Source: an uncultured Chlamydiaceae bacterium (lineage in GTDB: Bacteria > Chlamydiota > Chlamydiia > Chlamydiales > Chlamydiaceae). Taken from it: a DNA stretch of 64,000 bases. Positions 1 to 64,000 of the stretch are shown one piece after another. The notes beneath the pieces are model-generated. The model made no database searches and was not told the DNA's origin. It saw only the letters and a list, made by a program, of their open reading frames with translations. The position numbers were made by a program, and so were the translations under genes. The number at the start of each line of letters is the position of its first letter. The stretch's first letter is position 1. The DNA is taken from the NCBI GenBank assembly GCA_963558895.1, contig CAUWIK010000004.1, forward strand, positions 32,966 to 96,965, in the 5' to 3' direction.

Positions 1-445
1 GTGTACTGGTTTTTGCTAAATCAGGTTCAAAATCAAAAGAAGTATCTTCTTGACAAAGTGTTTTTAGTATAATTTGATTGTGTTGGTTTTTTAGAAGTAC
101 TTTAGCTTTAATGGAAAGACGACCTTCATTAGATACAAGAAAAATATCTTTTTTGGGTGTTGGTTTTTCTGTAGGAGAGTAAGAAAACCCTATATTTTCA
201 GAGTTATAATCTACCAAAGAAATGCATAACTGGTGTGTAGAACAATTATTAGCTAAAGAAGTTAATATATTGTATTGAGCTAAAGAGCGAATGATTGCGG
301 AACGAATAGTGTCCAAGTTATCATTTTCTATTTCTGGAATATGGATTATTAAGGCAGTTTTATTAATAGAAGAAGGTAACTGATAAGAACAACTTGTTAA
401 GCAGAAAGAAAAGAAATAAAATAATAGAAAATTAATCCTATTCAT
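1..445 (-). CDS. putative lipoprotein, LptE-like (C-terminus lies beyond the window edge)
   Basis: Not in the ORF track because it runs off the edge. The reverse-strand ATG at 445-443 gives MNRINFLLFYFFSFCLTSCSYQLPSSINKTALIIHIPEIEND..., a signal peptide plus lipobox L-T-S-C. The C-x-Y-Q-L after the lipobox Cys and the following pattern resemble LptE (E. coli CGWHLR). It overlaps the upstream TPR gene by 8 nt. The functional call is tentative. Confidence 0.5.
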   Translation of the reverse strand, partial: MNRINFLLFYFFSFCLTSCSYQLPSSINKTALIIHIPEIENDNLDTIRSAIIRSLAQYNILTSLANNCSTHQLCISLVDYNSENIGFSYSPTEKPTPKKDIFLVSNEGRLSIKAKVLLKNQHNQIILKTLCQEDTSFDFEPDLAKTST

Positions 446-1394
446 TTTTGGTTTTAATGGATTGTAGCTGCTTTTTACTATCTTGGGCTGCTTTAGTATT
501 TGGATAATTGCGAATGCTGGTTTCAAAATAAATTTTAGCAGCTTCTTTTTTCTTTTTCTTTTGGTAAAAAATGCCTGTTTTAAAAAGATTAGAAGCGTAA
601 TGTTCTTTCATTTTATTAATATTTGCTTCAATAGGATTAAGTTCTTCACAAATAGAAAATCTTGTAGTAGCTAATTCCTGATTAAGAAGGGCTAAAGAAA
701 GATAATTAGTATTTTGAGCTTCTGATAAACTTTGTTTTAAATAAATTTCAGAAATTTCAATAAAAGAACTTAAACAAAGAGGATGTTGAGGAAATTGTTT
801 AGTAAAATCTTGAAAAGTTTTTAAGGCTTCATCTAGAGATTTCTTTTTCTTTAACAATAACGCTTTAGAAAATAAAGCTTTAGCAGCCAAATTTTTATCA
901 CCTACGATAGAGCATACTTCATCATAAATTTTGTAAGCATCAGAAGTTGAGTTTTCTATACGAGGAAGTCCTTCTAATCCATTAAGATGCTTGCGGTATC
1001 CTTGAGCATATTTTTCTGCAATACTGTATTTTAAATTTAAAGTAAGTTGAAAGTTTTCTTTATTAGGAGATTGCGTTAAATATTCAGATAGAGAAGCATT
1101 TGCTAAATCATATTGATTTAATAGAAAAAAACATTGACCAATAGCTAATAAAGAATCTTGATAGTGAACACTATTTTTAAAATGATGTGTAATCATAAGA
1201 AAACAGGGCAAAGCTTTTTGATATTTTTTTTCTTTTAGCCATTGCATTCCAGAGTTAAAGTACTGGCTATCTGTTTTTTTGGGTTGAAATTTGTTAGAAG
1301 ACCAATAATTTTTGAAAGTTTGATATGGGAAAGCTTCTAAATTAAAAGAAAACAAAGAAAAAAAAGATAGAAATGTAAATATAAATCTATACAC
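438..1394 (-). CDS. TPR-repeat protein with N-terminal signal sequence (BamD/YbgF-like)
   Basis: 318-aa ORF with a hydrophobic N-terminus (FIFTFLSFFSLFSF) and repeated TPR-like helices (YQKALPCFLMI..., YDLANASLSEYL..., AAKIYFETSIRNYPNTKAA). Function is inferred from repeat type only. Confidence 0.65.
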   Translation of the reverse strand: MYRFIFTFLSFFSLFSFNLEAFPYQTFKNYWSSNKFQPKKTDSQYFNSGMQWLKEKKYQKALPCFLMITHHFKNSVHYQDSLLAIGQCFFLLNQYDLANASLSEYLTQSPNKENFQLTLNLKYSIAEKYAQGYRKHLNGLEGLPRIENSTSDAYKIYDEVCSIVGDKNLAAKALFSKALLLKKKKSLDEALKTFQDFTKQFPQHPLCLSSFIEISEIYLKQSLSEAQNTNYLSLALLNQELATTRFSICEELNPIEANINKMKEHYASNLFKTGIFYQKKKKKEAAKIYFETSIRNYPNTKAAQDSKKQLQSIKTKNE

Positions 1395-1536
1395 GTTAAT
1401 TTCTTATAAAAACATATTAAAGAATTCATATTAACAGACTCTTTATTTTGTAAAAATATCTTTTTTATCATTAATTGATTTTTTATCTTGGATTGCTAAT
1501 ATAAAAATTATCTTAAAAAAATATATTATTGAGCAG

Positions 1537-2430
1537 ATGAAAAAATTTTTTTTAATAATCTTTGTTTCCTTAGGATTATTTAGTACTCTTGCTTATCTTT
1601 ATGAAACAGTTCCTGCTGTTCGTTCTTTTGTAAAAAGTAGTGTAAAAAAGGCTTCTACATCTACTCTTAAGACTAAAAAATTGATTAGGAAAGGATTGGC
1701 TTTTAATAAAATTTCTACTCTTGAAGCTAATTTTTTTCCTGAAGAAATTATTAGAACAAATAAAGAATTGCTTATTGCTTGTACTCATGGAACATTGTCG
1801 ACTCCTCAGCTTATGTTTTTTCCTTACTTGTTGTTAGATGTAAAGTTTTCTCAGGGAGGTATTTTTAAATCCGATACTAATGAAGGTTTTGTTTTGTGGA
1901 GTTTAGTTGATGGAGAAATGGTATTAGATACATCTACGTGGGAACGTTCTAAAGGTTTTGAAGACTGTTTGATATTTTCTGCAAATAAAGAAAATTTTAA
2001 AATTTTAAAGACTCTTTCTTTTTTAGGAGGAGTTGCTTCTAGAGAAAATTTATATTCTATATTAGGAGAATCAAAAAAGAAAGTCGATGCTTGGATTAGT
2101 GATTGTTGTTATAAAAATTTAGTTACAACTAATGGAAGTAAAGTAAGATTACATTTTAAACATCCTAAACTGGAAATAAGACCTTATACTGAATTTAAAC
2201 ATCCTATAGTGTCTTATAAAATACCGAAAAATATAAAAATTAAACATCAAGAATATTCGCCTGCTCAAGTTAAGGAAATAGCATATTTAGCTTTTGGCCC
2301 TGATTTTGTCATTAGAAGAGAAAAAAAAATTTTTATTCCCGTATATGAGTTAACAATAGTTAATCCAGATGGTTCTATTTGGGTAAGTTATTGGAATGCT
2401 ATAAATAATAAACGGTTAGACATTAGTTAA
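1537..2430 (+). CDS. hypothetical membrane-anchored protein
   Basis: 297-aa ORF with one N-terminal TM segment (FFLIIFVSLGLFSTLAYL). No family recognised. It converges on dnaE with a 15-nt overlap. Confidence 0.65.
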   Translation: MKKFFLIIFVSLGLFSTLAYLYETVPAVRSFVKSSVKKASTSTLKTKKLIRKGLAFNKISTLEANFFPEEIIRTNKELLIACTHGTLSTPQLMFFPYLLLDVKFSQGGIFKSDTNEGFVLWSLVDGEMVLDTSTWERSKGFEDCLIFSANKENFKILKTLSFLGGVASRENLYSILGESKKKVDAWISDCCYKNLVTTNGSKVRLHFKHPKLEIRPYTEFKHPIVSYKIPKNIKIKHQEYSPAQVKEIAYLAFGPDFVIRREKKIFIPVYELTIVNPDGSIWVSYWNAINNKRLDIS

Positions 2431-5400
2431 GGAATAATTAATACTGGGAAAAAGAGATGTAAGTTCTTCAAAAAATGTGTTTGTTGTATCAACTGTCAAA
2501 TTATTTCCAACGTGGATAATTCCTAAATGATTACCTTTAAGTGTAAAGGATAACTTTATTGAAGTAGGACCTCTTTGTTGTTCAAAAAATGATTTAAGTT
2601 TTAAGATATGTGAAAATTTTATTTTTTCGGTATTAAGAGTAATTTCAAGTAATGGCTTTTGTTTAATAGGTTTTTTTGTGGACATTTTTTTTCCTGCCAT
2701 ATGTTTTTTTTCATCTAATTGAAGAAAAGGAGAATTGGCTAATTTAATTTTAACTTTATCATATATTTCATCACATTTAATTAAGGTTTCTTCATTTATA
2801 GTTGTAAGGTTTTCCATCCACTTACAAGATAATTTTAATTGTTGCTCTCTTTTATCTATAACTAAAATAGCATAAACTAATTGATTCTCTTCTAATAAAC
2901 TGGAATATTTTGAAAAAAGTTCGGGCCAAATGGGCAACTCATAAAAATCAACGCCGTCACTAATTCTAAGTATTGCAAATTTTCTTTGATCTCGAGAAGA
3001 CAACTTAATGATAACGTTATCTATAATAAAGGCAACTCTTACTACTGATCCATGAGGCATTGTTGGAAATAAAGAAAAAGATACACAAGATAAACGCGTT
3101 AAAATAGTTTTATAACTATCTAATGGATGCTCTGTTAGATAAACTCCTAAGAGTTCCTTTTCTTTTTGGAAGAGTTCTTTATTTGTACGATTAATGATTT
3201 TTTCAGGAATAGATGTCATAGGAATATTTTGAATATCATTATCTTTAATTAAGGGAAAAAAAGTTAGAATTCCGGAAGCAGCTTCCTGTTGGTCTGCAAG
3301 TACTCTATCATAAATTGAATTAAAAATAGTTCTTAATTTATCTCTTGTTTTTCCTGTATAATTAAAACATCCTGCATCGATTAAACTTTCAATAATTTTT
3401 TTTCCTATTTTTTTTAATTGAATTCTTTGAACAAAATCGTAAAAATCTTTAAAAAAACCATTTTTTTTACGTTCTTCAATAATACTTTCAACGATACCAT
3501 GACCAATACCCTTAATACAAGTCATAGCAAATCTAATGCCTGCGTCTGTTGGAAAAAAACAAGCTTCTGATTCGTTGATATCTGGAGGTAAGATAGGAAT
3601 ATTTAAAGTTGTTGATTCATGAATAATTTTTGCTACTTTGTCAATATCATTTTGATCACATGTAAGTAAAGCTGCTAACCATTCTTTGCAATAATTTGCT
3701 TTTAAAAATGCTGTTATGTAAGTAATTAATCCGTATGCAGCAGCATGAGATTTATTAAAGCCATAAGAGGCAAATTTTTCCATTTTATCAAATATAGCAG
3801 TAGACAACTCTCTACTAATTTTATTTTCTAAAGCTCGATTACAAAATTTTTCTCGTTCTTTTTTCATTTGTTCCGAGTCTTTTTTTCCCATAGCTCTGCG
3901 TAAAACGTCTCCTTCTCCAAGGGAGTAGTTAGCCATTGTTTGTGCTATTTGCATAACTTGTTCTTGATAAACCATGATACCATATGTCTCTTTAAGAATA
4001 TTTTCCATTAAAGGATGATCATATTCTATAATTTCTCGCCCATGTTTTCTGTTTATAAAAGTTGGAATCATGTCCATAGGTCCTGGACGATATAGAGCAC
4101 CAATAGCTATAATTTCTTCAAATTTATCTGGTAATAACTGCCTAGACAACTCTTGCATTCCTGATGATTCCATTTGAAATACACCCAAAGTCCTTCCTTG
4201 TTGTAATAGTTCAAATGTTTTAATATCATCTAATGGACAGTTCATCCAGTCTAAAAAATTACCTGTACGTTGTTCAATAAATTTAACAGCAAGATGGATA
4301 GTTGTAAGTGTTTTTAATCCGAGAAAATCCATTTTTAGCATACCAACCATTTCTACTGGTTTCATGGAATATTGAGTAGTTCTCATAGATGTTTCTTTAG
4401 GCATGCATATTGGAATTCTTTCCATTAAAGGATCTCCACAAATAATGATTCCTGCAGCATGAACACCTGTATTTCTAATAGATCCTTCTAATTTTAAGGC
4501 TAAATCAATTACAGTTTTAGCATCATCATTTGTGCTATAAATATTTTGAAGGTCTGAATCAATTTCTAGGGCTTTTTTTAAGGAAAGAATTTGATCAGGA
4601 ATATACTTGGTAATTAAATTTACTTGAGAAAGAGGGACGTTTAAAACTCGACCAACGTCTTTAACAGCCATTTTAGCTTTCATAGTGCCAAAAGTAATAA
4701 TTTGAGCTACATTAGCTGCTCCATATTTTTGTATTGTATAATTAATGACGCGTTCCCTTCCTTCCATACAGATGTCTATATCAATATCGGGATAAGACAA
4801 TCTTTCTGGATTAATAAAACGTTCAAAGAATAAGTCAAAACGAAGTGGTTCTACATTTGTAATATTAATTAAAAACAATATAACAGATCCGGCTCCTGAA
4901 CCCCTTCCAGGTCCAATAGGAATATTTTGACTTTTAGCCCAGTTGATAATATCCCAAACGATTAAAAGATAATCAGTCATTCCTTTGGAAATGATTATAT
5001 CTAGTTCCCAATTTAAGCGATTGTTAATTAGAGTAATAGGATCTTCATTAGGAAATTTTTGAGCGAGTTCCTCGAGTCGTTTTTGAGTGTATTTTTGCTT
5101 AAGTCCTTCTTGACAAAGCTGTTTCAGATATTCAGAAGAAGCATTATAACGTTCTTGTTCATTAGATAGCTTATTAGTATCAAATCCTGGAGGGATATAA
5201 ATAGGATAATGTTTTAAAGAAAAATCAAAAGAGACTAGACATTTTTCAGCAACTTCTAATGTTGTACTAATTGCTTCTGGGTAATCAGCAAAAAGTTGGT
5301 TCATTTCTTCTGGGGATTTAAAGTAAAATTCTCTACTTTTATAAATTTTTCTTTTTGGATTTGGGACATATGTATTATTTGTAGCTATACGTAATGTTTC

Positions 5401-6138
5401 TCCAGATTGAATATTTAATAAGATTTCATGACATAACCAGTCTTCTTTTTTGAGATAATGGATATCATTAGTAGCGACGTATTTTATTTGATATCTTTTT
5501 GCTATTTTAAACAGAGCTTCATTAACAATATTTTGTTTTTCACTAAAAAGAGAATACTCTTGACGAACCCATTCTTCTGAAATGGAATTTAATGTTTCTT
5601 CTGATACGGGATGCTTTTGAATTTCTAAATAAAAATCATCTTTAAATATTTCTTTGAACCATAGAGTTTCTTTAATTAATGCATCTTCTGAAATTAAAGC
5701 ATTATGACCAATCGAACTGAATAAAGATCCAGATAAGCAAATAAGACCTTCACTATATTGTTCTAATAATTTTTTATCTATTCTTGGATAGTAATAAAAT
5801 CCCTCTAGAAAGCCTAAAGAAGATAAATGACAGAGATTTCTATATCCTAGAGAATTTTTACATAGTAAGACAATATGATAAGCTTTAACAGAATTTTTAT
5901 CTTTTTTCTTTTCAAATCTAGATCCGGGAGCGAGATAAAGTTCTGCTCCAAGAATTGGGTGAATATTTTGAGATTTACATTCTTTGTAAAAATCAATAGC
6001 ACCATACATATTTCCATGGTCTGTTAAAGCTAAAGAAGGAATTTTATATTCTTTAGCTTGTTTTACAAGGTCAAAAATTGAGATAGATGCGTCTAAAATA
6101 GAATATTGGGAATGGCAATGTAAAGGAATCCATGTCAT
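2416..6138 (-). CDS. dnaE: DNA polymerase III alpha subunit
   Basis: 1240 aa. N-terminal PHP domain (IPLHCHSQYSILDA, LALTDHGNMYG), polymerase core (GPGRGSGAGS, PDIDIDI) and a C-terminal OB region. Confidence 0.97.
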   Translation of the reverse strand: MTWIPLHCHSQYSILDASISIFDLVKQAKEYKIPSLALTDHGNMYGAIDFYKECKSQNIHPILGAELYLAPGSRFEKKKDKNSVKAYHIVLLCKNSLGYRNLCHLSSLGFLEGFYYYPRIDKKLLEQYSEGLICLSGSLFSSIGHNALISEDALIKETLWFKEIFKDDFYLEIQKHPVSEETLNSISEEWVRQEYSLFSEKQNIVNEALFKIAKRYQIKYVATNDIHYLKKEDWLCHEILLNIQSGETLRIATNNTYVPNPKRKIYKSREFYFKSPEEMNQLFADYPEAISTTLEVAEKCLVSFDFSLKHYPIYIPPGFDTNKLSNEQERYNASSEYLKQLCQEGLKQKYTQKRLEELAQKFPNEDPITLINNRLNWELDIIISKGMTDYLLIVWDIINWAKSQNIPIGPGRGSGAGSVILFLINITNVEPLRFDLFFERFINPERLSYPDIDIDICMEGRERVINYTIQKYGAANVAQIITFGTMKAKMAVKDVGRVLNVPLSQVNLITKYIPDQILSLKKALEIDSDLQNIYSTNDDAKTVIDLALKLEGSIRNTGVHAAGIIICGDPLMERIPICMPKETSMRTTQYSMKPVEMVGMLKMDFLGLKTLTTIHLAVKFIEQRTGNFLDWMNCPLDDIKTFELLQQGRTLGVFQMESSGMQELSRQLLPDKFEEIIAIGALYRPGPMDMIPTFINRKHGREIIEYDHPLMENILKETYGIMVYQEQVMQIAQTMANYSLGEGDVLRRAMGKKDSEQMKKEREKFCNRALENKISRELSTAIFDKMEKFASYGFNKSHAAAYGLITYITAFLKANYCKEWLAALLTCDQNDIDKVAKIIHESTTLNIPILPPDINESEACFFPTDAGIRFAMTCIKGIGHGIVESIIEERKKNGFFKDFYDFVQRIQLKKIGKKIIESLIDAGCFNYTGKTRDKLRTIFNSIYDRVLADQQEAASGILTFFPLIKDNDIQNIPMTSIPEKIINRTNKELFQKEKELLGVYLTEHPLDSYKTILTRLSCVSFSLFPTMPHGSVVRVAFIIDNVIIKLSSRDQRKFAILRISDGVDFYELPIWPELFSKYSSLLEENQLVYAILVIDKREQQLKLSCKWMENLTTINEETLIKCDEIYDKVKIKLANSPFLQLDEKKHMAGKKMSTKKPIKQKPLLEITLNTEKIKFSHILKLKSFFEQQRGPTSIKLSFTLKGNHLGIIHVGNNLTVDTTNTFFEELTSLFPSINYSLTNV

Positions 6139-6149
6139 ATATAAATAAT

Positions 6150-7517
6150 TTACTTTGTTTTAGATAGTGAAATTGGTTTCGCATTCCATGTTGGGAGAAA
6201 TAAAAGAATAGAAATAATTCCACAAATACTTAATGTGATAAAATAACCTTTCCACCCCCAATCTTGAGCAATTTTTCCTAAAGGATAACCTGCAGCAGCA
6301 GCGCCAAAATATGCAAACCATCCCGCAAAGCCACTAGCTGTTCCAGCAGCTTTTTTGTGAGCTAATTCAGCAGCAGCTAACCCTATTAACATTTGTGGTC
6401 CGAATAAGAAAAAGCCTATAAAGAAGAGGAGTGTTCCATCTACAAAGATACTAGTATTAGAATAAAGGGAAAAAATAATGATGGAAATTAACATTCCTAA
6501 AGAAAATAGTACGTTAGCAGGACCTCTCTTCCCTCCGGAAATCTTATCTGATAACCATCCTGCGGCTAGCATTCCAAAGAGACCTCCTAACTCGAAGATG
6601 GATACACATAAATTTGCTTTTAAAACAGTATATTGTTTTGTTTCTATTAGAAAAAGAGCACTCCAATCGTTAATTGCCATTCGAATAACATAAATAAAGA
6701 AAGAAGCTATAGCTAATAACCAAATCCATTTATTAGTTAAAACATGATCCCAAAGAATTTGTTTAGTAGATAATTCTTTTTCTTCTTCTTCTTGATTAGA
6801 ATTTTTTTGTATGTCGGTAGTTGGATAGTCGTTTTTAAACTTTTCTATTGGAGGTAATCCTAAAGATTGAGGAGTATCTCTTAACCTGTTTATTAAAATA
6901 ATCCCCATACCAATACATAAAATTCCTGGCAAATACATGGCTCCTCTCCACCCAAAGAATTGGATTGCATAGGCCATAATAATTGGAATTAGGAAACCTC
7001 CAATATTATGAGAAGTACTCCAAAAACTCCACCAAACTCCTCTTTCAGATTGTGAATACCAGTGTGTTAGCAGTCTTGCGCAAGGAGGCCATCCCCATCC
7101 TTGAAACCAACCATTTATTCCCCAGAATATTGCAAATAACCACAAAGATGAAGACATTCCAAAAAAGATGTTTGTTAAGCCTGTAATGATTAGTCCTAAA
7201 GACATAAAATATCTAGGATTAGATTGGTCGGACATGATTCCGCTAACAAATTTACTAATTCCATAAGTAATGTAGAGAATGCTTCCTAGAAAGCCCAATT
7301 CAGCTTTGTCAAAACCTAAATTGGACATTAGAGCAGGCATAGCAAAAGTAAAGCTTTTTCTAGTAAAATAATAAAAAATATAACCAATAAACATCGAATA
7401 AAAAATCCGAATACGCCAGTAGTTATATTTTTTTTTGATAATGATGGGATTAGTAATTTCTTTAATATGAGGAGCAGGTTTTAGAAAGTCAGGTAATATA
7501 TTCATCAATAAAACCAT
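6150..7517 (-). CDS. uhpC: MFS sugar-phosphate/phosphate antiporter (hexose-phosphate transporter UhpC-like)
   Basis: 455 aa with 12 predicted TM segments. Organophosphate:Pi antiporter signatures (YYFTRKSF, SDQSNPRYF, GWFQGWGWPPCARLLTHWY). Sits next to dnaE as in Chlamydia. Confidence 0.88.
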   Translation of the reverse strand: MVLLMNILPDFLKPAPHIKEITNPIIIKKKYNYWRIRIFYSMFIGYIFYYFTRKSFTFAMPALMSNLGFDKAELGFLGSILYITYGISKFVSGIMSDQSNPRYFMSLGLIITGLTNIFFGMSSSLWLFAIFWGINGWFQGWGWPPCARLLTHWYSQSERGVWWSFWSTSHNIGGFLIPIIMAYAIQFFGWRGAMYLPGILCIGMGIILINRLRDTPQSLGLPPIEKFKNDYPTTDIQKNSNQEEEEKELSTKQILWDHVLTNKWIWLLAIASFFIYVIRMAINDWSALFLIETKQYTVLKANLCVSIFELGGLFGMLAAGWLSDKISGGKRGPANVLFSLGMLISIIIFSLYSNTSIFVDGTLLFFIGFFLFGPQMLIGLAAAELAHKKAAGTASGFAGWFAYFGAAAAGYPLGKIAQDWGWKGYFITLSICGIISILLFLPTWNAKPISLSKTK

Positions 7518-7907
7518 TATGCAATTAAATGTTTTAAGTCATCGTAGCATATAGGGCTATAAAAATCATCAATCTTTCTAATCAAGATATTGTACAAGAA
7601 GGATATTTGTGATATAAATAGCTCCTTATGAGAATTATGTTTTTACTTATGTTTTTTTTGAAAAAAAGATTCATTGTTTACTTATTATTAACGATTGGTT
7701 TGTATAGTTTTTATAATATGTTTATAAAAATTAATTGTTATTTATCATATTTGAAATATATGGAAAAAGATGTACAAAAAAAGAATTTGGATCAGCAAAT
7801 AATAGAACCTTTATTTTTAGATCAATCTATTAAGCATTTAGTTTAATCTTCTTTTGCTCTTAATTTCTTATTTTTTTATTCTACGTTTTCTAAAAAAAAT
7901 GATTATT

Positions 7908-9197
7908 ATGAAAAGTTCTTTAGTTAAAGGTGTTTTTGATGTTTTCCCTTTTGCTTATAAAGGAGATAATCCTTGGCAAAGTGTAGAATATTGGGTTTAT
8001 TTGGAAAAAGTTATAAGAAAAATTTGTCAGTTAAATGGTTTTTTTGAGATTAGAACTCCTAACTTTGAGTATTCAAAATTGTTTAATTCTTTAGGGGAAT
8101 ACAGTGATGTAGTTTCAAAAGAAATGTATACTTTTTTGGATAAAAAAGGAAGATCATTAACTTTAAGACCAGAGGGAACAGCACCTGTTATACGAGCTTT
8201 TGTTCAACATAAGTTGTATGAAAAAAGCAAAAATTCTAAGTTATTTTATATACTTCCAATGTTTCGGTATGAGCGACAGCAAAATGGACGTTACCGACAA
8301 CATCATCAGTTTGGAGCAGAGGTGATAGGAGAAAAGAATCCTTATAAAGATGCAGAGCTAATTTTAATGCTTCATCAATTATATCGGTCTTTAAATATAG
8401 AACATGTTTATTTTGAGCTTAATTGCTTAGGAGATTTAGAAACTAGGGAAAATTATGTAAAAAAATTAAAACAATTTTTTCAATCACATTTTTCTGAATT
8501 GTCTTCCTTAAGTCAGGACAGGCTGTGTCATAATCCGTTGAGAATTCTTGATTCAAAAGAAAAAGAGGATAAGGAAATTATTAAAGAAGCGCCTTCAATT
8601 TTCCCTTTTCTAAAAGAAGAAGCATTGGAATATTTTGAAAAAGTTCTGAAAATATTAAAATCTAATAATGTTATTTGTTTTAAAAATGATCATTTAGTAA
8701 GAGGACTTGATTATTATACAGATCTTGTTTTTGAGGTAAATGTTAAAAAAAATTCTCAGACTTCTCTTGCTTTGGGAGGAGGAGGTAGATATGACGGTTT
8801 AGTTTCTCATTTGGGAGGACCTAAATTATCAGCTTGTGGTTTTGGAACTGGTTTGGAAAGAATTATTCAATGTATAATCCAACAGAATAAAGAACCCCAA
8901 ATTACTCATCCTATTTGTTTAAGGTTTCTTCCATTAGGAGTTACAGCTCAAGAGAAAAGTCTTATGTTAAAACAATCTTTAGTTCAAGAAAACATTCCTG
9001 TAGAAGTTGATTGGTCGGGTAAAGGATTGAAGTTTATGTTGAGTGAAGCTTCCAAAGATAATATTCCTTTTGTTTGTATTTTGGGAGATGAAGAATTGAA
9101 GACGGGTCAATTAACAATAAAAAATATGAGAGAACATGAAATAATAAAATGTTCGGAAGAAGAATTAAAAAAAAGGTTAGTTGTTTATGAAATATAG
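7908..9197 (+). CDS. hisS: histidine--tRNA ligase
   Basis: Class II aaRS motifs (LRPEGTAPV, FRYERQQNGRYRQHHQFGAE, GGGRYDGL). The ORF track start at 7854 adds a hydrophobic extension, so an internal ATG (7899 or 7908) is more likely. Confidence 0.94.
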   Translation: MKSSLVKGVFDVFPFAYKGDNPWQSVEYWVYLEKVIRKICQLNGFFEIRTPNFEYSKLFNSLGEYSDVVSKEMYTFLDKKGRSLTLRPEGTAPVIRAFVQHKLYEKSKNSKLFYILPMFRYERQQNGRYRQHHQFGAEVIGEKNPYKDAELILMLHQLYRSLNIEHVYFELNCLGDLETRENYVKKLKQFFQSHFSELSSLSQDRLCHNPLRILDSKEKEDKEIIKEAPSIFPFLKEEALEYFEKVLKILKSNNVICFKNDHLVRGLDYYTDLVFEVNVKKNSQTSLALGGGGRYDGLVSHLGGPKLSACGFGTGLERIIQCIIQQNKEPQITHPICLRFLPLGVTAQEKSLMLKQSLVQENIPVEVDWSGKGLKFMLSEASKDNIPFVCILGDEELKTGQLTIKNMREHEIIKCSEEELKKRLVVYEI

Positions 9198-10944
9198 AAC
9201 GCATTCTTGTGGAGAACTTTCTTTGTTCCATGAAGGACAGAATGTAAAATTATCTGGATGGGTTCATCGTTATAGAGATCATGGTGGAGTTATTTTTATA
9301 GATCTTAGAGATCGTTTTGGTATTACACAAATTGTTTGTCGTTCTGAAGAGAATAGTGAATTATTGTATAACATGTCAGAATTGCGTTCTGAATGGGTTA
9401 TTTCTGTAGAAGGTGTGGTTTGTAGACGATCTTTTGGTATGGAAAATAATAAAATTTCAACAGGAGAAATAGAAGTTAATGTTGAAAATTTGTGGGTTTT
9501 ATCAAAAGCTAAGGTGCCTCCTTTTTCAATTTGTGATGAACAAATACATGTAAATGAGGATTTACGATTACGTTATCGTTATCTAGATATGCGTCGAGGA
9601 GAGTTATTAAATAATCTTTTAATTAGACATCAGCTTGTATTATCTATTCGAAATTTTTTGGATTCTCAAGGTTTTACAGAAGTAGTTACTCCTGTTTTAG
9701 GAAAATCTACGCCAGAAGGAGCTAGAGATTATTTAGTCCCATCTAGAATATATCCTGGGCAGTTTTATGCTTTGCCTCAGTCGCCTCAGTTATTTAAGCA
9801 ATTATTAATGATAGGAGGATTGGATAAATATTTTCAAATAGCAACTTGTTTTAGAGATGAAGATTTGAGAGCTGATCGACAACCTGAATTTTCTCAAATT
9901 GATATAGAATTAAGTTTTGTTAATAGTGATTTTTTATTTGATTTAGTTGAAAATTTAGTAAAAAATATTTTTGAAAAAATGAAACTTAAAATTAATATTC
10001 CTTTTCAAAAAATGACTTACGATTTTGCTGTTGAAAATTATGGTACGGATAAACCAGATTTGCGATTTGATTTATTATTAAAAGATTGTTCTGAGATTGC
10101 AAAAAAATTTACTTTTTCTGTATTTCTAAGCCAAATAGCTAATGGAGGGGTTGTTAAAGGATTTAAAATTCCTCAAGGAGCCAATATATCACGCAAAAAA
10201 ATAGATGAGTATACAAATTTTGTAAAAAATTTTGGTGCTCAAGGTTTAGTATGGTTACGTTGGCAAAACAATGAGATCTCTTCGAATGTTACTAAGTTTG
10301 CAACGGAAGAAATTTTTAAAGAAATCCAGCAATTTTTTGAAGTAAATGATGGAGATGCTGTATTTTTAATTGCATCCCAAGTTAAAATAGTACATCAAGC
10401 ACTAGATAATTTACGGAGGTTAGTAGCTAAAGAAAGACAATTATATGATAGCAATGATTATAAATTTGTTTGGATTACGGAATTTCCTTTGTTTAGTTTG
10501 AATGAAAATGAAATTGTTTCGGAACATCATCCTTTTACAGCGCCTTGTGAGGAAGATTTGGATTTATTAGAGTTAGATCCTTTGAAAGTTCGTTCTTCTA
10601 GTTATGATTTAGTCTTAAATGGTTTTGAAATTGCTTCTGGATCAGAGAGAATTTATAATAATATGTTGCAAAAACGTATTTTTTCTATTCTTGGCTTGTC
10701 CGATACTGATATAAAAGAAAAATTTGGTTTTTTTGTTGAAGCTTTGCAGTATGGAACTCCTCCACATTTGGGTATTGCTTTAGGATTAGATCGTTTGATC
10801 ATGATTTTAACAAATACAACTAGTATTCGAGATGTAATAGCTTTTCCAAAAACGCAAAAAGCTGCAGATGTTATGACTGGAGCACCGGATGTTGTTTTAG
10901 AACAACAATTAAAAGATTTAAGTATTAATGTGAGGAACATATGA
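9187..10944 (+). CDS. aspS: aspartate--tRNA ligase
   Basis: OB fold followed by a class IIb core (FRDEDLRADRQPEFSQIDIE, GLDRLIM). ATG at 9187 is preferred to the TTG at 9181. Overlaps the hisS end. Confidence 0.95.
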   Translation: MKYRTHSCGELSLFHEGQNVKLSGWVHRYRDHGGVIFIDLRDRFGITQIVCRSEENSELLYNMSELRSEWVISVEGVVCRRSFGMENNKISTGEIEVNVENLWVLSKAKVPPFSICDEQIHVNEDLRLRYRYLDMRRGELLNNLLIRHQLVLSIRNFLDSQGFTEVVTPVLGKSTPEGARDYLVPSRIYPGQFYALPQSPQLFKQLLMIGGLDKYFQIATCFRDEDLRADRQPEFSQIDIELSFVNSDFLFDLVENLVKNIFEKMKLKINIPFQKMTYDFAVENYGTDKPDLRFDLLLKDCSEIAKKFTFSVFLSQIANGGVVKGFKIPQGANISRKKIDEYTNFVKNFGAQGLVWLRWQNNEISSNVTKFATEEIFKEIQQFFEVNDGDAVFLIASQVKIVHQALDNLRRLVAKERQLYDSNDYKFVWITEFPLFSLNENEIVSEHHPFTAPCEEDLDLLELDPLKVRSSSYDLVLNGFEIASGSERIYNNMLQKRIFSILGLSDTDIKEKFGFFVEALQYGTPPHLGIALGLDRLIMILTNTTSIRDVIAFPKTQKAADVMTGAPDVVLEQQLKDLSINVRNI

Positions 10945-11831
10945 AAAAAAGAACTCTAACTGTTGTTTGTTTATTTCTTTTTTTTAGCTTATCACTAACT
11001 TCTTGTTCTCAGCAAGAGGTAGTGAAAGAAATAAAAAATGAAGAAACTTCAGCTATACCTTCTCTAGAAGACACTCTTGAAAACAGTGAAACCGAAGAAG
11101 TAGTAGAAGATTCTTTAAATACATCTGAACAATTAGAAACAGAAACAGAAGTTGAAGAAGTTAAGCCTGAAGACCTTCAAGAAATTTCATATGCATTTGG
11201 TCATTTATTGGTACAACAGTTAAAAAGGGTTAATGTTCAATTTGATATTGCTTATATTGTTCAAGGAATGGAAGCCGGATTAGCAGGACAGCCTGCTCCT
11301 TTAACGGAAGAAGAATATGAAGAAAAGATGAATAAAATTCATGAGATTAGTTTTCGGCGTGCTGCAGCTAATAATTTGGTAGAAGCAGAAGAATTTTTAG
11401 AAAATAACAAACATAATGAAAATGTAATTGTTCTTTCAGAAAATAAATTGCAATATAAGATTATTCAGAATGGAGACGGCGAAGAAGTTTCTTTAGATTC
11501 CACTCCACGTATTTACTTTAAAGGAACTTTGTTAAATGGAGAAGTGTTTGGTTCTTCAGATAAGTTTCCAGAACCTGTAACCTTAGCTTTATGTCGAACT
11601 ATTCCTGGAGTTTCTCAAGGAATGTTAGGAATGAAAGTAGGAGAAAAACGAATTTTATATATTCATCCTGAGTTAGGGTATGGAGATGCGGATGGAATTC
11701 CTATCCCTCCAAATTCTTTACTTATTTTTGAAGTAGAGGTAGTTTCTATTCTAGATCAAGAAAATCAAGTATCTACGAATATTGATAGAGAAGTAGAAAA
11801 TTCTGAATCTTTAAAAGAAGAAGTTAGTTAG
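10941..11831 (+). CDS. mip: FKBP-type peptidyl-prolyl isomerase lipoprotein (Mip-like)
   Basis: Signal peptide with lipobox LTSC, an acidic linker, and a C-terminal FKBP domain (YFKGTLLNGEVFGSS, IPGVSQGMLGMKVGEKR, LIFEVEVVSI). Confidence 0.88.
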   Translation: MKKRTLTVVCLFLFFSLSLTSCSQQEVVKEIKNEETSAIPSLEDTLENSETEEVVEDSLNTSEQLETETEVEEVKPEDLQEISYAFGHLLVQQLKRVNVQFDIAYIVQGMEAGLAGQPAPLTEEEYEEKMNKIHEISFRRAAANNLVEAEEFLENNKHNENVIVLSENKLQYKIIQNGDGEEVSLDSTPRIYFKGTLLNGEVFGSSDKFPEPVTLALCRTIPGVSQGMLGMKVGEKRILYIHPELGYGDADGIPIPPNSLLIFEVEVVSILDQENQVSTNIDREVENSESLKEEVS

Positions 11832-11855
11832 AGAATAAGAGGAGAAATAGCTCTT

Positions 11856-12314
11856 GTGGTGAAGGTTATTTTATATCGTCCTGATATTCCGCAAAATACA
11901 GGAAATATAGCAAGAACATGTGTAGCCACTGGAGCTCATCTTATCCTTGTTCGTCCTTTAGGTTTTTCTTTATCTGATAAGTATATTAAGCGTTCAGGAA
12001 TGGATTACTGGCCGACAGTTAAACTTAGTATTTTAGATGATTTGGATAAGTTTTTAGAAGAAGAACAATCTAGGGAAGATGTTTTTTTTATTTCTACAAA
12101 GGGCAGAAAGACTTATTCTGATTGTATTTTTTCTAAGTCAAGCTGTCTGATTTTTGGATCAGAATCTCAGGGGTTAGATCAAAAATATTATGATTTTTGG
12201 GAAGATCGTTTAATAAGAATACCAATGTTGCCTAACATTCGTTCTTTGAATTTAGCTACTAGCGTTGGAATTGTTCTTTACGAAGTAGTCAGGCAAACAG
12301 AGCTAATAACTTAA
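11856..12314 (+). CDS. trmL: SpoU-family tRNA 2'-O-methyltransferase (TrmL-like)
   Basis: 152 aa with a GTG start. IPQNTGNIARTC and LIFGSESQGL...IPM...RSLNL motifs of the TrmL/YibK family. Confidence 0.85.
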   Translation: MVKVILYRPDIPQNTGNIARTCVATGAHLILVRPLGFSLSDKYIKRSGMDYWPTVKLSILDDLDKFLEEEQSREDVFFISTKGRKTYSDCIFSKSSCLIFGSESQGLDQKYYDFWEDRLIRIPMLPNIRSLNLATSVGIVLYEVVRQTELIT

Positions 12315-12623
12315 TTATAGATGTTCTTGAATCATAGCAAGTAAAAAATCCTTATCTTTGAGACCTACAGTTTTTTTTGCTTCTTTGCCATCTTTTAAAA
12401 GCACTAAAGTTGGAATAGAAGAAACTTCGTATTTTTGAGCTGTTTCAGGGCTTTCATCGATATTTACTTTAAAAATTGAGACCCCAGAAATTTCATTAGC
12501 TAATTCTTCAATAATGGGTGTTAACATACGACAAGGACCACACCATTCTGCAAAAAAATCTACTAAAACAAGGCCCTTTTCTACGTTAGATGCAAAATTA
12601 TCATCATTTAAAATTTTTACCAT
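12315..12623 (-). CDS. trxA: thioredoxin
   Basis: 102 aa with the WCGPC active site. Its stop codon is back-to-back with the trmL stop. Confidence 0.95.
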   Translation of the reverse strand: MVKILNDDNFASNVEKGLVLVDFFAEWCGPCRMLTPIIEELANEISGVSIFKVNIDESPETAQKYEVSSIPTLVLLKDGKEAKKTVGLKDKDFLLAMIQEHL

Positions 12624-12657
12624 AAATTGTTTACTCCAAATTATTTTTTACATTTTT

Positions 12658-12740
12658 TGCGATCAAGAAGACTCGAACTTCCAACAGATAATCTGACTAG
12701 AACCTGAATCTAGCGCGTCTACCATTTCCGCCATGATCGC
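12658..12740 (-). tRNA. tRNA-Leu (anticodon CAG), no encoded CCA
   Basis: Hand-folded cloverleaf. Acceptor GCGATCA/TGATCGC, anticodon stem CTAGA/TCTAG with loop TTCAGGT, long variable arm, T-loop GTTCGAGT. Confidence 0.85.
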
Positions 12741-12898
12741 ATAAACTAGGAGTTTAAAATAGATATTAGAAAAAAACAATAGACTTCGTACCGGGTTTAT
12801 TTAAAAGTAAATATGATAGGTAGTTATAGTGAAGATTATTGCTAACTAAATGCTTTTTAGTTACACTTGTTTATTTCATTGTTAGATCAAGGATTGGG

Positions 12899-13615
12899 AT
12901 GAATATTTCTGCAGATCTGAAAAAAAAGTTATTGAAATTTTTGAAAACTCAGAAAAACCCGGAATTACTTTCTGCTTATTTGTTTTGCGTAGAACAAAGT
13001 TTAAAATTGAATCCGGTTGTTTTTGTTAAAAATAAAATTGTTTATCAAACTCCAGAAGATGCTGTTCAGAAATTAGAATCTGAAGGAAAAATTTGGCGAG
13101 AAACAGAAATTAAAATAGGAATAGGCAAGCCTACAGTCAATGAAGACACTAAACGTATTTACATTTGTCCTTTTACAGGAAAGGTATTTGCAGATAATGT
13201 TTATGCTAATCCTTTAGATGCTATCTATGATTGGTTATCTAAATGTAAAGAGAATACAGAACGACAGGCTGGTGTTCCTGTAAAAAGGTTTTTAGTCTCT
13301 GATGATAAAGCAGTAATTAGAAATTATATGCAACCTGTTAAAGAACCTATAGTTAAGACTGTTTTTTCTTCTGTTATTTCAGGAAGACTTTTTGATAGTA
13401 GAGAATTTATTATAGAAGAATTTAAGAAAAATTATTTGAAATCTATGACCCTCGTTGAGGTTCAAAATCAAAATCGTTTTCAATTAGAAGATTCTTTCCT
13501 TATTTTGTTACAAGGTTTTCTTTTAGAAGAAAAAATTTCAGCTTTTGTTGAAGCTTTAGCAGAAGATTCAGCTTTTTACAATTATATTAGTAAATGGGTC
13601 GATATTACGGAATAA
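12899..13615 (+). CDS. conserved hypothetical protein
   Basis: The ORF track gives 12839 (TTG). The ATG at 12899 (MNISADLKKK) is more plausible. No motif recognised. It occupies the CT538-equivalent position. Confidence 0.65.
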   Translation: MNISADLKKKLLKFLKTQKNPELLSAYLFCVEQSLKLNPVVFVKNKIVYQTPEDAVQKLESEGKIWRETEIKIGIGKPTVNEDTKRIYICPFTGKVFADNVYANPLDAIYDWLSKCKENTERQAGVPVKRFLVSDDKAVIRNYMQPVKEPIVKTVFSSVISGRLFDSREFIIEEFKKNYLKSMTLVEVQNQNRFQLEDSFLILLQGFLLEEKISAFVEALAEDSAFYNYISKWVDITE

Positions 13616-14076
13616 CAATTTCTTCTGAAGAAACAATAGAATTGGGAAGAAAAATAGGAAATTTGCTTTTCCCTGGGGATTTTGTTTTTTGTTTGGGAGA
13701 GTTAGGAGTAGGAAAAACGGAATTAATTCGAGGCATAGTTCAAGGAGTTTGTGGGAAAGAAGTTTTACATTTTGTATCTAGTCCTTCATTTAATTATGTA
13801 AATGTGTATCAAGTTGGTGAAAAAATTGTTCATCACTTTGATTTATATAGAGTAGAAAATATTCAACAATTATCCCATTTGGGTTTAGAAGAAATGCTTT
13901 CTTTGGATTCAGTTTGTTGTATTGAGTGGCCTCAATTGCTTTGCGATATTGTAAAAGAAAATATTTTACGGATAGAATTGTTTTTTTGTCATGATTTTTC
14001 AAGAAAGATTGTGATAGATACACACTCATTTAGAAAAAATGCAGATCTAAGTCACATGTTTGAGATGGAAAAATGA
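13594..14076 (+). CDS. tsaE: tRNA t6A biosynthesis ATPase TsaE (YjeE)
   Basis: 160 aa with P-loop GELGVGKTELIRGI and the HFDLYR motif typical of TsaE. Confidence 0.85.
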   Translation: MGRYYGITISSEETIELGRKIGNLLFPGDFVFCLGELGVGKTELIRGIVQGVCGKEVLHFVSSPSFNYVNVYQVGEKIVHHFDLYRVENIQQLSHLGLEEMLSLDSVCCIEWPQLLCDIVKENILRIELFFCHDFSRKIVIDTHSFRKNADLSHMFEMEK

Positions 14077-14816
14077 AAAATATTGTTTTTACTTGTTTAG
14101 ACTGTGAAATGACGGGTCTTGATATAGAAAATGATCGTATTATAGAAATTGCTGCAGTAAAATTTACTCTTGAAAGAGAGTTAAATTCGTTTGAAACTTT
14201 AGTTAATCCAGGTAAGGCTATTTCTTTAGAATCTAAAAAAATTCATCATATTTCTGATGAAATGTTAGAAGGAAAACCTTTAATTAAAGACATACTTCCC
14301 AAGCTATCTGAATTTATAGGAAAAGATCCTATTATTGTTGGTCATAGTGTGAGTTGTGACTTAGATATGTTAATGCAGGAAGGAAAAAGAGTTGATCAAC
14401 CATTTACAACAAATAATTACACTATTATAGATACTTTACGTTTAGCTAAAGATTATGGAAATAGTCCGAATAATTCTTTAGAGTCTTTGTCATTACATTT
14501 TAATGTTCCTTTATTTGGAAGTCATAGGGCAATGAATGATGTTAGAGCTAATATTGGTGTTTTTAAACATTTAATTAAGAGGTATAAAAATTTAAATCAT
14601 ATTTTAGAAGTTTTATCTAAACCCATTAGAATAAAGCAAATGCCTTTAGGTAAACATAAGGGGAGGGCTTTTTCAGAAATACCATTATCTTATCTTCAGT
14701 GGGCTAAGAAGATGGATTTTGATGAAGATCTTTTATTTTCTATTCGACAAGAGTTAAAAAATAGGCAAAAAGGAACAAGTTTTACTCAATCAGGTAATCC
14801 TTTTTTTGATTTATGA
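14073..14816 (+). CDS. dnaQ: DEDDh 3'-5' exonuclease (DNA polymerase III epsilon-like) with C-terminal DUF3820-like tail
   Basis: ExoI CLDCEMTGLD, ExoII GHSVSCDLDML, ExoIII HRAMNDVRA. The tail MPLGKHKGRAFSEIPLSYLQWA resembles DUF3820. Confidence 0.85.
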   Translation: MKNIVFTCLDCEMTGLDIENDRIIEIAAVKFTLERELNSFETLVNPGKAISLESKKIHHISDEMLEGKPLIKDILPKLSEFIGKDPIIVGHSVSCDLDMLMQEGKRVDQPFTTNNYTIIDTLRLAKDYGNSPNNSLESLSLHFNVPLFGSHRAMNDVRANIGVFKHLIKRYKNLNHILEVLSKPIRIKQMPLGKHKGRAFSEIPLSYLQWAKKMDFDEDLLFSIRQELKNRQKGTSFTQSGNPFFDL

Positions 14817-14889
14817 TAAAATTGATTGAAAATTCATAAAAGCCTTTCTATAACTAGAAATTTTTAAGTTATTATTAAAAAGGATAAAC

Positions 14890-15363
14890 GTGAGAAAGAA
14901 AAAAACAGTTGTAGAAAGTGCTATTAGTGATTATGTATATAAAATTTTCCCTAATGATTTAAATTCCAATAATACAGTTTTTGGAGGTTTAGTTTTAAGC
15001 CTTTTAGATAGATTGTCATTAGTTGTAGCAGAAAGGCATTGTGAAAATGTGTGTGTAACAGCATTTATAGATGCTTTAAGTTTTTATCAACCTGCTTACA
15101 TGGGTGAGTTTTTGTTGTTTAAAGTGGCTGTTAATCAAACTTGGCATTCTTCTTTAGAAGTAGGAGCAAAAGTTTGGGCAGAAAATGTTCAACAACAAAA
15201 AAGGAGACATATAACATCTGCTTATTTTACTTTTGTTTCTTTAAAAAATAATCAACCTGTTCAAATCCCAGAAATTATTTTACAAACAGATGAAGAAAAA
15301 GAAAGAGGATTAAAAGCTAATAAGAGAAGAGAACAGAGAATTTTAATGTCTAAAAATTCATAA
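14890..15363 (+). CDS. acyl-CoA thioesterase (hotdog fold, YciA/VdlD-like)
   Basis: 157 aa with a GTG start preceded by AAGGA. The N..VFGG....LD and [13 protein letters not shown] pattern matches hotdog thioesterases. Confidence 0.8.
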
Positions 15364-15378
15364 ATCATTTTAATTATT

Positions 15379-17013
15379 ATGAGAAGTATTTTTACTTCGT
15401 TAATGTTATTAATATTATCTTGGTTAATAGCATTTTATTCTGCTGAGCCGATGTCTACTTTTTCTTTGATGAAAGTAGCTTTTACTTATGGCACATTCTT
15501 TTATGCTCTTTCATATTTTAAAGATACGTTTCAAAAAATATGTTTTTCTGGTGTTTGGTCTATAACACTTACTATGCATAATTTATCATGGCTTATTTCT
15601 GATACTTATATAGGTGGAGCAATTCGTTATTTGTGGATTTTTCTTTCAGTTCTTATAGGAATCCAATTTATTTTATTTGTAGTAATATTTTTTAAGTGTT
15701 TAGAAAGATTTTCTAGGAAAATTACTTTTATTTTAATGCCATTTTTTTGGGTTTTTTTAGAAAATATTCGGTATAAATATTTTTTTTGTGGATGTTCTTG
15801 GGATTTAATTGGTATAGCTCTTTCTTATCATAAATATTCTGTTTTACTAACTGGATTTTTAGGTGTTAGTGGGTTAAGTTTATTTACAATAGTAATAGCT
15901 TTATTTTGGTTTAATTGTTTAAAAGAAGTTCTTTGGAAGAACTTTATAATTTGGTGTTCTTTGTTTATATTTCCTTTTTTGTTAGGAGCGGGAATTTATA
16001 GTTATCATCAAAAACATCTTCAAAAAGAATCTGAAAATGTTATTTCTGTAGCTCTTATTCAGCCTAATTTTGTTCCTTTAAATCAAGGATTTGTTCTTGA
16101 AAAAGTAAAGAGTAGATGGGAAAAGATTATTTATTTATTTTCTTTAATCAATCAACCAGTAAATTTAATTGTATTACCAGAGACAATATTTCCTTATGGA
16201 GCAACAACTAAATTTTTTCCCACAGAAAAATTAAATAGTATTTTTGATAAGTATTTGCATATCACCCCATTTTTAAATAAAGATAATTTATCGCATTTAG
16301 AAATTCTGTCTGCGCTATCTCATCATTATAATTCAGATATTTTAGTAGGTTTGGAAAGAAAAGTTTTTTCCAAAAAAGATGAGAAAAAAAGTTATAATTC
16401 TGCTTTTTTGATAACTTGTAAGGGAAAGACTTCTTTTTATGATAAACGTTTATTAGTTCCCGTAGGGGAGTATTTCCCGGGGGGAAGTTTAGGTTATAAA
16501 ATATGTTCAAAGTATTTTGGAATTTATACTATTTCTCATGGGAAAAAACAGCTTCCTCTGTCTGGAGAATTTACACCTAAATTTGGAGTATCTATTTGTT
16601 ATGAAGAAACTTTTAGTTACATTTTACAAAAGTATAAACAGCAAAAAGCCAAATTTTTAGTTAATTTAACAAATGATGTATGGTATCCTAGGTCTAGGTT
16701 GCCTTATGAACATTTTATACATGGTCGTTTGAGAGGAATTGAATTAGGATTGCCTTATATAAGAGTATGTAATACAGGAGTAACAGGAGCTTGGGATGCT
16801 TTAGGGAATACTATAGGTTTTCTACCTTATGATTCTAAAAAAAATGAAGCTGTTGAAGGAATTATTTTTCTTAAGTTACCTTTATATAGTTATTCTACCT
16901 TCTATTCTTTAGTAGGAGATTCTTTATTAAATTGTTTTAGTGGTTTAGCTTTTTTTATGATTTTTGGATTAATTTTTTTTAAACCAAAACTATTCTTGAA
17001 AAAAACAATTTAA
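15379..17013 (+). CDS. lnt: apolipoprotein N-acyltransferase
   Basis: 544 aa. Multi-TM N-terminus followed by a CN-hydrolase domain with E (LPETIFP), K (YDKRLLVPVGEY) and C (SICYEETF). Confidence 0.87.
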   Translation: MRSIFTSLMLLILSWLIAFYSAEPMSTFSLMKVAFTYGTFFYALSYFKDTFQKICFSGVWSITLTMHNLSWLISDTYIGGAIRYLWIFLSVLIGIQFILFVVIFFKCLERFSRKITFILMPFFWVFLENIRYKYFFCGCSWDLIGIALSYHKYSVLLTGFLGVSGLSLFTIVIALFWFNCLKEVLWKNFIIWCSLFIFPFLLGAGIYSYHQKHLQKESENVISVALIQPNFVPLNQGFVLEKVKSRWEKIIYLFSLINQPVNLIVLPETIFPYGATTKFFPTEKLNSIFDKYLHITPFLNKDNLSHLEILSALSHHYNSDILVGLERKVFSKKDEKKSYNSAFLITCKGKTSFYDKRLLVPVGEYFPGGSLGYKICSKYFGIYTISHGKKQLPLSGEFTPKFGVSICYEETFSYILQKYKQQKAKFLVNLTNDVWYPRSRLPYEHFIHGRLRGIELGLPYIRVCNTGVTGAWDALGNTIGFLPYDSKKNEAVEGIIFLKLPLYSYSTFYSLVGDSLLNCFSGLAFFMIFGLIFFKPKLFLKKTI

Positions 17014-17045
17014 TTTATTAAATTAGCTTATTTCGAGGGTATTGG

Positions 17046-17897
17046 ATGAAAAGCCGTTGCCAAAAAACTTTAAAGGATGTTGTAACTTGTTCTGGTATTG
17101 GTATTCATTATGGAAAGACTTCAACTATTACCTTAAAACCAGCTCCAATTAATACTGGAAAGGTGTTTCAAAAAATAAATAAAGAAACTAATAAAGTAAT
17201 AAATATTCCTGCAAATTTAAATTATGTTTTAGATACATGTCGTAGTACAACTATAGGTGTAGATAGTGAAAAGATATCTACAATAGAACATTTAATGGCT
17301 GCTTTGAGTGCATATGAATTAGATAATGTTTTTATAGAAATTGATTCAGAAGAACTTCCTATTGGAGATGGTAGTGCTTTGTCTTTTGTTGAACTTATAG
17401 AAAGAGCAGGAATCATTGAACAGAAAGCTTTTATTGAACCATATAAGGTGAATCAGCCTGTTTTTTTTGAACATAATAAGAGTTTTTTGGCAGCTTTCCC
17501 ATCGGATGAATTTCGCATTAGTTATACTTTGCATTATCCTCATCAAAAAACTATTGGAACCCAGTATCATTCCATTATAGTTAATCAGGATTCTTTTAAA
17601 AATGAAGTGGCTAATTGTCGGACTTTTGCGATTTATGAAGAGCTTTGTTTTTTATTGGATCAAGGTTTAATTAAAGGCGGATGTTTAGAAAATGCACTTG
17701 TTTTTAAAGGAAATTGTGTGATAAGTCAAGATGGATTACGTTTTTTTAATGAGCCTGTTAGACATAAAATTTTGGATTTAATAGGAGATTTGGCTTTAAT
17801 TCAAAAGCCAATATTAGCACATATAGTTGCTATTGGATCAGGTCATTACTCAAATGTGTGTTTGGGAAAAAAAATATTAACAACGATATTTTCTTAA
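17046..17897 (+). CDS. lpxC: UDP-3-O-acyl-N-acetylglucosamine deacetylase
   Basis: 283 aa. GIGIHYGK, TIEHLMAAL, EPVRHKILDLIGDL and GSGHYSN motifs. Confidence 0.95.
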   Translation: MKSRCQKTLKDVVTCSGIGIHYGKTSTITLKPAPINTGKVFQKINKETNKVINIPANLNYVLDTCRSTTIGVDSEKISTIEHLMAALSAYELDNVFIEIDSEELPIGDGSALSFVELIERAGIIEQKAFIEPYKVNQPVFFEHNKSFLAAFPSDEFRISYTLHYPHQKTIGTQYHSIIVNQDSFKNEVANCRTFAIYEELCFLLDQGLIKGGCLENALVFKGNCVISQDGLRFFNEPVRHKILDLIGDLALIQKPILAHIVAIGSGHYSNVCLGKKILTTIFS

Positions 17898-17909
17898 TAG
17901 AGGTTTTTT

Positions 17910-18398
17910 GTGGTAGAAGTTAGTTTAGATCAAATTGATGAAAATCCAGCTATTTCTTTGCAAGGAATTTTAGAATTTTTACCTCATAGGTATCCATTTC
18001 TATTAGTGGATAAAGTTTTGTCTTTTGATATGAAAAAACAAACAATAGTAGCTCAAAAAAACGTTACAGTAAACGAACAGTTTTTTACGGGTCATTTTCC
18101 TAATTTGCCCATAATGCCAGGAGTATTAATATTAGAGGCTCTTGCTCAAACAGCAGGAATATTGTTTAGTATGATTTGTAAGGAAAATTGTTGGAAAAAT
18201 AAACTTGCTTTGTTTTTGAGCGTTCAGAAAGCAAAGTTTCGTCATCCAGCTAAACCGGGAGATGTACTTCGTTTATATTCGGAGATTTCAGTAGTTAATG
18301 TAAGAGGAGGTAGAGCAAAAGGTTTTGCTAAAATTGGTACAAAAATTGTAACAGAAGCGGAATATAGTTTTGCTCTTGTAGATAGGGAACAAATATAA
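17910..18398 (+). CDS. fabZ: 3-hydroxyacyl-ACP dehydratase
   Basis: 162 aa with a GTG start. [11 protein letters not shown] and [23 protein letters not shown]. Confidence 0.95.
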
Positions 18399-18412
18399 AC
18401 ACTTGGAGATAT

Positions 18413-19222
18413 ATGACAACCATTCATTCTACAGCTATAGTAGAACCCAGCGTGCAGATAGGAAATAATGTAGTTATAGAACCTTTCTCAGTGATTAAAG
18501 GAAATGTTATTTTGCATGATAATGTTACTGTTAAATCTTATGCTTACATTGATGGTTATACGACAATTGGAGAAGGAACAATAATTTGGCCTTCTGTAAT
18601 GATTGGAAATAAATCTCAAGATTTAAAATTTAGAGGAGAAAAAACCTATGTCTCAATAGGGAAAAATTGTGAAATAAGAGAATTTACCACAATTACTTCT
18701 TCTACTGGAGAAGGAACTACTGTAAGAGTTGGAGATAATTGTTTAATTATGTCTTGTGTTCATATTGCTCATAACTGTGTCTTAGGAGACAATGTAATTA
18801 TGAGTAATAATGCTATGTTGGCAGGACATGTTATTGTAGAAGATTATGCTGTGATTGGTGGGGGTGTTGGAGTCCATCAGTTTGTGAGAATTGGATGTCA
18901 TGCAATGGTAGGTGGTATGAGCGGAGTTCATTTTGATATTCCTCCTTACACTATTGGTAATGGGTGTCCTTATGAAATAAGTGGTATTAATAGAAGAGGT
19001 CTTCAACGAAGAGGATTTTCTTTTCAAACAAGACAAGATTTAGCAAAAGCTTTTAAAGTTTTATATAGAGAAGGAAGATCTTTAAAAGATTCTTTACAAA
19101 TTTTAACAGAACAATTCTCTCATGTTTCGGAAGTGATGTATTTAGTAAATTTTTGTCAAAATTCGAAAAGGGGTATTTCTTTACGTTCTAAAGATTTTCA
19201 AAAGGATTTGATAACAGTTTGA
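18413..19222 (+). CDS. lpxA: acyl-ACP--UDP-N-acetylglucosamine O-acyltransferase
   Basis: 269 aa. Left-handed beta-helix hexapeptide repeats plus a C-terminal helical domain. Completes the lpxC-fabZ-lpxA operon context. Confidence 0.93.
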
Positions 19223-19244
19223 TATTATTCGATCTTAATTAATT

Positions 19245-20189
19245 ATGAGTTTACGTGTTGTTTTTTTTGGTACACCTAACATTGCTGCGCAAGTATTAGA
19301 ATCTTTAATTATGTTTGGAATAAACATCGTAGGGGTTGTTTCTCGTGTTGATAAACCTCAAAAAAGATCTAAAGTTCCTCAGCCATCGCCGGTTAAACTT
19401 GTTGCTTTGAAACATAAAATACCTTTATTGCAACCTGTTAAAGCTAGTGATTTATCTTTTGCTGATGATTTACGTGCTTTTCAGGCAGATATTTTTATAG
19501 TAGTTGCTTACGGAGCTATTTTAAAAAAACATATTTTAGATATGCCAAAATTTGGCTGTATAAATTTACATGGAAGTCTGTTACCAAAATGGAGGGGTGC
19601 TGCTCCTGCTCAAAGAGCAATTATGAATGGAGATAAGCTAAGTGGAGTAACTATCATTCAAATGAATGAAGGCATGGATACCGGAGATATTTTAGGTGTT
19701 AGAGAAATTAGTATTTTGCCTGATATGACTTCTGGGGAACTTTTAGATGAAATGGCAAAAGTAGGAGCTCCTTTACTTGTTGAAATTTTGGATAGCATTG
19801 AACAAAAGACTATTAAGCCTATTTGTCAACCTGAAGAGGGTTCATTGGCTTCAAAAATTACTAAAGAAGATGGATTGATTAATTGGAATTTTTCTGCAGA
19901 ATATATTTATAATCAGATTAGAGGAGTAACTCCTGTTCCAGGAGCTTGGTGTTTTGTTTTTAATCATGCAGAGCATACTCAAAAGAGGATGCTAGTGAAA
20001 TCGGCTAGATTAGACTTTTCTAATAGAATTTTGTCTTTGGGTGAAGTTTTTATAGATAATGATATTGCTATTGTAGGATGTTTAAAAGGAAATATTGAAT
20101 TACGTATGGTTCAGTTAGAAGGAAAAAATGTTACAGTAGCTGGAAGAACCATCAAATCTTTATTTGATAAAGGATATTCTTTTTTATAG
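19245..20189 (+). CDS. fmt: methionyl-tRNA formyltransferase
   Basis: 314 aa. FFGTP, NLHGSLLPKWRGAAPAQRAI and MDTGDIL motifs. Confidence 0.95.
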   Translation: MSLRVVFFGTPNIAAQVLESLIMFGINIVGVVSRVDKPQKRSKVPQPSPVKLVALKHKIPLLQPVKASDLSFADDLRAFQADIFIVVAYGAILKKHILDMPKFGCINLHGSLLPKWRGAAPAQRAIMNGDKLSGVTIIQMNEGMDTGDILGVREISILPDMTSGELLDEMAKVGAPLLVEILDSIEQKTIKPICQPEEGSLASKITKEDGLINWNFSAEYIYNQIRGVTPVPGAWCFVFNHAEHTQKRMLVKSARLDFSNRILSLGEVFIDNDIAIVGCLKGNIELRMVQLEGKNVTVAGRTIKSLFDKGYSFL

Positions 20190-20307
20190 AAAGCTTTTTT
20201 AAAATAATTTATTTATATTTTAGTAAATTATTAATTAATAAGGTAATGAATTATTATTTCTTTTTTTTTAAAATATGCTTTAGTAATTAAAAGAGGGCTT
20301 TTTAATT

Positions 20308-21261
20308 ATGAGTAGCAGTATATTTTCTTTAGCTCCTCGTAGTGCAGTTTTATTTAGGCTTGTTCAACCTGAAATAAAACCTAAAAGTATGAATTTTGTT
20401 AAGCAGTTTTTTTGCAATAAAAAGAATCATTTAGCTAGATATACCAGATTAACTAGTGGAGTAGATAAAACCTTAAAATTTACGATATCTACCTTAGATC
20501 TTTCTAAAAAATTAACTAATAGATTTGATCCAGAATCATCTTCTCTTCCTGGTTTATCGGCAGCTTATACTGGATTTAAAGATGCAAGAAGTGTACTAGG
20601 TTTGTTCAATGTTTTTCAAGGTTCTATTCCAGGTATGGTTGCATCTGTAAAAACGTGTCATAAGTTAATTAAAGATATTCGTGAAGAGCAAGAAGCTACT
20701 TCATTGATACCTGCATCTCTTGTTACTAGTTTTGAGTTTTCTCCAAAACAAGCTTATAATGAAATAGCTTTAGGTAGAAAACAACAAGTAACAAAGGTTG
20801 TTGAAAATATTTGTAGCTTTTTGGGAGCGGGAACTTATACTGTTACTTTTGGTGCTTTAAGGCCTCTTATGTTGGCAAATCACTATGGGCGTTTTTGTTC
20901 CTCAGCTCAAATGCAATCAGTAGGTCTATCAGCTGATGCTTTAATGTGTGCTAGCCATATAGCTGGTATTGGATCAAGTGTGTGTAGTTTAATGTTTGAA
21001 CAAACAGCTTATATGCAAGCTAGACAAGCATTAACATTTTCTTCAGAAAGAAGAGAAAACGACAGTGCAATATTAAAAGAACAACATAGAGGTGCTGTTG
21101 TTGCTTCTAGCATTAGTTTAGTAGAAAAATTATTGGATTTGGCTTGCGATATATTAAAATTAGTTCCTGCTTGTGTCCAAGCTGTACCTGGAGAAGTTAG
21201 AGCCGGGCTTGGTATGCTTATTGGATTATTGGGTATGTATAAAGTTTGGAGATCAAGTTAA
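20308..21261 (+). CDS. hypothetical membrane-associated protein at the Cap1 (CT529) syntenic position; candidate secreted or inclusion-membrane protein
   Basis: 317 aa with no enzyme motif. Three hydrophobic stretches (FLGAGTYTVTFGALRPLMLA, ADALMCASHIAGIGSSVCSLMF, AGLGMLIGLLGMYKVW). Flanked by AT-rich spacers and followed by a clear terminator. The function is a positional guess only. Confidence 0.65.
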   Translation: MSSSIFSLAPRSAVLFRLVQPEIKPKSMNFVKQFFCNKKNHLARYTRLTSGVDKTLKFTISTLDLSKKLTNRFDPESSSLPGLSAAYTGFKDARSVLGLFNVFQGSIPGMVASVKTCHKLIKDIREEQEATSLIPASLVTSFEFSPKQAYNEIALGRKQQVTKVVENICSFLGAGTYTVTFGALRPLMLANHYGRFCSSAQMQSVGLSADALMCASHIAGIGSSVCSLMFEQTAYMQARQALTFSSERRENDSAILKEQHRGAVVASSISLVEKLLDLACDILKLVPACVQAVPGEVRAGLGMLIGLLGMYKVWRSS

Positions 21262-21283
21262 GAACTATAAGAATTTAATTATT

Positions 21284-21316
21284 AAAAAAAGAAGAGGGGA
21301 AAACCCTCTTTTTTTG
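21284..21316. terminator. intrinsic terminator (A-tract / hairpin / T-tract, potentially bidirectional)
   Basis: AAAAAAA, then stem AAGAGGG (21292-21298), loop GAAAA, stem CCCTCTT (21304-21310), then TTTTT. Confidence 0.6.
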
Positions 21317-21354
21317 TTTAATTTTCTTTTGAATTATTTAAATATCTTTTCTTA

Positions 21355-21383
21355 TTGTCAAAATCTTAAATCTTTGTTAATCT
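21355..21383 (+). promoter_or_regulatory. candidate sigma-70-type promoter for the rplC operon
   Basis: TTGTCA, 17-nt spacer, TAATCT, about 130 nt upstream of rplC. Such matches arise easily by chance in AT-rich DNA. Confidence 0.25.
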
Positions 21384-21515
21384 CTTTTCTTTATTTTCCT
21401 TTGGAAAGAAAAACTCTTTTCTTTCTAGGAAGCTCTGTTTTAGTAATATTTAATGATTTGTGCAAACTATATATTGGATAAAAAATTTCCTTTAATTAGT
21501 TTGTTTAGGATGTTT

Positions 21516-22181
21516 ATGCAAAAGCACTTTAGTTTAAAAGCTCAAAAACTAGGTATGACTCATGTTTTTGATGAGCAAGGTAATATAGTTCCTTGTACTA
21601 TTCTTTCTCTTCAACCTAATTTTGTGACGCAAATTAAGCGTCCAGAAGTTGATGGATATAGTGCAATTCAATTAGGTTTTGGTAAGATAGTTGTTAAGGA
21701 TGAACGTACTTTGGAAAAACGATATTCTAAATCGTTATTAGGACATGTAAAAAAATCCAAAATTTCATTAATGCGTGGTTTTTATGAAGTTCGCGTTTGT
21801 GAAAATGAATTAAGTAATTTTCATGAAGGACAATCGATAGGCATAGAACTTTTTGAAAAAGCTTCCTTAATTCAAGTTCAAGGTAATTGTAAAGGAAAAG
21901 GATTTCAGGGAGTTATGAAGAAATATGGATTTAGAGGAGGTCCGGCTAGTCATGGATCTGGATTTCATAGACATGGTGGTTCCACAGGAATGAGATCGAC
22001 TCCAGGGCGATGTTTGCCTGGTGTTAAAAAACCAGGTAGATTGGGAGGCGGTAGTGTTACAACAAAAAATCTTCGATTAATTCGAGTTGATACAGAAAAT
22101 AATGTGTTGTTTGTTCAGGGGGGTGTTCCTGGGGCAAAAAATGCTTGGTTAACTATTTCTTGTATTACTAATAAAGGTTAA
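21516..22181 (+). CDS. rplC: 50S ribosomal protein L3
   Basis: KLGMTHVFDEQGNIVPCT... and FQGVMKKYGFRGGPASHGS. The ATG at 21516 is preceded by AGGA, and the track start at 21453 is probably too far upstream. Confidence 0.95.
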   Translation: MQKHFSLKAQKLGMTHVFDEQGNIVPCTILSLQPNFVTQIKRPEVDGYSAIQLGFGKIVVKDERTLEKRYSKSLLGHVKKSKISLMRGFYEVRVCENELSNFHEGQSIGIELFEKASLIQVQGNCKGKGFQGVMKKYGFRGGPASHGSGFHRHGGSTGMRSTPGRCLPGVKKPGRLGGGSVTTKNLRLIRVDTENNVLFVQGGVPGAKNAWLTISCITNKG

Positions 22182-22193
22182 GGAGATTTAGAA

Positions 22194-22859
22194 GTGATGT
22201 TAATTGCAAAGCGTAATTTTCGTGGAGACAAAGTAGGTGAGTTTTCTTTGAGTGATGATTTTTTTTCTATGGAAGGAGTAAGTGCCCAATCCATAAAAGA
22301 TTATATTGTTGCTTTAAGAGCAAATAGGCGTCAGTGGTCTGCTAATACAAAGGGTCGTTCAGAAGTTAGTCATTCAACTAAAAAGCCTTTTAGACAAAAA
22401 GGGACAGGAAATGCTCGTCAAGGAAGTTTAGCTGCTCCTCAGTTTAGAGGAGGAGGAATTGTATTTGGTCCTAAGCCAAAATTTGATCAATTTACTCGCA
22501 TAAATAAGAAAGAAAAAAGATCTGTAATTCGTTTTCTTTTAGGACAAAAAATAAAAGAGGAAAAGTTTCTTCTTTTAGAAAATTCTTGTTTTTCTTCTTT
22601 TGATCAACCGAAAACAAAAAAAGTTATTGAACTTCTAAAAAATTGTAATGTTCCTCTAAGAGGATTACTTTTTGTAGATTCAATAGAACAAAAAGAAATT
22701 AACAAGAATTTTAAAAAAGGAGCGAGAAATCTTGCTGCTTATCGAGATTTTGTTTTAGGTCTAAATCTTAATGCATATGATCTTATGGTTTCTCATTTTG
22801 TTATTTTTTCTGAAGGTGCTTTAGAGGAAGTAACTAATTTGTTATTAGAGGGAAAATAA
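22194..22859 (+). CDS. rplD: 50S ribosomal protein L4
   Basis: KPFRQKGTGNARQGSLAAPQFRGGGIVFGPKP. Confidence 0.95.
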   Translation: MMLIAKRNFRGDKVGEFSLSDDFFSMEGVSAQSIKDYIVALRANRRQWSANTKGRSEVSHSTKKPFRQKGTGNARQGSLAAPQFRGGGIVFGPKPKFDQFTRINKKEKRSVIRFLLGQKIKEEKFLLLENSCFSSFDQPKTKKVIELLKNCNVPLRGLLFVDSIEQKEINKNFKKGARNLAAYRDFVLGLNLNAYDLMVSHFVIFSEGALEEVTNLLLEGK

Positions 22860-22860
22860 A

Positions 22861-23190
22861 ATGAAAACACCTTATGATGTAGTTAAAAGTCGATATATTA
22901 CTGAGAAAGCAAAAGTTTTAGAAAGGCTATTATCTAAGAAGGGAACTAAAAAAAGCGATTCTGATTTTTCTTATCTTAAATACATTTTTGAAGTTCATCC
23001 AAAAGCTAATAAAACAAAAATAGCTCAAGCTATAGAAGCTATATATAGAGATGAAGAAGTAAAAGTTATTAAGGTAAATACTATTATATTGAAGCCTAAA
23101 CCAAAGAAAATGGGGAAAGGGCGTCCTGGGAGCACAAAAAGTATTAAAAAAGCTATTGTTACAATGTCTTCTAATAAGGCCATAGCTTAA
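22861..23190 (+). CDS. rplW: 50S ribosomal protein L23
   Basis: 109 aa. YDVVKSRYITEKA, plus its position between L4 and L2. Confidence 0.9.
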   Translation: MKTPYDVVKSRYITEKAKVLERLLSKKGTKKSDSDFSYLKYIFEVHPKANKTKIAQAIEAIYRDEEVKVIKVNTIILKPKPKKMGKGRPGSTKSIKKAIVTMSSNKAIA

Positions 23191-23208
23191 TATAAGGATA
23201 AAATTGTT

Positions 23209-24066
23209 ATGTTGAAGAAATTTAAACCAAAAACTCCTGGAACTAGACACTTAATTCTTTCTTCTAATGAGGAAATAACCAGAAAAGGGGAAGTAAAAGG
23301 TTCAAACTCTAGAAAAAGAATAAAACCTGAGAAATCTCTTTGCGCACCAAAACGAAGAACAAATGGTAGAGATAACTTTGGACATATTACGTGTCGTCAT
23401 AGGGGTGGAGGAGCTAAGAAGCTTTATAGGATATTAGATTTTAAAAGAGATAAAGATGGTATACCAGCAAGGGTTGCTTCAATTGAATATGATCCAAATA
23501 GATCTGCTTTTATAGCTTTATTGAATTATGCTGATGGAGAGAAGAGGTATATTATTGCTCCTAAAGGCTTACAAAGAGGAGATGAAGTTCTTTCTGGAGA
23601 AGGAAGTCCATTTAAATTAGGTTGTAGCATGTCTTTGAAGAGTATGCCTTTAGGGACTACTATTCATAATATTGAGATGCGTCCTCGAAGTGGAGGTAAA
23701 TTAGTTCGTTCTGCAGGACTTTCTGCTCAAATTGTAGCCAAAAGTGGAGGATATGTTACTTTAAAAATGCCTTCTGGAGAAATGAGGTTATTTCATGAAG
23801 CTTGTAAAGCTACAATAGGTCAAGTATCTAATCAAGATCATAACTTGAGAGTTGAGGGTAAAGCAGGGAGAAAACGGTGGCAAGGGATTAGACCCACAGT
23901 TCGAGGAACTGCTATGAACCCAGTAGATCATCCTCATGGTGGAGGAGAAGGAAAAAATAATGGTTATATTCCTCAGACTCCTTGGGGAAAGGCTACAAAG
24001 GGGTTAAAAACTCGTTGTAAGAGAAAAACTAATAAATGGATAATTAAAGATCGTAGGAAAAAATAA
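23209..24066 (+). CDS. rplB: 50S ribosomal protein L2
   Basis: [26 protein letters not shown] and [12 protein letters not shown]. Confidence 0.97.
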
Positions 24067-24068
24067 TT

Positions 24069-24335
24069 ATGCGAAGATCTCTTAGAAAAGGTCCTTTTGT
24101 TGATCATCATCTTTTAAAAAAAATTAATCAAATGAACGAAAAAGGGAAAAAGGCTCCTATTAAAACATGGTCTAGACGTTCTTTGATTACACCAGAAATG
24201 ATAGGTCATACTTTTGAAGTTCATAATGGAAGAAAATTTCTTTCAGTGTTTGTTTCGGAAACAATGGTTGGTCATAAGTTAGGAGAATTTGCTCCTACTC
24301 GTATGTTTAAGAGTCATCCTGTAAAGAAGAGCTAA
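24069..24335 (+). CDS. rpsS: 30S ribosomal protein S19
   Basis: [16 protein letters not shown] and HNGRKF...[12 protein letters not shown]. Confidence 0.97.
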
Positions 24336-24352
24336 AAGGAGAATAGTTAATT

Positions 24353-24694
24353 ATGTTTAAAGCTTATGCTCGATATCTTAGAGTTCCTCCTAGAAAAGCA
24401 CGCTTAGTTGCAGGACTTATTAGAGGGTTGTCTGTTCAACAAGCTTTTGAGCAATTGATGTTTTCTCAGATGAAAGCTGGCAAATTACTGCAGAAAGTGC
24501 TGAATAGCGCAGTAGCTAATGCTGAGATAAATAGTAACGTGCGAAGAGAACAATTATCTGTTATTGAAGTTCGAGTAGATGAAGGTCCAAAGTATAAAAG
24601 AGCTAAATCTAAAAGTAGAGGAGGACGAGCTCCTATTTTAAAAAGGACAAGTCATTTCACTGTTATTGTTGCTGAAAATGGAGAGAAAAAATAA
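24353..24694 (+). CDS. rplV: 50S ribosomal protein L22
   Basis: [16 protein letters not shown] and [24 protein letters not shown]. Confidence 0.95.
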
Positions 24695-25320
24695 TGGGTC
24701 AAAAAGGTTGTCCAATTGGATTTCGTACTAGTGTTAGTAAAAACTGGAGGTCTCTTTGGTATGGAAATAAACAAGAGTTTGGTGTTTTTTTAGTAGAAGA
24801 TTTTAAAATTCGAGAATTTTTAAGAAAAAAACCATCTTGTCAAGGAGCTTCAAAATTTACTATTAGAAGAATGAGTGGAAAAATAGAAGTCACTATTCAT
24901 ACATCTCGTCCAGGATTGGTTATTGGTAAAAAAGGAATAGAGGTTGATTTGCTTAAAGAGGAATTACGCAAATTAACAAATAAAGAAGTTTGGCTAGAAA
25001 TAGAAGAGATTAAAAGGCCTGAATTAGATGCAAAGTTAGTTGCAGATAATATTGCAAAACAAATAGAAAGAAGAGTTGCTTTTCGTCGAGTTATGAAAAA
25101 AGCTATGCAATCAGTTATGGATGCAGGTGCTGTGGGAGTAAAGGTTCAAATTTCTGGAAGATTAGCTGGAGCTGAAATTGCACGGTCTGAATGGTATAAA
25201 GAAGGCAGAATTCCTTTGCATACTTTAAGAGCTGATATTGATTATGCTACTGCTAGAGCAGAAACTACTTATGGTATTATTGGTGTCAAAGTATGGATTA
25301 ATCTTGGAGAAAAGATTTAA
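24694..25320 (+). CDS. rpsC: 30S ribosomal protein S3
   Basis: [13 protein letters not shown] domain [40 protein letters not shown]. Confidence 0.96.
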
Positions 25321-25357
25321 GCATCTTGAGTTTAGAGAATAGGAGAATTAAGATATT

Positions 25358-25774
25358 ATGTTAATGCCTAAACGCACCAAATTTCGTAAACAACAAAAAG
25401 GACAATTTGCAGGTTTTAGTAAAGGTGCTAATTTTATAGATTTTGGTGACTATGGAATGCAAGTTTTAGAACGAGGATGGATTACGAGTCAACAAATAGA
25501 AGCAAGTCGTGTCGCAATTAATAGATACTTAAAAAGAAAAGGAAAAGTTTGGATTCGAATTTTTCCAGATAAAAGTGTGTCTAAAAAACCAGCTGAAACT
25601 CGTATGGGTAAAGGAAAGGGGTCTCCCGATCATTGGGTTGCTGTAGTTAAACCTGGAAGAGTTTTATTTGAAGTTGCTAATGTTTCTAAAGATGAAGCGC
25701 AGAATGCTCTTAGAAGAGCGGCTGCAAAATTAGGATTAAAAACTCGTTTTGTAAAACGTGTAGAAAGGGTTTAA
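25358..25774 (+). CDS. rplP: 50S ribosomal protein L16
   Basis: [15 protein letters not shown] and [22 protein letters not shown]. Confidence 0.96.
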
Positions 25775-25783
25775 AGAATATAT

Positions 25784-25990
25784 ATGAGTAGTCAAAAAAA
25801 ATTGTTAAAAGAATTAAGACAACTAGATTCTTCTTCTTTAGATGAAAGACTTGTCTCCTTAAAAAGAGAATTATATTTGCTTAGAGTAGCTATTAAAGTT
25901 GGAAGTACTCCTGTTAAAGTGCATTTATTTACTAAAATTCGTAAAGAAATAGCTCGTGTTTTAACAGTTAAAAAAGAAGGCTTATTATAA
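25784..25990 (+). CDS. rpmC: 50S ribosomal protein L29
   Basis: 68 aa. LRQL...L...[10 protein letters not shown] pattern, plus its position between L16 and S17. Confidence 0.88.
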
Positions 25991-26244
25991 TGAAAGAACA
26001 ATATCATAGAGGTCAAAGAAAAGTAAGGATTGGCACGGTTATTTCCAATCGAATGGAAAAAACTGTTGTAGTAAAAGTAGAAAGAGTTTTTCGTCATCCA
26101 ATTTATTCTAAAGTTGTTAAAAGTTTTAAGAAATACTATGCTCATAATCCTTTTGAAGATCTTGAAGAAGGAACAAAAGTTAGTATTATAGAAACTCGGC
26201 CTCTTTCTAAATTAAAGAGATGGCGAGTAATTAATTGTTTGTAA
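25990..26244 (+). CDS. rpsQ: 30S ribosomal protein S17
   Basis: [28 protein letters not shown]... and [11 protein letters not shown]. Confidence 0.95.
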
Positions 26245-26268
26245 TTAGCTATTAGGACGGTTTGTAAA

Positions 26269-26637
26269 ATGATTCAGCAAGAGTCTCAGCTTAAGGTGGC
26301 TGATAATTCAGGTGCTAAAATAGTAAAATGCTTTAAAGTTCTAGGAGGATCTAAAAGGCGCTATGCTGGAATAGGAGATATTATAGTATGTTCTGTTAGA
26401 GATGCATTACCTGATAGTCCTTTAAAAAAGGGAGAAGTTGTTAAAGCTGTTATAGTTAGAACTCGTAAAAGCATTTGTAGGAAAGATGGATCAACGTTGC
26501 GATTTGATAGCAATAGTTGTGTAATTATTGATGATAAAGGTAATCCTAAAGGGTCTCGTATTTTTGGTCCTGTAGCAAGAGAAATTAGAGATAGGGGCTT
26601 TATTAAAATTAGTTCGTTGGCTCCTGAGGTAATTTAA
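26269..26637 (+). CDS. rplN: 50S ribosomal protein L14
   Basis: [17 protein letters not shown] and [10 protein letters not shown]. Confidence 0.97.
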
Positions 26638-26652
26638 GAAAAGGTAGAGCTT

Positions 26653-26988
26653 ATGGGTAAGGCTATTCGTAAAGGAGATGTAGTAAGGGTAATTTCGGGA
26701 AATGATAAAGGGAAAGCTGGTGTAGTGCTTGCATTTCGAGGCAATGATCGAGTTATTGTAGAAGGTGTGAATGTTCGGACAAAACATATGAAAAAAAGTA
26801 AGGAATTTCCTAAAGGAAAAGTTATTGATATTGAATGTCCAATTCATATTTCTAATGTTTGTTTAATGATTAATGACAATAAAGCTAAATTACAGGTTCG
26901 ATTTAATAATGGTCAAAAGGAGCTTTGGAATAAGCAACCGGATGGAAGTGTAGTTTTTTATCGTTTAGTAAAAGAGAGAAGAAGTTAA
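26653..26988 (+). CDS. rplX: 50S ribosomal protein L24
   Basis: [20 protein letters not shown] (KOW motif). Confidence 0.93.
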
Positions 26989-26989
26989 G

Positions 26990-27532
26990 ATGAGTAGACT
27001 AAAAGATCAATATTTTCGTGAAATTAGACAGAAATTACTACAAAAATTCTCTTATAAGAATGTAATGCAGATTCCTATGTTAAAAAAAATTGTTATCAGT
27101 ATGGGATTAGCTGATGCTTCTAAAGATAAAAATGCTTTGCAAGATCACTTAAAAGAATTGGCAATGTTATCTGGACAAAAACCTTTAGTGACTAAAGCAA
27201 GAAAGTCAGTGGCTGGATTTAAGTTACGAGAAGGTCAATCTATTGGGGCTAAAGTGACCTTAAGAGGAGTAAGAATGTATGATTTTATGGATCGATTTTG
27301 TAATATAGTGGCTCCTCGTATTAGAGATTTTAGAGGGTTTTCTTTAAAAGGAGATGGGCGAGGAAATTATTCTGTAGGATTAGATGATCAGCAGATTTTT
27401 CCTGAAATTAATTTAGATTTAGTTAAAAGAACTCAAGGAATGAATATTACTTGGGTAACTTCTTGTTCAACTGATGCTGAATGTTTAGAATTATTAAGTT
27501 TATTAGGATTGCGTTTTAAAAAAACGCATTAA
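26990..27532 (+). CDS. rplE: 50S ribosomal protein L5
   Basis: [35 protein letters not shown] and [17 protein letters not shown]. Confidence 0.96.
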
Positions 27533-27544
27533 GAGGAGTTGTTC

Positions 27545-27946
27545 ATGAGTTTTGTAAATGATCCTATAGCTGATTTATTGACTAGAATTAGAAATAGTTT
27601 AAAAGCGCAACATCTATTTGTAGATATTCCACATAGTAAAATGAAAGAAGCTATTATTAAAATTTTAAAAGAACATGGGTTTTTAGCACATTTTTTAGTT
27701 AAAGAAGAAAATAAAAAGAAAACTATGCGAGTTTTTTTAAAATATAAGGCGCATAGAGAGCCTGTAATTAGACATTTAAAGAGAGTTTCAAAACCTTCTT
27801 TAAGAGTTTTTGTTTCAGCAAAAAATATTCCTGCTGTTTTTGGTAGTATGGGAGTTCCTGTATTGTCTACTTCTTATGGTGTTATGGATGGGAAAACAGC
27901 AAAAGAAAAAAAGATTGGTGGAGAACTTCTCTGCTTAGTTTGGTAG
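27545..27946 (+). CDS. rpsH: 30S ribosomal protein S8
   Basis: [12 protein letters not shown] and GGELLCLVW. Start at the ATG at 27545 rather than the TTG at 27539. Confidence 0.95.
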
Positions 27947-27978
27947 TAATTTCAAGGATTTAAGGACGTGTTAGAATT

Positions 27979-28530
27979 ATGTCTCGTAAAGCTAGAGAAC
28001 CGATTGTTATTCCTTCTGGAGTTGAAGTAAAAATAAATGATAGTCAAATTTTTGTAAAAGGACGGAAAGGATCCTTGTCTAAAAATCTTGTAAAAGAAGT
28101 TGTTGTTTCTATTAAAGATAACCAAATAATTGTAGATGCTGCTGCTTTTGTAGTAGATAGACCTGGAAGATTGCAAGGGTTATATTGGGCTTTAATATAT
28201 AACATGGTACAAGGGGTTTCTTCGGGATTTGAAAAGAAATTAGAAATGATAGGAGTAGGTTATAGAGCTGCTGTACAAGGAAGAATATTAGATTTATCCA
28301 TAGGTGTATCTCATCCTACAAAAATTACTATTCCTGAAACATTGGATGTTTTAATAGAAAAAAACACTTTTATTACTGTTAAAGGTATAGATAAACAGTT
28401 AGTAGGAGAATTTGCAGCAACTATTAGAGCTAAGCGTCCTCCAGAGCCATATAAAGGTAAAGGAATTCGCTATGTTGATGAATATGTACGTAGAAAAGAT
28501 GGTAAGACTGGTAAAACTAGTAAAAAGTAA
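27979..28530 (+). CDS. rplF: 50S ribosomal protein L6
   Basis: [23 protein letters not shown] and [11 protein letters not shown]. Confidence 0.96.
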
Positions 28531-28542
28531 TTAGGGTAAGGT

Positions 28543-28914
28543 ATGGAAAGTTCTCTAATCAAAGAGAGGGTAAGGAAATGTCGTCGATCACTTAGAGTTA
28601 GAAAAAAAGTGAGAGGAAGTTTAGAAAAACCTCGTCTTTGTGTAGTAAAAACTAATAAAAATATTTACGTCCAATTAATAGATGATGAAAGTGGTAGGGT
28701 TCTTGCTTCTATTTCTACTATATCCAAAACTGTGAATAAAACAGCTTATAGTAAGAAAAATAAAGAGTCCGCTAAGTTTTTGGGTATGAAAATTGCTGAG
28801 CTGGGCAAAGCTTTAGAAGTAGATCAAGTAGTGTTTGATCGAGGGCCATTTAAATATCATGGAGTGATTGCGATGGTTGCTGATGGAGCTCGAGAGGGCG
28901 GCTTACTATTTTAA
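28543..28914 (+). CDS. rplR: 50S ribosomal protein L18
   Basis: PRLCVVKTNKNIYVQLIDD and VFDRGPFKYHGVIAMVADGAREGGL. Confidence 0.95.
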   Translation: MESSLIKERVRKCRRSLRVRKKVRGSLEKPRLCVVKTNKNIYVQLIDDESGRVLASISTISKTVNKTAYSKKNKESAKFLGMKIAELGKALEVDQVVFDRGPFKYHGVIAMVADGAREGGLLF

Positions 28915-28925
28915 AGAGGTAAAAA

Positions 28926-29411
28926 ATGACATCTCGAAATGATCAAAAAGAAGAACATTTAGAAGAAAAGGTTTTATTTGTAAATCGTTGTGCAAAAGTT
29001 GTTAAAGGAGGAAGAAAATTTAGTTTTTCTGCCTTAATTTTAGTTGGTGATGGCCGAGGCAAAGTGGGTTATGGTTTTGCTAAAGCTAATGAATTAACGG
29101 ATGCTATTCGTAAGGGAGGAGAGGTTGCTCGTAAGAATCTTATAAAAATACCAGCTATTGAAGATGGTTCTATTCCTCATGAAGTTTTTGTACATTTTGA
29201 TGGAGCTCGCTTATTATTAAAACCTGCGCAACCTGGAACTGGAGTTGTAGCAGGATCTAGAGTTAGATCTATTTTAGAGTTAGCAGGAATTAAGGATATT
29301 GTAACTAAAAGTATTGGATCTAATAATCCTATAAACCAGGTAAAAGCAACTTTTAAAGCCTTATCTTTATTAACAAAAAAAGAAAAGATTTTACAAGAAA
29401 GAGGTTCTTAA
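28926..29411 (+). CDS. rpsE: 30S ribosomal protein S5
   Basis: [36 protein letters not shown]. Confidence 0.96.
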
Positions 29412-29412
29412 G

Positions 29413-29847
29413 ATGAAGTTACATGATTTAAAAAGTGTTCTTTTAATTAAGAGAAAAAGAAAAAAAATAGTTGGAAGAGGAACTTCTTCTGGTCATGGAA
29501 AAACTTCTTGTCGTGGACATAAAGGAGATGGTTCTCGTTCTGGAACAAAGCAGCGTTATGGCTATGAAGGAGGAGGCGTACCATTATATAGAAGAGTTCC
29601 TACTCGTGGTTTTTCTAATAAACGATTTTCTACTAAAATAGAAACAATTACTACCTCCAGATTATGTAGAGTGTTTTCAGAAGGAGATGCTATTACACTA
29701 GAAGTTTTAAAATTGAAAAAAATAGTCAAAAGTAATACTAAATTTGTAAAAATTATTTTGAAAGGTAATTTGGATAAAAAATTTCAGTGGTTAGATTCTT
29801 CGGTGTTGCTCTCTCAAGGAGTTCTTTCTCAAGTTCAAGCAAGTTAA
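29413..29847 (+). CDS. rplO: 50S ribosomal protein L15
   Basis: [19 protein letters not shown] and [14 protein letters not shown]. Confidence 0.94.
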
Positions 29848-29859
29848 TGGGGAAATAAA

Positions 29860-31230
29860 ATGCTAACCTCTATTCGTCGTATTGTAGACATTCCTGAATT
29901 ACGTAATCGTCTTTTGTTAACTTTTGTATTATTAGCAGCTTGTCGTTTAGGTGTTTTTATTCCAGTTCCAGGAATTAATGGTGAGTTAGCTTTGCAGTAT
30001 TTTCGGCAAAATGTTGGTAGCAGTCAAAATTTGTTTCAGATGATAGATATTTTTTCTGGCGGAGCTTTTGCTCAAATGACAGTTATTGCTCTAGGGGTTG
30101 TTCCTTATATTTCAGCTTCAATTATTATTCAGTTAATGATGGTTTTTTTGCCTTCATTACAAAGAGATATAAGAGATAATCCTGAAATGGGTCGTCGTAA
30201 AATAGGAAAATATACGCGTGTCTTTACTGTATTTTTGGCTATATTTCAATCTTTTTTATTTGCAAAATTTGCTCTTCAAATTAATTACTCTTTTCCAGGA
30301 ATTATTGTCCCTCAAATTTTGTCCTTTCATTTATTTGGAAGTCCAATATTATTTTATGTTATGACTTGTGTTGTTATGACTACAGGAACTTTAATTTTGA
30401 TGTGGATAGGAGAACAAATTTCAGATAAAGGCATTGGTAATGGAGTTAGTTTAATTATAGCATTGGGAATTTTGGCTTCTTTCCCTTCCGTTTTGGGATC
30501 TATAATAAATAAGTTAAATCTAGGTTCTCAAACGGTAGGAGAACTTTCTTGGATATCTCTTTTAATTTTATTTTTTGTTTTTGTAATAGTTTTAATAGCT
30601 ACAATTTTAATTACAGAAGGAGTTAGAAAAATACCTGTTCAACATGCTAGAAGAATAGTTGGAAGACAGGAGATGCATGGAGGGAGTTCATATTTGCCAT
30701 TAAAAGTAAATTATGCTGGTGTAATACCTGTTATTTTTGCATCATCTTTGCTTATGTTTCCGGCTACTATAGCTCAATTAATAAAAGGTTCAAAAAGATT
30801 AAGTTCTTTAGCTGTTTTCTTGTCACCTGGTAGTTGGATATATTCATGTTGTTATGTATTGTTAATTATATTTTTTACTTATTTTTGGACAGCAACTCAA
30901 TTTCATCCTGAGCAAATTGCCTCAGAAATGAAAAAAAATAATGCTTTTATTCCTGGAATTAGACAGGGAAAATTAACTCAAAGCTATTTAGAATATGTTA
31001 TGAATCGAGTAACTTTGATAGGTGCTGTTTTTTTGGCTTTTATTGCTGTTTTACCTTCTATTTTAGGGCGGTTTTTAAATGTAGATAACAATGTTAGTTA
31101 CTTCTTAGGAGGGACTGCTATGTTAATTATTGTCGGAGTTATTCTTGATACTATGAAACAAATTGATTCATTTTTACTTATGAGACGTTACGATAGTTTT
31201 ATGAAAAAAGGAAAAAGTCGTAGACGATAG
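29860..31230 (+). CDS. secY: preprotein translocase subunit SecY
   Basis: 456 aa with 10 TM segments. [26 protein letters not shown] and [17 protein letters not shown]. Confidence 0.97.
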
Positions 31231-31293
31231 AAGATATTGAAGAATAACCATTTTTAGATTAACATCTTTTGTTTTAAATATAGAGAGAAAGTT

Positions 31294-31662
31294 ATGCCTC
31301 GTATTATTGGAATAGATATTCCTGCAAAAAAAAAGCTATTTATTAGTTTAACTTATATTTATGGTATTGGGAGATCTTTATCCTTGGAAATTTTGCATCA
31401 GTTAAACTTAGATCCTGATATTAGAGCTAGTGAATTGACTGAGGAAGATATTGGTCGATTAAATTCTCTTTTACAATCTTCTTATGTTGTTGAAGGAGAT
31501 TTAAGGAGAAAAGTTCAAGGGGATATTAAGAGATTAGTTAGCATTCATTCCTTTAGGGGACTACGCCATCGATTATCTTTGCCTGTTCGTGGTCAAAGAA
31601 CAAAGACTAATGCTAGAACTCGTAAAGGAAAAAGAAAAACTGTTGCTGGTAAGAAGAAATAA
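31294..31662 (+). CDS. rpsM: 30S ribosomal protein S13
   Basis: MPRIIGIDIP and YRGLRHRLSLPVRGQRTKTNARTRKG. Confidence 0.96.
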   Translation: MPRIIGIDIPAKKKLFISLTYIYGIGRSLSLEILHQLNLDPDIRASELTEEDIGRLNSLLQSSYVVEGDLRRKVQGDIKRLVSIHSFRGLRHRLSLPVRGQRTKTNARTRKGKRKTVAGKKK

Positions 31663-31683
31663 TTTTAATTAAGGAGCTTTTCT

Positions 31684-32094
31684 TTGGCTAAGAAACAAAT
31701 GCAGCTCAAAAAAGGAGCTAAAAGTGCAAAAAAGAAAATAAATAGAAACATTCCATCGGGAGTTGTTCATGTGAAAGCAACTTTCAATAATACTATTGTT
31801 TCTATTACTGATCCTGTAGGAAATGTCATAGCATGGGCTTCAGCAGGTAAAGTAGGATACTCTGGTTCTAGGAAATCCTCAGCTTTTGCGGCTACGGTAG
31901 CAGCACAAGATGCAGCAAAAATTGCTATGAATAGTGGATTAAAAGAAGTCGAAGTTAATTTAAAAGGAACTGGTGCTGGTAGGGAATCTGTAGTTCGAGC
32001 TTTAATAAGTACAGGCTTGGTTGTTTCTATTATTCGGGATGAAACTCCTGTTCCTCATAATGGTTGCAGAGCAAGAAAGAGACGAAGAGTATAG
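31684..32094 (+). CDS. rpsK: 30S ribosomal protein S11
   Basis: TTG start 6 nt after [27 protein letters not shown] and [16 protein letters not shown]. Confidence 0.94.
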
Positions 32095-32102
32095 GAGAAA
32101 AT

Positions 32103-33245
32103 ATGATGGAACATGAAGATGAGCAACAAGAACTTCCTGCATTGTTATATGATAAATTTGAATTGCCGCAGTCTATAGAAGTTAATTTTGTAGAAGGTTA
32201 TCCTATTACAAAAAAAGCTCGTTTTGTAGCAGAGCCTTTAGAAAGAGGAATGGGGCATACTTTAGGTAATGCTTTAAGAAGAACTTTATTAGTTGCTTTG
32301 GAAGCTCCAGCAATTATTTCTTTTTCAATGGAAGGTGTTTCTCATGAATATATGGCAGTTCCTGGGATAATAGAAGATGTTACTAATATTATTTTGAATT
32401 TAAAAGGAGCTCTTCTAAAAAAACTTCCAATGCAAGACAATGAGCAAGGAAGAGCCATTCGTTCAATTACTACTTATTTATCAATAGATTTAGCAGATTT
32501 GGATAATGAGAATGGCCAGAAAGTAATTACTTTAGCTGATTTAATTCAAACTAAAGATTTTGAGTTAGTAAATCCAGATCATGTTATTTTTACTATAACT
32601 AAACCATTAGATATTCGGGTTGATTTAAAAGTAGCTTTTGGAAGGGGTTACGTTCCTTCTGAGAGACAAAAACTGCCATCTAAAAAAGTAAATGAAATTA
32701 TTTTGGACGCAGCTTTTTCCCCTGTTATTTTAGCTAATTACTTTGTAGAAGATACTCGAGTAGGACAAGATACGGATTTAGATAGGTTAGTTCTAGATAT
32801 AGAGACTGATGGTAGGTTATTGCCTCAAGAAGCTTTAGCTTTTTCTACTAAAATCTTAGTTAAGCATCTTAGTGTTTTTGAAAAAATGGATGAAAGAAAA
32901 ATTGTTTTTGAAGAAACAGTTTCTTTAGAAAAAGAAAATAAAGATGAAATTTTATCTAAGTTAATTTTAGGTATTAACGAAATAGAACTTTCTGTCCGTT
33001 CAACAAACTGTCTTTCTAGTGCAAATATAGAAACTATTGGAGAACTGGTAATTATGCCAGAACCTAAACTTTTACAATTTCGTAATTTTGGAAAAAAATC
33101 CCTTTGTGAAATTAAAAATAAATTAAAAGAAATGAAATTAGAATTAGGAATGGATTTGAGCCAATTTGGTATTACATTAGAAAATGTAAAAGATAAAGTA
33201 AAATGGTATGCTGAAAGATTGCGTAATAAAAATACAAAAGGGTAG
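32103..33245 (+). CDS. rpoA: DNA-directed RNA polymerase alpha subunit
   Basis: ATG at 32103 preceded by AGGAG. N-terminal domain ([19 protein letters not shown]) and C-terminal domain ([22 protein letters not shown]). Confidence 0.96.
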
Positions 33246-33253
33246 AAGCAAAA

Positions 33254-33679
33254 ATGCAACATGCTAGAAAAAAATTTAGATTAAGTAGAACTTCTTCGCA
33301 TAATCGATGCATGATAGCGAACATGTTAAAATCTTTAATTACTTATGAAAAAATTCAAACAACTCTTCCTAAAGCAAAGGAATTACGTCGCCATGCTGAT
33401 AAAATGGTTACTTTAGCTAAGAAAAAAACTTTAGCCAGTGATAGGCGAGTTATAGCGCGTCTTATGGTTAGGTATAATTCTTTGACTAGTAAAGAAAGAA
33501 GAGAAGTGAAATCTGGAAATATTTCTTCATATAATGATGATCGTTTAATTTTATCTAAATTACATGAATTAGCTTCTAGATTTGCAATGCGTCAAGGTGG
33601 GTATACTCGTATATTAAAGACTGAAAATAGAGTTGGCGATAATGCTCAAAAATGTATTATAGAGTTTTTATCCGAATAA
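33254..33679 (+). CDS. rplQ: 50S ribosomal protein L17
   Basis: [13 protein letters not shown]...[22 protein letters not shown] and GGYTRILK. Confidence 0.95.
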
Positions 33680-33721
33680 ATATAGTTGCTAGTTTTTAGT
33701 TTCTTTATAGGAGTTAATGTT

Positions 33722-34732
33722 GTGAGAGTTGCTATTAATGGTTTTGGTCGAATAGGACGTTTAGTTTTACGTCATTTATTACGTGTAAATTCTTTTTTAG
33801 AAGTTGTCGCTATTAATGATTTAGTTCCAGGGGATAGTTTAGCTTATTTGTTTAAGCATGATTCTACTCATGGAACTTTTAATGGTTCATGTAGTTTTGA
33901 TAATGGTTATTTATTAGTTGAAGATAAGCATATTCAGCTATTATCTGAATCTTCAATAGAAAGATTACCATGGAAGGATTTAAAAATAGATTGTGTCATA
34001 GAATCAACAGGTCGTTTTACTTCCTCCGTTGATTTAGAAAAGCATTTACAAGCTGGTGCTCGTCGAGTTGTTTTAACAGCTCCTGCAAAGGATAGTAATA
34101 TTCCTACTTTTGTTATGGGAGTAAATCATAAGCAATTTGATCCTAAAACGCATTTTATTATCTCTAATGCTTCTTGTACAACTAACTGTTTAGCTCCTCT
34201 AGCTAAGATAATTTCTGATTTTTTTGGCATAGAAGAAGGATTAATGACTACTGTACATGCAGCAACAGCTACTCAAGCAGTTGTGGATTCTCCTTCACGT
34301 AAAGATTGGAGAAGTGGTAGAGGTGTTTTACAAAACATTATTCCTGCTTCCACAGGAGCCGCAAAAGCTGTAACTTTATGTTTACCTGAATTAAAGAATA
34401 AATTAACTGGAATGGCCTTTAGAGTTCCAGTAGCTAATGTTTCTGTTGTAGATTTGACTGTACGTTTGACAAAATCTGTTTCTTATGACAATTTATGCCA
34501 AGTAATCGAAAAAGCTTCTGAAACTGATTTTAAAGGAATTTTAAAATATACTGAAGAGCTATTAGTGTCTTCGGATTGTAATGGATCTACCTTTTCTTCC
34601 ATTTTCGATGCTAAGGCTGGAATAGCTTTAAATGATTATTTTTTTAAATTAATTAGTTGGTATGATAATGAAACAGGTTATTCTGCAAGAGTTGTGGATT
34701 TAGTTGAGTATGTAGCAAAACAATCAAGTTAA
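33722..34732 (+). CDS. gapA: glyceraldehyde-3-phosphate dehydrogenase
   Basis: GTG at 33722 (AGGAG 8 nt upstream) gives [13 protein letters not shown]. Active site [12 protein letters not shown]; WYDNETGYS. Confidence 0.96.
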
Positions 34733-34763
34733 GTATAAATAGTCAAAATAAAGTAGGTTATTA

Positions 34764-35471
34764 GTGTATTTTACTAGAGATCCTGTAATAGAAACAATTA
34801 TTACTGCAAGAGATGGGCATAAGCTTGTTTTAAGAAACACCAAAATTGCTTCACAAGAGCCATTTATTGTTGATTCTGTAGAAGTAGTATCTTTGAGTGG
34901 CGGTTGTTTTTTTAGGAATTCTGAAAGATCTCAGTCTTTTTTTGTTCCTATTTCTGATTATGATGTTATTGAAGTGAAAGATGCTAGAACAACACTTAAA
35001 TTACCCGGAGTTGAAAAAGGAATAAAAATAGCTGGTGGTAGAGGTACTAATTTAAAATCAATAAAAGAAATAAAAAATTCTACTATTGATTCTATAGAAG
35101 AAAAAACTTCAGTAGAAGTTTCTTTACAAGATGTGGATTTAAAGGTTCTTAAAGAAGATAAAAAAGAAGAAAAAGAGAATTGGAAGAAAAATAAAAAGAG
35201 AAAGTCCAATAGGAATTCTTTGTCTTCTAATTTTTCTAAAGAAACTTCTTTTTCAGAAGATCAAGTTAGTTGTTCGGAAGATCCTTCTCATATACAAGTT
35301 AGTAATGGAGATTTAGATAATAAAGTAAAGAGATTTTCTCTTCTTCCTCCTCCTCCAATGTTAATTTCTGAAGTAATGAGTAAATTTTCGGAAGCTTCTT
35401 TAGAAAATCAATTAGAAAATCAATCAAATGATACGGCAATGGAAGATATATCTTTTGTTGTTGAAGAATAA
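34764..35471 (+). CDS. hypothetical protein with a conserved-looking N-terminal domain and a Lys/Glu-rich low-complexity C-terminal half
   Basis: 235 aa with a GTG start. Residues 1-90 look globular. Beyond them lie the KEDKKEEKENWKKNKKRKSNRN basic cluster, an LLPPPPM run and an acidic C-terminus. No family recognised. Confidence 0.6.
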   Translation: MYFTRDPVIETIITARDGHKLVLRNTKIASQEPFIVDSVEVVSLSGGCFFRNSERSQSFFVPISDYDVIEVKDARTTLKLPGVEKGIKIAGGRGTNLKSIKEIKNSTIDSIEEKTSVEVSLQDVDLKVLKEDKKEEKENWKKNKKRKSNRNSLSSNFSKETSFSEDQVSCSEDPSHIQVSNGDLDNKVKRFSLLPPPPMLISEVMSKFSEASLENQLENQSNDTAMEDISFVVEE

Positions 35472-35480
35472 TTAAACAAG

Positions 35481-35537
35481 GAAAAGACTATAAATTTTCT
35501 TGACTCTTATGTGAGAAGATCGTAGTCTTTTCTTTTT
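35481..35537 (+). terminator. long-loop hairpin plus T-run (possible terminator or tRNA-precursor element)
   Basis: GAAAAGACTA (35481-35490) pairs perfectly with TAGTCTTTTC (35523-35532) and is followed by TTTTT. The 32-nt loop is atypical for a terminator. Confidence 0.35.
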
Positions 35538-35545
35538 CATCCGTT

Positions 35546-35628
35546 GCTCGGATGGTGGAATGGTAGACACAAGGGACTTAAAATCCCTTGCTCTTATGGG
35601 CGTGCAAGTTCGAGTCTTGTTCCGAGCA
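35546..35628 (+). tRNA. tRNA-Leu (anticodon TAA), no encoded CCA
   Basis: Acceptor GCTCGGA/TCCGAGC, anticodon stem AGGGA/TCCCT with loop CTTAAAA, long variable arm, T-loop GTTCGAGT. Confidence 0.87.
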
Positions 35629-35769
35629 TATCTGTTTTATTTTTCGTTTTAAAGGTTATTTTTAGGATTATTAAGCAATGAACATTGAGTTCATATTTTT
35701 TATATTTAGTTGCTAATAATTATGAAAAATAGGAGAAAAAAAGAATAATCTTTTGGAGAAATAAAAGAC

Positions 35770-36960
35770 ATGAAACTTAATTTTAATAGATTTTTAAAAG
35801 TTATTAGATATAAGTGTTCTAAAAATTTTTTATATCAAAAAACAGAAAATTTATTTAATAATGAAGATTATTTAGATTGTTTATTATCATTTTTATATTT
35901 GGCTTTTATTACTTCTAAGTTATTAGAGAATGAAAAAAGCATGGTTCAGATGCCAATAAGTGAGTGTGTTTCTGAGACTTTTGATCAACATGATCAATTA
36001 ACAGAAGAAAATGAATCTATTAATGAATCTATTCATGAAAATTATGAATTAATTATTGAGTGTTTGGAACATGATTTAGAACAACAAAAATCTACTTATG
36101 TGTTAGAAAAAGAAAATCTTCAATTGGAAATATTGAATTTAGAAAAAAATCAATGTTATTTAAAACAGCAATTAGTAGAGCAGTTTAATCTAAATTCAGA
36201 ATATGAAAGCACTATTAGTGTTTTAAATCAGAAAATTGAATTTCAGTCAGAACAGTTGGAATTAAGTCGAAGTAACTTGAATATTATTGAAAATAAATTA
36301 AAATCTTTGGAAGAACAATTGGAAATTGTTAATATAAAATCTTTAGATCAACCTAAAAAATTAGAGGCAGATGTTATGGTTCAAGAGGATAAGATCAAAT
36401 TAGAAGATTCTTTATCTGCGTATATGGAATTAGTTGAAGAGAAAGATATGTTGTTAAACCAGGCTGCTAAAGAAATATTAGAATTGAAAAATGATCTTTA
36501 TGAGCAAAAAAAGCAATTTTCAGAGACTTCTAAGCAATATGAAGAAGAAATAGAACAACTTAGACAAGAGAATATTTATTATAAAAATTTAAAAGACGGC
36601 ATCTGTAGTTTTGAAAAAGAAGAAACATCTAAAAAAGAAGTAAGTGAGTTAAAAAATGAACTTCAAGCTGCAATGGTTCAATTAGAAGGTATTAAAGCTT
36701 CTGCAGAAATTGAAGAATCAGATGAAATTGAGACTATAAGACGACAGTTAGTTCAAAAGATAGAAGAAATAGCTATATTACAAGATGTTATTAGTCATCA
36801 GAAGAAAGAGATTTTTGAATTACGTTCTCTTTTGGTTGAAGGTTTTCAAGAGTCTGATGGAAAAGAAATGGATAGAACTTTGGAACATTTGAAAAAGAAG
36901 CTACAAGAAGCTGTAGATGAAACTACTTTGTTTTGTAATGAGACATTCCTAGAACAGTAG
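35770..36960 (+). CDS. hypothetical long coiled-coil protein (Glu/Gln/Leu/Lys-rich)
   Basis: 396-aa ORF ending 2 nt before ruvC. The N-terminal 57 aa include a hydrophobic stretch (CLLSFLYLAFITSKLL), and an alternative start exists at ATG 35941. The rest shows heptad-like periodicity. No family recognised. Confidence 0.6.
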   Translation: MKLNFNRFLKVIRYKCSKNFLYQKTENLFNNEDYLDCLLSFLYLAFITSKLLENEKSMVQMPISECVSETFDQHDQLTEENESINESIHENYELIIECLEHDLEQQKSTYVLEKENLQLEILNLEKNQCYLKQQLVEQFNLNSEYESTISVLNQKIEFQSEQLELSRSNLNIIENKLKSLEEQLEIVNIKSLDQPKKLEADVMVQEDKIKLEDSLSAYMELVEEKDMLLNQAAKEILELKNDLYEQKKQFSETSKQYEEEIEQLRQENIYYKNLKDGICSFEKEETSKKEVSELKNELQAAMVQLEGIKASAEIEESDEIETIRRQLVQKIEEIAILQDVISHQKKEIFELRSLLVEGFQESDGKEMDRTLEHLKKKLQEAVDETTLFCNETFLEQ

Positions 36961-36962
36961 TT

Positions 36963-37481
36963 ATGGAAGAATCTTTAATTTTAGGAATAGATCCTGGTAC
37001 ACAAATTACTGGTTATGGTCTAATAAAAGCAACTAAGTATAATTTTTTTACTTTGCTTCATTATGGTGTTTTCAAATTGGGTAATTCCATTTCGTTAACA
37101 GAAAAGTATAAGATTCTATTTCAAAAAACAACGTTGTTATTAAAGGATCACACTCCTTCTGCCATGATAGTAGAAACTCAATTTTTAGGAAAAAATCCAC
37201 AGAGTACAATTAAACTTAGTATGGCGAGAGGGGTTATCATTTTGGCTGCAACTTTGTTAGATATTCCAGTATTTGAGTATCCTCCTGCTAACGCTAAGGT
37301 TGCTGTTACTGGAAATGGCCAAGCAAGTAAGGAACAAGTTCAGAATATGGTAGCAAGACTTTTAAGTTCTGTTGAGTTAAAAGATTATAAATATCAAGAT
37401 GTTACTGATGCTTTAGCTTTAGCTATTTGTCATTGTTCTCTTCAAAACTTTCGTTCTTTAAATAAAAATTATAGATTATAG
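36963..37481 (+). CDS. ruvC: Holliday junction resolvase RuvC
   Basis: ILGIDPGTQITGYGLI, VETQFLGKNPQSTIKL and DVTDALALAICH. Confidence 0.94.
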   Translation: MEESLILGIDPGTQITGYGLIKATKYNFFTLLHYGVFKLGNSISLTEKYKILFQKTTLLLKDHTPSAMIVETQFLGKNPQSTIKLSMARGVIILAATLLDIPVFEYPPANAKVAVTGNGQASKEQVQNMVARLLSSVELKDYKYQDVTDALALAICHCSLQNFRSLNKNYRL

Positions 37482-38075
37482 ATGTTTGATTATTTGCAAG
37501 GTATTTTAGTTTCTTTAGAACCAAATTTTATTGTTTTAGATAATCAAGGGATAGGTTACAAGATTTTTATAACAGAAAGCTGGTTTACTGAATTAAAAGT
37601 AGTTGTCAACTCAAAAATTCAAGTTTTTGTAACTTTGGTTGTGAAAGAAATGGAGCAGGTTTTATATGGATTTAGAGATAAGGATTTGCGAAATTACTTT
37701 AATGTTTTAATTTCTATGTCGGGAATAGGACCTAAAATAGGAATGTCGATATTGTCTTTGTTTTCTTGTGTAGATATTTTAAAAGCAGTACAGCAAAAAA
37801 ATGCAGTTATTTTTTCTTCTGTGTCAGGAATAGGTAAGAAAACAGCAGAAAAATTAATTTTAGATTTAGAAGGGAAATTACCTCCAATTAGCACCGATTT
37901 TTCTTTAAAAGCTAGATGTATAAATTTTTCTTATTTTGATGATGCTATGGCTGCTTTAATTCAATTAGGTTATTCAAGGACTATTGCTGAGAAATTATTA
38001 CAAGAAGCTTTTAAAAGATTGCCCCAAGATGCAGATTTATCAATGATTTTAAAAGAAGCTTTGCGTAAATATTAG
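37482..38075 (+). CDS. ruvA: Holliday junction DNA helicase subunit RuvA
   Basis: MFDYLQGIL, HhH motifs (ISMSGIGPKIGMSIL, VSGIGKKTAEKLILDL). Abuts ruvC. Confidence 0.93.
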   Translation: MFDYLQGILVSLEPNFIVLDNQGIGYKIFITESWFTELKVVVNSKIQVFVTLVVKEMEQVLYGFRDKDLRNYFNVLISMSGIGPKIGMSILSLFSCVDILKAVQQKNAVIFSSVSGIGKKTAEKLILDLEGKLPPISTDFSLKARCINFSYFDDAMAALIQLGYSRTIAEKLLQEAFKRLPQDADLSMILKEALRKY

Positions 38076-38157
38076 ATTATCCTTTCCATGATTTATTATT
38101 TTATTTAATTTATGTTTATAGATTTATTTTTATTTTAATTAATTTTTTGAGGAGATT

Positions 38158-38592
38158 ATGACTAAAGAAAAAACTTTATCAATTATTAAACCTGATGCTG
38201 TAGCTAAACATCATATTGGACATATTATTGCTCGTTTTGAAGAAGAAGGATTAACTATTCTTGCTATTAAAATGATGCATTTAACTAAGAAAACTGCTGC
38301 AGGATTTTATGCAGTTCATAAAGAAAGACCATTTTTTGATGAATTGGTAGAGTTTATGTCTTCAGGTCCTATTGTTGTTATGGTTCTTGAAGGAGAAAAT
38401 GCTATCGCAAGAAATAGAGATATCATGGGAGCAACTAATCCTAAAGAAGCTAGTTCGGGATCTTTAAGGGCTTTATATGGTGAATCCATAGGATTTAATG
38501 CTGTTCATGGATCTGATTCTAAAGAAACGGCTAAAGAAGAAATATCTTACTTTTTCTCTGGAAAAAAATTAACTAGTTTAGATCGCAACTAA
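38158..38592 (+). CDS. ndk: nucleoside diphosphate kinase
   Basis: [10 protein letters not shown] and NAVHGSDS (catalytic His). GAGGAG ribosome binding site. Confidence 0.96.
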
Positions 38593-38600
38593 TTATTACT

Positions 38601-39320
38601 TTATAATGATAGGAGTTGAGTAGTTTTTCTATGATCAGAATTAATTATATTTAGAATTCTTTCTGCTGGGACTTCTGTCATTTTAAATTTATTTTTTAAA
38701 TAACTCTCTAAGGAAAAAATGAAGTTTTGTTTATTATTATAAAAATTATTAAGTTTTTCTAAAAAATCATTGTGATTTCGATGTTGTCTGTAAGAAGGCT
38801 GTTGTTTTGGCAACTTCAAATAACGATTCATTAGGAAGCTATTGAAATCCCATAAAAAAGAACTATGTAGTAACCATCTGTTTTTTTGTATATATAAAGC
38901 ATTTCCACCGATTTTTTTGTTTAAGATACAATAATCATTATCTTTAAGCAAAAAATTTTTTGGAAAAACATTTTGATATAAAGATTTAGCCCAAGTTAGA
39001 ATGTTTTCTGCAAATGGAGAGATAGATAAACTAGGAACATTGTTTATAATCCAAGTAATAAATATAGTTGATTGTTCAACAAAAACAGTTCCACCTCCAG
39101 AAAATCTTTTAATAATAGGAATATTATCTTGTTTTACATGATCTATAAAAAGCAATTCTTTGGGATCTCCAGATATTCCTAAGACAATAGAGGGAGATAC
39201 ATCTGTATTTATTAAACACCAGTTTTGAGTATCATTTCTTAACAAAGCTTCTTCTAATTGTAATTGAGTAAAAATAGGAATATTTTTTAATAAAATAAAT
39301 TTACAATTGCTTATAAGCAT
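38601..39320 (-). CDS. lplA: lipoate-protein ligase A family protein
   Basis: 239 aa. [12 protein letters not shown] (RRxSGGGAV-like) and KKIGGNALY motifs. Overlaps the mnmG end. Confidence 0.8.
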
Positions 39321-41142
39321 GTTTTTTAAGTGCTATTATTAAAACTTGAATATCAGCGACAGCAATTCCAGGAAGTCGAGAGGCTATTCCTATTGTTGCA
39401 GGGGTAAATTTTTTAAATTTTTCTTGTGCTTCTAAACTAAGTCCTGATATTGCTGAATAATTTAAATCTTTGGGAAGGACTAAATTTTCTGCAAGGAGTT
39501 GACTTTCAATAGCTGCTTTTTGTCTTTCTAAATAACCTTCATATTTAATTTCTATTTCTATAAAGTTATTTAACTCATCTCCATAGTCAACAATGGATTC
39601 AGGAAAATTTTGTAGTAAATTTTGATAAGATATTTCAGGTCTACGCAAAAATTGAGCTAAAGATATACTATGAGAGCCTTCTTGCTTGAAGATTTTATTT
39701 AAACGTTGTTTTTCTTGTTCAATTATTTTTTTTTGTTGAACAACCAAGAGATGTTCTTGTTCGTCCTTTAAACCTAATTGATAAGCATAATGAGTAAGAC
39801 GTAATCGAGAGTTATCTTGCCTTAATAATAAACGGTACTCTGCTCTGCTGGTAAACATTCTATAAGGTTCATCTAGATGTCTTGTTGTAAGATCATCAAT
39901 CATAACTCCGATATAAGATTCATGTCTTTTTAGTATAAATTCTTTTTGTTTTCGAATTTTTAATACAGCATTTATACCAGCTATTAAACCTTGAGCTGCA
40001 GCTTCTTCGTAACCAGTAGTTCCGTTAATTTGTCCACAAAGAAACAAGTTGTTAATAATTTTTGTTTCTAAAGAAGGATAAATTTGCCCGCTACAAATGT
40101 AATCATATTCTATTGCATAAGCTGGACGACTAATAATAGCAGATTCTAAACCAGAAACAGATTGAATAAGCTCATATTGAATATCAATAGGAAGAGATGT
40201 TGACAAACCGTTTACATAAAATTCTTTAGTATGAATACCTTCTGGTTCTAGAAAAATTTGATGACGATCCTTGTCAGAAAACTTTACAATTTTATCTTCT
40301 ATAGAAGGACAATATCTTGGACCTATTCCATGGATATGACCTCCGTATAAGGCTGATTTTTCTAAGTTTTTTTCTACAATTTCTTTTGTTTTAGGTGTAG
40401 TGTAAGTAATCCAACAAGATTTTTGAGGCAGTGAAGGAATAAAATTTTTAATTCCATGCCTAAAGCAAATATCATTATCACCTGCTTGCTCTATCATTTC
40501 AGAAAAATTAATAGAGGAAGCCATTATTCTAGCCGGTGTTCCGGTTTTTAATCTATCAAGTTTAAATCCAAGTTTTTTTAATGTAGAAGAAAGTGAAAGA
40601 TCTGCAGAATCTCCTGCTCTTCCTCCAGAGTAGTGCATTTTTCCTATATGTATGCATCCTTGCATAAATGTTCCAGAAGATAGAATTACAGTTTCTCCAA
40701 GAAAACAAATTTGTTCTTTAGTAAGAACTCCAACTATAGAATCTTTTTTTATGATTAAATCCGAAACGGATGCTTGAAATAAATGTAAATTGGAAATTCC
40801 TTCAAGAGTTTTTTTCATTTCAAGATGATATAACAATTTATCTGCTTGAGCTCTTGGAGCACGAACAGCAGGACCTTTGGCATGATTTAACATACGAAAT
40901 TGAATACCTGTAGAGTCTATTATTGAAGGCATGACTCCACCTAAAGCATCTATTTCTCTTACAATGTGCCCTTTACCAATACCTCCTATAGCAGGATTGC
41001 AACTTAACTTAGCAATAGTATCTAAATTAGATGTTATCAATAAAACGGAAGCATTTAACTTGGCTGCAATAAAAGCTGCTTCGCAACCGGCATGACCAGC
41101 TCCTATAACAATTACGTCATATGTTTTAGGATAAGACCACAT
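39301..41142 (-). CDS. mnmG: tRNA uridine 5-carboxymethylaminomethyl modification enzyme MnmG (GidA)
   Basis: 613 aa. [19 protein letters not shown] site, [11 protein letters not shown] and [19 protein letters not shown]. Confidence 0.97.
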
Positions 41143-41174
41143 AATAAACTCACAAAATAAGATAAAGGCAAAGG

Positions 41175-41264
41175 TTATTTATTTTTATGTCTGTCTCTTC
41201 TTCGACGTTTTTTTCTTTTGTGTTTTGCTATTTTATACTGGCGTTTCTTTTTAACTGAAGACAT
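41175..41264 (-). CDS. 29-aa highly basic micro-protein, bS22/mS38 (AURKAIP1/COX24)-like
   Basis: Hand-translated and absent from the ORF track: [29 protein letters not shown], stop TAA. It matches my recollection of mycobacterial bS22 ([33 protein letters not shown]). It lies 32 nt upstream of mnmG and 103 nt downstream of dnaB on the same strand. Confidence 0.55.
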
Positions 41265-41367
41265 ATTATTTAATTTTCCAAATTCTAAAAGGGTATACAT
41301 TAACTGGTTTATTTTAAAAAATCAAGGCTCAATTATTAGCTTTATTTTTTAAATTAAAATTTGTTTT

Positions 41368-43215
41368 TTATGTATCTACAAGAATTGGAGTATAATTGCG
41401 AAATAAGGCTAACTCTTTTTCAAAAGTTAGCATAACTGTTCCAATGGCTCCGTGTCTATTTTTCGCTACAATTAATTCGGCTAAACCTGGTTTATCATGA
41501 GGATCATAATATTCTCTTCGCAATAAGAACATGACTAAGTCAGAGTCTTGTTCAATGCTGTTGTGTACGATAATATTTTGTGCAATAAAATTGTGATTAT
41601 TAGCAACTGTAACATCGAATACTTTAGATTGACCTAAGGGAACAATAGATATAATTTTATCATAATAAATATTTGAAGATAGAGGATCTTTGACAAGAAT
41701 AGAATCACCGGATTTTAAATTGCTTAATTTTGTCCATATATTATCTCTATAAAAAGGATGATTTTCTGAAGCTTTTATGCAAAATCCACTTTCGGTATTT
41801 AATTTAAAAACCTGTTTTTCTCCGGAGTAAAAAGCTTTTGTTATAACGTCTTTTTCTAAAAGAAAAGAGTTTGTATTAAAAGATAAAATAGGCAAAGGTA
41901 AAAGACAGGGATTTTCTGTTAACTCTTTCATGGTTAATTTTTTCCCTTCTAGAGAAGTAATTATTGAATCCCCAGTTAAACACCCACTTTCTCTTAAGTC
42001 ACTCATCATAGGTCGGTGATTAGCTCGGTCTTCAACTTTTCTAGAAAGTTGAGATAAGCACAGGATAGGGATATTTAATTCTCTTGCTAAAGTCTTTAAA
42101 TCTCTAGAAATTTCGGAAATCTCATTTTGCCTACTTTCTTGAGATCGAAAAGAACCAGATCCAGAAAGTAATTGTAAATAATCAATGATTAAAAATTTAA
42201 TACCATGACTTTCTTTCATTCTTCTTGCTCTTGCTTTTAAATCTGATATTTTTATTCCAGGCTGATCATCTATAAACATTTTGTGTTTTTTCATTTCTTC
42301 AACAGCAGAAACAATTTTTTGGAAATCGTGACCAGTTAAATTTCCCAGCTGAATTTTTTGAGATTCTACCTCAGATTGAGAGCAGACTATTCTATGCAAC
42401 AACTGTTCAGCACTCATTTCTAAAGAAAAAATTCCAACAGGAACGTCATGTTTAAAACAAATATTTTCGGCGATATTAAGAGCTAATGCTGTTTTTCCCA
42501 TAGCTGGCCTCGCAGCCAAGATCATTAGATTAGAAGGCATAAAACCATTTAATAGTCGATCTACGTCTATGAAATATGTGGGTAATGCTAATAAATTAAT
42601 ATGGTTATTTTGGCCAGGAGAAGATCTAAAAGCCTCTTGTTTTTCTTGAATTTCTGTAAGAAAAGGTTTTTGAGAAGTTGTTGATATTCCTTCTAACATG
42701 TGAGAAAGAAGAACCCCTTCTCCTGAATGAGATGATTGGCTAATTTGAAAAAATAGGTTTTGAGCTTCATTTAAAACTTCTCGAAAATCAGAAGGTTCTT
42801 CTATAGCTTTTTTTTCAATAAATTGAGCTGTTTTAATCATTTTTCTTAAAATAGCTTTACTTTTTACTATTTCAGAATATTCCTCAATATAAGCGGATGT
42901 TCCTGCGAACTGAGCTAGGGTTGTTAGATAGTTAATTCCTCCAATGACTTCTAATTTATTTTGTCTTTTTAATTCTTCTGCAGTTAAGCGTACATCTATA
43001 GGACGATCTTGTTTATAAGCTAATTTTAAAACCTGAAAAATAATTTTATGTTCTAGAAAATAAAAATCTTCTTCATTTAATTTATCTGCAACTGAATTGA
43101 TGGCATTAATATTAGTTAACATGGAACCTATTACCATCATTTCAGAATCTCTTGAATGAGGAGGCAATTTGAGTGCTGAATCAGACATTTTAGATTTTTT
43201 TGTAGTTTTAACCAT
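41368..43215 (-). CDS. dnaB: replicative DNA helicase DnaB, interrupted in frame by a mini-intein
   Basis: 615 aa. N-terminal domain, Walker A (ARPAMGKTALALN), IIDYLQLL and SQLSRKVEDRANHRPMMSDLRESG. A 141-aa insert follows, then SIEQDSDLVMFLLRREYY. The two exteins sum to 474 aa. Confidence 0.96.
   Translation of the reverse strand: MVKTTKKSKMSDSALKLPPHSRDSEMMVIGSMLTNINAINSVADKLNEEDFYFLEHKIIFQVLKLAYKQDRPIDVRLTAEELKRQNKLEVIGGINYLTTLAQFAGTSAYIEEYSEIVKSKAILRKMIKTAQFIEKKAIEEPSDFREVLNEAQNLFFQISQSSHSGEGVLLSHMLEGISTTSQKPFLTEIQEKQEAFRSSPGQNNHINLLALPTYFIDVDRLLNGFMPSNLMILAARPAMGKTALALNIAENICFKHDVPVGIFSLEMSAEQLLHRIVCSQSEVESQKIQLGNLTGHDFQKIVSAVEEMKKHKMFIDDQPGIKISDLKARARRMKESHGIKFLIIDYLQLLSGSGSFRSQESRQNEISEISRDLKTLARELNIPILCLSQLSRKVEDRANHRPMMSDLRESGCLTGDSIITSLEGKKLTMKELTENPCLLPLPILSFNTNSFLLEKDVITKAFYSGEKQVFKLNTESGFCIKASENHPFYRDNIWTKLSNLKSGDSILVKDPLSSNIYYDKIISIVPLGQSKVFDVTVANNHNFIAQNIIVHNSIEQDSDLVMFLLRREYYDPHDKPGLAELIVAKNRHGAIGTVMLTFEKELALFRNYTPILVDT
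41560..41982 (-). mobile_element. mini-intein (141 aa, no homing-endonuclease domain) inside dnaB
   Basis: DnaB residues 412-552. Block A CLTGDSIIT (Cys1 codon TGT at 41982-41980, checked on the nucleotides), block B SENH, block F VFDVTVANNHNFIA, block G NIIVHN followed by the +1 Ser (AGC at 41559-41557). Same site as the Synechocystis DnaB intein (ESG/CISGDSLI ... DIIVHN/SIEQDAD, from memory). Confidence 0.9.
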
Positions 43216-43377
43216 AATTAATTGTAGTATGCATTAATATTATCTTTGATATTTAGAGACTACGATAAAATTTCTAATAGAGCAAGATAAGAAAGAATTT
43301 ATTTTTTGTAAAAATAAGACTATTTTTTTAGCAAAGAATATGATTTTATTGTAAAATTTTTCTTCCGGCTGAAGAAA

Positions 43378-43465
43378 GGAAAGATGGCTGAGTGGTCGAA
43401 AGCACGTCCCTGCTAAGGACGCGTACCCCTAAAGGGTACCGAGGGTTCGAATCCCTCTCTTTCCA
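43378..43465 (+). tRNA. tRNA-Ser (anticodon GCT), no encoded CCA
   Basis: Acceptor GGAAAGA/TCTTTCC, anticodon stem CGTCC/GGACG with loop CTGCTAA, long variable arm, T-loop GTTCGAAT. Confidence 0.87.
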
Positions 43466-43568
43466 AAATTTTTTTGACAAGTTTTCCACTGTTTATATTG
43501 ATGGGATCTTTTATATTTGATATCTTTTTTACTTAATGTTTAATGCAAAAAGTTAGTGGCTAATAAGC

Positions 43569-44105
43569 ATGTTGAATTATTGTAACATCCTTTCTTTGTC
43601 TAGGATAGTCTTTGCTTTTATCTTTTTTTGTGGAAATCCTTTATTTAGGTTTTTTGCTCTTTTTGGAGCTATGATAAGTGATTTTCTAGATGGGTTTTTA
43701 GCTAGGCAGTTGTCTAAAGAAACTAGATTTGGTGAAATTTTAGATCCTATTATGGATAAGCTTTTTGTTTTAATTTCTGGAAGTGCTCTTTTTGTTGAAG
43801 GAGGTCTTACTTTATCAGGATTAATTTTGATTTTCTCTCGAGATGTTTTCTTGTGTATTTTTTGTGCTTATTTAACGATGATGAGAGGATGGAAAGGTTA
43901 TAATTGTAAAGCTATGCTTTGGGGGAAAATTTGCACTTTAGCTCAATTTAGTATATTAGTTTGTATTACTTTTTCTATACAGATTCCCTATTATTGCTTC
44001 TTATTATTTATTCCTTTTGGCTTTTTTTCATTTCTTGAAAGAATTTATATACATAGAAAGAATGTGAGAAAGGCTAAATCTTATTTTTGCGAAGACAAGA
44101 GATAA
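43569..44105 (+). CDS. pgsA: CDP-alcohol phosphatidyltransferase (PgsA-like)
   Basis: 178 aa, multi-TM. SDFLDGFLARQ...GEILDPIMDK matches the D-G-x2-A-R...G-x3-D-x3-D motif. Confidence 0.85.
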   Translation: MLNYCNILSLSRIVFAFIFFCGNPLFRFFALFGAMISDFLDGFLARQLSKETRFGEILDPIMDKLFVLISGSALFVEGGLTLSGLILIFSRDVFLCIFCAYLTMMRGWKGYNCKAMLWGKICTLAQFSILVCITFSIQIPYYCFLLFIPFGFFSFLERIYIHRKNVRKAKSYFCEDKR

Positions 44106-44297
44106 AAGACAGTCGTTTTGTGCTAATTAATTCCTTGTTTTTTAAGGGTTTTTCTTATATAATTTAATTTCTCTTTTTCGATTTAAGCAATAACATGTCT
44201 TACAAGACAAAAGTACAGTTTCTTGATGCTATAAAGCTCGTCTTTTTAATAGAAGATGATATTCTTTTTGAATTCAGTTTTTGGAGTGGGGTAGTGC

Positions 44298-45941
44298 GTG
44301 AGCGCAACATCTAAAAACAAATTGTTTTCTAAATGGCGAGCACTAATTTGGCCTATATATCACTATGACTTAAGTAAGTTTTTGCCTCTGTTCTTTTTGG
44401 CTTTTTTTATAGGATTTAATTATACCGTACTTAAAAATATGAAGGATGCTTTATTAGTATCCACAGCTGGAGCCGGGGCAGAAGTAATTCCTTTTATTAA
44501 AGTTTGGGGTATTGTTCCTGGAGCAGTATTAATGACTGCTTTTTATGGCTTTTTAAGTAATAAACACAATAAACGAACTGTTTTTTTTATTCTTGTTGGA
44601 TTTTTTAGCATATTTTTTATTCTTTTTTCTTGTGTAATGTACCCTTGTCAAGAGTATTTGAGATTAGATGCTTTATCGGATCGTTTAAGTTTGATTTTGC
44701 CTCAAGGATTTAAGGGTTTAGTGGCAATGATTCGCTATTGGAGCTTTAGTTTATTTTATGTTATGTCTGAATTATGGGGCTCTGTTGTTTTATCAACTTT
44801 ATTTTGGAGTTTAGCTAATGAAATAACTTCTGTTTCAGAAGCTAGTCGTTATTATGCTTTAATAAATACGGCTATTAATTTGGCAGGTTTGTTTGCTGGA
44901 TTATTTTCTGTATGGATAAGTACTCCAATATTTTTACGTTTTGTAGTAGATGAATGGCATAATATCATTATCCTTCTTACTATTTTTATATCAATCTCTA
45001 GTATTTTTGTTTTATTTCTTTATAATTTTTCTTATCAGAAACAGAATAAAAAATTAATTAAAGAAGAAACTTTTGTTAAAGATTCTTTGATTTCTTTAAA
45101 AGTTAATCAGAAGAAAGAAGAAAGAGAACGTGTAAAACTTCCAAAGTTGTTTTCGTATATTTCTCATTCTAGGTATCTTTTGTATATAGCAGCTCTTGTT
45201 TTATCATATAACTTAACAATTCATTTGTTTGAGGTTGTTTGGAAAGATCAGGTAAGTAATTTATACCCAAGTCCTATTGATTTTAATATGTATATGGGAA
45301 GAGTTTCATCTTTTACTGGTATTGTTTCTACGTTAACTTCCTTGTTAATTTCTGGCCATTTGATAAGAAAGTTTGGTTGGACATTGAGTGCTTTTCTTAC
45401 TCCTTTAATTATGTTTGTAACCGGAAGTGTTTTTTTTATAACTATTTTCCTTTTTCAAAAAAATAGTTCTATGCTTTCTTTTTTAGGAATGCATTCTCCT
45501 TTATCTTGTATTGTTTTTTTGGGTTCTGTACAAAATATTTTATCGCGTACTTCAAAGTTTACTTTTTTTGATATAACAAAAGAAATGGCTTTTATTCCTT
45601 TATCTCCCGAAGCTAAGAGAAGAGCAAAAGCAGTAATAGATGGTGTTGTTTCTAGAGTAGGAAAATCTGGGGGCTCTTTTCTTTATCAATTTTTGTTAAT
45701 TTTATTTTCTACAATTTCGGCAAGCATTAATGTTGTTAGCTTTCTACTTATTTTTATATTTATATCTTGGAGTTTGTCTATATTTGGTTTATCAAAAAAG
45801 TTTTCTCAATTGACTATTGATGAAAATCAATCTGCAGATGTTGTAAATTTTAATGATAAGAATGTAATTTTATCTACTTATAATACTATTGAGGATCTTA
45901 CTCCTTCTTCTCTAAAGGAGATAACCCCAGTTATTAAATAA
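44298..45941 (+). CDS. npt2: TLC-family nucleotide transporter (ATP/ADP translocase / NTP importer), Npt2 by genomic position
   Basis: 547 aa with a GTG start and about 12 TM segments. The N-terminus (WRALIWPIYHYDLSKFLPLFFLAFFIGFNYTVLKNMKDALLV) matches the chlamydial/rickettsial Npt/Tlc pattern. Assigning Npt2 rather than Npt1 rests on synteny only. Confidence 0.85.
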   Translation: MSATSKNKLFSKWRALIWPIYHYDLSKFLPLFFLAFFIGFNYTVLKNMKDALLVSTAGAGAEVIPFIKVWGIVPGAVLMTAFYGFLSNKHNKRTVFFILVGFFSIFFILFSCVMYPCQEYLRLDALSDRLSLILPQGFKGLVAMIRYWSFSLFYVMSELWGSVVLSTLFWSLANEITSVSEASRYYALINTAINLAGLFAGLFSVWISTPIFLRFVVDEWHNIIILLTIFISISSIFVLFLYNFSYQKQNKKLIKEETFVKDSLISLKVNQKKEERERVKLPKLFSYISHSRYLLYIAALVLSYNLTIHLFEVVWKDQVSNLYPSPIDFNMYMGRVSSFTGIVSTLTSLLISGHLIRKFGWTLSAFLTPLIMFVTGSVFFITIFLFQKNSSMLSFLGMHSPLSCIVFLGSVQNILSRTSKFTFFDITKEMAFIPLSPEAKRRAKAVIDGVVSRVGKSGGSFLYQFLLILFSTISASINVVSFLLIFIFISWSLSIFGLSKKFSQLTIDENQSADVVNFNDKNVILSTYNTIEDLTPSSLKEITPVIK

Positions 45942-46002
45942 TTTTATTTTTATGTATAGCTCTAATCTTAAATTGTTTTAGATTATAAGTTATTATATAT
46001 TT

Positions 46003-47028
46003 TTGTTTAATGAGGTTGCTGTGAAAGTCATAATTAGAGCGTTTATAAAATCTTTAGGTTATTTGTTAGGATTAGTTTTTGGTTTGAGTTTAGCTATATT
46101 ACTTGTTTTAAGTATTTGTGTTAGTTTAATGAAATTGCATTCTGATTTGGAAGTGCTTCCAAATAGTGAAGGTATTAAACAAGATTTAGGAAAAACAAGT
46201 CCTATTATATTAGAAATAAAGTTGCATGGAGTAATAGCTTCTAGTTATAATACGGCAGAAAAAATAAAAAGCGTTCTTTTAGAATGTGAAAATAGTCAAA
46301 TTAAAGATAGAGTTAAAGGAATTCTTTTATGCGTTAATTCTCCAGGTGGAGAAGTTTTTAATGCGAACGAAATTTATTCAACATTAAATTCTTGGAAAAA
46401 AAGAACTTTATGTCCTGTTTATGTTTATGTTGAAGGCTTATGCGCTTCTGGTGCATATTATATTTCTTGTGCAGCAGATAAAATTTATACTAATGATATT
46501 AGTCTTATAGGATCTATAGGTGTTACAAGTTCTCCTTTTTTTAATGTTAAAGAGGCTTTAGCTAAAATAGGCATAGATTCTCTTGTATTATCTTCTGGGA
46601 AAGATAAATCTAGTTTAAGTCCCTTTAAAGAATGGACTGAGTCAGAAAAAGAGTCTCGTCAAAACTTATTGGACTTCTTTTATTCTAATTTTTTAGACGT
46701 TGTTCTTAAAAGTAGGAAACAACTTACAAGAGAACTCTTAGTTAAAGAAATAGGAGCAAATGTTTTTCCTCCAAAGGTGGCTTTAGATTATGGTTTGATC
46801 GATGAAATTAATGTAACTAGGGATATTGTATTATATGATCTTGTCAAAGAATTAGGTATTCAAGATGATTATAGGGTGGTATCTTTTGATAAAGAACAAA
46901 TGTTGAAGAAGTTTTTTTCTGCAGTAAGTTCTAGTCCTTTATTTTCGGGAAAAATGAAACATGAATTAATTATGAATGAGACTAATTCTCATTTAAATTA
47001 TGAGTATTTGTATGGACAAGATTCTTAA
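46003..47028 (+). CDS. sohB: S49-family signal peptide peptidase (SohB/SppA-like)
   Basis: 341 aa. N-terminal TM, NSPGGEV and GLCASGAYYISCAADKIY motifs. The start (TTG 46003 or GTG 46021) is uncertain. Confidence 0.82.
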   Translation: MFNEVAVKVIIRAFIKSLGYLLGLVFGLSLAILLVLSICVSLMKLHSDLEVLPNSEGIKQDLGKTSPIILEIKLHGVIASSYNTAEKIKSVLLECENSQIKDRVKGILLCVNSPGGEVFNANEIYSTLNSWKKRTLCPVYVYVEGLCASGAYYISCAADKIYTNDISLIGSIGVTSSPFFNVKEALAKIGIDSLVLSSGKDKSSLSPFKEWTESEKESRQNLLDFFYSNFLDVVLKSRKQLTRELLVKEIGANVFPPKVALDYGLIDEINVTRDIVLYDLVKELGIQDDYRVVSFDKEQMLKKFFSAVSSSPLFSGKMKHELIMNETNSHLNYEYLYGQDS

Positions 47029-49675
47029 AGATAAAAGACTATTTATCTTGGATGCTTCTGGTTTCATTTTTCGTTCTTATTTTGCTTTACCTTCTATGAT
47101 ATCTCCAGATGGTGACCTTGTTCAAGGTGTTTTTGGTTTTATTCGTTCTTTTAATAAGTTAAAGAAAGATTTTGATTTATCACATGTTGTTGCTGTTTTT
47201 GATGGACCTAATAATAAAGAAAGTAGAAAAGCAATTTATGATGATTATAAATCTAATAGAACAAGGAAGTTAGATGATTTGCCAAAACAAATTTTTCTGA
47301 TTAAAGAATTTTGCTCTTTAATAAATCTTTCATGCGTAGAGATTGATGGAGTAGAAGCAGATGATGTTATAGGAAGTATTGCTATATATGCAGAAGAAAA
47401 AAATTTTCAAGTTTATATTTGTTCTGCTGATAAAGATTTAAGTCAATTAGTTAATGAAAATATTTATGTTTTGAATCCTTGGAAAAATAACTTGATATTA
47501 GATCGAGAAGGGGTGAAATCTTTATATGGTGTTTATCCAGAAAATATAGTGGATTACTTAGCTTTGGTTGGAGATAATGTTGATAATATTCCAGGAGTTA
47601 AGGGATGTGGGCCCAAAAGTGCTGTTCAGTTATTAGAACATTTTGGTTCTATTGAGAAGCTCTTAAGTTCATTGGATAAAGCAGATCAGTCAAAGCAAAT
47701 ACAAAATATTAAGAATTCTATAGATATTTTACAGATAGGAAAGAAATTAGCTACTATAGATAGATTTGTCCCTATTCCTTTTTTTTCAAATATGTTTCAA
47801 TTTTCTCCTTATCAGCAAACAGATGCTCTTTGCAACTTTTATAAAAAATTAGGCTTTACATCTTTAATTAAGGAAGAGAAAAGAAATCATAATATTCTTT
47901 TAGAAGAACAAGAAGAAAAAGTATATGAAAAAATTTCTTCTTTAGAGGAATTAAAACAAATAGAAAAAATTTTAAGTAATGCTGAAATTTTTAGTTTTAT
48001 TTTTCATTATGAAGGAGAATCTCTACATAATTTAGATATTCTTGGTTTGTGTTTGTGTTTTGAAAAAGAAAAAACGATTTATATTTCCAAAGAGATTTTT
48101 GAAGAAGATTATACTTTTGGTCAATTTGTAGATACTATTTTGCTTTCGAAAAAATTAATAGGGTTTTCTACAAAAAACGATTTGCATGCTTTTAAAATGA
48201 TTTCAGAAAAGGATTTTTTTATACATTTTGATATTGCTATAGCTAATTATTTATTACATACTGGAGATAAAGAATTTTCTTTGCAAGATATAGCAAAGTT
48301 TTATTTAGATTCTTCAGTTGTAAAACGATTGCTTTCTTATAAAAGTTATAAGAGAAATAGTTTGTTCAATAAAGAACACTATAGTTATCAATTTTTTTGT
48401 GAAGTAGCAGAAATTAATTTTTTGTTGTATTCCATATTGAAAGATGAGTTAAAAGATCGTAATTTGTTTAATTTATTTCAATCCATAGAAATGCCTTTAA
48501 TTTATAGTTTATTTGCTATGGAAAGAGCTGGTGTTTTTGTAAATGTATGTGAATTAAGTTTATTAGAAAAACATTTGGAAGAAAAATTAGGGCAATTAGA
48601 AAAAAAGATTTATAACTTAGCTGGGGAACATTTTAATATTAATTCTTCAAAGCAATTGGCTAGTATATTATTTAATGTTTTAAAATTGCCTTCTTTTGGT
48701 GATAAACTCTCTACAAAAGCAGAGATTTTAGAAGCTCTTGTAGATCACCATCCTATAGTTTCTGAAATTTTATCTTATCGTATGTTAGAAAAGCTTCGAT
48801 CAACTTATGTGACGGCTTTACCTAAACAAGTAGATCCAAAAACGCAACGAATTCATCCTACCTTTCTTCAAACCCTTACTGCTACAGGACGTTTGGCTTG
48901 TCAATCACCTAATTTACAAAATATTCCTATTAAAACGGAATTAGGATTGTCTATAAGGCATGCTTTTTGTCCTCAGATTCCGGATAGAATTTTTGTATCC
49001 TTTGATTATTCTCAAATTGAATTAAGATTTTTAGCGCATTTTAGTAATGACTCGAAAATGATAGAAGCTTTTCTTTTGGATCAAGACATACATGCCGTTA
49101 CTGCATCAGAAATTTTTCATGTGCCTTTATCTAAAGTAACTAGAGATCAAAGAAGAGAAGCTAAAGCAGTTAATTTTGGATTAATTTATGGGCAACAAGC
49201 TTATGGTTTATCAAAAATTTTAAAAATTAGCTTACAAAAATCAAAAGAATTAATAGCTTCTTATTTTTCTCGTTATCCTTCAATTAATGATTACTTAGAA
49301 GGAATAATAGAGAAAGCAATGGTAGAAGGAAAAATTCAGACTTTATTAGGAAGGGAACGAAAAATAAATGGCTTACATTCACAGAATGCTTTAGAGCGTA
49401 ATGCTGCCCGTCGTTTGGCTGTTAATACTCCTATGCAAGGAAGTGCTGCTGATTTAATAAAATTAGCAATGGTAAATATACATAAATTATTTTTGAAAGA
49501 AAAATTACGTAGTTATATGATTTTACAAATTCATGATGAATTGCTTTTTGAGATATTTCCTGAGGAAGAAGATTTTTTAATTTCTGAAATAAAGAAGATT
49601 ATGGAAACTTCAATAACTTTGAGAGTTCCTTTAGTAGCAAATATCTCAATTGGAAAAAATTGGGCAGAATGTTAA
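47012..49675 (+). CDS. polA: DNA polymerase I
   Basis: 5' nuclease domain (LFILDASGFIFRSYFA, GDNVDNIPGVKGCGPK) and polymerase motifs A (SFDYSQIELRFLAH), B (RREAKAVNFGLIYG) and C (LQIHDELLFE). The central ExoI motif reads FHYEGES, not DTETDS. Confidence 0.95.
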   Translation: MDKILKDKRLFILDASGFIFRSYFALPSMISPDGDLVQGVFGFIRSFNKLKKDFDLSHVVAVFDGPNNKESRKAIYDDYKSNRTRKLDDLPKQIFLIKEFCSLINLSCVEIDGVEADDVIGSIAIYAEEKNFQVYICSADKDLSQLVNENIYVLNPWKNNLILDREGVKSLYGVYPENIVDYLALVGDNVDNIPGVKGCGPKSAVQLLEHFGSIEKLLSSLDKADQSKQIQNIKNSIDILQIGKKLATIDRFVPIPFFSNMFQFSPYQQTDALCNFYKKLGFTSLIKEEKRNHNILLEEQEEKVYEKISSLEELKQIEKILSNAEIFSFIFHYEGESLHNLDILGLCLCFEKEKTIYISKEIFEEDYTFGQFVDTILLSKKLIGFSTKNDLHAFKMISEKDFFIHFDIAIANYLLHTGDKEFSLQDIAKFYLDSSVVKRLLSYKSYKRNSLFNKEHYSYQFFCEVAEINFLLYSILKDELKDRNLFNLFQSIEMPLIYSLFAMERAGVFVNVCELSLLEKHLEEKLGQLEKKIYNLAGEHFNINSSKQLASILFNVLKLPSFGDKLSTKAEILEALVDHHPIVSEILSYRMLEKLRSTYVTALPKQVDPKTQRIHPTFLQTLTATGRLACQSPNLQNIPIKTELGLSIRHAFCPQIPDRIFVSFDYSQIELRFLAHFSNDSKMIEAFLLDQDIHAVTASEIFHVPLSKVTRDQRREAKAVNFGLIYGQQAYGLSKILKISLQKSKELIASYFSRYPSINDYLEGIIEKAMVEGKIQTLLGRERKINGLHSQNALERNAARRLAVNTPMQGSAADLIKLAMVNIHKLFLKEKLRSYMILQIHDELLFEIFPEEEDFLISEIKKIMETSITLRVPLVANISIGKNWAEC

Positions 49676-50268
49676 ACTTAAAGAAACTTTCTGTAACTGG
49701 AGACCCCGGAAGTGGAAAATCAACTATATGTTCGATTTTTAAGGAATTAGGTTCTTATATAGTTTCAGCAGATGATATTGTAAGAGAATTATTAGTTACT
49801 ACTTCTAGTGTTGGTCAAAAGGTAATTCAATTATTAGGACCATCTATTGTTAAAGAGGATAGATTAGATCGGCAAACTATTGCGAATATGGTCTTTGATG
49901 ATATTTATCTTCTGAAAGAATTAGAAGGAATCTTACACCCAGAGGTTCATAAAATTATTCAAATGAATTATAAAAAAGTGTGTCGGGGCAATGATTATTC
50001 TTTGTTTGTAGCAGAGATTCCTTTATTATATGAATCAAACTCAGAAAGTTTTTATGATATTGTTATATTTGTGAGTGCTAATCAGAATTTGTGTATGTCG
50101 CGATTTTTATATAAAAAAGGTTGTTCTCAACAGGAATTCTATAGAAGACTTAAACGTTTTTTACCTATCGAAGAGAGAAAAACGCGAGCAAATTTTGTTA
50201 TTGAAAATAACGGAACAATTGAACAGTTACGAGAAAAAATTATTAAATTAAATACTTTAATTCTTTAA
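49660..50268 (+). CDS. coaE: dephospho-CoA kinase
   Basis: 202 aa. P-loop [11 protein letters not shown] and AEIPLLYES. Confidence 0.85.
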
Positions 50269-50278
50269 AGAGGATATT

Positions 50279-51679
50279 ATGAACGAGGATCCCTCTTCGG
50301 CCATATCGGCTAAACCACAGCAAATAAATAAGCCTAGTGTTCTTACCCCTCCTGATAAAATGGTTATGGATGATGTTGTCGTGCCTTCTGTTCCAGAAAA
50401 TTGTCAGGAAACACCGGTTCATGTTATCACAAAAATTTCTAAATTGCAGCGTATGCAAATCGAGGAATTGAATCAAGTAGCTCGTCTTTATGGAGTGAAA
50501 AATGTTGGTTCTTTAACTAAATCTCAAGTTGTTTTTGAAATTGTTAAAGCAAAATCAGAAAAACCAGATGAATTATTAATAGGAGAAGGAGTTTTAGAAG
50601 TTCTTCCCGATGGTTTTGGCTTTTTGCGTTCACCAACATATAATTATTTACCTTCAGCTGAAGATATTTATGTTTCTCCTGCTCAGATTCGTCGTTTTGA
50701 TTTGAAAAAAGGCGATACCATTATGGGAACTATTCGTTCTCCTAAAGAAAAAGAAAAGTATTTTGCCTTGCTAAAAGTGGATAAGATTAATGGTTCTACC
50801 CCAGATAAAGCAAAAGAGCGAGTATTGTTTGAAAATCTAACTCCTTTGTATCCGAATTTGAGAATTATTATGGAAACGGGTAAAGAAAGATTGCCAGAAA
50901 GAGTGTTAGATTTGACTGCTCCTATAGGTAAAGGTCAAAGGGGACTTATTGTTGCTCCTCCTCGTTCAGGAAAAACTGTAATTTTACAAAGTATTGCTCA
51001 TGCTATTGCAACTAATCATCCGGAAATTAAGTTAATAGTATTATTAATAGATGAGAGGCCAGAAGAAGTTACGGATATGATTAGGTTAGTTAAAGGAGAG
51101 GTTATTGCTTCAACTTTTGATGAACAACCAGAACGCCATATTCAAGTAGCTGAAATGGTTATAGAAAAGGCAAGAAGATTAGTAGAGCATGGTCATGATA
51201 TTGTAATCCTTTTAGATTCTATTACTCGATTGGCTAGGGCTTATAATACAGTACAACCTCATTCTGGAAAAATTTTAACAGGTGGAGTAGATGCAAGTGC
51301 TTTACATAAACCTAAGAGATTTTTTGGAGCAGCTAGAAATATTGAACATGGTGGGTCTTTGACTATTTTGGCTACAGCTTTGATAGAAACGGGTTCTCGT
51401 ATGGATGAAGTTATCTTTGAAGAGTTTAAAGGAACAGGTAATATGGAATTAGTTTTAGATAGAAGGCTTGCTGATAGACGTATTTATCCTGCTATAGATT
51501 TAATTAAGAGTGGAACAAGAAAAGAAGAATTGTTGTATCATCCTGGAGAATTAGAGAAAGTATTCTTATTTAGACAAGCTATAGCAGACTTAACATCGAT
51601 AGATGCTATGAATCTTCTTTTAGGTAGGTTGAAAAAGACTAATAGTAATGCAGAATTTCTATTATCATTGAAGGAATAG
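50279..51679 (+). CDS. rho: transcription termination factor Rho
   Basis: 466 aa. About 50-aa N-terminal extension, RNA-binding domain (GFGFLR), Walker A (APPRSGKT), [13 protein letters not shown] and RIYPAIDL. Confidence 0.97.
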
Positions 51680-51699
51680 GAATGAAATTAACAACAATG

Positions 51700-51728
51700 T
51701 TGATTAAAAGTTTGTATTCTTTTAAACT
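51700..51728 (+). promoter_or_regulatory. candidate sigma-70-type promoter in the rho-carA spacer
   Basis: TTGATT (51700-51705), 17-nt spacer, TAAACT (51723-51728). Chance matches are common in AT-rich DNA. Confidence 0.25.
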
Positions 51729-51784
51729 TTCTTTCCAAATGAAGAGAATTAAAAGTATATTATTAATAATTTGATTAATGGGAG

Positions 51785-51815
51785 CCATCTATCTTGAGAT
51801 AGATGGTTTTTTTTT
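51785..51815 (+). terminator. strong intrinsic terminator abutting the carA start (rho terminator and/or pyr attenuator)
   Basis: Perfect 9-bp stem CCATCTATC (51785-51793) / GATAGATGG (51798-51806), loop TTGA, then nine T (51807-51815). GTG ATG of carA follows immediately. Confidence 0.8.
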
Positions 51816-52868
51816 GTGATGTTGAAGGAATGTTTATTTTTAGAATCAGGAGAGATATTTTTAGGAAAACAAGAGACTTCTTTTTCTGGAGAAGGAGAAG
51901 TTGTGTTTACAACAGGGATGTGTGGTTACGTAGAGAGTTTAACAGATCCTTCTTTTTCGAAGCAGATTTTAGTTTTTACCTATCCTATTTTAGGCAATCA
52001 TGGAGTTCATGATAAACATACTTGGGAAGGATTGAAAATTTCTGTGGCAGGAGTTGTGGTTAGTTATTTGAGTAATCAATGGAGCCATGCCCAAGGAATA
52101 ATGTCTTTAAGAGAATGGTGTGAAATTGAAAAAATCCCTTTGATTTCTTCTATAGATACAAGAAGGTTAACAAAAGTTATTAGGAATAAAGGAAGTTTAT
52201 GGGGATATATTGGAGAGAAAAAAGCAACAAAAAATAATTTTAAAAAAGAAGTTAATTTAGTTGCTTCTGTAACGCCAAAGGAAAAATCTTTACATAATTG
52301 GAGCAAAAATCATCGTCATCAGGTTATTGTTGTTGATTGTGGAATGAAAAATAACATTTTGAAAGAGCTTTCAAAATTTCCTATTAATATTGTTAGAGTC
52401 CCCTATGATTATGATTATTCAAAAGAATATTTTGATGGCATATTTATCTCGAACGGACCAGGAGATCCTTCAATATGTTCTGAGACAGTTAGTATTCTTA
52501 AAAACGTTATGTCTTGTGGAAAGCCTATATTTGGAATATGTTTGGGATTACAACTGATGGCTTTAGCTATTGGGGCAAAAGTTTATAAGTTGCCTTTTGG
52601 GCATAGAGGTCAAAATCAACCTTGTTTTTGCATAGAGGATAAAAGATGTTATTTGACTAGTCAGAATCATGGTTTTGCAGTTGATGCGAATTCCTTACCA
52701 AAAGATTGGCAGGTATGGTTTGTTAACTTAAATGATAATTCTGTGGAAGGAATAAAGCATAGTTTTTTACCATTTTTTTCTGTTCAGTTTCATCCAGAAG
52801 CTGCTCCTGGTCCTACCGATACAATGTGGTTATTTAAAAGGTTTTATCAATGTATATTGGATCAATAA
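51816..52868 (+). CDS. carA: carbamoyl-phosphate synthase small (glutaminase) subunit
   Basis: 350 aa. VVFTTGMCGYVESLTDPSF, GATase triad context GICLGLQLMA and FSVQFHPEA. The start is GTG 51816 or ATG 51819. Confidence 0.95.
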   Translation: MMLKECLFLESGEIFLGKQETSFSGEGEVVFTTGMCGYVESLTDPSFSKQILVFTYPILGNHGVHDKHTWEGLKISVAGVVVSYLSNQWSHAQGIMSLREWCEIEKIPLISSIDTRRLTKVIRNKGSLWGYIGEKKATKNNFKKEVNLVASVTPKEKSLHNWSKNHRHQVIVVDCGMKNNILKELSKFPINIVRVPYDYDYSKEYFDGIFISNGPGDPSICSETVSILKNVMSCGKPIFGICLGLQLMALAIGAKVYKLPFGHRGQNQPCFCIEDKRCYLTSQNHGFAVDANSLPKDWQVWFVNLNDNSVEGIKHSFLPFFSVQFHPEAAPGPTDTMWLFKRFYQCILDQ

Positions 52869-55800
52869 AAAAAGTCTTACTACTAGGTTCTGGAGGGTTA
52901 AGAATAGGCCAAGCAGGAGAATTTGATTATTCTGGATCTCAAGCTATAAAAGCTCTTAAAGAAGAAAATATAGAAATAGTTCTTTTAAATCCTAATATTG
53001 CTACAGTGCAAACTGATCCTGGAATGGCTGATAAAGTATATTTAATGCCTTCATCTTTAGAAGAAACTAAAAAAATTATTATTAAAGAAAAACCAGATGC
53101 TATTTTATTAGGCTTTGGTGGGCAAACTGCATTAAATTTGGGTTTGGAACTTTATGATTGTGGTTTTTTAGAAGAAAATAACATTGTTGTTCTGGGAACT
53201 TCGATTCAATCAATTAAAATAACAGAAGATAGAGAGTCGTTTAAACAATCTTTGCATTCTATAGGTGTTGCTACTCCTAAAAGCAAACAAGTTTCTTCTT
53301 TGGAAGAAGCTGTGAAAGAGGCTCATCAATTAGGTTTTCCTGTAATGATGCGTTTAGGTTTTTCTTTAGGTGGATTAGGATCTGGAAAAATTGTTGATGA
53401 AAGAGATTTAATAGAAAAAGCATCTGTAGCTTTGAGTTATTCTCCTACATTACTTATAGAAGAGTATTTGGAAGGTTGGAAGGAAATAGAATATGAAATA
53501 ATTAGAGATGTTTTTGGAAATACTTTAACTGTATGTAATATGGAAAATTTTGATCCTCTTGGAATTCATACAGGGGAGAGTATTGTCGTTTGCCCTTCGC
53601 AAACATTGACTAATTATGAATATCATATGTTAAGAGAAGTAGCTATTAAGGTAGCTAACCATTTAGAAATTTTAGGAGAGTGTAATATTCAATATGCTCT
53701 TAACCCTCTAACTTCTGAATATCGAGTCATTGAAGTAAATGCAAGGCTCTCTAGATCTAGTGCGTTAGCTTCAAAAGCAACAGGATATCCTTTGGCTTTT
53801 GTAGGAACAAAATTAATGCTTGGTTATCCTCTTAATGAAATTAAAAATGCTATTACTCAGATAACTACTTCTTTTTTTGAACCAGCTTTAGATTATATTG
53901 TTGTAAAGATGCCTCGTTGGGATACTCATAAGCTAAAGTTGGCTAATCGTACTATTGGTTCTGAAATGAAAAGTGTAGGAGAAGTTATGGGAATTGGAAG
54001 AACCTTTAACGAGGCTCTACACAAAGCTTTGAGAATGTGTAATTTGGGTTGTGAAGGATTATTAGATCATATTCCTTTTTCTGAGAGTATTTTAGAAGCT
54101 GAAATTGCAACTCCTACAGATAAAAGGCTTTTTGCTATTGCTCAGTTTATAGCTTGCGGTGGTTCTATAGATAGAATACATATTTTATCTGGTATAGATA
54201 AATGGTTTTTATATCAGATTAAAGAAGCTGTAGATTTTTCTTTGGTCATCCAAAATCGAGATAAAGAACTGAGTAGGGAAGAGCTTATGTTGGCAAAAAG
54301 ATTAGGTTTTTCAGATAAGTATATAGCTAATTTAGTAAAAGTTGATGTGGAGGAAATTAGAGAAAAAAGGATAAGTTATGGAATAGTTCCTGTTGTCAAA
54401 CAAATAGATACGTTGGCTGGTGCTTATGATGCTTTTACAAATTATTTATATATGACATATTGCGGAGATGAGAATGACATTTCTCCTTCTCCAACCAGAC
54501 CAATTGTTGTTTTAGGTTCTGGCCCTTATGCTATTGGATCTTCGGTTGAGTTTGATTGGTGCGCAGTTAATACTATTCGTTGCCTTCGTAAAAATAATGA
54601 ATATTCAATTATCATTAATTCTAATCCAGAAACAGTTTCTACTGATTATGACGAATCAGATAGATTGTATTTTGAAGAAATTTCTTTAGAGAGAGTTAGA
54701 GATATTGTTGATTATGAGCAGTCTAAAGGTATTATAGTTTCTGTTGGTGGACAGATAGCTAATAATCTAGCTTTGCCTTTGGATTCTTTAGGATATTCTA
54801 TTTTAGGAACTTCTCCAAAAAATATTGATATGGCAGAAGATAGACAAAAGTTTTCTTTGTTATTGAATCATTTAAATATTGATCAACCAGAATGGATTGA
54901 AGCAACAAATCATCAAGATGCTTTATCTTTTGCTAAGAGGATTAATTTTCCAGTATTAGTTAGGCCTTCTTATGTTCTTTCTGGTGCTGCTATGAGCATT
55001 ATTTATAATGAAGAAATGTTAGTAGATTTTCTTGATAAAGCTTTATTAGCTGCAGCAGGACATTCAGTGGTAATTTCCAAATTTATTTTGGAAGGTAAAG
55101 AATTTGAAATGGATGGAGTTGCTCAAAATGGTAATATTATTATTAAAGCATATTCTGAACATATAGAACATGCAGGAGTGCATTCTGGAGATGCTACTAT
55201 TGTTTTGCCTCCGCAAAGACTTTTTTTAGAAACTATTCGACAATCAAACATTATTGCTAAAAAAATTGTCGCAGCTTTAAATATTTCTGGGCCTTTTAAT
55301 ATTCAATTTATAGCAAAAAGGGGTCAAGTTAAAGTTATAGAGTGCAACTTAAGAGCTTCTCGTTCTTTACCTTTTGTTTCTAAGGTAACAGGATATAATT
55401 TTATTTCTTTTGTAGTAGATGTTCTTTTAAATAAGACAATTAAAAAGCAAGATTATAATACTTTAGATTTAGATTACGTTGGTGTAAAGGCTCCTTTATT
55501 TTCTTATAATAGGCTAAAAGGTTCTAATCCAGTAGCTTGTGTAGAAATGGCGTCTACAGGAGAAGTTGCTCATTTAGGAGAAAATTTATATAAAGCTTTT
55601 TGGGGGGCTTGGAGATCTACTGAACAACAAATAAAAGGTAAAAAAATTTTGTTGAGTTTAGGAGGGAGTACGAAAGAACGTTTAATTCATGAGGTAAAGA
55701 TATTAGATAAATTAGGTTGGGAATTTTATTCTACAACAGGAACTCATGATTACCTTTCTTATAATGGAATAGCTTCTCGTTGTTTATTTAAAGCAAGTGA

Positions 55801-56056
55801 TTGTATTAGTCCAGATATTAGAGAAGTAATTAAGAATCAAGAAGTTGATTTAATTATTAATATACCTCGCTCTACGGAATTAAAACCAAATACAGATGGG
55901 TTTTTTATTAGACGTTTAGCTATTGACCATCGAGTTCCTTTAATTACAGACCTTCAGGTTGCCCGAGTATTTTTAAATTGTTTAATCCAAATTGAAGATC
56001 TTTTTCCAGATGTTAAATCTTGGGCAGATTATGTGAGGAAAGGTTATGAAGGATAA
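52850..56056 (+). CDS. carB: carbamoyl-phosphate synthase large subunit
   Basis: 1068 aa. Duplicated ATP-grasp halves (GSGGLRIGQAGEFDYSGSQA and GSGPYAIGSSVEFDWC) and a C-terminal MGS-like allosteric domain. Confidence 0.97.
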   Translation: MYIGSIKKVLLLGSGGLRIGQAGEFDYSGSQAIKALKEENIEIVLLNPNIATVQTDPGMADKVYLMPSSLEETKKIIIKEKPDAILLGFGGQTALNLGLELYDCGFLEENNIVVLGTSIQSIKITEDRESFKQSLHSIGVATPKSKQVSSLEEAVKEAHQLGFPVMMRLGFSLGGLGSGKIVDERDLIEKASVALSYSPTLLIEEYLEGWKEIEYEIIRDVFGNTLTVCNMENFDPLGIHTGESIVVCPSQTLTNYEYHMLREVAIKVANHLEILGECNIQYALNPLTSEYRVIEVNARLSRSSALASKATGYPLAFVGTKLMLGYPLNEIKNAITQITTSFFEPALDYIVVKMPRWDTHKLKLANRTIGSEMKSVGEVMGIGRTFNEALHKALRMCNLGCEGLLDHIPFSESILEAEIATPTDKRLFAIAQFIACGGSIDRIHILSGIDKWFLYQIKEAVDFSLVIQNRDKELSREELMLAKRLGFSDKYIANLVKVDVEEIREKRISYGIVPVVKQIDTLAGAYDAFTNYLYMTYCGDENDISPSPTRPIVVLGSGPYAIGSSVEFDWCAVNTIRCLRKNNEYSIIINSNPETVSTDYDESDRLYFEEISLERVRDIVDYEQSKGIIVSVGGQIANNLALPLDSLGYSILGTSPKNIDMAEDRQKFSLLLNHLNIDQPEWIEATNHQDALSFAKRINFPVLVRPSYVLSGAAMSIIYNEEMLVDFLDKALLAAAGHSVVISKFILEGKEFEMDGVAQNGNIIIKAYSEHIEHAGVHSGDATIVLPPQRLFLETIRQSNIIAKKIVAALNISGPFNIQFIAKRGQVKVIECNLRASRSLPFVSKVTGYNFISFVVDVLLNKTIKKQDYNTLDLDYVGVKAPLFSYNRLKGSNPVACVEMASTGEVAHLGENLYKAFWGAWRSTEQQIKGKKILLSLGGSTKERLIHEVKILDKLGWEFYSTTGTHDYLSYNGIASRCLFKASDCISPDIREVIKNQEVDLIINIPRSTELKPNTDGFFIRRLAIDHRVPLITDLQVARVFLNCLIQIEDLFPDVKSWADYVRKGYEG

Positions 56057-56957
56057 AAATTTATTAACAATAGAGTCATTGAATAAAGAAGAAATATTAG
56101 AAATATTAGATGCAGCTACCCTTATGAAACAAGGGAATTATGATAAGAATTTATTAGAAAATAATATTTTAGCTTCTTGTTTTTTTGAACCGTCAACAAG
56201 AACACGTTTTTCTTTTGAATCAGCTATGTATCGACTGGGTGGCAAAGTAATTAGCCTCAATGGAGAAGAAGCAAGTTCTATGAAAAAAGGGGAGACATTG
56301 TTTGATACAATAAAAGTATTAGGTAGTTATGCTGATATTATTGTATTAAGGCATCCTTTAGAAGGTGTTGCGAAAAGAGCTGCAGAAGCTGTTGATAAAC
56401 CTATAATTAATGCTGGAGATGGAGCTCACGAGCATCCTTCCCAAGCACTTATAGATTTATTTTCTATTAGAGAAAGTCAAGGTAGTTTGGAAAATTTGAA
56501 TATTGCTGTTATTGGAGATTTATTACATGGACGTGCTGTTCATTCTTTGGTTTTAGCGTTTTTAAATTTTTGTAATCGTTTATTTTTTATCTCTCCGGAA
56601 GAATTTTCTTTGCCTAAATCGTTATCAAATAAATTGAGAGCTAAAGGGATTCCTTTTTCATTTAATAAAAATCTTGATGATATTATAGATAATTTGGATG
56701 TTCTTTATGTTACAAGAATTCAAAAAGAACGTTTCTATGATAAATATGATTATTTAGGTGTAAAAAATTCTTATAGAATATCTTTAGAACAATTGAGAGG
56801 TTGTAAGTCAAATTTAAAAGTATTTCATCCTCTTCCAAAAGTTGATGAGATTGATGTTAATATAGACAACTCTCCTTATGCTTACTACTTTATTCAGGCA
56901 ACCAATGGATTGTATGTTAGACAAGCATTATTAGCAAAATTGTTGAGGAAATTATGA
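56046..56957 (+). CDS. pyrB: aspartate carbamoyltransferase catalytic chain
   Basis: 303 aa. FFEPSTRTRFSFESA, HPSQALIDL and HPLPKVDEI. Confidence 0.96.
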   Translation: MKDKNLLTIESLNKEEILEILDAATLMKQGNYDKNLLENNILASCFFEPSTRTRFSFESAMYRLGGKVISLNGEEASSMKKGETLFDTIKVLGSYADIIVLRHPLEGVAKRAAEAVDKPIINAGDGAHEHPSQALIDLFSIRESQGSLENLNIAVIGDLLHGRAVHSLVLAFLNFCNRLFFISPEEFSLPKSLSNKLRAKGIPFSFNKNLDDIIDNLDVLYVTRIQKERFYDKYDYLGVKNSYRISLEQLRGCKSNLKVFHPLPKVDEIDVNIDNSPYAYYFIQATNGLYVRQALLAKLLRKL

Positions 56958-57400
56958 AAGAAAAATTATTGGATGTAGCTGCTATTCGTAATGGAACGGT
57001 TATAGATCATATTCCTCCAGGAAATGCTTTGAAAATTATTTCTTTGTGTTCTCTTGAAGTTAATCAATCTAGAACTTTTATTGGACTTAATTTAAAAAGT
57101 ACAAAGATGAAGGTAAAAGATTTATTGAAGATAGAAAATTTAGAAATCTCTCAAGATTTATTAGATGTAATAGTTATTTTGGGGGGACATTCTTTAACTG
57201 TAAATCTAATCAAGAATTTTGAAATTGTTAATAAGTTTAAACCTAGAATCCCTAAAATGATTTCGGTTAAATTTTGTTGTAATAATGAAAGATGTATATC
57301 TCATTATGAAAAAACTCCTGGTAAATTTAATGTTATTTCTAAAAGCAATGTTATAGATTTAATATGTTTTTATTGTGATGAACCTTATATAGTAAAATGA
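56954..57400 (+). CDS. pyrI: aspartate carbamoyltransferase regulatory chain
   Basis: 148 aa. AIRNGTVIDHIP, LKIEN and the Zn domain CCNNERCISH ... CFYCDE. Aligns along its whole length with my recollection of E. coli PyrI. ATGA overlap with pyrB. Confidence 0.92.
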   Translation: MKEKLLDVAAIRNGTVIDHIPPGNALKIISLCSLEVNQSRTFIGLNLKSTKMKVKDLLKIENLEISQDLLDVIVILGGHSLTVNLIKNFEIVNKFKPRIPKMISVKFCCNNERCISHYEKTPGKFNVISKSNVIDLICFYCDEPYIVK

Positions 57401-58656
57401 AGACAATAAAAATCAAAAATCTTTTATCAATAGATAACTATCGTTTTGATATTACTTGCCAAAATATTTTTAAAAATTTTGTTTGTGAAGATATAGATGG
57501 GTCTTCTTTAGTAGCTTTTCCTGCTGTTATTGATCCTCATGTGCATTTTCGTACTCCTGGACATGAACATAAAGAGTCATGGAAGTTTGCTGCTTTCCCA
57601 GCAATATTGGGAGGAGTAACTACGGTTTTTGATATGCCTAATAATTCTCCTTTTATTTCTTCTATATCTCAATTAAGTATGAAACATTCTTTAATAGAAA
57701 ATCAGTTAAAAGAAGCAGATATTCCATTAAGATATAAATTATTTTTAGGAGCTACAGCTTGTAATTTTCATGATATTGAGATGATAAATTATTATAAGCA
57801 GATATGTTGTGGAATAAAGGTATTTTTAGGAAATTCAACGGGAGCAAGTTTTTTATCTTACAGTATTTTAGATAGAATTTTTAGAATTGCTGCAGAATTA
57901 AACTTAGTTGTAGCTGTGCATGCAGAAGATGAAGAAATTATACGAAAGAAACAAAGTTGTATGGGAGCTAAAGATTGGACTCAGATTAATGCTCATTCTT
58001 TATCTAGGCCGAGAGAAGCTGCAATAAAAGCTGTAGATCATGTTATAGAATTATCTCATAAACATGGTACGAAAGTTCATATACTACATGTTTCAACAGA
58101 AGAAGAATTAAAATTAATTAAAGAAGGAAAGAAAACAAATAAAACAATTTTTGCAGAAGCAGCTTTGCCTCATTTGTTTTTTGATGAAGAAGATTATATT
58201 TCATTAGGAAATTGTATAAAAGTTAATCCTCCAGTAAGAAATAAGTTAGATAGGGAAGCATTATGGGAGGCTATTAATTCTGGCTTAATAGATACGGTAG
58301 GATCTGATCATGCTCCACATTTAATTTATGAAAAACAAGTTTCTATAGAAAAAGCTCCTTCTGGAATCCCTGGAAACCCTTTTTTATTTCCTTTGATTTT
58401 AAATGCTGTTAATGAAGGATTGTTAATTAAAGAAAGGGTAACCAAGATAACACATGATGTTATTGTAGATTTATATGATTTAGAAGAAACTCAAGATTTT
58501 GTTTTAGTAGATATGAAAAAAGAACATAAAATAGAGGAAAGGGATATTAAGTCTTTATGTAAGTGGTCTCCTTTTTTAGGTAAATCTATTAAAGGATGGC
58601 CTATGTATGTAATTTTAAAAGGTACTCTTTATCCAGGATTAGGAGTATATTTATGA
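57397..58656 (+). CDS. pyrC: dihydroorotase (long, type I form)
   Basis: 419 aa. Amidohydrolase metal ligands DPHVHFRTPG, VHAED, HILHVST and GSDHAPH. ATGA overlap with pyrI. Confidence 0.92.
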   Translation: MKTIKIKNLLSIDNYRFDITCQNIFKNFVCEDIDGSSLVAFPAVIDPHVHFRTPGHEHKESWKFAAFPAILGGVTTVFDMPNNSPFISSISQLSMKHSLIENQLKEADIPLRYKLFLGATACNFHDIEMINYYKQICCGIKVFLGNSTGASFLSYSILDRIFRIAAELNLVVAVHAEDEEIIRKKQSCMGAKDWTQINAHSLSRPREAAIKAVDHVIELSHKHGTKVHILHVSTEEELKLIKEGKKTNKTIFAEAALPHLFFDEEDYISLGNCIKVNPPVRNKLDREALWEAINSGLIDTVGSDHAPHLIYEKQVSIEKAPSGIPGNPFLFPLILNAVNEGLLIKERVTKITHDVIVDLYDLEETQDFVLVDMKKEHKIEERDIKSLCKWSPFLGKSIKGWPMYVILKGTLYPGLGVYL

Positions 58657-58925
58657 AAATTTCCAATAATAGATTTGGGAAAAATAACAAAAGATAAGTT
58701 AGACCATAAAGAGTTTGGTTTATTAAAGAAAAGTTCTAAATAGTTAATTAAAATTTGTTTTTGTTTTTGAAGATAATCAATAGCTATCATGTTAGAGGGG
58801 ATAAAAAATCCTAAATATTTTTGGTTATGGTGTTCTTCAATGGATAAGATATTAGATGAATTTGAAAAATACAGTTGTTCAAGTTTTTGAGTTAAATTAA
58901 TTCCAATAAAAATTTGTGTTTCCAT
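58629..58925 (-). CDS. orphan 98-aa ORF, antisense-oriented, filling the pyrC-pyrD gap (possibly not expressed)
   Basis: It spans almost exactly the 280-nt gap, whereas the + strand there is full of stops. No ribosome binding site is seen upstream of its ATG, no family is recognised, and any promoter would lie inside pyrD. Confidence 0.25.
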   Translation of the reverse strand: METQIFIGINLTQKLEQLYFSNSSNILSIEEHHNQKYLGFFIPSNMIAIDYLQKQKQILINYLELFFNKPNSLWSNLSFVIFPKSIIGNFHKYTPNPG

Positions 58926-58936
58926 AAGGTAGAAAT

Positions 58937-60046
58937 ATGATAAATGATGATTATTTACAAGATGATTCCTTAAATTTTTGGCTTAAAAATCCTCCTATTT
59001 ATGATATCTCTAAATCATATGAGGAAAATTTATTGCAAGGACCTTTTCTTAGAGAAAATTTTTTATCTAAAAGGATTTTTCCTTCTGAAGATTTATGGAT
59101 AGATTTTTTAGGTCATAAAATAGCTTCTCCTATAGGTATTCCTGCAGGACCTTTGTTGGATGCAGACTGGGTAATAGCAGCATCGCGCTTAGGATTTGAT
59201 GTTCTTACTTATAAGACAATTCGTAGCCGTTTTACTCCAGCTCACAAGCTTCCTAATATGTTGTTTGTAGATAAAGATTCTTTAGTAGCTTTACCTAAAG
59301 GTAAACGACCAAAAAATATTTTAGATTTAGCAGTAACAAATTCTTTTGGAGTTCCTTCTCAAGATATTGAATTTATAAAAAAAGATATAAAAAAAGCCTT
59401 AGAAGGTATTAAAAAAGGTCAATTGTTGATTGTATCAGTTATGGGAACTTCTCCTAGTAATGCTCATGAACCTTCTTTAGAAGAAGATTTTGCTCAGACT
59501 GCTTTATTAGCTGTTGAAGCAGGAGCTCCCATTATAGAGTTAAATTTTTCATGCCCTAATTTAAGTTGCTCTTTAGGGGAAACTTATACGGATGCTAACT
59601 TTATTGCTAAGGTAATTTCTAATGTAAAATCTTATATTAAAGATGTTCCTATAATAGCTAAGTTAGGTAAATTTGATAATGATGCTACTTTGAGAAAAGT
59701 AGTTTGTGCTGTTGCTGAAGCTGGAGGAGCAGGCATTTGTGGGCTTAATACATTAAAAATAGAACTTAAAGATGAAAATGGGGAACCAGCTTTAGGAAAA
59801 GAACGATTAAAAGCTGGTATATGTGGTGTTCCTTTAAGACAAGAAGCTTTGGAATTTGGGAAAAAAGTAACTCTAATTAAACAACAAGAAAATTTGGATT
59901 TAAAATTGCTACTTACAGGAGGAGCAGTAATTCCAGAGCATTTACATGATTTTTTAAATGTTTCTGCAGATATAGCAATGACTGCAGCTGGTATGATGTG
60001 GAATCCTTTTTTAGCTTTACAATTTCATGGGAGTGTTCATGTGTAA
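58937..60046 (+). CDS. pyrD: dihydroorotate dehydrogenase, divergent class-1-like (Cys catalytic base)
   Basis: 369 aa. ASPIGIPAGP, ELNFSCPN (Cys where class 2 enzymes have Ser) and LLLTGGAV. About 50-aa N-terminal extension. No pyrK next to it. Confidence 0.75.
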   Translation: MINDDYLQDDSLNFWLKNPPIYDISKSYEENLLQGPFLRENFLSKRIFPSEDLWIDFLGHKIASPIGIPAGPLLDADWVIAASRLGFDVLTYKTIRSRFTPAHKLPNMLFVDKDSLVALPKGKRPKNILDLAVTNSFGVPSQDIEFIKKDIKKALEGIKKGQLLIVSVMGTSPSNAHEPSLEEDFAQTALLAVEAGAPIIELNFSCPNLSCSLGETYTDANFIAKVISNVKSYIKDVPIIAKLGKFDNDATLRKVVCAVAEAGGAGICGLNTLKIELKDENGEPALGKERLKAGICGVPLRQEALEFGKKVTLIKQQENLDLKLLLTGGAVIPEHLHDFLNVSADIAMTAAGMMWNPFLALQFHGSVHV

Positions 60047-60644
60047 CCAATCTTTAAGAAAAGTTATTCTAGAACTATTCGACATAGGTGTTTTTCAATT
60101 TGGTAATTTTACTTTAAAAACAGGAATTAATTCTCCCATATATATAGATTTAAGAAGAATTATTTCTAAGCCAAAGTTGTTAGTTATTATATCTAAATTA
60201 ATGTGGAAAGATTTTCTAGATTCAATAGATGTTATTTGTGGAGTTCCATATACGGCTCTACCTATAGCTACAGTACTTTCTATTGAATATCAAATTCCAT
60301 TAGTTTTAAAGAGAAAAGAAGAGAAGAACTATGGATTAAAGAAGAAGATAGAAGGAATTTTTCATGAAGGAAATAGGTGTGTAATAATAGAGGATGTTAT
60401 TACATCTGGATCTAGCATTTTAGAAACTAAAAAAGATTTGGAAAAAGAAGGTCTTTTAGTGAAAGAAGCTTTGGTTTTTCTGAACAGGGGTCAGGGAGGA
60501 GAAAATAATTTATTAAGTAAAGGAATAAAGGTTTATTCTGTTTGTTCGTTATTTGAGGTTTTAGACATTCTTCTTTATTCTATGAAAATTGATCAGGTTT
60601 GTTATGAAAGAGTTATAAATTTTTTAAATACTCATCGGGTATAA
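60039..60644 (+). CDS. pyrE: orotate phosphoribosyltransferase, UMP-synthase (eukaryote)-like type
   Basis: ATG at 60039 overlaps the pyrD end. [43 protein letters not shown] and the PRPP loop [17 protein letters not shown]. Near-collinear with my recollection of the N-terminal domain of human UMPS. Confidence 0.92.
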   Translation: [201 protein letters not shown]

Positions 60645-60647
60645 AAT

Positions 60648-61424
60648 ATGAAAAATAAAAGTTATTCTGATAGAGCAAAATTAACAAAACATTCTTTAGG
60701 AAAAGATTTACTAGAGTTATTAGACAAAAAACAAACAAATTTGGGGGTAGCTCTTGATGTTACATCTTGTAAAGAATTTTTAAAAATAGCTAATGAGATA
60801 GGTCCTCATATATGTATTCTTAAAACTCATATAGATATATTAGAAGATTTTACTATAGATTTTATTCAGCAATTAATGGATTTGTCTATAAAGCATAATT
60901 TTCTAATTTTTGAAGATAGAAAATTTGCTGATATTGGTAATACAGTACAACTACAATATAAAAAAGGCATTTATAGAATTTCTGATTGGGCTCATATAAT
61001 TAATGCTCATATTTTACCAGGATCTGGTATTATTGAAAGTTTAAGGACAGTTGGTCTTCCTCTTAATAGAGGATTATTATTACTTGCAGAGATGAGTTCA
61101 AAGGATAACTTGTTTTCTGCTTCATATACTTCAACAGCTGTTAGGTGGGCAGAACTGTATGAAGATTTTGTTATTGGTTTTATTTCTCGAAGAAAATTAT
61201 CTTTTAATGAATCTTTTATTTATTTTACTCCTGGGGTAAGTTTAAATAGGCAAAGTGATGCAATAGATCAAAATTATTTTACTCCAGAACAAGTGATAGG
61301 ATCCTTAGGAAGCGATATTATATTAGTAGGAAGAGATATTTATAAAGCAGAGTTTCCTGGTAAACAAGCTGAACTTTATAGACAAGAAGGATGGGATGCA
61401 TATAAAACTCGTTTGAGTGTTTAA
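60648..61424 (+). CDS. pyrF: orotidine-5'-phosphate decarboxylase, URA3/UMPS (eukaryote)-like type
   Basis: 258 aa. KQTNLGVALDV, ICILKTHIDIL, FLIFEDRKFADIGNTV, LLLLAEMSS, GSDIILVGR and the GWDAYKTRL C-terminus all parallel yeast URA3 / human UMPS as I recall them. Confidence 0.93.
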   Translation: MKNKSYSDRAKLTKHSLGKDLLELLDKKQTNLGVALDVTSCKEFLKIANEIGPHICILKTHIDILEDFTIDFIQQLMDLSIKHNFLIFEDRKFADIGNTVQLQYKKGIYRISDWAHIINAHILPGSGIIESLRTVGLPLNRGLLLLAEMSSKDNLFSASYTSTAVRWAELYEDFVIGFISRRKLSFNESFIYFTPGVSLNRQSDAIDQNYFTPEQVIGSLGSDIILVGRDIYKAEFPGKQAELYRQEGWDAYKTRLSV

Positions 61425-61525
61425 AGATTTTGATAAGATTAATTTATAAATTAAAATGATTCTTTTATTTTTTTATTTCTTTTAAAATAAAATTATCCAC
61501 AATTATTAATTGTTCTTTATTAAAT

Positions 61526-62800
61526 ATGAATAAAAGGTTAACTGATGATGTAGCTGTAATTATTTTATGTGGAGGAGAAGGAAAACGTTTATCTCCTTTA
61601 ACAAAGAGTAGATGTAAACCAGCAGTATCTTTTGGGGGACGATATAAATTAGTAGATATACCCATTTCTCATGCATTAACTTCAGGATTGTCAGAGATTT
61701 TTATTATAGGTCAGTATTTAGCAAAATCTTTAAAACAACATGTCTTAAGAACTTATTCTAATAAATTTACAAATAGCATATTGCATTTTTTAGTTCCTGA
61801 AGAAGAGAAAGGAAAAATTATTTGGTATAAAGGAACAGCTGATGCTATTCGACAGAATTTAAAAAAATTTAGAAATTCTAAAGCAAGGTATTTTCTTATT
61901 TTATCAGGAGATCAATTATATAATATTAATTTTTCTCAAATGATTTATTATGCTAAGCAAAAACAAGCTGGGTTAGTAATAGCTTCTCAACCTATTTCAG
62001 AAAAAGATGCTTATAGAATGGGGGTCTTAAAAACTGATTCTAAAACTGATTTAATTTTAGATTTTTATGAAAAACCTCAAACACAGAATATATTGGATCA
62101 ATTTAAAGTATGTGATTCAATAGAAAAGCCTTTTTTAGGTTCTATGGGAATCTATTTATTTTGTAGGGAAATTTTATTTAATTTGCTTTTAGAAGATCTG
62201 AGAGAGGATTTTGGACAACATTTAATTCAAACTCAAATAAAAAAAGATAATGCTTTTTCTTATTTATATGATGGATATTGGGCAGATATAGGTACTATAG
62301 ATTCTTATTATCATGCAAATTTAGAACTTACAAAAAAACCTTTTCCAAAATCTCCAGGATTAAGTTGTCATAGGAATAGTAACATTATTTTTAATAAACA
62401 TCATCATCTTCCTGGAGCTATAATATCTAACTCTACTCTTAATCAATCTCTTTTATGTGAGGGAGTTGTTGTTGATTCTTGTAAGATAAATCGCAGTATA
62501 GTTGGAGTGCGTACCGTAGTTAGTAAAAATTCTGTTATTCAAGATTCAATTATATTAGGAAATGATTATTATGATTATGAATTAAATAATTCTAAATCTT
62601 CATATTATTTAGGTATTGGACCTGATTGTATTATCAATAAGACAATTGTTGATGAAAATGTAAGAATTGGATCTGGGGTCAGATTGGTTAATCAAAAGAA
62701 AATTCAGCATTTTGATTCTCCTGATGGATTATTTTCTGTACGAGATGGGATCATAATTGTTCCAAAAGGAACAATTATTCCAAATAATTATAGATTTTAA
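61526..62800 (+). CDS. glgC: glucose-1-phosphate adenylyltransferase
   Basis: 424 aa. ILCGGEGKRLSPLT, FGGRYKLVDIPISH, WYKGTADAI and a C-terminal beta-helix. Confidence 0.93.
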   Translation: MNKRLTDDVAVIILCGGEGKRLSPLTKSRCKPAVSFGGRYKLVDIPISHALTSGLSEIFIIGQYLAKSLKQHVLRTYSNKFTNSILHFLVPEEEKGKIIWYKGTADAIRQNLKKFRNSKARYFLILSGDQLYNINFSQMIYYAKQKQAGLVIASQPISEKDAYRMGVLKTDSKTDLILDFYEKPQTQNILDQFKVCDSIEKPFLGSMGIYLFCREILFNLLLEDLREDFGQHLIQTQIKKDNAFSYLYDGYWADIGTIDSYYHANLELTKKPFPKSPGLSCHRNSNIIFNKHHHLPGAIISNSTLNQSLLCEGVVVDSCKINRSIVGVRTVVSKNSVIQDSIILGNDYYDYELNNSKSSYYLGIGPDCIINKTIVDENVRIGSGVRLVNQKKIQHFDSPDGLFSVRDGIIIVPKGTIIPNNYRF

Positions 62801-62873
62801 TTATAATATTTACTAATTCTTTGTATCTTAACATTAAGAGATTTGTGTATTTTTGTTTTATAAGAGTTTTATA

Positions 62874-63611
62874 ATGATCAAGGCTATTGCAGATTTACAC
62901 TTGGCTTTAAGTGTTCCTGATAAGGATATGTCTATTTTTGGTTCTAATTGGAAAGACTACATGTTGCGATTAAGAGATAATTGGAAAAATTCTGTGTCAG
63001 AATCAGATTTAGTTTTGATTGCAGGGGATATTTCTTGGGCTATGAGATTGGAAGAGATGAGTTTGGATTTACAGTTTTTATCTGATTTGCCAGGAAAAAA
63101 AATTTTAATTAAAGGAAATCATGATTATTGGGCTTCAAAATCTGTTTCTAAAATTAGACAGTTTTTACCAAATAATTGTTTTTTTTTGGGGAATGATTAT
63201 TTTGTTTATGAAAATACAGTGATTGTTGGTGCTCGTTTATGGTCTTCTTCTTCAATTAAGATTTCTTCTTCGATTTTTCAAGATTCTTATAAAGAAAAGG
63301 AAGAAAAGTCTTTGATCGATGAAGAAAAAATTTTTATTAGAGAGAAAAATAAATTAAAATATTCTTTAGAACGTCTTCCTAAAAATATAGAAAATAAAAT
63401 AGTTATGACTCATTTCCCTCCTATAGGAACAAATTATGAAGAAAATGAGATAACTCAGTTGCTAGAGAATCATTGTGTAAGGCATTGTATTTTTGGTCAT
63501 TTACATAATGTAAGATCAGATATAAAGAAAAGTTTTTGTATTAGAGGAATTCATTATCATTTAGTTTCGGCTGACAGCATAAACTTTTCTCCTGTAAATA
63601 TTTGTGAATGA
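62874..63611 (+). CDS. calcineurin-like metallophosphoesterase
   Basis: IADLHL, GDISW, GNHDYW, THFPP and GHLH motifs. ATG at 62874 is preferred to the TTG at 62853. Confidence 0.82.
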   Translation: MIKAIADLHLALSVPDKDMSIFGSNWKDYMLRLRDNWKNSVSESDLVLIAGDISWAMRLEEMSLDLQFLSDLPGKKILIKGNHDYWASKSVSKIRQFLPNNCFFLGNDYFVYENTVIVGARLWSSSSIKISSSIFQDSYKEKEEKSLIDEEKIFIREKNKLKYSLERLPKNIENKIVMTHFPPIGTNYEENEITQLLENHCVRHCIFGHLHNVRSDIKKSFCIRGIHYHLVSADSINFSPVNICE

Positions 63612-63614
63612 GTT

Positions 63615-64000
63615 ATGAAAATTACATCTGGTAAGTTTAAAGGAAAAAAAATAAAAACATTGTTTGATCCAGAGTTAAGGCCCACAATGGAGTTAGTTCG
63701 AGCTACAGTTTTTAATATTTGTAGGCAAGATATAGAAAATGCAAACGTCTTAGATTTATTTGCAGGAACTGGAGCTATTGGGTTGGAAGCTTTAAGTCAG
63801 GGAGCTAGTCATATAACTTTTATTGATAAATCTCCGAAAGCAGTAAAATTAATTCGTGAAAATATAAAGATGTTTTCTATAGAAGAAAACACTAAAGTGT
63901 ATTGCCAAGCAGCAAAAAAGGCTTTGCTTATTTTAGGAAAAAATAAAAAGGTATTTGATTTAATCTATATAGATCCTCCATATCATCTTGTAAATGAAGA
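63615..64000 (+). CDS. rsmD: 16S rRNA (guanine966-N2)-methyltransferase RsmD (YhhF), 3' end beyond the window
   Basis: Hand-translated, not in the track: MKITSGKFKGKKIKT...RPTMELVRATVFNI...VLDLFAGTGAIGLEALSQGA...IYIDPPY. Confidence 0.85.
   Translation, partial: MKITSGKFKGKKIKTLFDPELRPTMELVRATVFNICRQDIENANVLDLFAGTGAIGLEALSQGASHITFIDKSPKAVKLIRENIKMFSIEENTKVYCQAAKKALLILGKNKKVFDLIYIDPPYHLVNE

Follow-up and report, generated by a model that had tools for sequence, protein, structure and literature searches.

A canonical class 1 mini-intein interrupts the replicative helicase DnaB in a chlamydial lineage

The dnaB gene of the window, by which we mean the whole 64-kb stretch of DNA that was analysed, encodes a replicative helicase that is interrupted in frame by a canonical class 1 mini-intein. 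From our point of view, the element is very probably a cis-splicing intein that is free of an endonuclease, immobile, vertically inherited and kept functional, the latter because any allele unable to splice would encode an essential helicase with 141 extra aa in its DNA-binding loop. An in-frame mini-intein splitting DnaB had been proposed in a first-pass annotation of this DNA, and all sequence facts given there were confirmed, namely an open reading frame of 615 aa, an insert at residues 412-552, the codons of Cys1, of the terminal Asn and of Ser+1, and a helicase of 474 aa upon removal of the insert (Table 1). A reduced, obligately intracellular lineage retains an intein in the only replicative helicase that is visible within the 64-kb window, which probably makes splicing indispensable to this lineage.

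Table 1. Positions of the dnaB gene, its exteins and the sequence blocks of the intein within the window
Feature	Position	Strand	Basis
dnaB precursor ORF, 615 aa with the intein	41368..43215	-	stop codon 41368-41370; ORF translation, Pfam/NCBIfam
N-extein, residues 1-411, ending ...MMSDLRESG (Gly-1)	41983..43215	-	alignment with G. stearothermophilus DnaB ends at G384
Class 1 mini-intein, 141 aa (residues 412-552 of the precursor), with no domain besides the HINT splicing domain	41560..41982	-	
Cys1 codon TGT, residue 412, block A nucleophile	41980..41982	-	read from nucleotides
Block B, S72-E-N-H75, SxNH variant of TxxH	41758..41769	-	read from nucleotides
Blocks F and G, VFD123VTVANNH130NFIAQNIIVH140N141	41560..41622	-	read from nucleotides
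Terminal Asn codon AAC, residue 552	41562-41560	-	read from nucleotides
Ser+1 codon AGC, residue 553, first C-extein residue, second nucleophile	41557..41559	-	read from nucleotides
C-extein, residues 553-615, starting SIEQDSDLVMF	41371..41559	-	aligns to G. stearothermophilus (Bst) DnaB from S385 onward

Identity and class of the insert

The insert starts with CLTGDSIIT, contains the internal motif SENH and ends with VFDVTVANNHNFIAQNIIVHN, which is followed by the Ser of SIEQD. Its removal in silico leaves 474 aa with a contiguous DLRESG-SIEQD stretch (...MMSDLRESGSIEQDSD...). The full 615-aa protein matches the Pfam domains DnaB and DnaB_C and, with the insert included, reaches 797 bits against the NCBIfam model NF004967 (replicative DNA helicase equivalog; cut-off 751), while the model NF005852 (intein-containing DnaB) aligns across the N-terminal junction. 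Since the identical protein was found in independent NCBI, ENA and Logan assemblies, the intein in dnaB is not an assembly artefact.

When the insert alone was compared with intein profiles, as the first-pass annotation had recommended, the cut-offs of all three models were exceeded, with 62.3 bits for Pfam PF14890 Intein_splicing (cut-off 35.8, E 6e-17), 37.1 for TIGR01445 intein_Nterm (cut-off 24.5) and 23.1 for TIGR01443 intein_Cterm (cut-off 15.6), so that the match lies far above chance level. The blocks A, B, F and G, whose absence had been named as a reason to abandon the claim, are all present. Among sequences in the PDB, the best match is the DnaB mini-intein of Nostoc punctiforme (4o1r; 8e-23, over the full length), and the matches also comprise the Synechocystis DnaB mini-inteins 1mi8 and 6frg/6frh (Ssp, 5e-17). 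An AlphaFold2 model of the 141-aa intein, built on 28 related mini-inteins, has a mean pLDDT of 97.8 with 141/141 residues above 90 and displays an all-beta HINT fold of horseshoe topology. In Foldseek, this model superimposes on 4o1r with a TM score of 0.92 and an rmsd of 1.2 Å and on the Mtu RecA mini-intein with a TM score of 0.93, and the Ssp DnaB mini-intein is also found among the top structures. The insert thus combines scores above the profile cut-offs, a HINT fold and an in-frame position at a conserved site, as expected for an intein.

A Pfam profile search revealed no LAGLIDADG or HNH endonuclease domain in the insert, all 141 residues are modelled as HINT, and a comparison with the 142-residue chain of Npu DnaB shows no large insertion. 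The notion that the insert is too short to hold a homing endonuclease was hence borne out, and the lack of such a domain between blocks B and F makes it a mini-intein. Direct reading of the sequence further confirmed that all splicing residues are intact: Cys1 in block A, the xxxH motif of block B (SENH), D123, H130, H140 and N141 in blocks F and G, and Ser+1, which is the residue set of a class 1 intein. An HMM of the dnaB intein detected no second intein of that family within the 64-kb window.

Three other types of element were considered and rejected. Class 3 inteins carry a WCT triplet (Trp in block B, Cys in block F, Thr in block G) and usually lack the Cys1 nucleophile. The insert possesses Cys1, has no Cys in blocks F/G and no Thr in block G (NIIVHN); it is thus not of class 3, which needs both the block F Cys and the block G Thr, and the class 3 Msm DnaB intein 6bs8 took rank 49 in the fold search with the modelled intein. 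Bacterial intein-like (BIL) domains occur in variable regions of non-conserved proteins and are usually devoid of a C-terminal +1 nucleophile. This assignment can be dismissed because the insert has Ser+1 and interrupts a motif that does not vary in a conserved and essential protein; the BIL structure 2lwy matched the insert with an E value of 0.26 only. Finally, a split intein is excluded as everything is encoded by one uninterrupted 615-aa ORF.

Insertion site and predicted splicing

The Ssp DnaB mini-intein with native flanks (PDB 6frh) aligns as LRESG-[intein]-SIEQD. As these flanks are identical to those in the window, the intein interrupts exactly the same peptide bond as the Synechocystis DnaB intein, in agreement with the earlier statement that this is the classical insertion point in DnaB. 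In the window protein, the site lies between Gly411 and Ser553, and on the DnaB chain of G. stearothermophilus (for example 2r6a; same sequence in 4esv) it corresponds to G384/S385 in the stretch ...DIRESG/SIEQDAD..., where the slash marks the interrupted bond. The RESG/S loop aligns to the H4 DNA-binding motif of DnaB, and we take it that R381, E382 and G384 of 4esv contact single-stranded DNA. Motif H4 represents a DNA-binding loop of DnaB (Novikova et al. PMC4760082; Kelley et al. PMC6195587) and holds two intein sites, a and c, that are two residues apart (PMC4760082). The site is named here by its sequence (RESG/S) and not by the a/b/c site letters. The first-pass annotation had also suggested a search for intein-free dnaB alleles in relatives, and such alleles exist: of 116 chlamydial DnaB proteins that lack the intein, 113 have a contiguous site (LRESGS[IL]EQD).

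From the conserved residues, a four-step class 1 pathway can be inferred. Following translation, Cys1 would undergo an N-S acyl shift, and the thioester would be attacked by Ser+1 to form a branched intermediate; cyclisation of Asn141, assisted by His140, would then release the intein, and an O-N shift would restore the peptide bond, giving rise to a 474-aa DnaB with a normal ...RESGSIEQD... loop. The intein is probably active in splicing. Because the insert interrupts the DNA-binding loop, the unspliced precursor would be expected to be inactive and replication would consequently depend on splicing, which is a reasonable inference on the assumption that no second dnaB lies outside the 64 kb seen. 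Having presumably lost its endonuclease, the intein would no longer move and would be passed on vertically in this chlamydial lineage.

Genomic setting, relatives and inheritance

Two genes upstream of dnaB, the window encodes an NTP/NDP exchange transporter of the ATP/ADP translocase type (44298-45941, + strand; TLC family, TIGR00769 with 516 bits). Such transporters are a hallmark of energy-parasitic intracellular bacteria, and together with a GC content of ~31% and a dense coding of the window, this is in line with the reduced genome of an obligately intracellular chlamydia. The genes ndk, lplA, mnmG (gidA) and dnaB follow each other in this order (38158-43215), which is presumably also the order in C. 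trachomatis. A tRNA-Ser(GCU) gene (43378-43465, + strand) resides in the 353-bp gap between dnaB and a divergent CDP-alcohol phosphatidyltransferase gene. Between dnaB and mnmG, there is a very basic ORF of 41 aa (41175-41300, - strand), which is also annotated as a gene in another, independent assembly, shows a weak Pfam match to COX24_C and no NCBIfam match, and may be similar to bS22 (mS38 family), a small ribosomal protein. In the ribosomal-protein region, a 145-aa ORF (32825-33262, - strand) lies antisense to, and almost wholly inside, a 393-aa ORF (32064-33245, + strand) and is probably spurious.

With the full precursor as query, all of the best 120 database clusters (P0001-P0120) carry an intein at RESG/S, with sizes from 137 to 433 aa: 56 clusters with 137-160 aa, 19 with 161-400 aa and 45 with more than 400 aa, the latter with LAGLIDADG (PF14528). 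All matches with a named source are chlamydial, namely Ca. Clavichlamydia salmonicola (P0017), Rhabdochlamydiaceae and MAGs of Parachlamydiales and Chlamydiales, and the supposed rarity of inteins in Chlamydia-like reduced genomes, as assumed in the first-pass annotation, can thus not be maintained. The sizes at this site form a continuous series that includes intermediates of 161-400 aa, which, within one phylum, looks like the natural decay of a homing endonuclease. In five of the relatives (P0013, P0018, P0041, P0055 and P0114), a second intein is located in the P-loop (ARPAMGK/C...) besides the one at RESG/S. The same two-intein layout of DnaB occurs in actinobacteria and cyanobacteria.

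The spliced extein as query returned a different set, as 116 of the best 120 matches were without an intein, a ranking that is no estimate of frequency because it is biased against split targets. The intein-less matches include Chlamydia pneumoniae, C. ibidis, Ca. C. corallus, Ca. C. sanziniae and a Parachlamydia and, judging from these sequences, the genus Chlamydia is without a DnaB intein. Along a neighbour-joining tree of 236 exteins, intein presence changes 26 times by parsimony compared to ~79 times upon shuffling, and the distribution is hence patchy but phylogenetically clustered. In this single-gene distance tree, in which the placement is tentative, the clade of the window protein groups with the intein-less Chlamydia spp. 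(83% bootstrap), and the intein-bearing Ca. Clavichlamydia represents the next branch (100%). The host of the window may be closely related to the Chlamydiaceae. Such a topology would allow for an ancestral intein that was lost in Chlamydia as well as for two independent gains. The inteins of the window and of Clavichlamydia share 36% identity on long branches, and in the neighbour-joining tree of inteins the window clade is basal to all chlamydial DnaB inteins, again on a long branch; at so low an identity and on such long branches, the intein tree does not separate shared ancestry with Clavichlamydia from independent acquisition.

Outside the window clade, the closest other intein is ~50% identical. 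An intein-only query of a word-indexed protein database gave no matches, while an exhaustive HMMER search with the intein yielded 4135 representatives at E <= 0.001, and among the 150 matches listed none exceeded 49% identity and none indicated a donor lineage.

In an alignment of 59 chlamydia-type mini-inteins and the Ssp DnaB intein (n=60), the residues C1 (60/60), N74, H75, D123, T125, H130, N131, F132, H140 and N141 are invariant, with which the 28-sequence set agrees, and all relatives compared have Ser as the first residue of the C-extein (S[IL]EQD). In block B, 117 of the 120 related inteins have SxNH in place of TxxH, among them 44 of the 45 that bear an endonuclease, and Ser72 is therefore the norm of this family and no defect. 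The window lineage nevertheless carries unusual residues at six positions that are conserved in the rest of the family, which are T22 (consensus A), L27 (Q), Y78 (L), Y107 (W), V124 (A) and Q135 (N), and these substitutions, together with the long branch of the intein and a dN/dS above that of the extein (see below), weigh against our interpretation as a canonical active intein.

The closest relatives, P0002 (L018) and P0003 (L017), stem from independent assemblies and likewise encode a 615-aa precursor with a 141-aa intein, and their precursors share 89% and 85% identity, respectively, with that of the window. Across these three proteins, the Nei-Gojobori method gave a dN/dS of 0.11-0.26 at a dS of 0.82-1.29 for the intein and a dN/dS of 0.055-0.089 at a dS of 0.76-1.15 for the extein. 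The intein, with a dN/dS that is 1.6-3 times that of the extein, is thus under clear purifying selection that is weaker than that on the helicase. This is consistent with an active intein and, given a synonymous divergence similar to that of the extein, argues for vertical co-inheritance and a retained function, presumably splicing. The GC content of the intein (27-29%) is near that of the gene (~31%), and the element is hence compositionally assimilated.

One could speculate that the intein is active but conditional, with splicing gated by redox, temperature or another cue and with DnaB maturation and replication tied to the chlamydial developmental cycle. Redox-sensitive, conditional splicing of a DnaB intein has been documented in M. 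smegmatis (PMC6195587), and the window intein harbours two extra cysteines, C27 and C68, in addition to the Cys1 nucleophile and has been retained by two or more lineages that are restricted to hosts. However, even the closest relatives, P0002 (Ser at both positions) and P0003 (Glu at 27, Ser at 68), lack C27 and C68, for which reason a redox trap was set aside and a conditional switch is considered very unlikely. Furthermore, nothing sets the window intein apart from the constitutive Ssp and Npu DnaB inteins, and its persistence can simply be explained by the difficulty of a precise deletion. There is similarly only a slim chance that the intein dates back to an ancestor shared by the window lineage, Clavichlamydia and Chlamydia, was deleted precisely in Chlamydia and serves as a conditional (e.g. 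redox) switch wherever it was kept. If this were true, the switch would couple helicase maturation to the developmental cycle of chlamydiae with its oxidised infectious and reduced replicating forms.

The elevated dN/dS relative to the extein, the lineage-specific substitutions at conserved positions and the reduced, fast-evolving genome could also be read as signs of a dead remnant that does not splice, in which case the helicase would have to work with the insert or be substituted by another helicase. Against this stand the full set of intact catalytic residues, a dN/dS of 0.11-0.26 as a sign of clear purifying selection, a length that is fixed at 141 aa across a dS of ~1, and the location of the insert within a loop that aligns to the H4 DNA-binding motif (PMC4760082), and we hardly give this idea any chance. 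Next to no probability remains for a recent horizontal acquisition of a still mobile element. Inteins of ~430 aa with a LAGLIDADG endonuclease (PF14528) do occur at the same site in other chlamydiae, and the 26 changes over 236 tips reflect a patchy presence. The window copy, however, has no endonuclease, its GC content matches that of the host gene, its dS is similar to that of the extein among the three relatives with the 141-aa form, and the nearest other intein is only ~50% identical, so that such an origin is largely refuted for this copy. The canonical, vertically inherited mini-intein thus remains our preferred explanation.

Novelty and comparison with known DnaB inteins

DnaB represents the top bacterial intein host, with 317 inteins in a survey from 2016, and Chlamydiae are absent from the ten bacterial clades with DnaB inteins listed therein (PMC4760082). 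In the papers that were searchable, we found no description of chlamydial DnaB inteins; PMC3423634 treats the inteins of giant viruses that infect amoebae and not those of chlamydiae. The occurrence of chlamydial inteins at the level of the phylum hence appears to be undescribed in searchable papers, although it is obvious in sequence databases, as over 100 DnaB inteins of chlamydiae are present in public data. As an element, the intein is ordinary, since DnaB is the commonest bacterial intein host and the site is the textbook one. The decrease in size from 433 to 137 aa among inteins at one site in one phylum, in turn, provides a clean natural record of endonuclease decay.

The Ssp and Npu DnaB mini-inteins are already standard splicing tools. 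As these are of the same family and size, and as relatives of 137-139 aa are even shorter, the window intein adds little as a biotechnology tool, and its value as the compact splicing tool that had been envisaged is limited.

Compared to the DnaB inteins of other Chlamydiota, which range in size from 137 aa upwards, the window intein shares the site, the SxNH block B and the motifs FYSGKK and HNF. Its clade nevertheless forms a divergent branch with a HINT core that is 35-50% identical to the others, and while many of these keep a LAGLIDADG endonuclease or remnants thereof (161-433 aa), the window intein is without one. The mycobacterial inteins Msm DnaBi2 and Mtu DnaB resemble the window intein in that they belong to class 1, occupy the H4 DNA-binding loop and are followed by Ser+1 (PMC6195587), but these H4 inteins are endonuclease-bearing. 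Msm DnaBi1 differs in that it is of class 3 and located at the P-loop position.

The closest parallels are the DnaB inteins of Synechocystis sp. PCC 6803 (Ssp; 1mi8, 6frh) and Nostoc punctiforme (Npu; 4o1r), which reside in the same host protein, for Ssp with identical flanks (LRESG/SIEQD). They share the class 1 residues Cys1, xxxH, the F-block Asp, His-Asn and Ser+1 as well as the fold (TM 0.89-0.92) at an identity of 38-39% in the HINT core, and differ in block B, where the window intein has Ser instead of Thr, and in the host, which is a chlamydia and not a cyanobacterium. The Ssp and Npu mini-inteins in the PDB are, as we assume, engineered deletions of endonuclease-containing inteins of ~430 aa. 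The window intein, unlike these engineered forms, is naturally 141 aa in size.

Follow-up and report, generated by a model that had tools for sequence, protein, structure and literature searches.

UMP synthase-type pyrE and pyrF genes in a predicted chlamydial operon for pyrimidine synthesis

Introduction

Human UMP synthase (UMPS; structures 2wns and 3bk0/2qcc) is a single polypeptide in which an orotate phosphoribosyltransferase (OPRT) domain and an orotidine-5'-phosphate decarboxylase (ODC) domain are joined by a short linker. The pyrE and pyrF genes described here encode proteins of the same subfamily as both domains, with the same catalytic motifs and the same OPRT-then-ODC order, but they form two cistrons of a bacterial operon with a stop codon between them. 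Yeast URA3 (PDB 1dqw and 3gdk) is a stand-alone decarboxylase (ODCase) of this subfamily, and its residues D37, K59, D91, K93 and D96 have conserved equivalents in the chlamydial PyrF; it differs by fungal insertions, none of which occurs in the chlamydial protein. The yeast OPRT URA5 (PDB 2pry) is of another, E. coli-like type and reaches 36 bits with the chlamydial PyrE. A fusion of reversed domain order (ODC-OPRT) exists in cyanobacteria and kinetoplastids (NF004034, PRK05500; 3qw4), which published work explains by independent fusion events (PMC2705460, citing Makiuchi et al. 2007). Our PyrE finds its next-closest type in the OPRT domain of this fusion (146 bits to the model), whereas the ODC domain of the fusion differs in type and gives no match to our PyrF.

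Among chlamydiae, C. pneumoniae, C. felis, C. caviae, C. abortus and C. psittaci carry an orphan pyrE annotated as 'UMP synthase' (PMC3091639, PMC3323650), in genomes that lack pyrF and every upstream step (PMC3091639). Waddlia chondrophila and Criblamydia sequanensis combine nucleotide import with the production of UMP from glutamine (PMC2878342, PMC4333871). Our literature searches brought up no published phylogeny that places chlamydial PyrE or PyrF relative to UMPS.

The present analysis concerns a stretch of 64,000 nucleotides from an uncultured Chlamydiaceae bacterium (contig CAUWIK010000004.1), hereafter the window. Like the genomes of Waddlia and Criblamydia, the window encodes the de novo pyrimidine pathway together with a TLC nucleotide transporter, but its organism appears to belong to a different lineage according to Rho, which is 84-87% identical to that of Chlamydia, Clavichlamydia and Chlamydiifrater and 78% identical to a complete Parachlamydia Rho. 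UhpC and a DnaB passing the NF004967 (PRK06321) cut-off are also encoded, and together with Rho and the transporter they support the chlamydial origin of the window. Unlike the Chlamydiaceae with an orphan pyrE, the window has the whole pathway.

Organization of the pyrimidine genes

Every upstream gene of the de novo UMP pathway was found in the window, in the order carA-carB-pyrB-pyrI-pyrC-pyrD-pyrE-pyrF. The features are the following.

51816..52868, forward strand: carA, carbamoyl-phosphate synthase small chain, at the head of the operon (Pfam CPSase_sm_chain and GATase)
52850..56056, forward strand: carB, carbamoyl-phosphate synthase large chain, overlapping carA by 19 nt (Pfam CPSase_L_D1/D2/D3, MGS)
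56046..56957, forward strand: pyrB, aspartate carbamoyltransferase (ATCase) catalytic chain, overlapping carB by 11 nt (Pfam OTCace_N and OTCace)
56954..57400, forward strand: pyrI, ATCase regulatory chain, sharing ATGA with pyrB (TIGR00240, PF01948)
57397..58656, forward strand: pyrC, dihydroorotase, sharing ATGA with pyrI (NCBIfam dihydroorotase models, at most 303 bits)
58629..58925, reverse strand: conserved antisense open reading frame of 98 aa in the 280-nt gap between pyrC and pyrD (60% identity to its counterpart in the relative L010)
58937..60046, forward strand: pyrD, divergent class-1-like dihydroorotate dehydrogenase (NFSCPN Cys motif kept; homologues in L010, L018 and L020)
60039..60644, forward strand: pyrE, UMPS-type orotate phosphoribosyltransferase of 201 aa, overlapping pyrD by 8 nt (2wns, NF010382, TIGR00336, motifs)
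60642..60650, forward strand: pyrE/pyrF junction, made of the TAA stop, AAT and the ATG of pyrF (sequence)
60648..61424, forward strand: pyrF, UMPS/URA3-type orotidine-5'-phosphate decarboxylase of 258 aa (3bk0, URA3, TIGR01740, motifs)

The reading frames mostly overlap or abut, and pyrE and pyrF, the last two cistrons, would close a tightly packed carAB-pyrBICDEF operon for de novo UMP synthesis. A hairpin followed by a T-run (51780-51811) forms a terminator-like site downstream of rho, with carA next. A promoter scan gave fewer sites than in shuffles and was uninformative. The cistrons would probably be co-translated from a single mRNA. This chlamydia is AT-rich (30% GC), and pyrE and pyrF share both base composition and overlapping-cistron layout with the rest of the operon.

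Individual genes deserve some comment. The pyrI product scores 129 bits with TIGR00240, under the cut-off of 148.55, and the identical gene in L001 has a precomputed match to PF01948 (PyrI). The pyrD product reaches only 40 bits with PF01180, and its top PDB match 27 bits. An alternative ATG for pyrE lies at 60027. The 98-aa antisense frame had no match in Pfam and is absent from L020, a distant chlamydia-like contig on which pyrC and pyrD abut; it is specific to the lineage of the window.

PyrE and PyrF belong to the UMPS-type subfamily

The sequence-only reading had described the two genes as lying 3 nt apart in OPRT-then-ODC order, and this arrangement can be read directly in the DNA, with all the peptide blocks that it quoted found in place. 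The three human UMPS motifs given for comparison were also right (a set of 43 protein letters and FLIFEDRKFADIGNTV are seen in the alignments with 2wns and 3bk0), and E. coli PyrF does possess the LDLKFHDIPNT-type motif ascribed to it. That the pair stands nearer to UMPS and URA3 than to the E. coli and Bacillus types was borne out by the scores below, the identity to UMPS being far higher than to typical bacterial PyrE and PyrF.

Over its full length, the window PyrE matches human OPRT (PDB 2wns) with 195 bits, about 48% identity and an E-value of 1e-56, against 110 bits for Leishmania UMPS (PDB 3qw4) and at most 58 bits for ordinary bacterial PyrE. It passes TIGR00336 (132.6 bits; cut-off 106.8) and just misses NF010382 (203.1 bits; cut-off 208). 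The PRPP-binding motif, in which a hydrophobic run precedes acidic residues and xxTSGxS, is located at aa 116-126, the human counterpart in the alignment being LIIEDVVTSGSS, and the flexible loop KRKEEKNYG at aa 91-99. The pyrE product is therefore a predicted orotate phosphoribosyltransferase, a type I PRTase that would convert orotate and PRPP into OMP.

PyrF matches the ODC domain of human UMPS (PDB 3bk0) over its full length with 282.8 bits, about 50% identity and an E-value of 2e-83, and yeast URA3 with 221 bits. The best PyrF of the E. coli, Vibrio or Bacillus type gives no more than 39 bits, with 23-28% identity. TIGR01740 is passed with 181.2 bits for a cut-off of 92.3. The active site is intact: ALDV, LKTH and EDRKFADIGNT correspond to yeast D37, K59 and D91-K93-D96, in a numbering checked against a verified URA3 sequence. 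The phosphate-binding Gln/Tyr loop is DQNY (aa 207-210), aligned with human GQQY, and the Gly-Arg lies in VGRD (aa 227-230), aligned with human VGRG. The pyrF product is a predicted OMP decarboxylase. Within an enzyme family already known, the pair is ordinary; NCBI curates this family for bacteria under NF010382 (PRK13809) for PyrE and TIGR01740 for PyrF.

The pyrE/pyrF junction

In the window, pyrE and pyrF occupy one reading frame, with one stop codon and one Asn codon between them, and their order is the domain order of the fusions (OPRT N-terminal, ODC C-terminal), with which the proteins are colinear. The window does not encode a bifunctional UMP synthase on one polypeptide, the TAA at 60642-60644 parting the two domains. 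The sequence-only reading had proposed to look at this junction in relatives for a fused version. The frames differ there, with a 4-nt spacer in L010 and a 4-nt overlap in L020, and the same-frame layout, which is not conserved, was rejected as a fission scar. Spacings that vary in this way (+3, +4 or -4 nt) point to normal operon packing; the 3 nt in the window amount to ordinary operon compaction, which is consistent with translational coupling. The linker of the named eukaryotic fusions measures about 4-12 residues, apart from Henneguya; linker length did not discriminate eukaryotic from bacterial fusions and was dropped as a marker.

Distribution of the subfamily

The subfamily, which includes eukaryotic UMP synthase and fungal URA3, is widespread in bacteria, both split and fused, and also occurs in giant viruses. 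The search with PyrF returned 4489 clusters (90% identity) at E<=1e-20, headed by stand-alone proteins of about 255 aa. In all, 883 representative clusters at 50% identity attain E<=1e-30. Named PyrF matches among the top ones belong to Chlamydiales, Patescibacteria and Gammaproteobacteria (split genes, MAGs), and those of PyrE include Rhabdochlamydiaceae, Chlamydiae and Patescibacteria. The chlamydial and Patescibacteria PyrE that were tested pass NF010382 (220-232 bits for 208). The best matches overall are bacterial stand-alone proteins with 55-61% identity. Eukaryotic sequences are nearly as close to the window PyrF (Saitoella 56%, Spinacia 54%, human 50%) as those of other bacteria (55-60%), and this ODC type is found in animals, fungi, plants and Amoebozoa. 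The best fused match to the concatenated pair is a plant UMPS, that of Spinacia (51% identity, 453 bits).

Within Chlamydiota, relatives with a PyrF 79-85% identical have the same operon. On L020, where PyrF is about 57% identical, pyrB-I-C-D-E-F is followed by the type III secretion genes sctJ/L/R/S/T. One gammaproteobacterium has an adjacent pyrE-pyrF pair with a spacer of about 70 nt. In some bacteria, a UMPS-type pyrF stands beside a pyrE of the ordinary type or without any pyrE nearby, which indicates that the two genes do not always travel together.

A rule equating fused OPRT-ODC with eukaryotes was tried on 150 representatives and rejected, fused genes being found on bacterial and giant-virus-like contigs. 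One lies with a T9SS Por_Secre_tail gene, a second together with rnpA, rpmH and trigger factor genes on a contig of 1.09 Mb, a third with peptide deformylase and gcpE, and another on a giant-virus-like contig. A viral scan with the virus-like protein P0260 alone gave no match, and one with an alignment gave 9 giant-virus loci; a single-protein scan of genome contigs yielded only 8 loci. These fusions (the bacterial P0447/P0259 cluster, P0254 and P0250; the giant-virus P0260 and GVMAG loci) share domains, subfamily and order with the window pair, but each of them is one polypeptide (434-488 aa), and identity to the window is only 42-48% in the ODC domain. In the quartets described below, none of them groups with the window save the virus-like P0260.

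Phylogenetic relationships

Relationships were assessed with distance methods only (neighbour joining, NJ, with bootstrap, and quartets), on a bacterial sample made of the best matches to the window and hence biased towards sequences that evolve slowly. The clade of the window has 100% bootstrap in the concatenated NJ tree; it is joined by the L020 pair at 75% and by a further split pair at 41%. In quartets opposing the window and the chlamydial pair to two eukaryotes, this grouping was recovered in 0.87 of the bootstrap draws, and in 0.76 with the second split pair. No eukaryote was drawn to the window above the chance level of 0.33, save Echinamoeba, weakly, at 0.50. A link between plants and chlamydiae, raised by the Spinacia match, was rejected, the quartet (0.34) being at chance and the plant insertion absent. 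Plant, fungal and amoebozoan insertions were looked for in the window proteins and none is present, and nesting of these proteins within a eukaryotic clade was not seen by NJ or quartets, both of them distance methods. Of the tree topology by which the sequence-only reading could have been overturned, one part holds, the proteins lying inside a bacterial group, and the other does not, eukaryotes not being distant from that group.

Deeper relationships are star-like, the split between bacteria and eukaryotes having 21-30% NJ bootstrap at best. With 292 ODC domains, NJ gathered the stand-alone bacterial sequences into one clan; the backbone bootstrap was near zero, and this tree was set aside for deep claims. 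Outgroup rooting was also set aside, neither root being supported: the ODC outgroups (PyrF of E. coli, PDB 3ldv and PDB 3tr2) are only 23-28% identical to the window, and those of OPRT were Leishmania, PDB 2yzk and two ordinary bacterial PyrE. In the OPRT tree with outgroups, chlamydial sequences were basal and eukaryotes lay further in, without bootstrap support. Of HMM profiles built from stand-alone and fused proteins, the former gives the window the higher score; human and spinach domains behave likewise, which makes this classification, also biased by sampling, a weak discriminator. Inside the group, Komeilibacteria cluster with a gammaproteobacterium at 58-61% and bacterial taxonomy is not followed, indicating that horizontal transfer is frequent.

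Origin of the gene pair

We consider it likely that pyrE and pyrF are working genes of the UMPS-type subfamily, inherited within Chlamydiota and not recently captured from a host, and that their spacing reflects operon compaction. The conserved order from pyrB to pyrF on the distant L020 contig argues that the pair is old within Chlamydiota. Its vertical descent there is the probable course, although a strict form of it is weakened by the frequency of horizontal transfer. The sequence-only reading had envisaged either a transfer from a eukaryote to a bacterium followed by splitting, or a bacterial lineage near the ancestor of the eukaryotic enzyme, a reading considered below. Its premise, that the two proteins share a subfamily with eukaryotic UMP synthase and URA3, stands. 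A transfer to a chlamydia with splitting in this lineage is not supported, given that the subfamily is common to many bacteria in both forms, that L020 has the same gene order, that elsewhere a UMPS-type pyrF accompanies an ordinary pyrE or none, that the closest grouping of the pair is with other split chlamydial pairs and not with any eukaryotic lineage, that it has none of the lineage-specific insertions and that its junction looks like normal operon packing.

Other histories concern deeper times. A tentative one, somewhat unlikely in our view, is that the UMPS type is bacterial by origin and that an adjacent pyrE-pyrF was the unfused precursor gained by the eukaryotic stem, where the stop codon was then lost, unless fusion had already taken place in the bacterium. 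Several chlamydial lineages indeed have the two genes adjacent, in the right order and within -4 to +4 nt, as does the gammaproteobacterium with its longer spacer; in the window, a single stop codon is the sole barrier to a fusion protein, and fusions of the same order are known in bacteria. The same-frame arrangement, however, is not conserved, and the type is patchily distributed in bacteria, in a pattern that horizontal transfer has shaped. Bacterial sequences are basal in the outgroup-rooted OPRT tree, but this root lacks bootstrap support and ODC outgroups so divergent make rooting unreliable. Likewise, the preference of human and spinach domains for the stand-alone bacterial profile would fit a near-ancestral consensus, but may just reflect slow evolution and biased sampling.

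The opposite direction, which we regard as doubtful, would have a fused UMPS pass anciently from a eukaryote to a bacterium that had early become intracellular, either a chlamydial symbiont or one like it. After division into two cistrons, the genes would have spread horizontally to further host-associated bacteria, namely Patescibacteria, some Gammaproteobacteria and Bacteroidota, and to giant viruses. Named carriers among bacteria are scattered, with host-dependent lineages (Chlamydiota, Patescibacteria) among them, the gene is present on giant-virus contigs, gene order and colinearity match the fusion, and the ODC type extends across animals, fungi, plants and Amoebozoa; the unrooted tree is moreover compatible with one split between bacteria and eukaryotes, which leaves the direction free. 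Yet no bacterial group is nested in a eukaryotic lineage, the window is devoid of eukaryote-lineage insertions, and a UMPS-type pyrF with an ordinary pyrE or none fits a single split poorly. The large diversity in bacteria, indicated by the 883 representative clusters and by several deep fused branches on bacterial contigs, and the basal, if unsupported, position of chlamydiae in the OPRT tree also speak against it.

Slightly less plausible still is the proposal that the abutting chlamydial pyrE-pyrF is the surviving unfused form of the very gene pair behind eukaryotic UMP synthase, donated by a chlamydia-like or other intracellular bacterium and fused by a single stop-codon loss, a route illustrated by the in-frame TAA-AAT-ATG junction of the window. 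Finally, a recent capture of the pair from the current eukaryotic host of this chlamydial lineage, with subsequent splitting, may be suggested by the high similarity to eukaryotic UMPS and by the Spinacia match, but is highly improbable in view of the bacterial stand-alone top matches, the same operon on L020, a composition and cistron layout shared with neighbouring genes, and a Spinacia quartet at chance with no plant-specific insertion.

Conclusions

Annotation is little affected: NCBI already has bacterial models for the subfamily to which these ordinary pyrE and pyrF genes belong. As regards the biology of chlamydiae, a lineage with a Rho closest to that of Chlamydia and Clavichlamydia keeps the full de novo UMP pathway in addition to a nucleotide transporter. 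The complete operon suggests a source for the orphan pyrE of Chlamydiaceae, which may be the remnant of an operon like that of the window.

With both forms common in bacteria and giant viruses, being 'UMPS-like', or even 'fused', is no marker of eukaryotic origin. The history of the UMPS fusion needs to be re-examined with wider sampling.

The pyrE–pyrF pair and its operon

The two genes close a compact pyrimidine operon, which begins just downstream of rho and its terminator-like hairpin and whose last stop codon lies 101 nt before the start of glgC. Its genes are the following.

51816-52868, carA, first gene of the operon
52850-56056, carB, overlapping carA by 19 nt
56046-56957, pyrB, overlapping carB by 11 nt
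56954-57400, pyrI, overlapping pyrB by 4 nt
57397-58656, pyrC, overlapping pyrI by 4 nt
58937-60046 (+), pyrD, after a gap of 280 nt
60039-60644, pyrE (201 aa), overlapping pyrD by 8 nt; an alternative in-frame ATG at 60027 would add four residues
60648-61424, pyrF (258 aa), after a spacer of 3 nt

Between pyrE and pyrF lie the TAA stop, a single AAT triplet and the ATG of pyrF, so that the two genes share a reading frame and their coding regions are parted by one stop codon and one codon. With such tight packing throughout the operon, the 3-nt spacer fits the rest of the gene arrangement.

PyrE retains its PRPP motif and flexible loop, and PyrF the Asp, Lys and Asp-x-Lys-x-x-Asp set with the phosphate gripper. 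Both proteins pass curated cut-offs and all earlier steps of the pathway are encoded upstream. From these features, we infer that a single operon mRNA would yield two distinct polypeptides, which would convert orotate to OMP and then OMP to UMP, with co-transcription of the genes and no readthrough fusion product.

On the antisense strand of the pyrC–pyrD gap, an ORF of 98 aa (58629-58925, -) has no Pfam match. It has a counterpart in the close relative L010 (60% identical, 82% similar); the more distant chlamydia-like contig L020 lacks it, and its pyrC and pyrD lie directly next to each other. This ORF is probably a real, lineage-specific gene inserted in the operon.

Resemblance to UMP synthase

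The sequence-only reading placed both proteins close to eukaryotic UMP synthase (UMPS) and yeast URA3, far from the E. coli and Bacillus types. The ORFs and all the peptide blocks it quoted are present in the window, and PDB alignments confirmed the human UMPS motifs that it cited; the LDLKFHDIPNT motif ascribed to E. coli PyrF is also correct. In a search of all PDB sequences, PyrF matched the human UMPS decarboxylase domain at 282.8 bits (E 2e-83) and yeast URA3 at 221 bits, against at most 39 bits for E. coli, Vibrio and Bacillus-type decarboxylases. PyrE matched the human OPRT domain at 195 bits (E 1e-56) and Leishmania UMPS at 110 bits, against at most 58 bits for ordinary bacterial OPRTs. 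Over trimmed alignments, identity to the human domains reached 50.6% for PyrF and 47.6% for PyrE, compared with 23-28% to E. coli-type decarboxylases and 22-32% to ordinary prokaryotic OPRTs; the E. coli PyrF and yeast URA3 references were 100% matches to PDB entries 1eix and 3gdk. By all these comparisons, the resemblance to UMP synthase is both real and large.

Stand-alone UMPS-type genes in bacteria

UMPS-type PyrE and PyrF are not unusual among bacteria. PyrF matched 4489 homologous clusters at E<=1e-20, and nearly all of the best 120 are encoded as separate proteins, about 255 aa long, with 54-61% identity to that of the window. Named members of the best 120 belong to Chlamydiales, Patescibacteria (Doudnabacteria and others) and Gammaproteobacteria MAGs, together with one fungus, Saitoella, at 56%. 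A scan of species-representative genomes recovered UMPS-type PyrF in Komeilibacteria, Magasanikbacteria, Gammaproteobacteria and Chlamydiales MAGs, and named PyrE matches include Rhabdochlamydiaceae, Chlamydiae and Patescibacteria.

A curated NCBI bacterial model for UMPS-type PyrE already exists (NF010382/PRK13809, cut-off 208); chlamydial and Patescibacteria homologues score 220-232 bits and the window PyrE 203.1, just below. In several Chlamydia species, pyrE is annotated as 'UMP synthase' (PMC3091639, PMC3323650), and complete de novo pyrimidine synthesis is on record for Waddlia and Criblamydia (PMC2878342, PMC4333871). The pair belongs to a known and already curated UMPS-type subfamily.

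Fused genes in bacteria and giant viruses

With the concatenated PyrE-PyrF sequence as query, a search of 1.84 billion representative proteins gave 883 matches at E<=1e-30. Among the best 150 of these, 139 are OPRT-ODC fusions and two have the reverse order. Eukaryotic fusions are present, as expected (Spinacia, ticks, Apis, Trichoplax, Henneguya, Echinamoeba). The bacterial PyrE and PyrF are colinear with the fusions, and about 4-12 linker residues are added in the named eukaryotic ones, Henneguya excepted.

Other fused genes lie in clearly bacterial neighbourhoods. A 452-aa fusion (L016/L017, 6001-7359), from a cluster of 89 proteins whose contigs reach 488 kb, neighbours a Por_Secre_tail (T9SS sorting) gene, DPP-IV and SOD; this cluster, one member of which is named Cloacibacterium, looks like Bacteroidota. 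A 488-aa fusion on a 1.09-Mb contig (L018, 6001-7467) shares a 13-kb neighbourhood with rnpA, rpmH and the trigger factor gene, and one of 459 aa (L015, 5001-6380) adjoins the peptide deformylase gene and gcpE. Giant viruses are a further carrier of UMPS-type genes: UMPS-type ODC occurs at 36-47% identity on nine IMG/VR giant-virus contigs (L021-L029, four of them named GVMAG), and the contig of a 434-aa fusion (L013/L014, 5001-6305), which also carries a C962R-type primase, DUF4246 and DHODH, looks like that of a giant virus. Fused UMP synthases are common in bacteria and giant viruses; hence neither a UMPS-like sequence nor a fused gene implies a eukaryotic source.

Phylogeny and the proposed transfer

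The trees were built by distance methods only (Kimura or gamma-corrected distances, neighbour joining and column bootstrap in Python). With 292 ODC domains, stand-alone bacterial sequences fell in one clan, with essentially nil support along the backbone. Among named ODC sequences, the best deep split separated bacteria from eukaryotes at only 21-30% bootstrap, and the outgroup root was without support for ODC as well as OPRT. For genomes with both domains known, the concatenated tree (451 columns) recovered the window clade at 100%, its union with the L020 pair at 75% and with another split pair at 41%; deeper than this node, it is a star.

Quartets joined the window to a chlamydial pair against two eukaryotes in 0.87 and 0.76 of bootstrap draws, to a gammaproteobacterial pair in 0.57, and to fused bacterial proteins in 0.21-0.43, near chance. 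No eukaryote was drawn to the window in these quartets (Spinacia 0.34, Echinamoeba 0.50). Insertions specific to plants, fungi or Amoebozoa were found neither in the window nor in the other bacteria of the alignment. Saitoella has the fungal insertions, so its nearness to bacteria reflects slow evolution rather than shared history.

Within the UMPS-type PyrF group (L002-L009, bacterial MAG loci), bacterial taxonomy is scrambled, for example by a pairing of Komeilibacteria with Gammaproteobacteria at 58-61% bootstrap, which indicates transfer among bacteria. In one gammaproteobacterium and a Magasanikbacterium (L003, L009), an ordinary-type pyrE lies upstream of UMPS-type pyrF; together with the scrambled taxonomy, this suggests that pyrF has often moved between bacteria on its own.

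The junction was also followed in relatives. The same operon occurs in close ones (PyrF 79-85% identical), and in L010 the genes stand 4 nt apart (TAAAATAATG), which puts them in different frames. L020, much more distant (PyrF about 57% identical), has the order pyrB-I-C-D-E-F followed by sctJ/L/R/S/T secretion genes, with pyrE and pyrF overlapping by 4 nt. A different gammaproteobacterial MAG has UMPS-type pyrE about 70 nt 5' of pyrF, and in another Chlamydiales MAG no pyrE was found within 3 kb of UMPS-type pyrF. The 3-nt spacing holds in the window but is not fixed: with differing spacers and mixed pyrE partners, the junction is variable and pyrE-pyrF is not an indivisible unit. Of the proposal that the pair descends from a captured eukaryotic UMPS gene, later split, the family tie stands; capture from a eukaryote by a chlamydia and splitting in this lineage are not supported.

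A divergent PyrD

The pyrD product is very divergent, with only 40 bits to PF01180, a best PDB match of 27 bits and scores far below cut-off in all NCBIfam DHODH models. It keeps the class-1 NFSCPN cysteine motif, and is predicted to be a divergent class-1-like enzyme. A 38%-identical homologue (L018, 7475-8602) lies directly 3' of the fused OPRT-ODC gene on the unrelated 1.09-Mb bacterial contig, so that this DHODH variant may travel with UMPS-type genes.

The organism and its pyrimidine supply

The organism, a chlamydia, has a GC content of 30% and a Rho 84-87% identical to those of Chlamydia, Clavichlamydia and Chlamydiifrater. The closest named Rho (P0462, 87% identical) comes from a MAG labelled 'Victivallaceae bacterium', the other close matches being all chlamydial; its source is probably a mislabelled chlamydial bin. 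Other genes in the window include the following.

41368-43215 (-), DnaB replicative helicase, 614 aa, passing the NF004967 (PRK06321) cut-off
44298-45941 (+), TLC-type NTP/NDP exchange transporter, 516 bits to TIGR00769
6150-7517 (-), UhpC-like hexose-phosphate transporter

DnaB contains a mini-intein (Pfam Intein_splicing, aa 422-551, 58 bits) that interrupts its DnaB_C domain. With these transporters and the complete de novo UMP operon in one window, the organism can apparently make pyrimidines as well as import nucleotides.

Three by-products stand out: fused UMP synthases in bacteria and giant viruses, the divergent PyrD, and the full pathway in this chlamydial lineage. This lineage, with a Rho nearest those of Chlamydia and Clavichlamydia, retains the whole of pyrimidine synthesis, of which only pyrE is left in those chlamydiae.
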